A DNA stretch of 32,000 nucleotides, taken from contig CAYWWK010000001.1 of the NCBI GenBank assembly GCA_964462135.1, positions 203,913 through 235,912 of the forward strand. Reading direction: 5' to 3'. Position numbers and translations under genes: made by a program. This DNA comes from an uncultured Eggerthellaceae bacterium. Its GTDB lineage: Bacteria > Actinomycetota > Coriobacteriia > Coriobacteriales > Eggerthellaceae. Position 1 is the first letter of the stretch; the number at the start of each line of letters is the position of its first letter. Below are positions 1 to 32,000 of the stretch, one piece after another. The notes beneath the pieces were generated by a model, which saw only the letters and a list, made by a program, of their open reading frames with translations, searched no databases and had not been told where the DNA came from.

Positions 1-1316
1 CTGCTGGCCGTCCACTTGAGGTGCAGATCCGCACCGAAGAGATGCATCGGGCCAGCGAATACGGCGTGGCGGCCCATTGGAGGTACAAGGAAGGCGGCGG
101 CAAGGTCAGCGCTGATGAGCTGGACAAGCAGCTGGCCTGGCTGCGCGAGATGGTTGACTGGCAGGACGAGACGGAGGATTCGCGCGAATTCCTCAAGTCG
201 CTCAAGATGGATCTGGACAATCAGGATGTGTACGTCTTCACTCCCAATGGGGATGTCAAGACGCTTCGAGCGGGAGCCACTCCAGTCGATTTCGCCTACT
301 CCATCCATACCGAAGTGGGCAATCATTGCGTGGGTGCGAAGGTGAACGGCGCCATCGTGCCGCTCACCTACGAGCTCAAGGTGGGGGATCGCGTTGAAGT
401 GCTCACCTCGAAGAACGCCTCCCCCTCGCGCGACTGGCTGTCCGTCGTGCGCACCCCTTCGGCGCGCAACAAGATACGCAGCTATTTCTCCAAAGTCACC
501 CGGTCATCTGATCTGCAGGATGGACGCGATCTGCTTCTGCGCGAGGTGCGCAAGCATGGTCTGGGGCTTTCCTCAGCCCGAACGGCCAAGGCTCTCAAGA
601 CGGTCTCAGAGGCTATGGGATTCCCTGAGCCCGATGACATGTTCGTGCAGTTGGCGCGGGGGAAGGAAAGCGCTCAGCATGTGGCTAACCGGCTGCTCAA
701 GCTGCTGGTTGACTCGGCCAACGAGGAACCCGACAAGGCGCGGGTGGGCGCCGGTGAAGGTTCGACGGGCATCATGCCTCCCATGCTCACCAGCGTCAAA
801 GGCCAGAAGAAGCACGAGACCCATTCATCGAACGGCATCATCGTGAAAGGGGTCGATGACATTCTCGTGCGCCTCTCGCGTTGCTGCAATCCGGTGCCGG
901 GGGATGAGATCGTTGGATTCGTCACGCGGGGACGTGGGGTTTCCGTGCACCGGGCCGACTGTCCGAACGCTGATGACCTGCGCAGCAATCCCGAGCGCAT
1001 CATCGAGGTGCAATGGGAAGGAAGGCCATCCTCCTCAGCGCTCTACAAGATAGAGATATACGTGGAGGCCCTCGACCGCATGAATCTGCTTCTGGATGTC
1101 ACGCGCGTGCTTTCGGAGGTGGGTGCCAACGTGCTGTCCTGTTCCACCAACACCCATCGTGACAGCGTGGTGGAGATGCGCTTTTTGTTCGAAGTGAGCG
1201 ACATCACGAAGATCGAGCATGCGCTTGAGGGCCTGAAGAGCATCGAAGGCGTCTTCGATGCCCGACGCATGCTGCCCGGCGAAGCCGTGGGTGCGACCAA
1301 AGGAGCGAAGTCATGA
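1..1316 (+). CDS. relA: RelA/SpoT-family (p)ppGpp synthetase/hydrolase, C-terminal part (5' end outside window)
   Basis: The frame is open from the window edge (codons in phase from nt 3: [15 protein letters not shown]). It carries the conserved synthetase motif EVQIRT..MH..AE.G.AAHW.YK. A TGS-like block follows (VFTPNGDV...[26 protein letters not shown]), then a C-terminal ACT-like region. Stop TGA at 1314-1316. Confidence 0.93.
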
Positions 1317-1984
1317 AGGAGATCACCCAAGTCAAAGGACTCTGCGTCGATGTGGAGATACTGGTCATGGGGCCGCTGCAGAACAACGTGTACCTCATCT
1401 CTGACGGCGTTGGCACACTGGTGGTTGATCCAAGCTGTGATGCGCAGACCATCATGGCTGCCTTGGATGGCCGCAAGCTTGATGCCATCGTGCTGACGCA
1501 TGCCCACTGGGACCATGTCGGGGCGGCGGCAGAGCTGCGGCAGCTCACTGGAGCAACCGTCATTGCCAGCACCACGGATGCCCCGCTCATCGAGGAGCCT
1601 CGTGACACGGGCACGACGCGCGTGGCTGAGGCGTGTCCGGTGGATGTGCGCGTTGCCAATGGGGACACCGTGAATGTGGGCAACATGGCATGGAAGGTCA
1701 TGGAAACGCCAGGGCACACGAAAGGCTCCATCTGCCTGTTCATGATTCCCGCCTTTGGGAATCATGAAGGAGGCCTTCCGGTTCTCATTGCAGGAGACAC
1801 CCTGTTCAAGGGTTCTTTCGGCAGAACCGATTTCGAAGGAGGGTCCCTTGAGGCGATGGGGCAGTCCATGAAGCGGCTGGCTATGCTGCCCGATGACGTC
1901 GCCGTGCTTCCGGGGCACAACAGCCTTACCACCATCGGAGGCGAGCGGGCCACCTTCGCCCTCTTCGGTGACGAGCCGGAATAG
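1313..1984 (+). CDS. MBL-fold metallo-hydrolase (hydroxyacylglutathione-hydrolase-like)
   Basis: 223 aa with the beta-lactamase-fold metal motif [12 protein letters not shown] and a later PGHT.GS block. The ATG overlaps the relA stop (ATGA at 1313-1316), implying translational coupling. Confidence 0.85.
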
Positions 1985-2068
1985 GACAAGGGGGCAAATG
2001 AGTCACGGGGACGGTTCTCCTGACTCTATTATCCATTCGTGCTTCACTTCGCATCGCTCAAAAATGTC

Positions 2069-2099
2069 ATTGCCTGTGGTTTTGCATACCACAGGCAAT
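2069..2099. repeat. Perfect 12-bp-stem inverted repeat (attgcctgtggt / tttgcat / accacaggcaat)
   Basis: Read directly. It lies 85 nt downstream of the MBL stop and no U-tract follows. It could be a U-less terminator or a protein-binding palindrome. Confidence 0.5.
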
Positions 2100-2150
2100 C
2101 ATGTATTCAAGCGCTTCGCGCTGTGACGAGAGCATGAGTCTGTTTTTGTT

Positions 2151-2184
2151 GTAGCGTAAGACGTCACGCGTCAGCGTGCGTCTT
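2151..2184 (+). repeat. REP-like element: GTAGCG head plus hairpin (aagacg-t-cacgc / gtca / gcgtg-cgtctt)
   Basis: GTAGCGTAAG at 2151-2160, followed by an 11-bp stem with one bulge and a GTCA loop. Same architecture as the copies at 18732, 21736 and 29917. Confidence 0.6.
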
Positions 2185-2241
2185 GCCCCCGGACCGGAAA
2201 CATCCCCTCGGCCAAGGCAGGCCGCCATCCGGGCAAGGCAA

Positions 2242-2270
2242 GGTGCCGCTGCGCGGACACCTTACGCTAC
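2242..2270 (-). repeat. REP-like element and left copy of a direct repeat flanking the AT-rich island
   Basis: Sequence ggtgccgctgcgcggacaccttacgctac. Its reverse complement begins GTAGCGTAAGGTG, with stem aaggtg/cacctt. It nearly repeats 3864-3893, and it is also inverted relative to GTAGCGTAAG at 2151-2160. Confidence 0.6.
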
Positions 2271-2506
2271 GGGTCTCCGTTACATGCCATGAAGGTGCGA
2301 CGGCGTTCGCATCAGCCGCCGTACGTAACGTTGCAGATCAAGGGATGCATCCGCGTCCAAACGTCTTGGCACGATCTTTGCCAAGACTTCTCTTGTCAGA
2401 TAGCGGGATCGATCGTTTTCTCACGTTCCCTTCGCCATGATCTTCGATGTTAGAATCCATACCAGCAGCAAGTTCTTGCACCTCGGCAGCTTCATCCATG
2501 CGTGTT

Positions 2507-3667
2507 TTACCATTCAAGCCACGGTATAACGGATCCCTGAGAAGTCTCAAGTTGTTGGTTTCCGCCATAAACGATCTGTTTGCTCTTGGCATCTAAGTGT
2601 GCAAGCTCAGAGAAAACTTTCATAGATTTGAACCACTTGGAATTGAAAGTAGATCCTGATTTTGCTTCCACTGCAAAGGGTTCGAATTCGCTTCCGAATA
2701 TAAAGTCGACTTCATTTGTCGCAGTTTCATGCCAAAACCATGCATTCGGTCTTGCTCCCTGAGCCAGATTACGTTTTAAGTATTCCATCAGAACCAAATT
2801 CTCGAAAAGATTCCCCCTGAATGGGCTGACCTCAACATCGCGTATTGATTGAAATTGAAGCAGCGAGCAAGCCAAGCCAGTGTCAGTAAAGTATAGTTTC
2901 GGACGCTTTACTAATCGCTTGTTGAAGTTCTTTGAAAAAGGCCGCAGTAGATATACTATCGAGCTTGCCTCAAGGATAGAAATCCAGCGTTGAGTTGTTC
3001 GTCTATCGATTCCCGCTTCGGTAGAGAGGTTCTCAACGTCCAGTATCTCTGCAATTCGTCCTGCGCAAAGACGAAGGAAGCGCTGAAATGCGTCCAGCGA
3101 TCCAACGTTATTCTCACCGCGCACATCTCGCTCCAAGTAGGTTTGTATGTACGCCGGAAAGAAATCACCGGGTTCGATAGCGCTTTTATATATGCGAGGG
3201 TAGCCTCCCGTAAATAGCCATGAATCCAACGAATCGGGTAATTTGTCAACAGCAGAAAGCTCACGCTGCGATAGTGGATACAGGGTTAAAAGCGCGGTTC
3301 TACCGGCTAGGCTCTGCGTCACATTTCGCATCAGTAAGAAGTTTTGGGACCCGGATAGAATATACTGTCCGGGTTCATCGGTTTCATCCACTTTGGTTTG
3401 CAGATAATTGAATAGAGCAGGAACACGCTGAATCTCGTCGATGATTGAATGAGATTCATAGGTTGCCAGAAACCCTTCAGGATCATTGATGGCAAATTGA
3501 CGAATCGATGGGTTTTCCAGTGAAACGTATTGGTACTGGGGAAATGCATGGCGCGCAAGAGTTGATTTCCCAGATTGTCTGGGTCCTGTGATAGTGACAA
3601 TAGGAAACTTGTGGGATAGTTCCTCAAATTTCGGCTGCATTGCCCTAGGAATGATTTCAGTCTCCAT
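2507..3667 (-). CDS. AAA+ ATPase with a C-terminal DUF4143 / PD-(D/E)xK-like nuclease-fold domain (COG1373-type ATP-binding protein)
   Basis: 386 aa. Walker A is TGPRQSGKST (nt 3560-3586) and Walker B is SIIDEIQ. The C-terminal block NEVDFIF...FAVEAKSG (nt 2660-2713) matches a D...ExK nuclease-like motif. Spot counts of 60-nt lines give about 40-42 % G+C inside the gene against about 60 % in a neighbouring gene. Confidence 0.85.
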   Translation of the reverse strand: METEIIPRAMQPKFEELSHKFPIVTITGPRQSGKSTLARHAFPQYQYVSLENPSIRQFAINDPEGFLATYESHSIIDEIQRVPALFNYLQTKVDETDEPGQYILSGSQNFLLMRNVTQSLAGRTALLTLYPLSQRELSAVDKLPDSLDSWLFTGGYPRIYKSAIEPGDFFPAYIQTYLERDVRGENNVGSLDAFQRFLRLCAGRIAEILDVENLSTEAGIDRRTTQRWISILEASSIVYLLRPFSKNFNKRLVKRPKLYFTDTGLACSLLQFQSIRDVEVSPFRGNLFENLVLMEYLKRNLAQGARPNAWFWHETATNEVDFIFGSEFEPFAVEAKSGSTFNSKWFKSMKVFSELAHLDAKSKQIVYGGNQQLETSQGSVIPWLEW

Positions 3668-3676
3668 AATTTTGAA

Positions 3677-3705
3677 ATATTAGCATAAGAATCCCAATAT
3701 TTCAA
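3677..3705 (-). promoter_or_regulatory. Sigma-70-type promoter of the AAA+ ATPase gene, probably producing a leaderless mRNA
   Basis: On the minus strand: TTGAAA (3700-3705), a 17-nt spacer, TAATAT (3677-3682), then 9 nt to the ATG at 3667. There is no Shine-Dalgarno sequence. The -35 element and the -10/TSS region lie in the two arms of a perfect 10-bp inverted repeat (3672-3681 / 3696-3705). Confidence 0.6.
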
Positions 3706-3863
3706 AAAATGATACTCCCTTGTTTTATGCTGCTAGACGAAAAACCTCCTGAGATGAAAATGCATCAGGATGACGGTTTGGCCCTCCAAGTCAACTTTCC
3801 AAAGCCTTAGTGCTTCTGTCCAGAAGGATTCTTTGAATCCGGGGACCGTATCCGGGTGAGGCA

Positions 3864-3893
3864 GGTCGCCGCTGCGCGGACGGCTTACGCTAC
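3864..3893 (-). repeat. Right copy of the direct repeat flanking the AT-rich island (degenerate REP-like copy)
   Basis: Sequence ggtcgccgctgcgcggacggcttacgctac. Against 2242-2270 it shows one indel plus two substitutions. Confidence 0.6.
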
Positions 3894-3929
3894 AAAGGTG
3901 ATACAGGTCGCATCTGCGTGAGGCAAGCC

Positions 3930-4004
3930 GCAGGGGGCGCAGGGGACGCAGGGACGCAGGCTAAAGCCTGCGCTACGAGCCTGCGCTACGAGCCTGTGCT
4001 ACAC
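3930..4004. repeat. Composite (BIME-like) repeat cluster: GCAGG(G)(G)AC x3-4, a central hairpin, then a 13-bp tandem GCCTGCGCTACGA x3
   Basis: Sequence gcagggggc gcaggggac gcagggac gcaggc-taaa-gcctgc gctacga gcctgc gctacga gcctgt gctacac. The central hairpin cgcaggc/taaa/gcctgcg (3955-3972) is followed by CTAC, which is a GTAG head on the minus strand. Confidence 0.7.
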
Positions 4005-4071
4005 GTTACGGACGCATGCAACCCTCAGCTGGGTGGGCAACGGGATGCCGTTCGCAGCGTACCTTGATAGT

Positions 4072-4146
4072 GAACCCTCCTTATGCGTGAATGATATTTC
4101 CATTGCGTTAAAATAAGCGCGTCAATCAGCATTCGATGGAGGGTTC
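4072..4146 (+). promoter_or_regulatory. Possible SD-sequestering long-range helix in the pit leader
   Basis: GAACCCTCC (4072-4080) is the exact reverse complement of GGAGGGTTC (4138-4146). The latter holds the only SD-like sequence near the start of the Pit ORF. Confidence 0.35.
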
Positions 4147-5206
4147 CTTGGATCTCAGCTGGTCGTTCTTCTTCTCACAGCTTCTGAGCAACCCGCTTCT
4201 TCTCGTGGTTGCCATCCTGAACATCGGCGTCATCATCGTCAATGGTGCCACGGATGCTCCCAACGCCATCGCCACTGCGGTTTCCACGCGGGCCATGAAG
4301 CCCCGTCGGGCCATCATCATGGCAGCTATCTGCAATTTCGTGGGGCTTCTGGTCATCTCCGTCGTCTCTCCTGCCGTCGCTCAGACCATCTTCGGCATGG
4401 TCGATTTCGGAGGGGATTCCCATCAGGCGCTCGTGGCGCTCATGGCTGCCATGGTTGCCATCATCGTGTGGGGTGCCACGGCATGGTGGTTCGGCATTCC
4501 CACTTCGCAATCCCATTCCTTGATAGCGGGACTCACCGGAGCCGCCATCGCTCTGATGAATGGGGTGGATGCCATCAATTGGCATGAATGGATGAAGGTC
4601 ATCTACGGCATCCTGCTCTCCACGCTCATGGGATTCGCCTTTGGCTGGGTGAATTTCAAGATCATCAGGCGTGTTTTCAGGAATGCGGATCGTCAAAGTG
4701 CGAACAGGTTCTTCAAATGGGCGCAGATCCTGGCTGGTGCTGGCGTTGCGTTCATGCACGGTGCCCAGGACGGCCAGAAGTTCATGGGCATCTTCATCCT
4801 TGCCATCATGATGGCGGCGGGGCTGGGCATGAGCACCGATGCTTTGAGTTCCCTGCCCGTGTGGCTCATGCTGATCTGCGCGCTCACCATGGGTGTGGGC
4901 ACTGCCGTGGGGGGAGAGCGCATCATCAAGAGCGTGGGCGTTGACATGGTGAAGCTTGAAGCGTTCCAAGGATTCGCCGCCAGCCTTTCCACCTGCGTCA
5001 GCTTGGCGGTTGCCACCTTCGGTGGCCTGCCCGTTTCCACGACGCATACCAACACCACCGCCATCATGGGCGTGGGTGCGGCAAAGAATCCAAAAGGTGT
5101 CAAATGGTCCATCGCCATAGACATGGTGAAGACGTGGGTGCTAACGTTTCCGGGGTGTGGCCTTCTGGGCTTCGTTTGCGCGAAGCTGTTCTTGATCATC
5201 TTGTAG
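4136..5206 (+). CDS. pit: Inorganic phosphate transporter, PiT (PHO4) family
   Basis: 356 aa and polytopic. It carries the two PiT signature blocks NGATDAPNAIATAVSTRA and HGAQDGQKFMGI. The start is uncertain: the ATG at 4136 lacks an SD, while the in-frame TTG at 4148 lies 5 nt after GGAGG. Confidence 0.9.
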   Translation: MEGSLDLSWSFFFSQLLSNPLLLVVAILNIGVIIVNGATDAPNAIATAVSTRAMKPRRAIIMAAICNFVGLLVISVVSPAVAQTIFGMVDFGGDSHQALVALMAAMVAIIVWGATAWWFGIPTSQSHSLIAGLTGAAIALMNGVDAINWHEWMKVIYGILLSTLMGFAFGWVNFKIIRRVFRNADRQSANRFFKWAQILAGAGVAFMHGAQDGQKFMGIFILAIMMAAGLGMSTDALSSLPVWLMLICALTMGVGTAVGGERIIKSVGVDMVKLEAFQGFAASLSTCVSLAVATFGGLPVSTTHTNTTAIMGVGAAKNPKGVKWSIAIDMVKTWVLTFPGCGLLGFVCAKLFLIIL

Positions 5207-5222
5207 GGGAAAGGGTAGGTCA

Positions 5223-5852
5223 ATGGCGAAGAAGAACAAGTTCAACTACTTCAAGGCCTATGAGAAGCTGACCAAGCTTGCTGTTCAGGAATCTGAATTG
5301 CTGATAGATTCACTGGAAACCTTCAAGAGCGCCGCTGAGCTTGCCGAGGGCATGGAAAGGATGCATGAGATCGAAAACCAAGGTGACAGCATCAACCATG
5401 ACATCTTCGAGAATGCTGCCGTCGATTTCATGCCCCCCATTGATCGGGAGGACATCGTTGAGTTGGCGGCTGCCTTGGACAACGTCTTGGACTACACCGA
5501 CGACGTGCTGGGTCACATGTTCATGTACGATGTCGCCACCATTCCAGACGATGCCATGAAGTTCGCCGGCCTCATCAGGAAGTCATGCAAGGCACTGGAT
5601 GCCATGATGTGCGAATTCCACAACTTCAAGAAGAACAAGAAGTTCAAGCAGCTGCTCGTTGACATCAACTCCTATGAAGAGGAAGCAGACCACCTCTACA
5701 CCAACGCCATGCGCTATCTCCATACGAAGGACAACAAGGAGATCATGCACGTGCTGGTCTGGTCGAGGATCTACGAGCGCATGGAGAAGTGCTGTGATGC
5801 CACTGAGCACGCGGCGGATATCGTGAGCACCATCGTGCTCAAGAACATGTAG
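5223..5852 (+). CDS. DUF47-family (PhoU-like) phosphate transport regulator, the usual Pit partner
   Basis: 209 aa, helical and acidic, with a typical N-terminus (KKNKFNYF..YEKL). It lies 16 nt downstream of pit behind a purine-rich RBS (ggggaaaggg). Confidence 0.82.
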   Translation: MAKKNKFNYFKAYEKLTKLAVQESELLIDSLETFKSAAELAEGMERMHEIENQGDSINHDIFENAAVDFMPPIDREDIVELAAALDNVLDYTDDVLGHMFMYDVATIPDDAMKFAGLIRKSCKALDAMMCEFHNFKKNKKFKQLLVDINSYEEEADHLYTNAMRYLHTKDNKEIMHVLVWSRIYERMEKCCDATEHAADIVSTIVLKNM

Positions 5853-5871
5853 GGCGGCGAAGGCGCTTTGC

Positions 5872-6222
5872 CTAGAGGGGCGTCGTTCCTGGCGCCTCGT
5901 TTCCCTCCAGCATGTAGTTGATGCGCTCTTCCAGACGCTCTTCTGTCGTGATGGCATCGAAGAGCGGCGTCTTCATTCCCTGGTCCACGAACACGATGTA
6001 GGGGAGAGCGGCCACGGCGAACTTGATGCGCAGGCCTCGCTGCTCGTCGATGTTCACCAGGCAGAACTTCACACGTCCCTCGAAGGTCTCCGACAGGCTT
6101 TCCATCGTGGGGACCATCTCATCGCAGAACGTGCACCATCCCGCCGTGAATTGGATGATGCAGGGAAGCGGGCTTTTCTCCACCGCTTCTGTGAAGGTGT
6201 CGTCGGTGATTTCGTGGATCAC
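5872..6222 (-). CDS. Thioredoxin-family protein (atypical WCTFC active site)
   Basis: 116 aa. The pattern F.A.WC..C...P fits a thioredoxin fold. GTG start at 6222, preceded by AAGGAGG with a 4-nt spacer. Confidence 0.85.
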   Translation of the reverse strand: MIHEITDDTFTEAVEKSPLPCIIQFTAGWCTFCDEMVPTMESLSETFEGRVKFCLVNIDEQRGLRIKFAVAALPYIVFVDQGMKTPLFDAITTEERLEERINYMLEGNEAPGTTPL

Positions 6223-6259
6223 AATGCCTCCTTGGTAAGGTTGACGCGGACAGGGCAGG

Positions 6260-7207
6260 TCAATTGACTGCGAGGATCAACGGACGGGTGGGCATGCCAT
6301 TGAAATCAAGCGTGCCCGTCACCTCTTCAAGATGTGCATCGGATGCGGTGAGGAGCCGGGGCACTTCGGCCAAGGCCGTGGACAGCGCCGTGTGGTACAG
6401 GTCCCAGAACCCTTCGGTGCGCACGTCATCGGTTGCGGGGTCAACCCATGGCGCGTGGTCGTGATTGTCGAAGATGGACTGGTCTATCAGTTGGTTTCTG
6501 TGGCTCATGGCCTGTGCGAAGGAGTGGCGCCGGAACCTTCGCTCGATGAAGCCCATCACCTGGCGCTTGATGCCCTTGGGAGACTTGAGCGACAAGAGGA
6601 TCACCCGGTAGTTCTCCACGCCCGTTTCAAAGGCATCGTGGCGAATGTCCCTGTCCAGTGCGCTTTTCGCAACGTACTTGCAGAGAAGCGAGATGACCTG
6701 CACGCAGCGCTTCGAGGCAGAAAGGGGCAGAAGGGGATCGAAATCCTCGATGGTGATGCGTTCCTTCTCGCTCAAGGCCAAGATGTCCAGCTCGGATTCA
6801 ATCTCGGCATGCACCTCATGTCCGTCGCCGTCATCCAAGCCCTCCACACCGGCACCTGTGAGGGCGTATTGCTGAGCGTAGATGAAGGGATGCAGCGTGC
6901 TGTCAAGGAGGTAATGGCACAGAAAACCCTGAGCGTAGGCGGTTCCTATGCCGCGGATGTCATCAGGAAGCATGGTGGCGGCGTCCAGAAGGGAGCGCAG
7001 AAGCAGCACGGGATCAGCGGCGTGCATCAGGGTGGCGGTGCGGCCAGCCGCCAGCTGCTTGGGAGTCAGGCCGCTGAAGAACAGCACATCGGGGCCTTGG
7101 GCCCCCAGCATGAATGCTGAGAATTCATCGGACCCATCGAAGGGATCGGGCTGGATGTTCTGATAGACATCCTTCGCGAACAGGTAATGGGTGATGACGG
7201 CGGGCAT
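6260..7207 (-). CDS. Zinc-dependent phospholipase C-like family protein (uncharacterised)
   Basis: 315 aa. The N-terminal ITHYLFA and GAQGPD blocks recall Zn_dep_PLPC-type proteins (from memory, not searched). RBS gaaaggaagg lies upstream. The gene ends 37 nt before the thioredoxin start, so the two are probably co-transcribed. Confidence 0.6.
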   Translation of the reverse strand: MPAVITHYLFAKDVYQNIQPDPFDGSDEFSAFMLGAQGPDVLFFSGLTPKQLAAGRTATLMHAADPVLLLRSLLDAATMLPDDIRGIGTAYAQGFLCHYLLDSTLHPFIYAQQYALTGAGVEGLDDGDGHEVHAEIESELDILALSEKERITIEDFDPLLPLSASKRCVQVISLLCKYVAKSALDRDIRHDAFETGVENYRVILLSLKSPKGIKRQVMGFIERRFRRHSFAQAMSHRNQLIDQSIFDNHDHAPWVDPATDDVRTEGFWDLYHTALSTALAEVPRLLTASDAHLEEVTGTLDFNGMPTRPLILAVN

Positions 7208-7319
7208 CGGCGAGGCCTTCCTTTCACGTGCGCGTTTTCCGAATTATATGCTGTTTGCCCACATCCGTGCATTCAGGCGCCCACTTTACCTGTATGATTG
7301 TCAGTTCATGCATGCGTAT

Positions 7320-7351
7320 TGGATAACTTCAGGCAAGGAACGTGGATAACT
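7320..7351 (+). promoter_or_regulatory. Two direct copies of TGGATAACT immediately upstream of lysC
   Basis: Copies at 7320-7328 and 7343-7351, 23 nt start to start. The second ends 4 nt before the lysC ATG, and there is no SD at normal spacing. Confidence 0.35.
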
Positions 7352-7355
7352 GCCC

Positions 7356-8633
7356 ATGGCGTTGATAGTTGCAAAGTTCGGGGGAACATCGGTCGGGTCA
7401 CCTGAGAGGATACAGGGAGTGGCAGATCGCCTCATCAAGATTCGCGAAGCAGGCAATCAGGTTGTTGCCGTGGTATCTGCCATGGGAAAGACCACTGATG
7501 AGCTGATGGCCTTGGCTGCTGCCGTGAACGATGATCCGCCAGCACGCGAACTCGACAGACTGCTCTCCACCGGGGAACAGGTTTCCATGACGCTTCTGGC
7601 CCTGTCCTTGGAAGCCAAGGGATACAAGGCGATCAGCTATACCGGACGGCAGGCTGGCATCCTGACCAATGGCACGCACAACAAGGCGAAGATCGTGAAG
7701 ATACGCAATGACCGCATCCAGCGGGCCTTGGATGCCGGATACATTCCTGTGGTCGCGGGCTTCCAGGGAATCGATGCGAACGGGGACATGACCACGCTTG
7801 GCCGTGGCGGTTCCGACACCACGGCGGTTGCCGTTGCCTGGGGCATCAAGGCTGACATCTGCGAGATATATTCCGATGTCGACGGCGTCTACACCACAGA
7901 CCCGCGCATCGCCCCCCGGGCGCGCAAGCTGGAGAGCGTCTCCTATGATGAGATGCTCGAGCTTTCCAGTGCGGGTTCGGGCGTGCTTCAGATGCGGGCG
8001 GTGGAATTCGCCAAGAAATGGGGCGTGACCATTCATTCGCGCTCGGCGTTCAGCGATGAGCCCGGGACGCTCATCAAGGAGGAGAGTCTGATGGAACAAG
8101 CTGTCATCACCGGTATCGCCCATGATACCTCTGAGATGAAGGTCACCATCCGCCACGTGCCTGACACCACCGGCGTTGCCGCCAAGGTGTTCAGCGCTCT
8201 GGCAGACAACATGGTGAACATGGACATGATCATCCAGAACACCTCTCTCGATGGAGCCACTGACATTTCCTTCACCTGTCCGGAATCGGACTTGAAGCGC
8301 GCCGTCCAGGCTATCGAGAAGGTCATGCCTGAGATTGGCGCTGCGGGTTGGGATGTGGATGAGGATATCGCCAAGGTGAGCTTGGTGGGAACGGGCATGA
8401 AGTCCTCACCGGGCGTTTCGGCCCAAGCGTTCCGCACCATGTCGGAGAACGATATCAACATCCTCGCCATCTCCACTTCCCCCATTCGCCTGTCCATGGT
8501 GATAGACGCTTCGGAAGTGCAGCATGCGGTGCAGGTGCTCCATACCGCCTTCGAGCTTGATTCCGACAGCATCTTCGAAGAGACGCAGCTTTCCGCCGAG
8601 GAGATAGCTGCCAAGATGCAGAAAGGCAGATGA
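7356..8633 (+). CDS. lysC: Aspartate kinase (alpha subunit, full length)
   Basis: 425 aa. N-terminal VAKFGGTSVGS, kinase core GRGGSDTTAVA, and two C-terminal ACT domains. Confidence 0.95.
   Translation: MALIVAKFGGTSVGSPERIQGVADRLIKIREAGNQVVAVVSAMGKTTDELMALAAAVNDDPPARELDRLLSTGEQVSMTLLALSLEAKGYKAISYTGRQAGILTNGTHNKAKIVKIRNDRIQRALDAGYIPVVAGFQGIDANGDMTTLGRGGSDTTAVAVAWGIKADICEIYSDVDGVYTTDPRIAPRARKLESVSYDEMLELSSAGSGVLQMRAVEFAKKWGVTIHSRSAFSDEPGTLIKEESLMEQAVITGIAHDTSEMKVTIRHVPDTTGVAAKVFSALADNMVNMDMIIQNTSLDGATDISFTCPESDLKRAVQAIEKVMPEIGAAGWDVDEDIAKVSLVGTGMKSSPGVSAQAFRTMSENDINILAISTSPIRLSMVIDASEVQHAVQVLHTAFELDSDSIFEETQLSAEEIAAKMQKGR
8091..8633 (+). CDS. lysC: Aspartate kinase beta subunit, an in-frame nested ORF
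   Basis: An internal AAGGAGG (8076-8082) lies 8 nt before an in-frame ATG at 8091 (MEQAVITGIAHD...). This is the position where the beta subunit starts in Corynebacterium and Bacillus lysC. Confidence 0.65.
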   Translation: MEQAVITGIAHDTSEMKVTIRHVPDTTGVAAKVFSALADNMVNMDMIIQNTSLDGATDISFTCPESDLKRAVQAIEKVMPEIGAAGWDVDEDIAKVSLVGTGMKSSPGVSAQAFRTMSENDINILAISTSPIRLSMVIDASEVQHAVQVLHTAFELDSDSIFEETQLSAEEIAAKMQKGR

Positions 8634-9679
8634 TCATGACCAAGACGATGTCAACTCATCCGGTCGTAGCGGTTGCGGGGGCAACCGGTGCGGTGGGACG
8701 TGAGTTCCTGAACGTGCTCCACCAGCTTGATTTCCCCGCCTCTGAGGTTCGCGCCTTGGCCAGTGCGCGGTCGGCGGGCAAGGAGGTGCCTTTCGAGGGG
8801 TGTGGCCAGGTGCCTGCTGGAACCCTGACGGTGCAGGAGATGACCCCTGAATCCTTCCAAGGGGTGGACATCGCGCTCTTTTCGGCAGGGGCCAGCGTCT
8901 CGAAGGCACTTCGCCAGGCTGTGGTGGATGCCGGAGCGGTCATGATTGACAATTCAAGCGCCTTCCGCATGGATGAGGATGTGCCGCTGGTAGTGCCTGA
9001 GGTCAATCCTGAGGATATCGCGTGGCATGAGGGTGTCATCGCCAATCCGAATTGCTCAACCATCCAGATGGTGGTCGCACTCAAGCCGCTCTATGACCTG
9101 TCACGCATCAAGCGCGTGGTGGTGTCGACGTATCAGGCGGCATCCGGTGCAGGCGCGGCTGCCATGGAAGAGCTCTACGACCAGACGCGCCAGTTCTTGG
9201 ATGGCGTTGCTGACGATGAGCTTTCCGTGGAGGCATTCCAGCATCGCATCGCATTCAACTGCATTCCGCATATCGATGTCTTCTTGGATGATGATTCCAC
9301 CAAGGAAGAATGGAAGATGGTGGCTGAGACGAAGAAGATCATGCATGACGATGACCTTGCCGTGGCCGCCACGTGCGTGCGCGTTCCCGTGCTGCGCTGT
9401 CATGGGGAATCCATCAATGTCGAGTTCGAAGAGGACGTCAGCGTTGACGCGGCGCGTCGCGCCCTTGAGGCAGCTCCCGGCATCACGATGATGGACGATC
9501 CAGCCAACAACGTCTATCCCATGCCGGGCCTTCTTGCCAATACTGACGGAACCTTCATTGGGCGTCTGCGCACTGACCCGTCCGTTCCTCACGGGCTTGC
9601 CTTCTGGGATGTGGCGGACCAGATCCGCAAGGGCGCGGCTTTGAATGCGGTCCAGATCGCCCAGTTGCTGTTGCCGTAA
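8630..9679 (+). CDS. asd: Aspartate-semialdehyde dehydrogenase
   Basis: 349 aa. It has the VAGATGAVG Rossmann motif, the active-site block NPNCSTI and the motif YQA.SGAG. The ATG overlaps the lysC stop (ATGA); an alternative ATG lies at 8636. Confidence 0.95.
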   Translation: MIMTKTMSTHPVVAVAGATGAVGREFLNVLHQLDFPASEVRALASARSAGKEVPFEGCGQVPAGTLTVQEMTPESFQGVDIALFSAGASVSKALRQAVVDAGAVMIDNSSAFRMDEDVPLVVPEVNPEDIAWHEGVIANPNCSTIQMVVALKPLYDLSRIKRVVVSTYQAASGAGAAAMEELYDQTRQFLDGVADDELSVEAFQHRIAFNCIPHIDVFLDDDSTKEEWKMVAETKKIMHDDDLAVAATCVRVPVLRCHGESINVEFEEDVSVDAARRALEAAPGITMMDDPANNVYPMPGLLANTDGTFIGRLRTDPSVPHGLAFWDVADQIRKGAALNAVQIAQLLLP

Positions 9680-10444
9680 GTGAAGAGGATCAGACTGGAT
9701 GCTCTCCTTGTCGAGCACGGATTGTGCTCGACGAAAGACGAGGCGTCCCGTCTCGTGTACGCGCATCAGGTGAAGGTTAAGGACGCCTACGCCGCCAGTC
9801 CTGCCATGATGGTGCCGTTGGATGCTGACATCTCCGTGAAGCGCGCCAAGCGCTTCGTCTCACGCGGAGGAGAGAAGCTCCAAGGCGCACTTGCGGCATT
9901 CGGCATCAACGTGTGCGGTCTGCGATGCATCGATATCGGTTCTTCCACCGGTGGCTTCACGGACTGCCTGCTCCAAGCGGGGGCGGCAAGCGTTGCCTGC
10001 GTGGATGTGAACTATGGGCAGCTTGCCTGGAAGGTGCGCAGCGATGAGCGCACCAGCATCTTCGAGCGCACGAACATCCGCACCGCTGATCCTGTCGAAT
10101 TGGGTGCGCCCTTCGACATGATCGTCATCGATGTGAGCTTCATCGGATTGGCCTCCCTGGCGCCCATCTTCCGTGCCCTTTCCAAAGCAGGAACGCAGTT
10201 CGTTGGCTTAGTGAAGCCCCAATTCGAGTCACGTCACGAGGAAACGGATCGGGGAATCGTGCGGGATGAGGCCGTGCGCGCACGCACCGTCGAAGAGGTG
10301 AAAGAGGCGCTGCGCCATGAGGGCTTTCGCGTGATGGATGTGGTGACGTCCTCCATTACCGGGGCGAAAGGCAACGTGGAATACCTCGTGCATGCCATCT
10401 ATGAAGGCTTGCCCCACCCGGATGAGGATTGCGTGCGCCCGTAA
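9680..10444 (+). CDS. tlyA: TlyA-family 16S/23S rRNA (cytidine-2'-O)-methyltransferase
   Basis: 254 aa. N-terminal S4-like block RLD.LLVE.GL..T...A..LV, FVSRGG.KL, and the SAM motif IDIGSSTGGFTDC. The GTG start directly follows the asd TAA. Confidence 0.9.
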   Translation: MKRIRLDALLVEHGLCSTKDEASRLVYAHQVKVKDAYAASPAMMVPLDADISVKRAKRFVSRGGEKLQGALAAFGINVCGLRCIDIGSSTGGFTDCLLQAGAASVACVDVNYGQLAWKVRSDERTSIFERTNIRTADPVELGAPFDMIVIDVSFIGLASLAPIFRALSKAGTQFVGLVKPQFESRHEETDRGIVRDEAVRARTVEEVKEALRHEGFRVMDVVTSSITGAKGNVEYLVHAIYEGLPHPDEDCVRP

Positions 10445-10474
10445 CCGGCGGCGCTCTATGCAGCAACGAAGCGG

Positions 10475-10480
10475 TATAAT
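10475..10480 (+). promoter_or_regulatory. Perfect TATAAT -10 hexamer upstream of the symporter gene
   Basis: gcggTATAATcc lies 108 nt upstream of the ATG at 10589. No convincing -35 element was found. Confidence 0.3.
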
Positions 10481-10588
10481 CCACACCCAATGGAGGAAAT
10501 GCGCCCTCACCCCGTATGCATTCACGCACTCTAAACGTTCCCTCATCCGGCATGCTGGATGGAAGCGCATTCACGAAAGGGAAGAAGA

Positions 10589-12179
<1,591 letters not shown>

Positions 12180-12196
<17 letters not shown>

Positions 12197-12620
12197 CGGG
12201 CCCTCTGTGAGCGCGCCTGTCTCAAAGGGGCTTTGCAGGGCATGTTTCGGGGTGGTCTTCGCTTGGAACGTGCTCTGCGCCATCCAGTTCCTCATAGCGC
12301 CAGCGGACTTCGCTGGCGCCTATCAGCTTGACGGCGTTGCCGGGGAGGCTGCTGTGCGCGGCATGGGGGTCACCTTCCTGATGTGGAACGCCACCTTCCC
12401 GGCCTTCTTGGCGGATCCTGATCGCTTCAAGGCGCTGGGCGTTGTGGCGCTGGTCCAGCAGATCATCGGTCTGATGGGTGAGGCCATCATCCTCTTCGGC
12501 TTGCCTGTGGGCTATGACGCACTGGCAAGCAGCATCGCACGCTTCATCGCCTTCGACGCGGCTGGGCTACTCTTGATGGGGATATCCTTCTACTTCTTCT
12601 GCAAGAGAGCCTCTGCCTGA
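12180..12620 (+). CDS. Hypothetical small membrane protein (about 4 TM segments)
   Basis: Four hydrophobic stretches (VVFAWNVLCAIQFLI, GVTFLMWNATFPAFL, VVALVQQIIGLMGEAIILFGL, AAGLLLMGISFYFF). No family was recognised. The start is uncertain (TTG at 12180 or GTG at 12207). Confidence 0.5.
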
Positions 12621-12763
12621 GCTCTGCCTTTCTTGCAGTGTGGGTCTTTGAGCGGGCAATGCTTCTTGCAGCCAGTGCAATGAACCCCCTTGAGCAGCTT
12701 CTTGCCCTCCTTCGCCGCCTTCTGCTTGCCCTTCTTGTTCTTCTTGTCCTTCTTCTTTCCCAT
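12590..12763 (-). CDS. Unannotated 57-aa Lys-rich, 4-Cys small protein
   Basis: Hand translation: MGKKKDKKNKKGKQKAAKEGKKLLKGVHCTGCKKHCPLKDPHCKKGRAQAEALLQKK. SD-like GAAGAGG lies 5 nt upstream of the ATG at 12763. Lys codons are almost all AAG, matching host usage. It sits 65 nt downstream of dapL on the same strand and is below the 60-aa cutoff of the ORF track. Confidence 0.5.
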   Translation of the reverse strand: MGKKKDKKNKKGKQKAAKEGKKLLKGVHCTGCKKHCPLKDPHCKKGRAQAEALLQKK

Positions 12764-12828
12764 GAAAGCCTCTTCTCTTGCTGGGGCTGCCTGACGGTGC
12801 AGGCGGGAAGCCCCCTGCGGCGCAGTTC

Positions 12829-14046
12829 TCAGAGTATGGCCTTGATGCGTTCAACCGCCTCTTCCGTCTGCGCGGCATCGCCGAAGGCTGTCAGGCGAAT
12901 GTAGCCCTCGCCCGCTGGCCCGAAGCCAGCACCGGGGGTGGTGACCACATGGGCCTTTTCCAGCAGCTTTCCGAAGAAGTCCCAGCTTCCCATGCCGTGA
13001 GGCGTCTTGCACCAGATGTAAGGGCTGTTGACGGCACCGTACACCTCAAGTCCGGCGCTTTCCAGGCCTTCCTTGATCAGACGGGCGTTCTTGCGGTAGT
13101 ACTCCAGGTTGTCCTCAACCTGCGCACACCCATCCGGGGTGTAGATGGCCGCGGCACCTTTCTGGATGATGTACGAGGCGCCATTGAACTTGGTGGACTG
13201 GCGTCGCATCCACAGCTCGTTCAGGCTCTGCCCTTGGCGAATCAGCGTCTCGGGGATGACCGTATAGCCACAGCGCATGCCAGTGAATCCAGCGGTCTTC
13301 GAGAAGCTGCGGAATTCGATGGCGCATGTCTTGGCGCCTTCCACCTCGAAGATGGAATGGGGGATGTCCGGTTCGGTGATGAAGCGCTCGTAGGCGGCAT
13401 CGAACATGATGAGCGCGTCATGGTCATTGGCGTAGTCCACCCACATCTTGAGCTGCTCTTTGGAAAGCACGGTGCCGGTGGGGTTGTTGGGCGAGCACAG
13501 GTAGATCACGTCCACCTCTTCCAGGGGAAGCGCCGGACAGAAGCCATTCTCAGCGGTCGTGGGCATGTAGTAGATGTTCGTCCATGCCTCGGCGTCCACG
13601 TCGTATTCGCCTGCACGGCCTTCAATGGCATTGCTGTCCACGTAGACGGGATAGACCGGATCGCACACGGCGATCTTGTTGTGGACCGACAGGATGTCCC
13701 CGATGTTTCCGCAGTCGGATTTCGCCCCATCCGAGACGAAGATCTCGTTCGGTTCGATGTCGATGCCGCGTGCGGCGAAGTCGTGTTTGGCGATGGCCTC
13801 TCGCAGGAAGTCGTAGCCTTCGTAGGGTCCATAGCCCTTGAAGGTGGCGGCATCTGCCTGCTCATCAACCGCTTCATGCATGGCGGCGCGGACGGCTGGA
13901 ACCAAGGGCAGCGTCACGTCCCCGATGCCCAACCTGATGATGCGCGCATCGGGGTTCGCCTCCTGGAAGGCTTCGGTTCTCCGGGCTATCTCCGCGAAGA
14001 GGTAGCTTCCGGGCAGTTTCTCGAAATTCTCGTTGATGCGTGCCAT
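12829..14046 (-). CDS. dapL: LL-diaminopimelate aminotransferase
   Basis: About 405 aa. The N-terminus [23 protein letters not shown] is characteristic of DapL, and the protein has a fold-type I aminotransferase body ([10 protein letters not shown] with the PLP lysine). The ATG at 14046 is preferred because GGAAAGGA lies 6-7 nt upstream; the ATG at 14052 is an alternative. Confidence 0.9.
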
Positions 14047-14115
14047 ATCCATCCTTTCCGATGCCTGCAGGCTGTGGATTCAAAGAGGGTTCTCCCGTTT
14101 GCGAGGTCTAGAGAT

Positions 14116-14121
14116 TATAAT
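14116..14121 (+). promoter_or_regulatory. Perfect TATAAT 7 nt upstream of the radical-SAM ATG (leaderless-type promoter)
   Basis: gagatTATAATcttgcccATG. No SD is present and the -35 element is weak. Confidence 0.45.
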
Positions 14122-14128
14122 CTTGCCC

Positions 14129-15400
14129 ATGGAGAACAGGGCACTGGAAAAGGCTCGGCAAGCCTATAGACAGGTGGAAGAGCGCTATATCAAGGCACTT
14201 GAGGCCAAGGGTCTCATCTTCGATGAGCCGCATGCCCATGCAGTGGATGTGCGAAGGCTGAAAGAGCAGCTGAAGAAACGCGGTGTCGTCTTCCGCAACG
14301 CTGGCGCATCGCTTTCTTTTGGGCATCTGTCCCAGGCATGCGAGGAGTGCACGGGGGTGAACGGTTCTGAGACCTTCTCCACTACGTTCAAATGCCACAG
14401 GGACTGCTACTTCTGCTTCAATCACAACCAGCCTGACTATGAGCGGTTCTTTCGGGAGGGGTGTCCCTGGGAGGAGACGCTTGCCCGCAGTGCGTCTGAG
14501 AACGAAAGCCTTGCCTGCATCGGCCTGACGGGTGGCGAGCCGCTGCTGGATGTGGATGAATCCATCCGTTTCCTCACGGCTGCGAAGGAGAGGTTTCCCA
14601 AGGCGCACCTGCGGATGTACACCTCAGGGGATCTACTGAGCGCTGAGACGGCAGCCCGCTTGCGGGATGCGGGGCTGGATGAGATCCGCTTCAGCGTGAA
14701 GGATGACGATTCAGTCGCCATGCAAGGGCGCGTCATCGATGCCATGCGCATCGCCAAGGGGTACATCCCGTCCGTCATGGTTGAGATGCCGGTCATTCCC
14801 GGTGCGGAAGAGCCCATGAAGAAGCTGCTCAAGACGTTCGATGAGGTGGGTGTTGACGGCATCAACCTGTTGGAGTTCTGCTTTCCGTTCTGCCACTGGG
14901 ATGAATTCGAACGCAGGGGCTTCAAGCTCAAGCGGCCGCCCTTCGAGGTGATGTATGACTATGGATACTCAGGTGGCCTGGCGGTGTCCGGTTCTGAGGT
15001 GCTCATCTTGAAGCTCATGGTCTGGGCTCTTGATGAGGGCTTGTCACTGGGGCTTCACTATTGCTCCCTCGAAAACAAGCATCGTTCGGAGATTCGCCAG
15101 AAGAACGAACGTGCACGCGGGCTGCACCCCTGCCTCACCATGGATGAGGGGACCTTCTTCCTGCAGGCGGGAAAGGCGTTCGGGCCTGATGTGCTCAAGG
15201 TCTCAGAGGTGCTTGGTGCGTTGGGCTGCACTGATGTCATCGAAGATGATGAAGAGGATTCCATCACGTTCCCCTTGGCGTATCTGAGCGCCCTTGATGG
15301 CTCATCCCTTGATCTCCAAGTGGCCTATTATGTCTACGAGACCGATGAGGATGGTGCCTACTTCATTGACGTTGCCCTGCGGGATTACTCGAACGAATAG
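14129..15400 (+). CDS. Radical SAM protein of unknown function
   Basis: 423 aa from the ATG at 14129. It has the CX3CX2C motif (CHRDCYFC), the block GLTGGEPLL and the block EIRFSVK. An N-terminal extension of about 90 aa carries an extra CEEC pair. The longer ORF-track start at 14033 would overlap dapL. Confidence 0.8.
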   Translation: MENRALEKARQAYRQVEERYIKALEAKGLIFDEPHAHAVDVRRLKEQLKKRGVVFRNAGASLSFGHLSQACEECTGVNGSETFSTTFKCHRDCYFCFNHNQPDYERFFREGCPWEETLARSASENESLACIGLTGGEPLLDVDESIRFLTAAKERFPKAHLRMYTSGDLLSAETAARLRDAGLDEIRFSVKDDDSVAMQGRVIDAMRIAKGYIPSVMVEMPVIPGAEEPMKKLLKTFDEVGVDGINLLEFCFPFCHWDEFERRGFKLKRPPFEVMYDYGYSGGLAVSGSEVLILKLMVWALDEGLSLGLHYCSLENKHRSEIRQKNERARGLHPCLTMDEGTFFLQAGKAFGPDVLKVSEVLGALGCTDVIEDDEEDSITFPLAYLSALDGSSLDLQVAYYVYETDEDGAYFIDVALRDYSNE

Positions 15401-16158
15401 TCCAAGGCTCCCGTGAAGCGGTAGGCGGCATCCGAAGCCAAGATGATGTAGTTGTCCGCACCGCCGAACTCAGGGTCGGTGGCATCCAGGGCACAGACAT
15501 GGCGAAAGGCGTCATTCAAGGTGTTCATCAGAGAGAAGAGCGCGTAGGAGCCCGTTCTGCTCAAGTCTGCCACGACGTTCATGGCATAGATGCCGCCCGG
15601 GGCGAGATGGGCTTTGATGTGGGAGAGAAACAGGGCATCAACCACGTCGTCGGGCATGCGCGCACCTTGGTACACATCATTGATGATGGCGTCATAGACG
15701 TCTTCCCGCCCAGCCAGGCAGACCGCGGCATCTCCTTCGATGATGCGAAGCCGCGTTGATTCTCCTGTGTCGGCCAAGAAGGCCTCCAGTCGATCAAGAT
15801 AGAAATGCTTCCGGGCTATCTGAATGATGCGAGGGTCGATCTCCACGACATCGAGCATCAGGTCCTGATGGGTGGTGAGCGCGTGCTTCGGCCATGCGAA
15901 ACCTCCGCCGCCCAGAAGGAGTACGCGGCGAATGGGGTGCTCTGGCAATTCTGCCTCGAAGATGGCATCGAAGCGGCGGAAGTACTCGAAGGGAAGCTCG
16001 GCCCACCGGTTTCCTTCCAGGCTGGCTGACTGGAACGTGCCGTCCAGTTCCATCACGCGCACGCGTCTGCCTTGCGTATCCGGTATGGTCATCACGCTCA
16101 CGGTTCCAAAGAGGGTGTCATAGGTTCTCTTCGAGAAGAATCTGTCCAGGAAACCCAT
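15385..16158 (-). CDS. Spermidine-synthase-fold (SpeE-like) SAM/dcSAM-dependent transferase
   Basis: 257 aa from the ATG at 16158, with GGAGG 5 nt upstream. It has the blocks LLLGGGGF, VVEIDPRII, IEGDA and YDAIINDVY. The start overlaps the stop of the upstream methyltransferase (TGATG). The 3' end overlaps the convergent radical-SAM gene by 16 nt. Confidence 0.7.
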   Translation of the reverse strand: MGFLDRFFSKRTYDTLFGTVSVMTIPDTQGRRVRVMELDGTFQSASLEGNRWAELPFEYFRRFDAIFEAELPEHPIRRVLLLGGGGFAWPKHALTTHQDLMLDVVEIDPRIIQIARKHFYLDRLEAFLADTGESTRLRIIEGDAAVCLAGREDVYDAIINDVYQGARMPDDVVDALFLSHIKAHLAPGGIYAMNVVADLSRTGSYALFSLMNTLNDAFRHVCALDATDPEFGGADNYIILASDAAYRFTGALDYSFE

Positions 16159-16898
16159 CACGACCTCCGGAAGATGAGATAGCGATTCATGCTGCCCGTT
16201 CTGCCGTCGGCAGTGAAGTCGTCCAGAAGACATGATCCTGCATCTTCGGCCTTCTGCACCAGGCGGTCTGCCTCCGCGTCGGTGAAGCTGTGGCAGAAGC
16301 GCAAGGTTTGGCTGTCGCCCTGCCAATCCAGAAAGGCATCCCCGTGCGCATCCAAGACGATACCCCTGTCGCGTCGTGCGTGATCGGTGACGCTGCGTGC
16401 CTTGTTGGCAAGGCGCTCATCCTGCATGAAGCGCCACAGGGACACCACGCAAAGCCCTCCTGGCTTCGTGATGCGGACAAGCTGGCCCATCAGGCGCATT
16501 CGAAGCTCTTCGGTGGGAACATGATGCATGAACCCGAAGCATGCCGTCAGCGAACAGAAGGGAAGCTGAAGGCTTTCCAGGGAATCGCCTTGGGCAAGCA
16601 GATGGATGATGTCGGTCTGTCTGCGGAAGACCGTGAAGCTCTCTGGCGCATCCTCATTGAGAAGCGACGCGCAGGCATCGATCCCATAAGCCACGCCCGA
16701 AAGACCTTCTTGACTCAGGAAGCGTTCGAAGCGAAGGTTGCCACAGGCTATGTCCATGACGGTGATGGGTCCTCTTTCCAGATGTCCCCCAAGACGCCGC
16801 CAGCCTTCCCATGCGTCCTGTCGGGTTCGCGAGAACGACTGGGCATGCTTCTCATAGAAGTCATTCGTGAGTCGTGCGATATCGTGAGCATAGTCCAT
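16158..16898 (-). CDS. Class I SAM-dependent methyltransferase, Trm9/ALKBH8-MT-like
   Basis: 246 aa from the ATG at 16898 (MDYAHDIARL...). Its blocks SFSRTRQDAW, MDIACGN, FGFMHHV, KPGG, DAFLDW and RFCHSF parallel yeast Trm9 blocks HFSQTRYKPW, IDVGCGN, IAVVHHW, RQGG, DVFVPW and RYYHLY. The alignment is from memory. The 159-codon upstream extension in the ORF track is rejected. Confidence 0.75.
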   Translation of the reverse strand: MDYAHDIARLTNDFYEKHAQSFSRTRQDAWEGWRRLGGHLERGPITVMDIACGNLRFERFLSQEGLSGVAYGIDACASLLNEDAPESFTVFRRQTDIIHLLAQGDSLESLQLPFCSLTACFGFMHHVPTEELRMRLMGQLVRITKPGGLCVVSLWRFMQDERLANKARSVTDHARRDRGIVLDAHGDAFLDWQGDSQTLRFCHSFTDAEADRLVQKAEDAGSCLLDDFTADGRTGSMNRYLIFRRS

Positions 16899-16906
16899 GG
16901 GGTGCA

Positions 16907-16914
16907 AGTATAAT
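16907..16914. promoter_or_regulatory. Overlapping face-to-face -10 boxes of a symmetric divergent promoter, leaderless on both sides
   Basis: On the plus strand, TATAAT (16909-16914) lies 8 nt before the Elp3 ATG at 16923. On the minus strand, TATACT (16907-16912) lies 8 nt before the methyltransferase ATG at 16898. The whole intergenic gap is 24 bp and neither side has an SD. Confidence 0.5.
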
Positions 16915-16922
16915 CGCTGGCT

Positions 16923-18728
16923 ATGGAAGAGGCATTGAGGCAGATAGCAAAGCGCATTCGACGGGGTGAGGACATCTCTCCCAGACAGCTTGAGGCCATT
17001 CTGCGCAGGGAAAGCCGCAATCTGGCCGAGCCATCGAAGCGCCTGTCGAAGCGCGCCCTCATGGCCTATTACATGCAGCAGAGAGGCGCCCGCAGTGCGA
17101 TATGGAGATCGCTTGGACTGACCAAGGAACAAGACGATGCCATGATCGGCCTTCTGCGCGCCAAGCCCCGACGGACGGCATCGGGGGTGGCCACGGTCAC
17201 GGTGCTCACGAAGCCCTGGCCGTGTCGTGCTGATTGCCTGTACTGCCCCAACGACATCCGCATGCCGAAGAGCTACCTTTGGGACGAACCCGCCTGCCAG
17301 CGGGCTGAGAGGTGCCATTTCGACCCGTATCTGCAGGTTGGTGCGCGCCTCGGTATGCTTCACGGGATGGGGCACAACACCGACAAGGTGGAACTTATCG
17401 TGTTGGGTGGGACGTGGTTCGACTATCCCTATTCCTATCGCCTCTGGTTCGCAAGTCAGCTCTTCCGTGCGCTTGACGATTTCGGGACGGATGCCATGGA
17501 CGGCGAGATGGACCGTCGACGCCGAATCTACGAGAACGCTCCGCAGGCGTCAGAGGGTGCATTGCCTTCACTTCAGATGCGGGTGAACGAAGGTGAACTC
17601 ACCTACGCCGAGGCGCTCGGATGCCTGCCAACGCCCCCGAATGCTGACGATCTGGCTGATGTGGTCAGCGAGGACGCACTGATGTCATGGCAGAGGGCGA
17701 ACGAACGGGCGCAGGCGCGCTCCGTCGGTCTTGTCATAGAGACGCGCCCAGACACCATCACGGATGCGTCCCTTGTCGAATTGCGCACGTTTGGCGTGAC
17801 GAAGGTGCAGATGGGCATTCAGAGCCTGGACGCGGATATCCTTCGACGGAACTGTCGGTGTGGCAGTGTGGATCAAGTCGAAGAGGCGATGGGGCTGCTC
17901 CGGCTTTTCGGCTTCAAATCCCATGTGCATATGATGGCGAATCTGGCAGGATCGACGCCAGAGGCGGATGTGGAGCAGTATCGACGGTTGGTCGGTGATG
18001 AGCGCTACCTGCCTGATGAGATCAAGCTCTATCCGTGTGCCTTGGTGGAAAGCGCTCATCTGACGGATGCCTTCGGACGCGGAGAGTGGGAACCCTATTC
18101 CGAAGAGGCCTTGGTTGGATTGCTTGCTGCATGCGTCGAGGCGACCCCTGCCCATACCCGCATCTCCCGCATGATCCGAGACATCCCCTCCCAGGACATC
18201 CTCACCGGATGCCAGAAGACGAACCTTCGGCAGGTCGTTGAAGCCCACATTGCCTCGGAGGGTCAGCTCCCGTCCATCCAGGAGATGAGGATGCGCGAGG
18301 TGGCCACCCGTGATATGGATGCGGCCGTGCTGCATCTTGAAGAGGTGGCCTATGCCACCACCAACACCGACGAGGTGTTCTTGCAATGGGTGGACGAGGC
18401 GGGCACGTTGGCCGCGTTCCTGAGGCTTTCGCTGCCACGCATCCCCTCACCCGCAACCGGCGATGACGCCATGATCAGGGAGGTCCATGTCTATGGCAGG
18501 ACCTCTCGCATGCACGAGAGCAGGGAAGGGAATCAGCATCTGGGTCTGGGGAGGAAGCTCATAGAGCGAGCGTGCCATCTGGCGCGGGAGGATGGCCGGG
18601 AGGCGGTTTCCGTGATCAGCGCGGTGGGCACACGAGCCTATTATCGGCGCCTCGGATTCGAGGACGCAGGCCTGTACCAGAAATGCATCCTCGATGCTCC
18701 AGATCCGGATTGCATCGAGCTTCCGTAG
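16923..18728 (+). CDS. elp3: Elp3-family radical-SAM / GNAT acetyltransferase (bacterial Elongator Elp3 homologue)
   Basis: 601 aa. It has KPRRTASGVATVTVLTKPWPCRADCLYCPND (CX3CX2C at nt 17223-17246), then PKSYL..EPA..RA..FDPY.QV and KVELIVLGGTW. The C-terminal GNAT block is QHLGLGRKLIERA. Confidence 0.9.
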   Translation: MEEALRQIAKRIRRGEDISPRQLEAILRRESRNLAEPSKRLSKRALMAYYMQQRGARSAIWRSLGLTKEQDDAMIGLLRAKPRRTASGVATVTVLTKPWPCRADCLYCPNDIRMPKSYLWDEPACQRAERCHFDPYLQVGARLGMLHGMGHNTDKVELIVLGGTWFDYPYSYRLWFASQLFRALDDFGTDAMDGEMDRRRRIYENAPQASEGALPSLQMRVNEGELTYAEALGCLPTPPNADDLADVVSEDALMSWQRANERAQARSVGLVIETRPDTITDASLVELRTFGVTKVQMGIQSLDADILRRNCRCGSVDQVEEAMGLLRLFGFKSHVHMMANLAGSTPEADVEQYRRLVGDERYLPDEIKLYPCALVESAHLTDAFGRGEWEPYSEEALVGLLAACVEATPAHTRISRMIRDIPSQDILTGCQKTNLRQVVEAHIASEGQLPSIQEMRMREVATRDMDAAVLHLEEVAYATTNTDEVFLQWVDEAGTLAAFLRLSLPRIPSPATGDDAMIREVHVYGRTSRMHESREGNQHLGLGRKLIERACHLAREDGREAVSVISAVGTRAYYRRLGFEDAGLYQKCILDAPDPDCIELP

Positions 18729-18735
18729 CGTGTAG

Positions 18736-18758
18736 CGAAGGCTTCAGCCTTCGTTTTT
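18736..18758 (+). terminator. Intrinsic terminator of elp3, formed by a REP-like hairpin
   Basis: cgaaggc/ttca/gccttcg followed by TTTTT. It is preceded by tandem GTAGCG heads (18725-18730, overlapping the TAG stop, and 18732-18737). Confidence 0.7.
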
Positions 18759-18790
18759 CAGCAACATCCTGTCCCGTGGCGGGATGTTCG

Positions 18791-19390
18791 CTACAGCACC
18801 TCCTTGATGGCTTGCAAAAGCTCATCGTAGGTGGTGTAGGCGGGAACATCCGGATACTCCTCACGCAGCGCATCGGTGGTGCGGAAGAAGAACCCTGCCT
18901 TGGAGTAGAGGATCATCCCCACATCGTTGTAGGAATCCCCAGAGGCGATGGTTTGAAGGCCGGCTTCATGAAGGGCCCTCACCGTAGTGAGCTTCGTATC
19001 CTTGCAGCGCATCCGGTATCCCGTGATCTGACCGTCAAGCGATATCACGAGCTCATTGCAGAAGATGGTGGGCCATCCAAGCTTCTCCATCAGCGGCTGG
19101 GCGAATTGTGAGAAGGTGTCGGAAATGATGATGACCTGGGTCAAGGCACGCAGTTCATCCAAGAAGTCCTTCGCTCCCTCCATGGGTTCCATGCAGGCGA
19201 TGACCTCTTGAATGTCCTTGATGCCAAGACCATGCTTGCGGAGCAGGTCAAGACGATATTCCATGAGCTTGTCGTAGTCAGGTTCATCTCGGGTAGTGCG
19301 CTTGAGCCCTTCTATCCCCGTCTTCTCTGCAACGGCAATCCAGATCTCTGGAACCAGCACGCCTTCAAGGTCAAGGCAAACGACATTCAT
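18791..19390 (-). CDS. thrH: ThrH-type phosphoserine phosphatase / homoserine phosphotransferase (HAD family)
   Basis: 199 aa from the ATG at 19390, with AGGAG 9 nt upstream. MNVVCLDLEGVLVPEIWIAVAEKTGI...TTRDEPDYDKLM...ISDTF.QFAQPLM...ASGDSYND closely parallels Pseudomonas aeruginosa ThrH, recalled from memory. Confidence 0.85.
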   Translation of the reverse strand: MNVVCLDLEGVLVPEIWIAVAEKTGIEGLKRTTRDEPDYDKLMEYRLDLLRKHGLGIKDIQEVIACMEPMEGAKDFLDELRALTQVIIISDTFSQFAQPLMEKLGWPTIFCNELVISLDGQITGYRMRCKDTKLTTVRALHEAGLQTIASGDSYNDVGMILYSKAGFFFRTTDALREEYPDVPAYTTYDELLQAIKEVL

Positions 19391-19514
19391 CTTGGCGCTC
19401 CTATTCGAGTGTTGGTAGGTTATGCTATTCAGTATACGTTCTTGGAATCCATGAAGCATCGCTGGGCAGGGGAGAGTGGCCGGGTCTGGCGGTGAAAGCG
19501 GCAGGCGGGAGAAG

Positions 19515-20822
19515 ATGAAGGCATCAAGGCTGACAGAAGAAGAGATGGCCTCGCTGTCCCAAGCAGGGTCGAAGAAGCTGGATATCCTCAGCCGATGGCT
19601 TGACAATCAGCTCACGTGCTCGCATTGCGGGAAGTGCACGCGAAGGTGCGACATCCTTGAAGGCCCGGGCTTGGACATGGGCCGCATCATCGCTGCCTAC
19701 GAAAGGATCATGCAGCTTCCCTACGATGAGCAGCCCGGCGGCATCCTTGCGCTGGCCCAAGAGGATTTCCAGCTCTACCACACGCTCAGACGGTGCTGCT
19801 TCTGCGGGCACTGCACGGCTGCGTGCGCCCGCCATATCGGCGCACCTGACCACATGCGTGCATGGCGCGAGCTGTTCATGCGTGCCAACCTCATGCCCCC
19901 TGACGACTCCAAGCTTGTGATGGTTGACAACGAATGGCATATCTTCAGCGCCTATCGCGCCATCTACCAGATAGGCTATCCCGATGCCATCACGCTTGAT
20001 ACTGCTGCCGAGGCGGGACCGGGTTTGGTTGACACGCTGCTGTTTCCCGGTTGCTCGCTGGTTTCCTACGCCCCCCAGGTGGTCACTGCGTTGGGGAAGT
20101 GGCTTTCAGGCGCAGGCATCCACTGGGCGCTTTCCGATGACTGCTGTGGCAGTCCGCTCATGAGTGCGGGCATGTTCGAGCGCGCACGGGATCTGCGGGC
20201 TTCCGTCATACAGAAGATGCAGCGCGCCGGCATCAGGCGCATGGTCACCATCTGTCCGGGATGCGCCGATGAGTTCCGAGAGGACATGCCTGCGGACATA
20301 GAGCTCGTTCCGCTGCCGGAATTGCTTCTGGCAGGTTTGGATGAACGTCTCCGGCAGGGTGTGGACAGTGGTTTCGCCCCACTGGACATTCCTTCCGTCA
20401 CCTTCTTCGACTCATGCCATGATCGCGAAGACACGCGCAATGCCAATGCCCTGCGCAAGCTCTTCGCCCGTCTTCTGCCTCATACCGTGCAGGTTGAGAT
20501 GGATCATGCGCGGCGAGGAACGCTCTGCTGCGGCGCGGGGGGTGCCGTCTCTTCCTACGATGCTGATATTACCAATGAACGTGTTTGGCGCGTGATCAAC
20601 GAGGCGAAGCTCACTGGGGCCTCCACGCTGATCACCATGTGTCCCACCTGCACCTATACCGTTGCCCAAGCCTGTTTGGCTGCTCCCCAGGAAGGTATCG
20701 AGAACCTGCATTACCTTGAGGCGCTTCTTGGCGTGAGGATAGACTGGGCGGAAGTGTTCCAGCAACTCGGCGATATGTGGACGGGTGAATACGGCCCGTG
20801 GCTCAATCAGACCTTCTTCTAG
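19515..20822 (+). CDS. (Fe-S)-binding protein with two 4Fe-4S motifs and two CCG domains (HdrD/GlcF/LutA-like)
   Basis: It has CSHCGKCTRRC and CCFCGHCTAAC, then CCG-type blocks (FPGCSL..., CCGSPL, ICPGC, FDSCH, LCCGAGG, MCPTC). The start was set to the ATG at 19515, downstream of gggaga. Confidence 0.75.
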   Translation: MKASRLTEEEMASLSQAGSKKLDILSRWLDNQLTCSHCGKCTRRCDILEGPGLDMGRIIAAYERIMQLPYDEQPGGILALAQEDFQLYHTLRRCCFCGHCTAACARHIGAPDHMRAWRELFMRANLMPPDDSKLVMVDNEWHIFSAYRAIYQIGYPDAITLDTAAEAGPGLVDTLLFPGCSLVSYAPQVVTALGKWLSGAGIHWALSDDCCGSPLMSAGMFERARDLRASVIQKMQRAGIRRMVTICPGCADEFREDMPADIELVPLPELLLAGLDERLRQGVDSGFAPLDIPSVTFFDSCHDREDTRNANALRKLFARLLPHTVQVEMDHARRGTLCCGAGGAVSSYDADITNERVWRVINEAKLTGASTLITMCPTCTYTVAQACLAAPQEGIENLHYLEALLGVRIDWAEVFQQLGDMWTGEYGPWLNQTFF

Positions 20823-20836
20823 GGAGATGCAAGGCT

Positions 20837-21667
20837 ATGGCAACGGATGGAACAGAAGCGCAATCGACGAATCCAAAGCGCGCTTCCTTTGGGAATAGGG
20901 GACAGGTCACCAGCAGGCCCTCCCGGGACAGCATCGTCTCGTCATACGCTGCTCAAGATGCGGCTCGGGCACGCAATGCCCGCATGCATTCCCAAGAGGC
21001 CGCCCGCTCCTACAATGAGAACTCGCTTCGTCTGAAGGAGCGGGAGAACCAGCGTCGCATCTTGGAGGCGCAGCGGGCTGAGCAGGAGCGCATGAGCGCC
21101 CAGCGGCGGCAGGCCCAACGCGAGATGGACGCAGCCAACGCACGCACCTATTCCAGCATCCATGAGCAAGAGGCTCACGAGATCACCCGCGCTCACAAGA
21201 TAGCGCGTCCCCTGAGTTCGCAAGAGAGTCACAATCGAACCGTGATGTCGCGTGATGCCTATGAGCGAGAACGGGAGATGCGCGATGCCCTTTCCGCTCG
21301 ACGAAGTGCACGAACCACCAATCGTGAGGTCATCGATGGACGAGGGAGCATCGATTCACGCGCCTTCAATGAACAGAATCGCATGGTTGGGTATTCCGTC
21401 AGCGAAGAGGACAAGCCCGCGCCTGCCGTGGACGCCTCCAATCCCAAGGCGAAGTGGAGATCACATGCGGGGCAGGGTTTTGGCAATGGGGCCCGACCGT
21501 GGGTGAACCGTCACATTGATCTGGGTTCGCTTTCCGATTCCATCAGCGGCAGCGCCAACTACAGCAAGGGTTCTTCGCCCTTCTCGTCTCTGCCACCCTT
21601 CGTGCGCGTCGTCATACCACTGCTCGTGCTGCTGCTCATCGTCCTCATCTTCATCGTGTTCTTCTGA
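20837..21667 (+). CDS. Hypothetical tail-anchored protein, R/Q/E-rich low-complexity region plus a C-terminal TM helix
   Basis: 276 aa from the ATG at 20837, with GGGAGA upstream. It has a charged, coiled-coil-like segment (ERENQRRILEAQRAEQERMSAQRRQAQREMD) and ends in VVIPLLVLLLIVLIFIVFF. It starts 14 nt after the Fe-S protein gene. Confidence 0.6.
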   Translation: MATDGTEAQSTNPKRASFGNRGQVTSRPSRDSIVSSYAAQDAARARNARMHSQEAARSYNENSLRLKERENQRRILEAQRAEQERMSAQRRQAQREMDAANARTYSSIHEQEAHEITRAHKIARPLSSQESHNRTVMSRDAYEREREMRDALSARRSARTTNREVIDGRGSIDSRAFNEQNRMVGYSVSEEDKPAPAVDASNPKAKWRSHAGQGFGNGARPWVNRHIDLGSLSDSISGSANYSKGSSPFSSLPPFVRVVIPLLVLLLIVLIFIVFF

Positions 21668-21735
21668 CAGCACCTGTGGGGTTTATGCGTTGCCGGCATC
21701 TCTTGCCCCACCCAGATGAACCCTACAGCGCGTCC

Positions 21736-21770
21736 GTAGCGAAGGCTTCAGCCTTCGTCCCCCGAAGGGA
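21736..21770 (+). repeat. REP-like element with three arms (A-A'-A) between convergent genes
   Basis: GTAGCG, then cgaaggc/ttca/gccttcg, then tcccc-cgaaggg. The middle arm can pair with either flank. Positions 21736-21757 are identical to 18732-18753. Confidence 0.65.
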
Positions 21771-21810
21771 TCCCATCCGGTACAGGACCCTCCCCGAGGC
21801 ATCTCAAGCC

Positions 21811-22746
21811 TCATGCCATCAACAGACGCACGCCAAAGTAACCCAGAACGGCGATGCCCAGCACGATGCGGTAGACGCCGAAGGCGGTGAAGTCGTTCTT
21901 CTTGATGTAGCCCATCAGGAACTTGATGGAGATGACGGACACGATGAAGGCCGTCATGACGCCGGTGATGAGGACGGCAACCTCCGTACCGGTCATTGCC
22001 AATCCAAGCTCGGCGATGTACTTGATGGTCTTCAAAAGCCCCCAGCCGAACATGATGGGAATCGCCAGGAAGAACGTGAACTCGGCAGCAGCGGTTCGGG
22101 AGCATCCGCAAAGCATTCCGCCAATGATGGTGGAGCCAGACCGCGAGGTTCCCGGCACGATGGCAAGCACTTGGAAAAGCCCGATCTTCAACGCCGTCTT
22201 CCAATCGATGTCATCCACGGTCTTTATGGGGAACAGCGCCATCTCGGCATCGTCGCCATCATCTCCGGCGCCGATGCGGGCATGCTTGCCGCGGGGCGCT
22301 CTTGCGGCAAGGAAGGCCGCTTCCCGCTTGCGGTTGTGGCGTTCAAGCACGATGAAGACGATGCCATAGACGATGAGGGCGGCGGCCACCGTCCAAGCGT
22401 TGTGGAAGTGCTCGGTGAAGAAGTCGTCGAAGGCGACGCCAATGATAGCGGCAGGGATGCAGCCGATGACCACCATGCCCCACAGGCGCCATGTCTCGCG
22501 CTTCTCAGGCGCGGATTTCTTCGGGGAGAGGGGGTTGAGCTTATGGAAGTACAGGATGATGACGGCCATGATGGCGCCGATCTGTATCACGACCAAGAAC
22601 AGCTCGCGGAATGCGTCGGATACTTGGAGCTGCACGAATTCATCGACGAGGATCATGTGTCCGGTCGAGGATATCGGCAGCCATTCGGTGATACCCTCCA
22701 CTATGCCGATGAGAAGCGCCTTGAGAATCTCCATGAATGCTTCCAT
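21811..22746 (-). CDS. uppP: Undecaprenyl-diphosphate phosphatase
   Basis: 311 aa. It has the N-terminal block IVEGITEWLPISSTGH and a later block PGTSRSGSTI. A charged insertion lies in the central loop. Confidence 0.93.
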   Translation of the reverse strand: MEAFMEILKALLIGIVEGITEWLPISSTGHMILVDEFVQLQVSDAFRELFLVVIQIGAIMAVIILYFHKLNPLSPKKSAPEKRETWRLWGMVVIGCIPAAIIGVAFDDFFTEHFHNAWTVAAALIVYGIVFIVLERHNRKREAAFLAARAPRGKHARIGAGDDGDDAEMALFPIKTVDDIDWKTALKIGLFQVLAIVPGTSRSGSTIIGGMLCGCSRTAAAEFTFFLAIPIMFGWGLLKTIKYIAELGLAMTGTEVAVLITGVMTAFIVSVISIKFLMGYIKKNDFTAFGVYRIVLGIAVLGYFGVRLLMA

Positions 22747-22960
22747 GGTCTTGCCTGCTCCTTTCTTGATGCAACTCCCTCGGGAATGATGACAAATATG
22801 CCCTAAGAGGGCAACCTTGGAATCAGCGTCGGTCTATCCTTTACAGGAAATTGACGATGCATCCACGCATGAGGCGCAATCGGATGGATCGGACGCATCT
22901 GTGCGGGTGATGTTCCTATCCTTGTCCCTTGACGAAGGATGCGCATCGCAAGGAGAGATC

Positions 22961-23731
22961 ATGGATCTTCTGTACGACATGCATTGCCACGTGGATTTCG
23001 CCGAAGAGGCAAAGGGTATCGTTGCCCAATCCGCCCAAGCCAACATCAAGGCACTCAGCTGCACGGTGACGCCCTCAAGCTTCGTCTCCGACATCGACCA
23101 GTTCGCGGGCTTCGAGAACATCACCTTCGCGCTGGGACTGCACCCATGGTGGGTGGCGGACCGAAGGGCAAGCGAGGTTGACATCGCACACTTCATCTCA
23201 TTGCTTCCTGAGGCTCCCTTCGTGGGCGAGATAGGGCTTGACCTGTCGGGGGTCCGCAAGGAAACGAAGGACGACCAGATCAGGGTGCTCACCCGGCTGC
23301 TGCAGGCAATCCAGGAGGCTGGGGACGGCCGGGTCATCACATTCCACGGCGTTCGCAGTGCAAGCATGCTGCTGGACATTCTGGAGAGCATGCAGGTTGC
23401 GAAGGGCAACCGGTGCCTTCTGCATTGGTTCCAGGGATCTCCTGAGGAGTTCGGCCGTGCGGTCAGCATGGGAATGAGCTTCTCTGTGGGCATGCGCATG
23501 CTTGCCACGCCGAAAGGCACCCTGTTCGCTGCAGGCATCCCAGACGAGCAATTGCTCTTGGAAACCGATGAGCCAGCTCACGAGGGAAGCGTTTGGAGCA
23601 TAGGGGCTTGGAGGGAAGAGCTTGAGAACACGCTGGTGTCCCTTGCATCCCTCAGGGAATGCAGCCCCCAGCATCTGGGCGAGGTCCTCACTCGCAATTC
23701 CGAGTCGCTTCTGCTGTATCCCTTTGCCTGA
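22961..23731 (+). CDS. TatD-family metal-dependent hydrolase
   Basis: 256 aa from the ATG at 22961, directly after AAGGAGAG. It has DMHCHVDF, GEIGLD, HW and ETD blocks. The 48-codon upstream extension in the ORF track has no RBS. Confidence 0.8.
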   Translation: MDLLYDMHCHVDFAEEAKGIVAQSAQANIKALSCTVTPSSFVSDIDQFAGFENITFALGLHPWWVADRRASEVDIAHFISLLPEAPFVGEIGLDLSGVRKETKDDQIRVLTRLLQAIQEAGDGRVITFHGVRSASMLLDILESMQVAKGNRCLLHWFQGSPEEFGRAVSMGMSFSVGMRMLATPKGTLFAAGIPDEQLLLETDEPAHEGSVWSIGAWREELENTLVSLASLRECSPQHLGEVLTRNSESLLLYPFA

Positions 23732-23791
23732 TATCACAGGTTCTGCTACGTGCTGAGACTCCTTCGGGTATCATAGCCATCACGCGCAGAC

Positions 23792-23810
23792 AGGGCCCTC
23801 TGGGCCCTTT
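23792..23810 (+). terminator. Weak terminator-like hairpin after the TatD gene
   Basis: agggccc/tct/gggccct followed by tt. Short U-tract only. Confidence 0.35.
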
Positions 23811-23843
23811 GAGCGCTAAGGATTTGATCCGAAAGGATGAAAG

Positions 23844-24125
23844 ATGCCAGATCAGAACCAGGCATTCGAGGAGATCGAGAAGCATCGCCGCTCTATCGAT
23901 GAGATCGATGAGCAGCTGGTGGAGCTCCTCAACAAGCGCGCAGGTCATTCGTTGGTGATCCGCGGGCTGAAACCCGAGGCCAAGATGGGCCTTTTCGACG
24001 CACGTCGCGAAGAGGAGATCTTGACGAAGGTGGCAAGCATGAATGACGGACCTCTCTACAACGAGAACCTTCGGGAGATCTACTCGACCATCTTGAAGGT
24101 CATGAAGGAGACGCCGTCAGTATGA
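23844..24125 (+). CDS. Chorismate mutase, AroQ (type II) class
   Basis: 93 aa. The blocks R..IDEIDEQLVELLNKRA and R.EEIL match the AroQ helical chorismate mutase pattern. Confidence 0.85.
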   Translation: MPDQNQAFEEIEKHRRSIDEIDEQLVELLNKRAGHSLVIRGLKPEAKMGLFDARREEEILTKVASMNDGPLYNENLREIYSTILKVMKETPSV

Positions 24126-24922
24126 ACCAGGAAACCATACCACCCATCCCTGATCTGGGTCAGCGCACCGATGAGATAACCATCTACGCTGGTCCCTGTT
24201 CAGTTGAGTCCGCCGAGCAATTCGATGAAGTGGCCGAGTGCATCAAGGGTCTGGGACTGCACTGGATCCGTGGCGGCGCGTTCAAGCCCCGCACGAACCC
24301 CCATTCCTTCCAAGGCCTGGGCGAAGAGGCGCTCAGGATCATGAAGGAGACGGGCGATGCCCATGGTCTGCTCACGTTGACCGAGGTCATGGACTCAGCC
24401 CATTGCGATCTGGTCCATTCCTATGTGGACGGCCTGCAGGTGGGGGCGCGCAATTTCCAGAATTTCTCCCTGTTGAAGAAGATCGGACAGGTCACGGCAG
24501 AATCCCACAAGATGGTCCTCTACAAGCGTGGATTCGCGGGCACGGTTGCCGAATGGCTGGCCGCCTGTGACTACATCTCCGATTGCGGGAACCAGAACAT
24601 CGTGCTGTGCGAGCGCGGCATTCGCACGTTCGAGACTGCCACGCGCTTCACGCTTGACATCGCGGCGGTGCCGGTCATCCACAAGCAATCGCTCTACCCG
24701 GTCTGCATCGATGTCTCCCATCCGGCCGGACAGCGTGACTTGGTCCCCGCCTTGGCGAAGGCGGCGGTGGCGGCAGGTGCCGACAGTCTGATGATCGAGG
24801 TTCACCCGAATCCGCCCGCCGCATTGTCTGATGGCCCTCAGCAGCTGACCCCTGCCCAGTTCGAGGTATTGGTCTCAGAGCTGCGCCAGATTGCAGACGT
24901 GCTGGGCAAGAAGATCGTATGA
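24122..24922 (+). CDS. aroF: 3-deoxy-7-phosphoheptulonate (DAHP) synthase, type I-beta
   Basis: 266 aa. It has the blocks GPCSVES, GAFKPRTNPHSFQGLG, ERGIRTFE, DVSH and EVHPNP. The ATG overlaps the chorismate mutase stop (ATGA). Confidence 0.9.
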   Translation: MNQETIPPIPDLGQRTDEITIYAGPCSVESAEQFDEVAECIKGLGLHWIRGGAFKPRTNPHSFQGLGEEALRIMKETGDAHGLLTLTEVMDSAHCDLVHSYVDGLQVGARNFQNFSLLKKIGQVTAESHKMVLYKRGFAGTVAEWLAACDYISDCGNQNIVLCERGIRTFETATRFTLDIAAVPVIHKQSLYPVCIDVSHPAGQRDLVPALAKAAVAAGADSLMIEVHPNPPAALSDGPQQLTPAQFEVLVSELRQIADVLGKKIV

Positions 24923-24951
24923 TCTGAGCAATCCATGGAGGAAGATCAGTT

Positions 24952-27288
24952 TTGCCTATCGATATAGAATCGCTGAATCCGCCTCAGCAGGAAGCGGTCC
25001 TCACCACCGAGGGACCGCTTCTTGTTCTTGCTGGCGCGGGATCGGGTAAGACGCGCGTGCTTACCTATCGCATCGCCCATATGATCGAATCGGGAGTGGC
25101 TGAGCCGTGGGAGATGCTGGCCATCACCTTCACCAACAAGGCAGCCGCTGAGATGCGTGAGAGGCTCTCATCGCTCATCGGCGGGAGGGTCCGGGGCATG
25201 TGGGTGTCCACCTTCCACAGCATGTGCGTGCGCATCCTGCGAGCCGATGCCGAGAAGATAGGCTTCACGCGCACCTTCACCATCTACGATACCGATGACC
25301 AGAAGCGGTTGGTGAAGACCATCATGGCGGAGCTTGACCTGAATCCGAAGGTGTTCCAACCCGCCGGCATCATAGCGAGGATATCCAAGGCGAAGAACGA
25401 ACTCGTCGTTGCCGGGGAATTCGCAGATGAGGCGGTGGATATGATGGACAAGGCGGCGGCACGGGTCTATGAGGCCTACCAAAGCCGTCTGCGCGCGGCC
25501 AACGCCATGGACTTCGATGATCTTCTGATGTACACGTATCTTCTGTTCAGGCATCACCCTGAGGTGTTGAAGGCCTACCAAGGCCGCTTCAAGTACATCC
25601 TGGTGGACGAGTATCAGGATACCAACCATGCTCAATACGCCATCACCCAGCTGCTTGCTTCCAAGATGCGTAACATTATGGTGGTGGGCGACGATGACCA
25701 GTCCATCTATTCGTGGCGAGGGGCCGACATCCGCAACATCCTCGAGTTCGAGCAGGATTACCCCGAAGCGAAGACGGTGAAGCTGGAGCAGAACTACCGT
25801 TCGACGGGTACCATCCTCAAGGCTGCCAACGAGGTCATCTCCCACAACTCCTCGCGCAAGGAGAAGCGCCTGTTCACTGATCAGGGTGACGGCGAGAAGA
25901 TATCGGTCTATGTGGCCGCCGATGAACGTGATGAGGGACGATGGATAGCCGGTGAGATGGAAAAGCTCCACGAAGGAGGCAGGCGCTACAGCCAATTGGC
26001 GCTCTTCTACCGCACCAATGCGCAATCGCGCGTGCTTGAGGACATGCTTCTGCGCGCAGGGGTGCCCTATCGCATCGTGGGAGGCACGAAGTTCTTCGAT
26101 CGTGCTGAGATACGCCATGTCATGGCATACCTTTCCCTGGTAGACAACCCCGCTGATGACATGGCATTCGAGCGCATCGTGAACGTGCCGCGCCGTGGCA
26201 TCGGAGCCACCACGCTCGAACGCATCCGCTCGTTCGCCAACCAGCTGCACATGCCGCTCTCAGCGGCTGCAGAGATGCTCTTGGTTGACGAGGACGTGCG
26301 TCCCGCCGTCAAGCGATCACTGGGAGAGCTGCTGGAGATATTCCGCCAGGCCCGCACCTATACGGGTGATCTTCGCAAGGTCATAGAGCGCATCGTGGAG
26401 GATTCCGGTCTCATACAGGCCTATGAGGCTGAGGGCACCGATGAGGCCATGGCTCGTATCGAGAACATCAAGGAGTTCTTCGGCGTGGTGTCCGAATTCG
26501 CTGACAGTCACTCGTCTGAAGACGCCCTGTACGCGCCGCCCCGGTCCGAGGAAGCGGCAGTCGAAGAGGAGCCCGTGCGGGAATTGCGCGGCGACTCCCT
26601 TCCTGATTTCCTTGAATGGGTGCGACTCCGCACCGACCTGGATTCGGTGGCTGAAGGAGGGGATGCCGTCACGCTGATGACGGTACACTCCTCAAAGGGG
26701 CTCGAATTCGACACTGTCTTCGTGGCGGGTATGGAAGAGGGCATCTTCCCCCATATGACCTCCATCTCCGAGGCGTCAGGATACGAGGAGGAACGCAGGC
26801 TTGCCTACGTGGCCATCACCCGTGCGCGCAAGAAGCTCTATCTCAGCTGCGCTCAGACCCGCAAGCTCTATGGACAGACGAATGCGAACCAGATATCCAG
26901 CTTCCTGCGTGATATCCCGCAGGATCTGCGCGAAACGAAAGGATTGGGCTCTGCGGGCTTCTCAGGCAGCGGGTGGGAGAAGCGAGGAAGCAGACGCGGC
27001 ATCTCTGGTTCTGGTACCGAAGCTGGTGGCGGAGGCGTATTCGGTCAGTCCAGCGCCTCGGGTTCCCGGGGGCGGTCGTGGGCATCCTCGGAGCGCGGTA
27101 CCAATGCGCAAGGCAAGCGATCGGGCGCGAAGGAGACCTTCAAGACCGGGGACACCGTCGACCACAAGACCTTTGGCCGTGGAACCGTGGTGAAGGCGGC
27201 AGGGGATGTCATCTACGTGAAGTTCAAGAAGACCAACGCCACGAAGAAGCTTTTGAAGGATTACGCTCCCATCGTGAAGATCGGTTGA
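24952..27288 (+). CDS. pcrA: ATP-dependent DNA helicase PcrA/UvrD
   Basis: 778 aa. It has LNPPQQEAV, AGAGSGKTRVLT, DEYQDTN, VGDDDQSIYSWRGA and QNYRS blocks. A G/S/R-rich linker leads to a C-terminal Tudor-like GD.V.HK.FGRGTV block. TTG start, 10 nt after GGAGG. Confidence 0.95.
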   Translation: MPIDIESLNPPQQEAVLTTEGPLLVLAGAGSGKTRVLTYRIAHMIESGVAEPWEMLAITFTNKAAAEMRERLSSLIGGRVRGMWVSTFHSMCVRILRADAEKIGFTRTFTIYDTDDQKRLVKTIMAELDLNPKVFQPAGIIARISKAKNELVVAGEFADEAVDMMDKAAARVYEAYQSRLRAANAMDFDDLLMYTYLLFRHHPEVLKAYQGRFKYILVDEYQDTNHAQYAITQLLASKMRNIMVVGDDDQSIYSWRGADIRNILEFEQDYPEAKTVKLEQNYRSTGTILKAANEVISHNSSRKEKRLFTDQGDGEKISVYVAADERDEGRWIAGEMEKLHEGGRRYSQLALFYRTNAQSRVLEDMLLRAGVPYRIVGGTKFFDRAEIRHVMAYLSLVDNPADDMAFERIVNVPRRGIGATTLERIRSFANQLHMPLSAAAEMLLVDEDVRPAVKRSLGELLEIFRQARTYTGDLRKVIERIVEDSGLIQAYEAEGTDEAMARIENIKEFFGVVSEFADSHSSEDALYAPPRSEEAAVEEEPVRELRGDSLPDFLEWVRLRTDLDSVAEGGDAVTLMTVHSSKGLEFDTVFVAGMEEGIFPHMTSISEASGYEEERRLAYVAITRARKKLYLSCAQTRKLYGQTNANQISSFLRDIPQDLRETKGLGSAGFSGSGWEKRGSRRGISGSGTEAGGGGVFGQSSASGSRGRSWASSERGTNAQGKRSGAKETFKTGDTVDHKTFGRGTVVKAAGDVIYVKFKKTNATKKLLKDYAPIVKIG

Positions 27289-27322
27289 TGCCCTTTTCTC
27301 TCGCCAACGCTTCGGGCATCTC

Positions 27323-27366
27323 CTTCCGCCTTCGTTGGGGTGTTCGAAGACGGAAGCCTTCGCTAC
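27323..27366 (-). repeat. REP-like element (minus orientation) between pcrA and the pyrophosphatase gene
   Basis: cttccgccttcg/ttggggtgtt/cgaagacggaag forms a 12-bp stem with one mismatch. It is followed by ccttCGCTAC, whose reverse complement begins GTAGCGAAGGCTTC. Confidence 0.55.
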
Positions 27367-27401
27367 ACTGACAGGAGAAGGCAAGAGAAGAAGGAGCGAA
27401 G

Positions 27402-28757
27402 ATGCCAAGACCTGTGATCGTCGTGGGACACAAGAACCCCGACAATGATTCCATCAGCTCGGCGGTGGGCTATGCCCATCTCAAGAATGAACTTGCTCGA
27501 AGAGCTGGAAGTGGTGAGGTCTTCATCCCCGCACGGCTTGGTGCATTGCCACCGGAAAGCGCGTGGGTACTCGATCGCTATCAAGTGGAACCACCGCGGC
27601 TGATCGGTCACGTCCATACGCGTGTGAGCGATGTCATGACTCCTGAGCCCATCACCATCAATCAGCACGCCAGCATGCTGGAGGCCGGACGCACGCTGCG
27701 CCAGCACAACATCAGATCGCTGGTGGTAGAAGACGAGCAGGGGCTTTTCCAAGGGCTCATCTCGACGAGGGCCATTGCCGAGCGCTACATGGCGGCGACG
27801 GATGCCTTGGATGACGCAAGCCCTGAATCCACGATGGCCGTGGCCACCTCCCTCATCGAATCCCTTTCCCAGAAGGTCTCTGAGCTCATGTTCACGAACG
27901 TCATCAAGCTTGAAGAGGAGAATGTCCTGCAGGATGTCGTGGACGACATGATTGCGAGTGACCTTCGCGAAGCGGTGGTGCTTGACGAGGTGGGTCATGC
28001 GGTGGGCATCGTCACGCGATCCGATGTCGCCACGCCTCTGAAACGGCGCGTCATCCTGGTTGACCACAACGAGGTGAACCAAGCGGCTGCCGGCATCGGT
28101 GAGGCGGACATCCTCGAGATCATCGATCATCATCGCGTGGCGGATGTCTCCACGGCCAATCCCATCAAGTTCATCAATCGGCCCATCGGCTCCACAGCCA
28201 CGATCGTCTCACTTGAGTTCCAGGATCATGGGATTGACATTCCAGAAGGCATTGCGGCAGTGCTGCTTTCGGCCATCATGACGGATACCGTCATCTTGAA
28301 ATCTCCCACCGCAACGCCGGTGGATGCCAAGCAGGCAGACCATCTCGCCCAGATCGTCGGCGTCAAGCCTGAGGAATTCGGACTTGAGGTCTTCCGTGCA
28401 CGCGGTGGCGATGCCGACATGCCGGCGGAAGAGCTGGTCGAAGCGGATTCCAAGGAATTCCAGCTTGATGACAAGACCATACTCATCGCTCAGCATGAGA
28501 CCGTGGATCTTGCGGCGGTCATGGAGCGCGAACAGGAATTGCGCGAACACATGCGAAAGCTTCTGAAAGACAAGGGGTATGAGACAGTGGTGCTGATGGC
28601 CACCGACATCCTGGCAGAGGGCACACAGCTGCTTGCGGAAGGCAATCGCAAGATCGTGAATCGCGCGTTCGGTATCGAGTGCACAGGTCAAGGCGGAACA
28701 TGGATGCCGGGTGTGCTCTCGCGCAAGAAGCAGGTGGCGGCAAGGATCTTAGGATAG
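27402..28757 (+). CDS. ppaC: Family II (DHH) inorganic pyrophosphatase with a CBS-domain insertion
   Basis: 451 aa. It has VVGHKNPDNDSISSAVGYAHL, a CBS pair (about residues 65-200), VDHNE, IIDHHR and a DHHA2-type C-terminus (KEF...). The length argues that no DRTGG domain is present. Confidence 0.88.
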   Translation: MPRPVIVVGHKNPDNDSISSAVGYAHLKNELARRAGSGEVFIPARLGALPPESAWVLDRYQVEPPRLIGHVHTRVSDVMTPEPITINQHASMLEAGRTLRQHNIRSLVVEDEQGLFQGLISTRAIAERYMAATDALDDASPESTMAVATSLIESLSQKVSELMFTNVIKLEEENVLQDVVDDMIASDLREAVVLDEVGHAVGIVTRSDVATPLKRRVILVDHNEVNQAAAGIGEADILEIIDHHRVADVSTANPIKFINRPIGSTATIVSLEFQDHGIDIPEGIAAVLLSAIMTDTVILKSPTATPVDAKQADHLAQIVGVKPEEFGLEVFRARGGDADMPAEELVEADSKEFQLDDKTILIAQHETVDLAAVMEREQELREHMRKLLKDKGYETVVLMATDILAEGTQLLAEGNRKIVNRAFGIECTGQGGTWMPGVLSRKKQVAARILG

Positions 28758-28760
28758 GGT

Positions 28761-29885
28761 ATGGGCGCTGAAAGACTGCTTGGCCTCTTCGAGAGGCTCG
28801 TTGCCATAGAAAGTCCCTCTTGGCATGAGGCCGAAATGGCCAAGGCCTGCAAGGAGGAACTGGAGCAGCTGGGATTTGATGTTTCGTTCGATGGCTCGGC
28901 ACGTGTCACGGGTTCCGATACGGGAAACCTCATTGCATACCGGAAAGGCGATGCAGCTGGAGCAGTGGCATTCTCCGCCCACATGGATACGGTGAAGCCT
29001 TGCGAGGACATCCAGATATGCCGGATTGAGGATGAGCGCGGAGAGGTGCTCTGCTCTGAAGGGGCAACGATCCTCTCGGCTGATGACAAGGCGGGGGTAG
29101 CCGCCATCTTCGAAGGCATCCGCACCGCACTCGAAGGAGGCCAGAGCCTCCCTGATATCCATGTGCTGCTGATCACGTGCGAAGAGCAGAGTCTGCTGGG
29201 TTCAGCCGCATTGAGCCCAGATGATCTGCCCCAGGGCATCGATTGCTTCGTTCTGGATGCCGATGGTGCACCGGGATCGGTCATCGGAGAGGCTCCGTGC
29301 CATCGAACCATGCGTGTCCTCATCAAGGGCAGAAGCGCGCATGCGGGCGTGGAGCCCGAAGTGGGCATCTCGGCCATCCAGGCAGCTGCTGCGTCTGTCT
29401 GCGCGATGGAATTGGGGCGTCTTGACGATGCAACCACGGCGAACATCGGCATCATAGAAGGAGGCGTGGCCGTCAACATCGTTCCAGAGGCGTGCAGGCT
29501 GGAAGGGGAGTGCCGTTCCATCTTCCCGAAGCGGGCCGATGAGGTTCAGGAGCAGATGACCGCTGCCGTGCGACAGGCTTGTGAGCGCTTTGGTGCAGAG
29601 GCGGACATCACGTGGGAGCAGGACTATCCGGCAGTGCGGTTCACCTCGGACAGTCCCATCATCAATAAGGCGCGCATTGCCATCGAAGATGCAGGGCTCC
29701 CCTTCCAGATGGTGCGGACCGGGGGTGGTGCCGATGCCAACAATCTGAATGGCAAAGGCATCAATGCCGTCACGCTGGGCACCGGCATGGCGAACTTCCA
29801 TTCCACCGACGAGTACATCCGCGTTCAGGACCTCGTCGATGATGCTCGCTTGGTCTGCGCCCTCATAAAGGCCTACGCTGCCTGA
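28761..29885 (+). CDS. M20-family metallopeptidase (peptidase T-like)
   Basis: 374 aa. It has the blocks HMDTV, ADDKAGVA, CEE and GGADAN. It starts 3 nt after the pyrophosphatase stop. Confidence 0.8.
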   Translation: MGAERLLGLFERLVAIESPSWHEAEMAKACKEELEQLGFDVSFDGSARVTGSDTGNLIAYRKGDAAGAVAFSAHMDTVKPCEDIQICRIEDERGEVLCSEGATILSADDKAGVAAIFEGIRTALEGGQSLPDIHVLLITCEEQSLLGSAALSPDDLPQGIDCFVLDADGAPGSVIGEAPCHRTMRVLIKGRSAHAGVEPEVGISAIQAAAASVCAMELGRLDDATTANIGIIEGGVAVNIVPEACRLEGECRSIFPKRADEVQEQMTAAVRQACERFGAEADITWEQDYPAVRFTSDSPIINKARIAIEDAGLPFQMVRTGGGADANNLNGKGINAVTLGTGMANFHSTDEYIRVQDLVDDARLVCALIKAYAA

Positions 29886-29900
29886 TGGCGGACCATCAGG
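29881..29900 (+). terminator. Hairpin overlapping the M20 peptidase stop codon
   Basis: cctgatgg/cgga/ccatcagg forms an 8-bp perfect stem. No U-tract follows. Confidence 0.35.
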
Positions 29901-29916
29901 TTCGAGGCACAGACTT

Positions 29917-29953
29917 GTAACGCAGGCTTCAGCCTGCGTCCCTTGTAAAGGGG
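29917..29953 (+). repeat. REP-like element (GTAACG variant) with two hairpins
   Basis: The sequence is gtaACGCAGGC/ttca/GCCTGCGT followed by ccctt/gta/aaggg. The stem and the following tccc match the reverse complement of 3951-3976 apart from the loop (ttca vs ttta) and the head (GTAACG vs GTAGCG). Confidence 0.6.
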
Positions 29954-30163
29954 ACCTGCGATCAACCGGAGAGACAAGGGACAATGATGAGACAAGGGCC
30001 ACCTCTAACGTCTCCTTGTCGGCCGTGCCCACATAAGGGTCTTGCCTTGGAGGGCGGTCAACCATCGGGGTCAACTGATTGGAAACAACTGCCTTTGCAG
30101 GGGGATCAAGACCGGTCATGGGGGATAATCCATCCTGAGAAATACGTGAAGGGAGTGGAACCC

Positions 30164-30421
30164 ATGGCCTACCTGCCGAACATCGTCCTGTATTACAAGC
30201 CCACCTGTCCCTATTGCCATAAGGTGACAGCCTATATGCAGGATCAGGACATCGCTTGCGAGATGCGCAACACCCTGGAACCCGGCGTGCGGGATGAGCT
30301 CATCGCCATCGGCGGGAAGGGTCAGGTGCCGTGTCTGGTGATCGACGGCCAGCCGCTCTATGAGTCCAACGATATCATCGAGTATCTTCATGGGCTCGTT
30401 GCCGCTGACGAGATCGGTTGA
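30164..30421 (+). CDS. Glutaredoxin-family protein (CPYC active site)
   Basis: 85 aa from the ATG at 30164, preceded by AAGGGAG. It has the blocks YYKPTCPYCHKV, GQVPCLVIDG and YESNDII. The 60-codon upstream extension in the ORF track is rejected. Confidence 0.85.
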   Translation: MAYLPNIVLYYKPTCPYCHKVTAYMQDQDIACEMRNTLEPGVRDELIAIGGKGQVPCLVIDGQPLYESNDIIEYLHGLVAADEIG

Positions 30422-31566
30422 TCGTGGTCATCCTTGATGAGCCCTTTGCTTCTGAGCCGCTGCTGCAGTGGCTGTCTGGAAGCAAGCATCCGGTCCTTGC
30501 CAATGCGTTCGCCTGCCACGTGGCAAATCATACGGGCTATGCGCTCCATCTCATAGAAGAGGGTGAAGCCATTGAACGGATGGATGCTGGCGAGCGTATC
30601 TATACCTGTTCTGAGAATGCCTTGGCGTGGATATTGGAGCATTCCAGCGACCAGAAGCTCACCGGCGCCATCTCCCTGTTCAAAGACAAGGGGCGCATGC
30701 GTGAGCGGCTCGCTTCACTTGCCCCTGACTTCTTCTACCAGCGCGTTCTTCGCGACGAGCTGGCGAAGGTGTGCGCCCATGATCTGCCCTTTCCCGTCGT
30801 ATTGAAGCCGAATGTGGGCTTTTGCTCCCTGGGTGTCTATGTGGTACAGGACGAGGCGGCCTGGATGGCGGCACTGGAGGATATTGCTGCCCATGAACAG
30901 CAATGGCGTGCGATGTACCCCGAAAGCGTCATAGGATCCCAGGAGTACTTGATCGAAGGCTACATCAAGGGTCAGGAATATGCGCTGGATGCCTACTTCG
31001 ATGGGGAAGGGGTGCCGCATATCCTCAACCTGTGGCGGCATGATTTCGCCGATCAAGAGGATACGAGCGACCGACTCTACCTTTCCAGCAAAGCCATCAT
31101 CGAGGAGGTCTTCGATTCATTTGACCAGTGGCTCACCCAAGTGAATGGCATGATAGGTGCGCGGAATTTCTGTGTGCATGTCGAAGCGCGTCGGTTGGAA
31201 GATGCCATCGTCCCCATCGAATTCAATCCCCTGCGCTTCGCAGGATTGGGCGGCACGGACATGGCCTACTACGGGTGTGGCTATCGCACCTACGAATGTT
31301 ACCTGGATGATCTTCCCCTCGATCTTCGTGCCGTCTACAAGGCCCATCCAGAGGATGTGTACTCCATGTCGCTTCTGGGAAGCGTTGGTGCAGGGGCCTT
31401 CCACTATGAGCGGTTCGCGCGGCGGTTCTCTGACGTGCTTGCGCTGGTGCGATTCGATGCGCAGAAGACAGGCTCATACGGGTTTCTGTTCCTGCGAACA
31501 CCCATTGATGATCCTTCCGAGCGCCACTTCGTGCTCAATGCTGACCTCAGGGACTACCTATCCTGA
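30418..31566 (+). CDS. ATP-grasp domain protein (orphan carboxylate-amine ligase)
   Basis: 382 aa. The blocks FPVVLKPNVGFCSLGVYVV, EYLIEGYIKGQEYALDAYF and PIEFNPLRFAG fit an ATP-grasp fold. The TTG start overlaps the glutaredoxin stop (TTGA). Confidence 0.75.
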   Translation: MIVVILDEPFASEPLLQWLSGSKHPVLANAFACHVANHTGYALHLIEEGEAIERMDAGERIYTCSENALAWILEHSSDQKLTGAISLFKDKGRMRERLASLAPDFFYQRVLRDELAKVCAHDLPFPVVLKPNVGFCSLGVYVVQDEAAWMAALEDIAAHEQQWRAMYPESVIGSQEYLIEGYIKGQEYALDAYFDGEGVPHILNLWRHDFADQEDTSDRLYLSSKAIIEEVFDSFDQWLTQVNGMIGARNFCVHVEARRLEDAIVPIEFNPLRFAGLGGTDMAYYGCGYRTYECYLDDLPLDLRAVYKAHPEDVYSMSLLGSVGAGAFHYERFARRFSDVLALVRFDAQKTGSYGFLFLRTPIDDPSERHFVLNADLRDYLS

Positions 31567-31621
31567 CGGACCTGGGCGCCGTCTGCCGACAATAGTATAG
31601 ACACTCCCGGTACCGTGGCGT

Positions 31622-31650
31622 TTGACACACGGGGAAGACATAACTAGTAT
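31622..31650 (+). promoter_or_regulatory. Sigma-70-type promoter upstream of rpsL
   Basis: TTGACA (31622-31627), a 17-nt spacer, then TAGTAT (31645-31650). Confidence 0.5.
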
Positions 31651-31658
31651 GCATCGTC

Positions 31659-31682
31659 GCGCCTGATAGAGGCGCATTTTTT
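31659..31682 (+). terminator. Intrinsic-terminator-like hairpin plus U6 (ATP-grasp gene terminator and/or rpsL leader attenuator)
   Basis: gcgcct/gatag/aggcgc followed by a-tttttt. The right arm can alternatively pair with tgcgc (31687-31691), and a further hairpin gtgcgc/attcgcgaa/gcgcac lies at 31686-31706. Confidence 0.55.
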
Positions 31683-31753
31683 CGCGTGCGCATTCGCGAA
31701 GCGCACATGAAAGAGGCAATGCAAGGATAGGGAATCAAGAAGGAAGTGAAGAG

Positions 31754-32000
31754 TTGCCTACTATCAACCAGCTGGTCCGCAAGGGCCGCCAGAAGCAAGT
31801 AGACAAGAAGAAGACTCCTGCGCTCAAGGGCAATCCCCAGAAGCGTGGCGTCTGCACCCGTGTCTACACCACCACCCCCAAGAAGCCGAATTCCGCGCTT
31901 CGCAAGGTCTGCCGTGTCCGCTTGGTCAACGGCATGGAAGTCACCGCATATATCCCGGGTATCGGCCACAACCTGCAGGAGCACTCCATGGTGCTCATCC
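31754..32000 (+). CDS. rpsL: 30S ribosomal protein S12, N-terminal part (continues beyond window)
   Basis: TTG start. The translation (L)[81 protein letters not shown] is unmistakably S12. It is absent from the ORF track because the ORF is open-ended with a non-ATG start. Confidence 0.97.

What the first reader, a model, noticed from the sequence alone, without database searches (positions are those of the whole stretch)
2242..3893. Single-gene AT-rich island: AAA+ ATPase fused to a PD-(D/E)xK-like DUF4143 domain, bracketed by about 29-bp direct repeats
Seen in sequence: the segment between ggtgccgctgcgcggacaccttacgctac (2242-2270) and ggtcgccgctgcgcggacggcttacgctac (3864-3893) holds one gene (2507-3667, minus). 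My spot counts of single 60-nt lines gave 40-42 % G+C inside it and 60 % in pit, so the composition is clearly foreign. The protein has Walker A/B motifs and a C-terminal EVDF...VEAK motif, which is the D...ExK signature of restriction-endonuclease-fold nucleases. It also brings its own strong AT-rich promoter. Established: COG1373-type AAA_14/DUF4143 proteins are widespread but functionally uncharacterised. Inference: a horizontally acquired, NTP-driven nuclease standing alone between repeat elements is a plausible single-gene defence or anti-mobile-element module. The insertion may have used the REP-like repeats as a target or recombination substrate.
Basis: partly seen in the sequence, partly recalled or inferred. 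Interest (0 to 1): 0.7.

Follow-up and report, generated by a model that had tools for sequence, protein, structure and literature searches.

The report
Foreign ATPase-nuclease gene among host repeats
A gut actinobacterium (family Eggerthellaceae) has picked up one foreign gene, complete with its own promoter, that encodes an ATP-driven DNA-cutting enzyme of a very common family already listed as a candidate anti-virus gene, so it is a clear but fairly ordinary case.

Summary
Gene 2507-3667 (-) encodes a 386-aa AAA_14 + DUF4143 protein. It has 45.5% GC and GC3 of 0.44, against 58-60% GC and GC3 of 0.72-0.81 in its neighbours. The bracketing direct repeat is real and longer than reported: 44 nt at 84% identity.

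Nineteen related Eggerthellaceae loci keep the relA-MBL-pit-phoU order and none has this gene, so it was acquired horizontally. The repeats are not element ends. They belong to a host REP-like family (hairpin + CGCTAC) that is scattered through the window.

The AlphaFold model (pLDDT 92) shows an AAA+ core, a lid, a winged helix and a PD-(D/E)xK domain. E289, D321, E334 and K336 sit at the canonical positions.

The family is not new. It matches PADLOC candidate PDC-S01 (E=3e-97), one of the most abundant "defence candidates". It remains unvalidated, and the one homologue tested gave no protection.

One feature appears to be undescribed. Close homologues share only the ORF plus a palindromic promoter (TTGAAAT...ATTTCAA), even in a 70%-GC host. 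Distant homologues carry different palindromes at the same position. This suggests self-repression through the winged helix.

Verdict: a new member of a known kind, of modest interest.

The parts
2507..3667 (-). Gene for a 386-aa AAA_14 + DUF4143 protein (PADLOC PDC-S01 family). It is intact and under purifying selection.
   Evidence: ORF; Pfam; PADLOC model PDLC04790 E=3.3e-97. Against a second-strain copy (L107) there are 15/1161 nt and 4 aa differences, dN/dS 0.11.
3119..3610 (-). AAA+ ATPase core and helical lid (residues 20-183). Motifs: Walker A G28-S35 (3563-3586), Walker B D77-E78 (3434-3439), sensor-1 N109, Arg-finger candidate R123, sensor-2 candidate R158.
   Evidence: These residues are invariant or nearly invariant in 57 homologues. 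AF2 model pLDDT 91.8. Foldseek hits to 2qen, RuvB, RFC, DnaA, ORC, Apaf-1 and Avs at E of 3e-6 to 5e-4. The assignment of sensor and finger roles is inferred from their position.
2888..3097 (-). Winged helix-turn-helix (residues 191-260): three helices and a two-strand wing. This is the presumed DNA-binding module.
   Evidence: AF2 secondary structure H191-203, H211-218, H222-234, E238-241, E257-260. The third helix varies between subfamilies that carry different upstream palindromes. DNA binding itself is inferred.
2510..2818 (-). PD-(D/E)xK nuclease domain (residues 284-386). Catalytic candidates are E289, D321, E334 and K336.
   Evidence: Alpha-beta-beta-beta-alpha-beta topology with the residues at canonical positions. 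E289, D321 and E334 are invariant and K336 is conserved in at least 90% of the 57 sequences; the E...D...ExK motif is also present in the 15 additional homologues aligned, which reach down to about 25% identity by tblastn. The best PDB fold matches are McrC, Cas4-like ACE1, Cdn1, Can2, Hjc, NucS and EcoRV, with prob up to 0.98-0.99 but E no better than 4.8e-3.
3670..3707 (-). Palindromic promoter and probable operator: TTTTGAAATATT-N14-AATATTTCAAAA. The -35 TTGAAA is at 3705-3700 and the extended -10 TGcTAATAT is at 3682-3677. The ATG lies 9 nt after the -10, so the mRNA is nearly leaderless.
   Evidence: I3; the half-site occurs only here in 32 kb. The block is conserved in homologue loci from hosts of 46-72% GC. 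Upstream palindromes are enriched across the family.
3708..3849 (-). AT-rich non-coding DNA upstream of the promoter block (30-48% GC). It is not shared with other homologue loci and is probably a remnant of the donor flank.
   Evidence: Fine GC profile. blastn homology to the closest homologue locus L108 stops at 3710. It is 98-99% identical in the second strain.
2271..2506 (.). Non-coding spacer between the stop codon and the left repeat. GC rises from 46% to 62% across it, and it varies between strains.
   Evidence: Indels of 33 nt and 23 nt and a diverged patch relative to L107. No Rfam match. The overlapping ORFs of 84-85 aa have no support.
2227..2270 (+). Left copy of the 44-nt direct repeat. 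It is a host REP-like unit: a hairpin (AAGGTG...CACCTT) followed by ACGCTAC.
3850..3893 (+). Right copy of the 44-nt direct repeat, a host REP-like unit, 84% identical to the left copy.
   Evidence: It is also present in second-strain contig L107.
2149..2186 (-). Third REP-like unit, inverted (hairpin AAGACG...CGTCTT + ACGCTAC). With 2227-2270 it forms an inverted pair.
   Evidence: (I2, I4).
3897..4003 (+). The rest of the REP-like array to the right of the island. It holds partial copies (3897-3931), a hairpin + GCGCTAC unit (3958-3977), and a 13-nt unit AGCCTGCGCTACG repeated three times (3965-4003).
   Evidence: D2-D4; I1 pairs it with 29897-29943.
2069..2099 (-). Terminator-like hairpin (12-bp stem followed by TTTTT) on the gene's strand, about 400 nt downstream of the stop. 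It may be the 3' end of the transcript.
   Evidence: The number of such sites in the region is no higher than in shuffles, so this is weak evidence.

Best explanation
This is a horizontally acquired, self-contained single-gene cassette: a palindromic promoter plus an ORF, about 1.2 kb (2507-3710). It lies inside a cluster of host REP-like repeats in the MBL-pit intergenic region of one Eggerthellaceae lineage.

The protein belongs to the AAA_14/DUF4143 family (COG1373, PADLOC candidate PDC-S01). Its domains run in the order AAA+ ATPase core, lid, winged helix, PD-(D/E)xK nuclease.

Most likely mechanism (inferred, not shown): the protein is a nucleotide-switch nuclease. ATP binding or hydrolysis in an oligomer controls DNA engagement through the winged helix and cleavage by the E289/D321/E334/K336 site. 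It is directed at foreign or aberrant DNA, which would make it a defence or anti-mobile-element function. At rest the protein probably binds the palindrome that spans its own -35 to +1 region and so represses itself. That would let a potentially toxic nuclease establish in new hosts.

The 44-nt direct repeats are two neighbouring host REP units that bracket the insertion point. They are not ends of the element.
For: Shown:
- Domain content.
- All catalytic motifs are invariant or nearly invariant in 57 homologues and are retained in distant ones.
- Confident AF2 models with the four-domain order.
- AAA+ fold matches and PD-(D/E)xK fold matches.
- The gene is absent from the same gap in 19 syntenic Eggerthellaceae loci.
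- GC3 is 0.44 against 0.72-0.81.
- A second strain carries the same arrangement, with dN/dS of 0.11.
- Homology to other members covers only the promoter block and the ORF.
- The promoter palindrome is conserved in hosts of 46-72% GC.
- Upstream palindromes are enriched against control genes in two independent locus sets (p=3e-7; p=1.2e-5).
- The REP family is dispersed: 10 of 16 CGCTAC sites have an adjoining hairpin, against 15 of 212 for control hexamers.
- The family occurs on 380 plasmids, often beside toxin-antitoxin, transposase, restriction, CRISPR or Qat genes.

From the literature:
- PDC-S01 was proposed as a defence candidate because members are embedded in BREX, DISARM or type I RM loci (10.1101/2024.01.29.577857).
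- DUF4143 is classed as PD-(D/E)xK (PMC3424549).
- A Thermus homologue was induced 6.6-fold when plasmid DNA was present (PMC4406477).
Against: - No member of the family has a demonstrated activity or phenotype.
- The one PDC-S01 gene that has been tested gave no protection against T4, T5 or T7 in E. coli (10.1101/2024.09.26.614923).
- This copy sits among housekeeping genes, not in a defence island, as do its closest relatives.
- Fold matches for the nuclease domain are weak in E-value (best 4.8e-3).
- No relative has a solved structure detectable by sequence.
- Self-repression rests only on the position and conservation of the palindrome. About a third to a half of homologue loci show no strong palindrome.
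- The exact insertion boundaries and an empty site in the same species were not found.
Confidence: 0.6

Rival explanations
1. The cassette is a selfish, addictive or otherwise self-propagating gene. It persists and spreads for its own benefit, for example through post-segregational toxicity or homing-like gene conversion driven by its nuclease, and it gives the host no protection.
For: - Copy numbers are extreme. There are 10,358 loci in 6,530 rumen genomes (PMC13356809), 9,986 in 7,747 archaeal genomes (PMC12988326), and about 19,900 clusters at 50% identity.
- Tandem paralogues occur, each with its own palindrome.
- Insertions occur inside housekeeping or metabolic contexts, including an arabinose operon.
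- The conserved unit is just promoter plus ORF.
- COG1373 is listed among genes shared between genera in gut microbiota (PMC10782964).
- One phage test was negative (10.1101/2024.09.26.614923).
Against: - The element has no terminal inverted repeats, no target-site duplication and no recombinase.
- No mobility mechanism is known for the family.
- Purifying selection (dN/dS 0.11) and retention in two diverged strains fit a host benefit equally well.
- Embedding in BREX and RM loci (10.1101/2024.01.29.577857) and adjacency to Qat, restriction and CRISPR genes point towards defence.
Confidence: 0.2
2. The gene is an inert passenger. It is a recently acquired foreign gene that is poorly expressed or non-functional in this host and is on its way to decay.
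For: - The ancestral start codon is ATC here instead of ATG or GTG.
- Composition is strongly foreign, with no amelioration.
- The downstream flank is decaying through indels.
Against: - The ORF is intact, with every invariant residue kept.
- An in-frame ATG four codons upstream sits 9 nt after a near-consensus extended -10.
- dN/dS is 0.11 between two strains while the flanks diverge faster.
Confidence: 0.1
3. The 44-nt direct repeats are attachment sites or a target-site duplication made by a site-specific insertion of the island. In that case the repeat-to-repeat segment would be the mobile unit.
For: - The two copies are in direct orientation and bracket the AT-rich segment.
- They resemble each other more than they resemble other members of the REP-like family.
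- The same arrangement occurs in a second strain.
Against: - Identity is only 84% even though the gene is compositionally unameliorated.
- The motif family is dispersed at 18725-18789, 21736, 27345 and 29917 and forms an array to the right of the island.
- A third, inverted copy lies outside the bracket.
- There is no integrase or tRNA in 32 kb.
- Homologue loci in other genomes have no flanking repeats.
Confidence: 0.1

Closest known systems
PADLOC phage-defence candidate PDC-S01 (AAA_14 + DUF4143; COG1373 'predicted AAA+ ATPase')
   Same: The protein matches model PDLC04790 over its full length (E=3.3e-97). It has the same two Pfam domains, the same single-gene architecture and the same patchy, HGT-prone distribution.
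   Different: Nothing essential differs; it is a member of this family. This copy is not embedded in or next to any defence system. The family itself has no demonstrated function, and one tested member was negative.
McrBC (type IV restriction: AAA+ McrB plus PD-(D/E)xK McrC)
   Same: An NTP-driven AAA+ motor is coupled to a PD-(D/E)xK nuclease. McrC is the best PDB fold match of the C-terminal domain (6hz4_M, prob 0.98).
   Different: McrBC is two proteins and uses GTP, and its DNA-reading domain sits at the McrB N-terminus. Here there is one chain with a winged helix between ATPase and nuclease. The ATPase resembles ORC, DnaA, RuvB and STAND proteins rather than McrB.
STAND/Avs-type NTPase-nuclease defence proteins, and ORC/Cdc6/DnaA initiators
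   Same: The module order is nucleotide-binding domain, helical lid, winged helix. Foldseek matches Apaf-1, EfAvs5, Avs4, DnaA and ORC. Some Avs proteins also carry a PD-(D/E)xK effector.
   Different: There is no C-terminal repeat sensor (TPR or similar). The protein is much smaller (386 aa) and the nuclease is C-terminal. No link to replication origins was found.
Archaeal Walker-type ATPase PABY2304 (PDB 2qen; Pfam Arch_ATPase)
   Same: It is the best whole-protein structural match (E=3.3e-6, TM 0.45-0.49 over 368 aligned columns). It also has an AAA+ core followed by helical and winged-helix domains.
   Different: Sequence identity is only 13%. 2qen was not found by sequence search. Whether 2qen has an equivalent nuclease domain was not examined.
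REP (repetitive extragenic palindromic) elements and their arrays (BIME-like clusters)
   Same: These are short imperfect palindromes with a conserved tail (CGCTAC). They are dispersed in both orientations and clustered in arrays. Whether they lie in intergenic DNA was not checked site by site.
   Different: The sequence family is specific to this lineage and was not seen in the sister-species loci. Genome-wide copy number and an associated RAYT transposase could not be checked.
Controller (C-protein) operators of restriction-modification systems and autoregulated toxin-antitoxin promoters
   Same: A palindrome overlaps the promoter of a potentially toxic mobile gene and travels with it between hosts.
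   Different: Here the presumed repressor would be the effector protein itself, acting through its internal winged helix. Binding has not been shown.

Membership tests
Pfam AAA_14 (PF13173) | HMM score above the gathering cut-off | tested here: met
   98.0 bits against a cut-off of 27; residues 21-137.
Pfam DUF4143 (PF13635) | HMM score above the gathering cut-off | tested here: met
   134.3 bits against a cut-off of 28.1; residues 179-338 cover the whole 160-position profile.
PADLOC PDC-S01 | Full-length match to a PDC-S01 HMM, in a single-gene system | tested here: met
   PDLC04790 E=3.3e-97, 323.9 bits, residues 1-377. Six further PDC-S01 models also hit. There is no partner gene.
PADLOC PDC-S01 | Protection against phage or other mobile DNA | not testable with these tools
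   The family is a candidate only. One homologue was negative against T4, T5 and T7 (10.1101/2024.09.26.614923). Validation was described as pending (PMC12988326).
AAA+ ATPases | Walker A GxxxxGK[ST], Walker B hhhhDE, sensor-1 polar residue, arginine finger, sensor-2 arginine in the lid | tested here: met
   G28-K34-S35, D77-E78, N109, R123 and R158 are invariant or at least 90% conserved in 57 sequences. Their placement on beta1, beta3, beta4, before beta5 and in the lid comes from the AF2 model. The functional roles are inferred.
AAA+ ATPases | AAA+ alpha/beta core plus helical lid fold | tested here: met
   Foldseek matches 2qen, RuvB, RFC, DnaA, ORC and Apaf-1 at E of 3e-6 to 4e-4 with prob 0.97-1.0.
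PD-(D/E)xK nuclease superfamily | Conserved acidic residue in helix 1, D at the start of strand 2, (D/E)xK in strand 3 | tested here: met
   E289 lies in H284-302, D321 in E319-325, and E334/K336 in E330-336. E289, D321 and E334 are invariant and K336 is at least 90% conserved in 57 sequences, and the motif is kept in homologues that reach down to about 25% identity by tblastn.
PD-(D/E)xK nuclease superfamily | Alpha-beta-beta-beta-alpha-beta core fold similar to solved nucleases | tested here: inconclusive
STAND / Avs defence NTPases | C-terminal repeat or sensor domain after the NBD-lid-winged-helix module | tested here: not met
   The winged helix is followed directly by the nuclease domain and the protein ends at residue 386. 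It therefore resembles this family but is not a member.
McrBC-type restriction | Separate McrB (GTPase with N-terminal DNA reader) and McrC subunits | tested here: not met
   There is a single polypeptide with no adjacent partner gene. The ATPase matches ORC, RuvB and STAND proteins rather than McrB.
Classical integrative genomic island | Deviant composition and absence from close relatives | tested here: met
   composition; absent from 19 syntenic loci.
Classical integrative genomic island | Integrase or recombinase, tRNA target, identical att repeats | tested here: not met
   There is no tRNA in 32 kb and no recombinase among the ORFs. The repeats are only 84% identical and belong to a dispersed family.
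REP-like elements | Short palindrome with a conserved tail, many dispersed copies in both orientations | tested here: met
   Ten of 16 CGCTAC sites have an adjoining hairpin, against 15 of 212 for eight control hexamers. Copies lie at 2151, 2265, 3888, 3971, 3984, 18730, 18789, 21741, 27361 and in variant form at 29917. Stem changes include compensatory ones.
REP-like elements | Genome-wide abundance and an associated RAYT transposase | not testable with these tools
   Only 32 kb of this genome is available.
Autoregulated (operator-controlled) mobile gene | A palindrome overlapping the promoter that travels with the gene | tested here: met
   Enrichment against control genes is p=3e-7 and p=1.2e-5.
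Autoregulated (operator-controlled) mobile gene | The protein binds the palindrome and represses transcription | not testable with these tools
   This needs EMSA or footprinting and reporter assays.

The most novel reading that the evidence does not exclude
The promoter-palindrome-plus-ORF cassette is an autonomous mobile unit of a new kind. It would be a single gene whose AAA+ / winged-helix / nuclease product both represses itself at a co-evolving palindrome and promotes its own spread or retention. The route could be homing-like cleavage of empty sites or hairpin/REP clusters, or post-segregational killing. On this reading, the hugely abundant 'PDC-S01 defence candidate' is at least in part a selfish element and not an immune gene.
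Probability: 0.1. Interest if true: 0.75.

Novelty: new member of a known kind. Interest (0 to 1): 0.3.

Why it matters
In itself the locus is a textbook single-gene horizontal acquisition of a family that defence-annotation tools already flag. It adds one more member and a clean example of insertion into a host REP cluster.

Its wider value is as an entry point to a very large uncharacterised family. There are tens of thousands of PDC-S01 calls in recent surveys, and the family is often counted as "immunity" without any functional evidence.

Two observations give concrete, cheap experiments that could show what the family does and whether counting it as defence is justified:
- The conserved unit is only a palindromic promoter plus the ORF.
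- Different subfamilies carry different palindromes at the same position.

The experiments are operator binding by the winged helix, de-repression on challenge, and ATPase and nuclease point mutants.

Tried and rejected
1. Exact-protein look-ups to find an empty site in the same species. The 386-aa product and the 377-aa NCBI version are not on record. The exact Pit and MBL proteins occur only on short Logan contigs that break at window positions 3958 and about 2073, so they say nothing about presence or absence of the island.

2. DNA comparison of the intergenic flanks with sister species. Only the coding ends align, so exact insertion boundaries could not be set.

3. Metagenome scan with the protein: only 3 loci. 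First viral scan: nothing. Profile viral scan: 21 loci, used only as a second test set for the palindrome.

4. NCBIfam, PHROGs and PDB sequence searches: no hits.

5. Rfam on 1900-4300: nothing.

7. Terminal inverted repeats or flanking direct repeats as a feature of the family: none in four other loci.

8. The small ORFs at 2183-2440 (+) and 2338-2592 (-): rejected as coding, because the region carries 33-nt and 23-nt indels and a scrambled patch between strains.

9. Vertical inheritance: rejected by synteny.

10. Literature searches for PF13635, PF13173 and AAA_14 returned mostly unrelated papers. No mechanistic study of the family was found.
Full report
OBSERVATION

The window holds a 386-aa ORF at 2507-3667 on the minus strand. 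It matches Pfam AAA_14 (residues 21-137, 98 bits) and DUF4143 (residues 179-338, 134 bits), both far above their curated cut-offs.

The gene has 45.5% GC and GC3 of 0.44. The seven neighbouring genes have 52-61% GC and GC3 of 0.72-0.81. Windows of 300 nt inside the gene read 41-50% GC. No other 1-kb window in the 32 kb falls below 53.6%.

2227-2270 and 3850-3893 are 44 nt at 84% identity. The core CTTACGCTAC occurs three times against 0.47 expected, and 0 of 100 shuffles reach three. The third copy is inverted, at 2151-2160.

WHOSE DNA, AND IS THE GENE FOREIGN

The neighbouring Pit protein finds its closest relatives in Eggerthellaceae (Coriobacteriia). These are two uncultured MAGs at 95% and 94% amino-acid identity, followed by Adlercreutzia, Paraeggerthella, Gordonibacter, Raoultibacter and Slackia.

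In 19 such loci the order relA - MBL-fold hydrolase - pit - phoU_div is kept wherever the contig reaches. No AAA_14/DUF4143 homologue lies between MBL and pit in any of them. In most of these loci, including the two closest species, the gap is roughly 50-300 bp, against 2,151 bp here. The gene is an insertion in this lineage.

There is no tRNA in the window. All 20 further window ORFs scanned are housekeeping-type or have no Pfam match. They include aspartokinase, ASD, alanine symporter, radical SAM enzymes, BacA, TatD, DAHP synthase and PcrA/UvrD. This is not a defence island and no recombinase is present.

A SECOND STRAIN

A 1,744-bp Logan contig from another sample (L107) carries the same arrangement: right REP array, gene, left REP.

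The two gene copies differ at 15 of 1,161 nt and 4 residues, giving dN/dS of 0.11. The upstream non-coding DNA is 98-99% identical. The 236 bp between the stop codon and the left repeat carries 33-nt and 23-nt indels and a scrambled patch.

So the insertion predates the split of these strains. The ORF is under purifying selection, and the downstream spacer is non-coding DNA in decay.

THE REPEATS

The bracketing repeats belong to the host. Each is a hairpin followed by (A/G)CGCTAC. The stems differ between copies, partly through compensatory changes: AAGGTG/CACCTT and AAGACG/CGTCTT.

The same design recurs at 3958-4003, 18725-18789, 21736, 27345-27368 and 29897-29943. Ten of 16 CGCTAC sites in the window have an adjoining hairpin, against 15 of 212 sites for eight control hexamers. 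The sister-species loci show no such family, which is usual for REP-type elements.

To the right of the island the units form an array (3850-4003). To the left there is an inverted pair (2149-2186 and 2227-2270). Four other loci that carry close homologues have no flanking direct repeats.

The simplest reading is that foreign DNA landed between two neighbouring units of a REP cluster. A REP x REP recombination that brought the cassette in is also possible. The 84% identity, the dispersed family and the absence of an integrase all argue against att sites or a target-site duplication. The exact boundaries lie somewhere in 2271-2340 and 3835-3849, judged from the fine GC profile. They could not be fixed because no same-species empty site was found.

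THE PROTEIN

An alignment of 57 homologues at 50-74% identity shows the following residues to be invariant or conserved in at least 90% of sequences:
- G28, R30, Q31, G33, K34 and S35 (Walker A)
- D77-E78 (Walker B)
- N109, R123 and R158
- a KRxxKxPKLYFxDTGL stretch
- E289, D321, E334 and K336

AlphaFold2 gives a confident model (pLDDT 91.8, pTM 0.91) with four parts:
- an AAA+ alpha/beta core (residues 23-128)
- a helical lid (134-183)
- a winged helix (191-260)
- an alpha-beta-beta-beta-alpha-beta domain (284-382)

In the last domain E289 lies in the first helix, D321 at the second strand, and E334-x-K336 in the third strand. These are the canonical PD-(D/E)xK positions.

Foldseek against the PDB matches the whole model to the archaeal Walker ATPase 2qen, RuvB, RFC, DnaA, ORC, Apaf-1 and Avs proteins at E of 3e-6 to 5e-4. 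The C-terminal domain modelled alone (pLDDT 91.3) matches almost exclusively PD-(D/E)xK nucleases: McrC, a Cas4-like protein, Cdn1, Can2, Hjc, NucS and EcoRV. Probabilities reach 0.98-0.99, but no E-value is below 1e-3. I therefore call the fold test consistent but formally inconclusive. The literature had already placed DUF4143 in this superfamily (PMC3424549).

No relative detectable by sequence has a solved structure.

WHAT IS KNOWN ABOUT THE FAMILY

The protein matches PADLOC model PDLC04790 of PDC-S01 at E=3.3e-97 over residues 1-377.

PDC systems were proposed by "guilt by embedding" in BREX, DISARM and type I RM loci and have not been tested (10.1101/2024.01.29.577857).

Later surveys report the following:
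[quoted passage not shown] It is described as an ATPase fused to a PD-(D/E)xK domain, with validation pending (PMC12988326).
- It is the most frequent single locus type in 6,530 rumen genomes, at 10,358 loci (PMC13356809).
- One representative expressed in E. coli B gave no protection against T4, T5 or T7 (10.1101/2024.09.26.614923).
- A Thermus homologue was induced 6.6-fold when plasmid DNA was present (PMC4406477).
- COG1373 is listed among genes shared between genera in gut microbiota (PMC10782964).

My own searches agree that the family is huge and mobile:
- 19,866 clusters at 50% identity reach E of 1e-3 or better.
- 380 of 72,556 plasmids carry a homologue, often beside RelE/ParE, HipA, transposases, integrases, CRISPR-Cas I-E, or a restriction gene followed by Qat. 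Others lie inside an arabinose operon or a conjugation region.
- The family is rare in phage collections: 10 unverified contigs, 21 IMG/VR loci and no PHROG.

The nearest relatives of this copy (66-74% identity) include Parvibacter caecicola, another member of Eggerthellaceae, and MAGs of 46-72% GC. Each sits at a different housekeeping locus. The direct donor has not been sampled.

THE CASSETTE AND ITS PALINDROME (apparently new)

DNA homology between this locus and the closest homologue loci starts at about 3710 and ends at the stop codon. The shared unit is therefore only a promoter block plus the ORF.

The block reads TTTTTTGAAAT-N-TGCTAATATTTCAAAA. It contains a -35 TTGAAA, a 17-nt spacer and an extended -10 TGcTAATAT. 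The whole block is a palindrome, with arms of 12-22 nt. It is conserved in five lineages, including a host of about 70% GC in which it stands out sharply. Its half-site occurs nowhere else in the 32 kb.

More distant homologues carry different palindromes at the same place. Examples are 18-21-nt arms in two metagenome contigs and in a Moraxella plasmid, two tandem 16-bp palindromes in a Collinsella plasmid, and a TTTATGTAATTTTG...CAAAATTGCATAAA type in the two Cytophagales (Bacteroidota) plasmids and in several uncultured phage/viral-collection contigs. Two tandem paralogues in one contig each have their own palindrome.

Upstream palindrome scores exceed those of control genes from the same loci in two independent sets:
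- Set 1: median 9.5 against 6, Mann-Whitney p=3e-7, 22 targets against 103 controls.
- Set 2: median 8 against 6, p=1.2e-5, 20 targets against 72 controls.

Not every member has a palindrome, and the targets are not phylogenetically independent. The third helix of the winged helix differs between palindrome types, for example RRTxxRW against VSTxxAW. This is suggestive only.

I infer that the protein represses its own promoter through the winged helix. That arrangement suits a potentially toxic nuclease entering new hosts. I found no description of this in the papers searched.

START CODON

The homologues start at the codon that aligns with window residue I5. That codon is ATC here, where the others have ATG or GTG. 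An in-frame ATG four codons upstream (3667), created inside the former Shine-Dalgarno region, lies 9 nt after the -10. The mRNA would then be leaderless or nearly so, which is common in Actinomycetota (from general knowledge).

The public annotation starts at M10 (P0001, 377 aa). That start removes the nearly invariant R8.

MECHANISM AND RIVALS

Best-supported mechanism: an ATP-switch nuclease that engages DNA through the winged helix and cuts with the PD-(D/E)xK site. It would act in conflicts with foreign DNA and be self-repressed at its palindromic promoter. The architecture and the horizontal acquisition are shown. The activity, target, trigger and repression are inferred.

The main rival is a selfish or addictive element. 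Its support is the extreme copy number, the tandem paralogues, the insertions into housekeeping operons, the minimal conserved unit and the negative phage test. Against it, no mobility machinery or terminal repeats exist.

An inert passenger is unlikely, given the intact motifs and dN/dS of 0.11. The att-site or TSD reading of the repeats is unlikely for the reasons given above.

VERDICT

The gene is, however, a new member of a known and already catalogued candidate-defence family, and its function remains unproven. The locus is ordinary. The palindromic promoter cassette is the one lead worth following.

Noticed in passing
window 3670-3707; L083 782-825 and 2133-2168; L088 4940-4987; L108 91-132; L090, L091, L093, L102, L105 just upstream of the homologue genes: AAA_14/DUF4143 genes are often preceded by a long palindrome (arms of 9-22 nt) that overlaps the promoter. 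Close homologues share one palindrome type. Distant homologues have different palindromes at the same position. The enrichment over control genes held in two independent locus sets.
   Followed up: partly
window 18725-18789, 21736-21758, 27345-27368, 29897-29943, 8666-8671, 3958-4003: A dispersed REP-like family (a short GC-rich hairpin followed by CGCTAC, in both orientations) is present in this genome. It is not evident in the sister-species loci. An associated RAYT transposase and the genome-wide copy number could not be checked.
   Followed up: partly
window 3640-3667 (-): The codon that aligns with the homologues' ATG or GTG start is ATC here. An in-frame ATG four codons upstream lies 9 nt after the -10, which implies a nearly leaderless mRNA. 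The public annotation (P0001, 377 aa) starts at M10 and so drops the nearly invariant R8.
   Followed up: partly
window 2069-2099 (-), within a 31-nt-arm imperfect palindrome at 2050-2118: There is a strong terminator-like hairpin with a T-run on the minus strand, about 400 nt beyond the gene's stop and outside the left repeats. The ancestral arrangement would have had no minus-strand gene to terminate here. It may mark the true 3' end of the transcript or of the acquired DNA.
   Followed up: no
L010 6550-7752, L011, L012 5151-7561: In Paraeggerthella and Gordonibacter the same MBL-pit gap is 1.5-3.5 kb. In L010 and L012 (listed) it holds a multi-pass membrane-protein ORF of about 380-400 aa on the minus strand; L011 was not listed. 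L012 has an extra 328-aa ORF. The gap therefore seems to vary repeatedly within the family. None of these ORFs was analysed.
   Followed up: no
L083 840-1991 and 2186-3421: Two AAA_14/DUF4143 paralogues (383 and 411 aa) sit in tandem in a contig of about 72% GC. Each has its own AT-rich palindrome upstream.
   Followed up: partly
L096 3232-6691 (Emticicia plasmid pEMTOL02): A homologue lies between the L-ribulose-5-phosphate 4-epimerase gene and araA. It is inserted inside an arabinose-utilisation gene cluster.
   Followed up: no
L101 4007-9146 (Sulfitobacter plasmid): A homologue overlaps by 4 bp with a downstream gene annotated as a restriction endonuclease, and qatABC follows. This may be a two-gene variant sitting in a real defence island.
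   Followed up: no
window 3965-4003: A 13-nt unit, AGCCTGCGCTACG, is repeated three times in tandem (the third copy is 85% identical). It appears to be a local expansion of the REP tail motif.
   Followed up: no
L088 4845-4916 (Parvibacter-type locus): A palindrome with 34-nt arms at 97% complementarity lies immediately upstream of the homologue's promoter block. Like the REP cluster here, it puts a strong hairpin next to the cassette. The sample is too small to judge whether this is a pattern.
   Followed up: no

Follow-up and report, generated by a model that had tools for sequence, protein, structure and literature searches.

The locus analysed here raises the question of whether a gut actinobacterium could modify its wobble uridines by the route known from archaea and eukaryotes, as counterparts of both enzymes that make mcm5U in those organisms adjoin each other on its chromosome. 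The window, a stretch of 32,000 nucleotides from an uncultured Eggerthellaceae bacterium, contains three genes relevant to this question. The gene elp3 (16923–18728, plus strand, 601 residues) encodes a radical-SAM/GNAT protein, predicted to be the enzyme that forms the carboxymethyl group on tRNA U34. It is followed in the opposite direction by a gene for a Trm9-like class I SAM methyltransferase (16158–16898, minus strand, 246 residues), a candidate cm5U34 carboxyl methyltransferase, and by a gene for a non-canonical transferase with the spermidine synthase fold (15385–16158, minus strand, 257 residues), hereafter the SpeE-fold protein, which appears to be an optional, accessory neighbour. 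All three genes are real and their coordinates are confirmed, and exactly the same proteins are encoded by independently called genes on an NCBI contig of 237,247 bp; the open reading frames, strands, and lengths reported in the first-pass annotation, as well as all its other sequence-level statements, proved correct. The ATG codons of elp3 and of the methyltransferase gene are separated by a divergent spacer of exactly 24 nucleotides (16899–16922), as had been claimed. The proposed translational coupling of the methyltransferase to the SpeE-fold gene can likewise be read directly from the sequence (junction 16156–16168, minus strand), where the stop codon TGA (16160–16158) and the start codon ATG (16158–16156) share one nucleotide in TGATG, accompanied by a GGAGG Shine-Dalgarno sequence at 16168–16164. 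In this lineage, translation of the SpeE-fold gene would thus be tied to that of the methyltransferase.

The assignment of the 601-residue protein to the Elp3 family stands. It scores 406 bits against TIGR01211, the NCBI curated Elp3 model (cut-off 350), over the full length of the model, and the cysteine triad of the radical-SAM domain, C101-x3-C105-x2-C108, is present. Matches to the GNAT domain fall at residues 481–583, with the acetyl-CoA (KAT) motifs represented by HVYG522, QHLGLG538, and GTRAYY569. The Elp3 structures in the PDB are matched with E-values from 1e-83 to 1e-63, the best being that of the previously studied bacterial Elp3 from Dehalococcoides mccartyi (DmcElp3, 5l7j, 1e-83), which has the same radical-SAM and KAT core; domain architecture and motifs also match those of eukaryotic Elp3. 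Among the solved structures, the window protein is closer to DmcElp3 (285 bits) than to MinElp3 (262–266 bits), yet it differs from DmcElp3 in two elements. One is an insertion of ~65 residues that has no counterpart in the solved structures, and the other is an N-terminal extension of 78 residues, which is basic and conserved (the first 100 residues include 22 Lys or Arg, with a pI of 11.4). The stand-alone archaeal Elp3 of Methanocaldococcus infernus also has a basic N-terminal extension (PMC6144793, PMC6367351). Archaeal Elp3 owes its tRNA binding to an extension of this kind, whereas DmcElp3, devoid of a basic N terminus, binds tRNA weakly (PMC6367351).

Profile searches, individual residues, and synteny all support the identification of the methyltransferase as a Trm9-type enzyme, although it is not airtight, as a reciprocal HMM search did not favor Trm9 and one essential Trm9 residue is replaced. 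When a profile of its family was compared with 177,635 PDB sequences, the top match was Trm9 (5cm2_Z, E-value 5e-5), with the next methyltransferase at 1.3e-3, and full-length profile-profile alignment of the family with yeast Trm9 in hhalign gave probabilities of 97.3–98.5% and E-values of 2e-11 to 2e-14. Eight residues have been found by mutagenesis to be indispensable for the activity of yeast Trm9 (PMC4678810). Seven of them, Arg29, Asp72, His116, Trp145, Trp168, Arg241, and Asn271, correspond to Arg26, Asp74, His126, Trp155, Trp192, Arg200, and Asn238 of the window enzyme, all at positions conserved in 258–260 of the 260 family members, and they include three residues of the C-terminal β-hairpin (Trp168, Arg241, and Asn271 of Trm9). 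Two further Trm9 residues that contact cm5U, Tyr18 and His115, are conserved as well. The eighth essential residue, Tyr243, is replaced by Cys202, and this cysteine is invariant in the family. The motif blocks listed in the first-pass annotation (FS.TR, D.xCGN, HH, GG, D.F..W, and R..H) are all present and invariant or nearly so among the family members. The AF2 model of the methyltransferase (pLDDT 94) lacks the long insertion of the yeast enzyme; instead, a helix comprising residues 161–178 precedes the β-hairpin, and there are ~13 extra residues after β3. No signal for CmoM, CmoA, or UbiE was detected in the profile libraries or in the PDB profile search, so that none of these families, of which UbiE and CmoA had been named as possible better matches, outscores Trm9.

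Pairing of Elp3 with this methyltransferase is a conserved trait of the class Coriobacteriia as a whole. The two genes lie within ~2.2 kb of each other in 75 of the 80 related loci, belonging to many genera, with 72 of these pairs divergent and three co-directional; four of the five loci without a nearby elp3 have truncated flanks. The possibility raised earlier that relatives might not keep the pair is contradicted by these counts. Taken together, the Elp3 score, well above the curated cut-off, and the persistence of this adjacency indicate that the observation is not due to chance. We found no description of a bacterial pair of Elp3 and a Trm9-like enzyme in the literature.

The 24-nucleotide spacer carries a TATAAT box (16909–16914) located 8 nucleotides before the ATG of elp3, which on the opposite strand reads TATACT and is located 8 nucleotides before the ATG of the methyltransferase gene. 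Neither start is preceded by a Shine-Dalgarno sequence, and the two mRNAs are therefore probably leaderless. Each gene would have its own −10 box, the two boxes overlapping in divergent orientation. Inspection by eye of 19 related loci placed a TANNNT box ~7–13 nucleotides upstream of elp3 in all 18 starts that could be placed. A scan for two-hexamer sigma-70 promoters gave no match.

The divergent pair probably represents a bacterial version of the two-step wobble-uridine pathway of archaea and eukaryotes, and the earlier proposal of an mcm5U-like module is well supported by the Elp3 score, the Trm9 profile and residue matches, and the synteny. The carboxymethylation chemistry that yields cm5U34 is established for archaeal Elp3. 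By homology, the radical-SAM and acetyl-CoA-binding domains of the window Elp3 would carboxymethylate C5 of U34, yielding cm5U, and the Trm9-like enzyme, judged by its active-site residues and synteny, would then transfer a methyl group from SAM to the carboxylate, yielding mcm5U. Combined with thiolation of the MnmA type, the product may become mcm5s2U. The same two predicted chemistries, in the same order, are those of eukaryotic Elongator (Elp3) followed by Trm9/Trm112, or by the methyltransferase domain of ALKBH8 in animals. The bacterial locus differs from these systems in the absence of Elp1, Elp2, and Elp4–6, as expected in prokaryotes, in having no gene for Trm112 within the locus, and in the divergence of both genes from one short spacer. 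Clustering of the Elp3 and Trm9 genes is also seen in the archaeon Sulfolobus solfataricus (PMC6144793, PMC6367351); the archaeal systems compared include Trm9–Trm112 of Haloferax volcanii, whereas the host here is a bacterium. Among bacteria, a review described Elp3 as confined to the Dehalococcoides clade and saw no evidence that xcm5U is produced (PMC7663514), in contrast to its class-wide presence in gut Coriobacteriia, paired with a Trm9-like methyltransferase. MnmE/MnmG, unrelated enzymes that also install a C5 substituent on the wobble uridine, have been reported absent only in Actinobacteria (PMC6063277), and given this reported loss in the phylum to which Coriobacteriia belong, the pair may plausibly fulfil the xm5U34 role in this class. 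The resemblance to MnmE/MnmG is one of function only, and the same is true of CmoM, which likewise methyl-esterifies the carboxyl group of a U34 side chain (cmo5U to mcmo5U) and shares no sequence signal with the window enzyme.

Two other interpretations of the pair have to be weighed. The methyltransferase might be a generic class I enzyme acting on a different RNA position, or on a small molecule or protein, with its likeness to Trm9 reflecting shared ancestry or convergence. Its matches in standard libraries are weak and generic (Methyltransf_23, 28.9 bits), no NCBIfam family is matched, and a single-sequence phmmer search of the PDB did not find Trm9. In the reciprocal direction, an HMM built from yeast Trm9 sequences alone gave 17 bits for the window enzyme and ~36 bits for 3ege and 1ve3, PDB entries not annotated as Trm9, while Foldseek placed Trm9 tenth amid many class I folds. 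Some of the Trm9 motifs also occur outside Trm9, since 3ege, a cyanobacterial protein with no assigned function, carries YSQTR and HH. The family is acidic (median pI 5.4), and the loss of Tyr243 points in the same direction. Nevertheless, Trm9 comes first in the forward profile search, the aligned cm5U-contacting and essential residues, other than Tyr243, are invariant, and the association with Elp3 is nearly obligate across rearrangements, making a generic enzyme unlikely. It is far less probable still that Elp3 and its partner act on a metabolite, a peptide, or a DNA base and form no translation module at all. An in vivo product has not been demonstrated for any bacterial Elp3 (PMC7663514), and the ~65-residue insertion could be taken to favor such a substrate; against it stand the match to the full curated model, the conserved extension of the tRNA-binding type, and the housekeeping chromosomal surroundings, in which no signs of a biosynthetic cluster or a mobile element were seen. 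[quoted passage not shown]

The SpeE-fold protein scores 101.6 bits against NF037959 (cut-off 40), and falls far below all cut-offs of the polyamine aminopropyltransferase equivalogs. Its top Foldseek matches are all SpeE (TM 0.67–0.73), the best being 3gjy from C. glutamicum, and the full fold, including the N-terminal β domain, is shared with that family, as are the conserved ribose-binding Glu106 and the invariant catalytic base, Asp161. In all 30 family members, however, GGGDG, with its dcSAM-selecting Asp/Glu, is replaced by GGGG or GGGA, and DxxDP by D161-x-x-(Q/S/T/A), with no second Asp. Loss of the Asp of GGGDG distinguishes the SAM-using putrescine N-methyltransferase from spermidine synthase. 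Canonical dcSAM-dependent aminopropyl chemistry, suggested earlier, is unlikely in the absence of both aspartates, and the protein may instead transfer a methyl or acp group from SAM. The profile matches METTL13 (5wcj, E-value 6e-13), whose C-terminal domain is another SAM-using offshoot of the family, among the spermidine synthases, and 3gjy, the closest solved relative, an uncharacterised actinobacterial "probable spermidine synthase", has the same GGGA and D-V-F-A-G motifs. The protein is acidic (net charge −14, pI ~4.9), and in 12 of 30 homologues the N terminus includes a segment resembling a membrane anchor.

The first-pass annotation had also proposed that this enzyme adds a third decoration. 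Acting third on the wobble nucleoside already modified by Elp3 and the methyltransferase, it would create a new hypermodified xm5U, either by transfer of a group such as methyl or 3-amino-3-carboxypropyl from SAM or by letting an amine or polyamine aminolyse the methyl ester. The coupling by TGATG and GGAGG is found here and in three other loci (L001, L002, and L008), in ~41 Collinsella-type loci the gene is stop/start-adjacent to elp3, and on an Atopobiaceae contig it is coupled to the m5U methyltransferase RlmD, a third SAM-dependent RNA-modification gene; moreover, SAM could be bound once the GGGDG Asp is lost, and Asp161 is retained. However, 36 of the 80 loci have no SpeE-fold gene within 6 kb, among them two close relatives (L023 and L038) that keep all other neighbours, and homologues of the gene in other lineages occupy unrelated, variable contexts. 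These observations, the missing dcSAM Asp, and the acidity of the protein indicate that it is not core to the module. Membrane anchors are unusual for tRNA enzymes, mcm5U offers no obvious amine nucleophile, and both arrangements could be interconverted by one inversion that flips the Elp3/methyltransferase pair beside a static neighbour, so a three-step module seems improbable. We lean towards a role independent of tRNA, in which a SAM-dependent N-methyltransferase, or a similar enzyme, acts on a small amine, a polyamine, or a protein N terminus, as does the C-terminal domain of METTL13, and its gene merely shares an operon slot with the methyltransferase here. The failed aminopropyltransferase cut-offs, the METTL13 match, the motifs of 3gjy, the acidity of the protein, and the anchored homologues in heterogeneous contexts agree with this role, although tight coupling to SAM-dependent RNA-modification genes (those of the Trm9-like enzyme, Elp3, and RlmD) in three lineages would then be an odd coincidence. 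The SpeE-fold protein is most likely an accessory alkyl or methyl transferase acting on an amine, dependent on SAM rather than dcSAM, with a hypothetical link to the tRNA pathway.

Other genes are found beside the pair in individual lineages. In Senegalimassilia, a cysteine desulfurase of the NifS/IscS type lies between elp3 and the methyltransferase gene, and in C. aerofaciens the latter is followed by TrmB.

The gene of Elp3 (16923–18728, plus strand, 601 residues) and that of the Trm9-like methyltransferase (16158–16898, minus strand, 246 residues) are divergent, with only 24 nt (16899–16922) between their ATG codons. The stop codon of the methyltransferase gene overlaps, within the sequence TGATG, the start codon of the SpeE-fold gene (15385–16158, minus strand, 257 residues), which is preceded by a GGAGG 5 nt upstream. 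The three reading frames, the spacer, and the overlap, read directly from the window sequence, are exactly as described in the first-pass annotation, which had proposed that the three genes form a module modifying the wobble uridine of tRNA. Identical sequences of 601, 246, and 257 residues are on record as called genes in a 237,247-bp contig at NCBI, and thus an independent gene caller agrees on all three open reading frames. The locus lies in housekeeping chromosome (~58% G+C), with other genes including those of RelA/SpoT, aspartate kinase, Asd, TlyA, DapL, ThrH, PcrA, and a DHH pyrophosphatase. Searches for tRNAs, Rfam families, and repeats found no tRNA gene, Rfam match, or sign of a mobile element in the window, and these scans, together with those for promoters and terminators, gave nothing relevant within or around the three-gene locus.

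The assignment of the 601-residue protein as Elp3 is borne out by its family profile, its cluster-binding cysteines, and its acetyltransferase motifs. It scores 406 bits against TIGR01211, the NCBIfam model of Elp3 (curated cut-off 350), with residues 40–585 aligned to positions 19–517 of 522, which is essentially the whole model. Every solved Elp3 structure was matched, the best being that of Dehalococcoides mccartyi (DmcElp3, 5l7j; E 1e-83), followed by those from M. infernus and then from yeast, human, and mouse. The radical-SAM triad is present as C101-x3-C105-x2-C108, aligned with the cluster loop of DmcElp3, and the C-terminal KAT/GNAT domain is marked by matches to Acetyltransf_1/10 (Pfam) and by the acetyl-CoA motifs HVYG522, QHLGLG538, and GTRAYY569, which also align with DmcElp3.

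Two elements distinguish the window Elp3 from DmcElp3. One is an N-terminal extension of 78 residues, of the archaeal/eukaryotic tRNA-binding type, such that residue 81 of the window protein aligns with residue 3 of DmcElp3. The N terminus is strongly basic (22 Lys/Arg in the first 100 residues, pI 11.4), and related loci encode a segment comparable in both length and charge. In archaeal Elp3, a basic extension of this type is what drives the binding of tRNA, whereas in DmcElp3, the only bacterial Elp3 studied, its absence explains the weak activity (PMC6367351). The other element is an insertion of ~65 residues in the radical-SAM domain (residues 187–251, window 17481–17675), flanked by the GGT(W/F) and ETRPD strands. 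It recurs in relatives with variable length, the GGT-to-ETRPD spacing ranging from 69 to 150 residues among those listed.

The methyltransferase is more difficult to place. Standard libraries gave only generic matches, with Methyltransf_23 at 28.9 bits; no NCBIfam family was matched, the sole hit at E ≤ 0.01 being a 15-bit one to the MduS domain. A word-indexed search returned 682 homologues, from Slackia, Collinsella, Enorma, and Coriobacteriales, none of them with a name more specific than class I SAM methyltransferase, and an exhaustive profile search defined a family of 1,621 clusters (50% identity, E ≤ 1e-30), of which the 150 closest members listed provided no link to the Trm9 of archaea or eukaryotes. 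When the single sequence was compared with the PDB by phmmer, Trm9 was not reached, whereas a family profile built from 30 sequences and searched against all 177,635 PDB sequences placed Yarrowia Trm9 (5cm2, chain Z) at the top, with an E-value of 5e-5 and a modest margin over the second-best methyltransferase (1.3e-3). This profile was compared by hhalign with an alignment of 24 yeast Trm9 sequences (retrieved with a query 99% identical to the Saccharomyces cerevisiae enzyme, ScTrm9). The match covered the N-terminal 136 columns, with a probability of 97.3% and an E-value of 2e-11, and became full-length (211–225 columns, 97.4–98.5%) when the alignment threshold was made permissive. In the reverse direction, a narrow yeast Trm9 HMM, limited to Saccharomycotina, gave only 17 bits for the window protein and 33.5 bits for the best family member, below the ~36 bits of 3ege and 1ve3, two PDB methyltransferases not annotated as Trm9. 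The AF2 model (pLDDT 94) has a Rossmann-type topology; in a Foldseek search with it, Trm9 ranked only 10th, yet with the highest target-normalised TM score (0.71), and such a comparison is unable to separate the class I methyltransferase families. The rival assignments CmoM, CmoA, and UbiE-COQ5, were rejected, since neither the NCBIfam nor the PDB profile searches gave a signal of this kind, let alone one better than that of Trm9; the chains of UbiG type in the PDB matched the family profile at E ~0.012–0.018, compared with 5e-5 for Trm9.

The strongest part of the Trm9 case is the residue-level mapping, made with the permissive hhalign alignment and a merged MAFFT alignment, with conservation counted over 260 family members. 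Mutations of eight residues of yeast Trm9, namely R29, D72, H116, W145, W168, R241, Y243, and N271, abolish its activity (PMC4678810). Seven of them correspond to identical residues of the window protein, R29 to R26, D72 (the SAM-ribose Asp) to D74, H116 to H126, W145 to W155, W168 to W192, R241 to R200, and N271 to N238, each kept in 258–260 of the 260 members. Y18 and H115 of ScTrm9, with modelled contacts to the carboxylate and O4 of cm5U, correspond to Y15 and H125, which are conserved to the same degree, and motif I (D49-x-A-C-G-N54) is, like D74, invariant in the family. The sole exception is Tyr243 of the RYYH strand, which is replaced by C202, a cysteine in 257 of the 260 members, flanked by the conserved R200 and H203. 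The first-pass proposal of a Trm9-type enzyme is thus sustained by the top PDB profile match and by seven of the eight essential residues, and departs from Trm9 at Tyr243; since one defining residue is replaced, the support for calling the protein Trm9-like, as judged from these alignments, is good but not complete.

Trm112 is the obligate activator subunit of Trm9; small open reading frames aside, no gene resembling it was noticed in the 32-kb window. Pfam scans of the long members of the methyltransferase family detected nothing resembling Trm112 and a single fusion, to an MGMT-type DNA-binding domain; this protein, P0332 from the profile search (437 residues), carries a C-terminal MGMT/Ogt-type DNA_binding_1 domain (E 1e-10). 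The arrangement could loosely recall ALKBH8, in which a Trm9-type domain is joined to a repair-type one, or could be a fusion created by gene calling. As a point against the Trm9 assignment, 3ege, an uncharacterised putative methyltransferase from the cyanobacterium Anabaena variabilis, has both the Trm9-type N-terminal motif Y-x6-YSQTR and the HH motif. Together with its 36 bits on the yeast Trm9 profile, these motifs suggest that active sites related to that of the Trm9 carboxyl methyltransferase may have a wider distribution among bacteria.

The association of Elp3 with the methyltransferase is preserved well beyond the window, and the lack of conservation in relatives that the first-pass annotation had named as refuting its proposal was not observed. 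When one genome per species was scanned for the two most conserved peptides of the family, at least 578 loci were confirmed, and nearly all of the best 80, which were examined, are titled Coriobacteriia, including Eggerthellaceae, Collinsella, Senegalimassilia, Adlercreutzia, Raoultibacter, Slackia, Enterorhabdus, and Atopobiaceae. Of these 80 loci, 75 carry Elp3 upstream of the methyltransferase at a distance of no more than ~2.2 kb, and in four of the five that lack it the sequence available upstream is shorter than 2 kb. The two genes are divergent in 72 of the paired loci (with a gap shorter than 300 bp in 27) and co-directional in the other three, where Elp3 precedes the methyltransferase. 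The pairing outlasts several rearrangements. In Collinsella, the gene of a DUF4097 protein and one further gene lie between the two, and in Senegalimassilia anaerobia (locus L017, 4653–5846) a NifS/IscS-type cysteine desulfurase occupies this place, a position that fits Fe-S supply or 2-thiolation. In Collinsella aerofaciens, the Trm9-like gene is followed by a TrmB-like one (tRNA m7G46; L044, 6983–7822), which scores just below the NCBIfam TrmB cut-offs. The desulfurase and the TrmB-like gene thus add tRNA modification or sulfur relay to the neighbourhood of the pair.

Three of the best 80 records bear labels other than Coriobacteriia. Two loci with the Elp3/Trm9-like pair carry Firmicutes labels: L025, titled Faecalibacterium prausnitzii (65.5% G+C), looks like a mis-binned contig of the Collinsella type, and L069, titled Acutalibacteraceae, is genuinely low in G+C (39.5%) and may represent the pair outside typical Coriobacteriia.

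The 24-nt spacer itself contains a perfect TATAAT (16909–16914) located 8 nt before the ATG of Elp3, and on its opposite strand the spacer reads TATACT, 8 nt before the ATG of the methyltransferase gene. No Shine-Dalgarno sequence precedes either gene in the window sequence, and a simple sigma-70 scan of the locus found nothing. Among 19 related loci inspected by eye, 18 have a TANNNT hexamer ~7–13 nt ahead of the start codon of Elp3; in the remaining one (L029), this start could not be placed. The proximity of these hexamers to both start codons, combined with the lack of Shine-Dalgarno sequences, suggests that the two genes would be expressed as leaderless mRNAs from overlapping divergent -10 boxes.

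From the observed structures of the genes, the families to which their products belong, the conserved residues, and the synteny, a pathway may be proposed in which Elp3 would form cm5U34 on tRNA and the Trm9-like enzyme would methyl-esterify it to mcm5U34, or possibly mcm5s2U. Such a pathway is the known archaeal/eukaryotic one and is not categorically new; clustering of the Elp3 and Trm9 genes, similar to the linked pair described here, has been noted in Sulfolobus (PMC6144793). For bacteria, however, mcm5U is not known according to one review (PMC4615748), and another review described Elp3 as confined to Dehalococcoides and states that no product of Elp3 (xcm5U) has been directly demonstrated in a bacterium, in part because Dehalococcoides is hard to grow (PMC7663514). 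A 2026 paper refers to “numerous bacteria” with Elp3 and mentions no Trm9 partner (PMC13315578). Open-access papers and bioRxiv yielded no description of a bacterial Trm9, of Elp3 in Coriobacteriia or Actinobacteria, or of mcm5U in Coriobacteriia. As Actinomycetota are reported to have lost MnmE/MnmG (PMC6063277), the pair would fill the xm5U34 role in Coriobacteriia, offering an answer to how the wobble uridine may be modified at C5 in a branch of this phylum.

The present observations assign to a whole class of human-gut bacteria an Elp3 that is full-length and resembles the archaeal/eukaryotic type, together with the methyltransferase predicted to act after it. Among the carrier genera, Collinsella, Senegalimassilia, Adlercreutzia, and Slackia have cultured isolates, so that the question of the bacterial Elp3 product becomes accessible to nucleoside mass spectrometry and genetics. 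For mechanistic studies in the Elongator field, the pair may provide a Trm9 that works as a single subunit, perhaps without Trm112, and a predicted function is acquired by a large family (the 1,621 clusters) whose annotation goes no further than “class I SAM-dependent methyltransferase”.

The SpeE-fold protein, for which the first-pass annotation had considered aminopropyl chemistry, retains the predicted fold and the TGATG coupling, whereas canonical aminopropyl transfer does not agree with its active site. The one NCBIfam cut-off exceeded was that of NF037959, a broad subfamily (“fused MFS/spermidine synthase”; 101.6 against a cut-off of 40), and the scores on all aminopropyltransferase equivalogs lay far below theirs (66.5 against 304, 41.6 against 472, 39.5 against 260, and 30 against 249.55). 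The AF2 model (pLDDT 91.5) has the complete SpeE fold, with an N-terminal β domain and a Rossmann domain, and the top 50 Foldseek matches (TMq 0.58–0.73) are all spermidine, thermospermine, or related polyamine aminopropyltransferases (one of them “probable”); the best of them is 3gjy, an uncharacterised “probable spermidine synthase” from C. glutamicum. In the family alignment, the catalytic-base Asp161 and the ribose Glu106 are invariant. The acidic position of the GGG(D/E)G motif (86), aligned with GGGDG of the E. coli and Synechococcus SpeE, where this Asp selects dcSAM, is occupied by Gly in 26 of 30 members and by Ala in four, never by Asp or Glu, and the second position of DxxDP is mostly Gln, Ser, Thr, or Ala (24 of the 30 counted), with no Asp seen. 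A canonical spermidine synthase was therefore rejected, on the failed equivalog cut-offs and the loss of both Asp residues. The same deviations in GGGDG and DxxDP are found in 3gjy, and the family profile also matched the SAM-dependent C-terminal domain of METTL13 (E 6e-13); from all of these active-site features, a SAM-dependent transfer to an amine, rather than aminopropyl transfer, would be the likeliest chemistry.

The position of this gene is far less constant than that of the Elp3/methyltransferase pair. It follows the methyltransferase gene only in the closest relatives (L001, L002, and L008), is placed directly after Elp3 (stop, then ATG) in ~41 loci of the Collinsella type, and is absent within 6 kb in 36 of the best 80; L023 and L038 are without it, yet keep the other neighbours found in the window. 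One inversion of the Elp3/methyltransferase pair, next to a neighbour that stayed in place, could account for the difference between the window and Collinsella arrangements. Seven further homologues were looked up, and the surroundings of six of them were unrelated or uninformative. With a pI of ~4.9, the family is acidic, and a crude hydropathy test detected an N-terminal hydrophobic segment resembling a membrane anchor in 12 of 30 members, with none in the window copy. Considering the variable context, the acidity, the anchors, and the 36 absences, we treat the gene as accessory. Across these loci, the protein is coupled with the genes of three different SAM-dependent RNA-modification enzymes (Trm9-like, Elp3, and RlmD), and it is conceivable, if rather unlikely, that the non-canonical enzyme, in the lineages with operon coupling, takes part in a bacterial Elp3 pathway as a true third component. 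We can speculate that such a component might use SAM instead of dcSAM and add a methyl or 3-amino-3-carboxypropyl group, might join the activated mcm5 ester to an amine or a polyamine and so produce an uncatalogued wobble nucleoside, or might be a Trm112-like partner common to these RNA-modification enzymes.

Individual copies of the SpeE-fold gene differ in their surroundings. In an Atopobiaceae MAG (L082, 4791–6867), the homologue begins 10 nt after the gene of an RlmD-type 23S rRNA m5U methyltransferase (TIGR00479, 303 bits), and in Collinsella L044 (1231–2112) the gene, located right after the Elp3 stop codon, encodes a hydrophobic N terminus rich in Ala, Val, and Gly. In the window, its 3′ end overlaps by 16 nt the convergent gene of a radical-SAM protein of ~423 residues (14129–15400, plus strand) that belongs to no specific family, the best matches being HxsC or MoaA at ~38 bits. 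Homologues of the latter recur by the methyltransferase (L023 and L038), beyond the SpeE-fold gene (L001 and L008), or by Elp3 (L006, L017, and L032).

On the other side, Elp3 is flanked by the genes of ThrH, a bifunctional phosphoserine phosphatase/homoserine phosphotransferase (18791–19390, minus strand, 293 bits), and of a CCG/4Fe-4S HdrD-like protein (19476–20822, plus strand). Both are kept alongside Elp3 in the Eggerthellaceae loci L001, L002, L008, and L038, which is probably plain vertical synteny. They are followed by two consecutive open reading frames of 289 and 376 residues (20798–22806, plus strand) without a Pfam match, the first of which encodes a protein rich in Arg, Ser, Gln, and Glu, with a strongly hydrophobic tail ending in …VVIPLLVLLLIVLIFIVFF.
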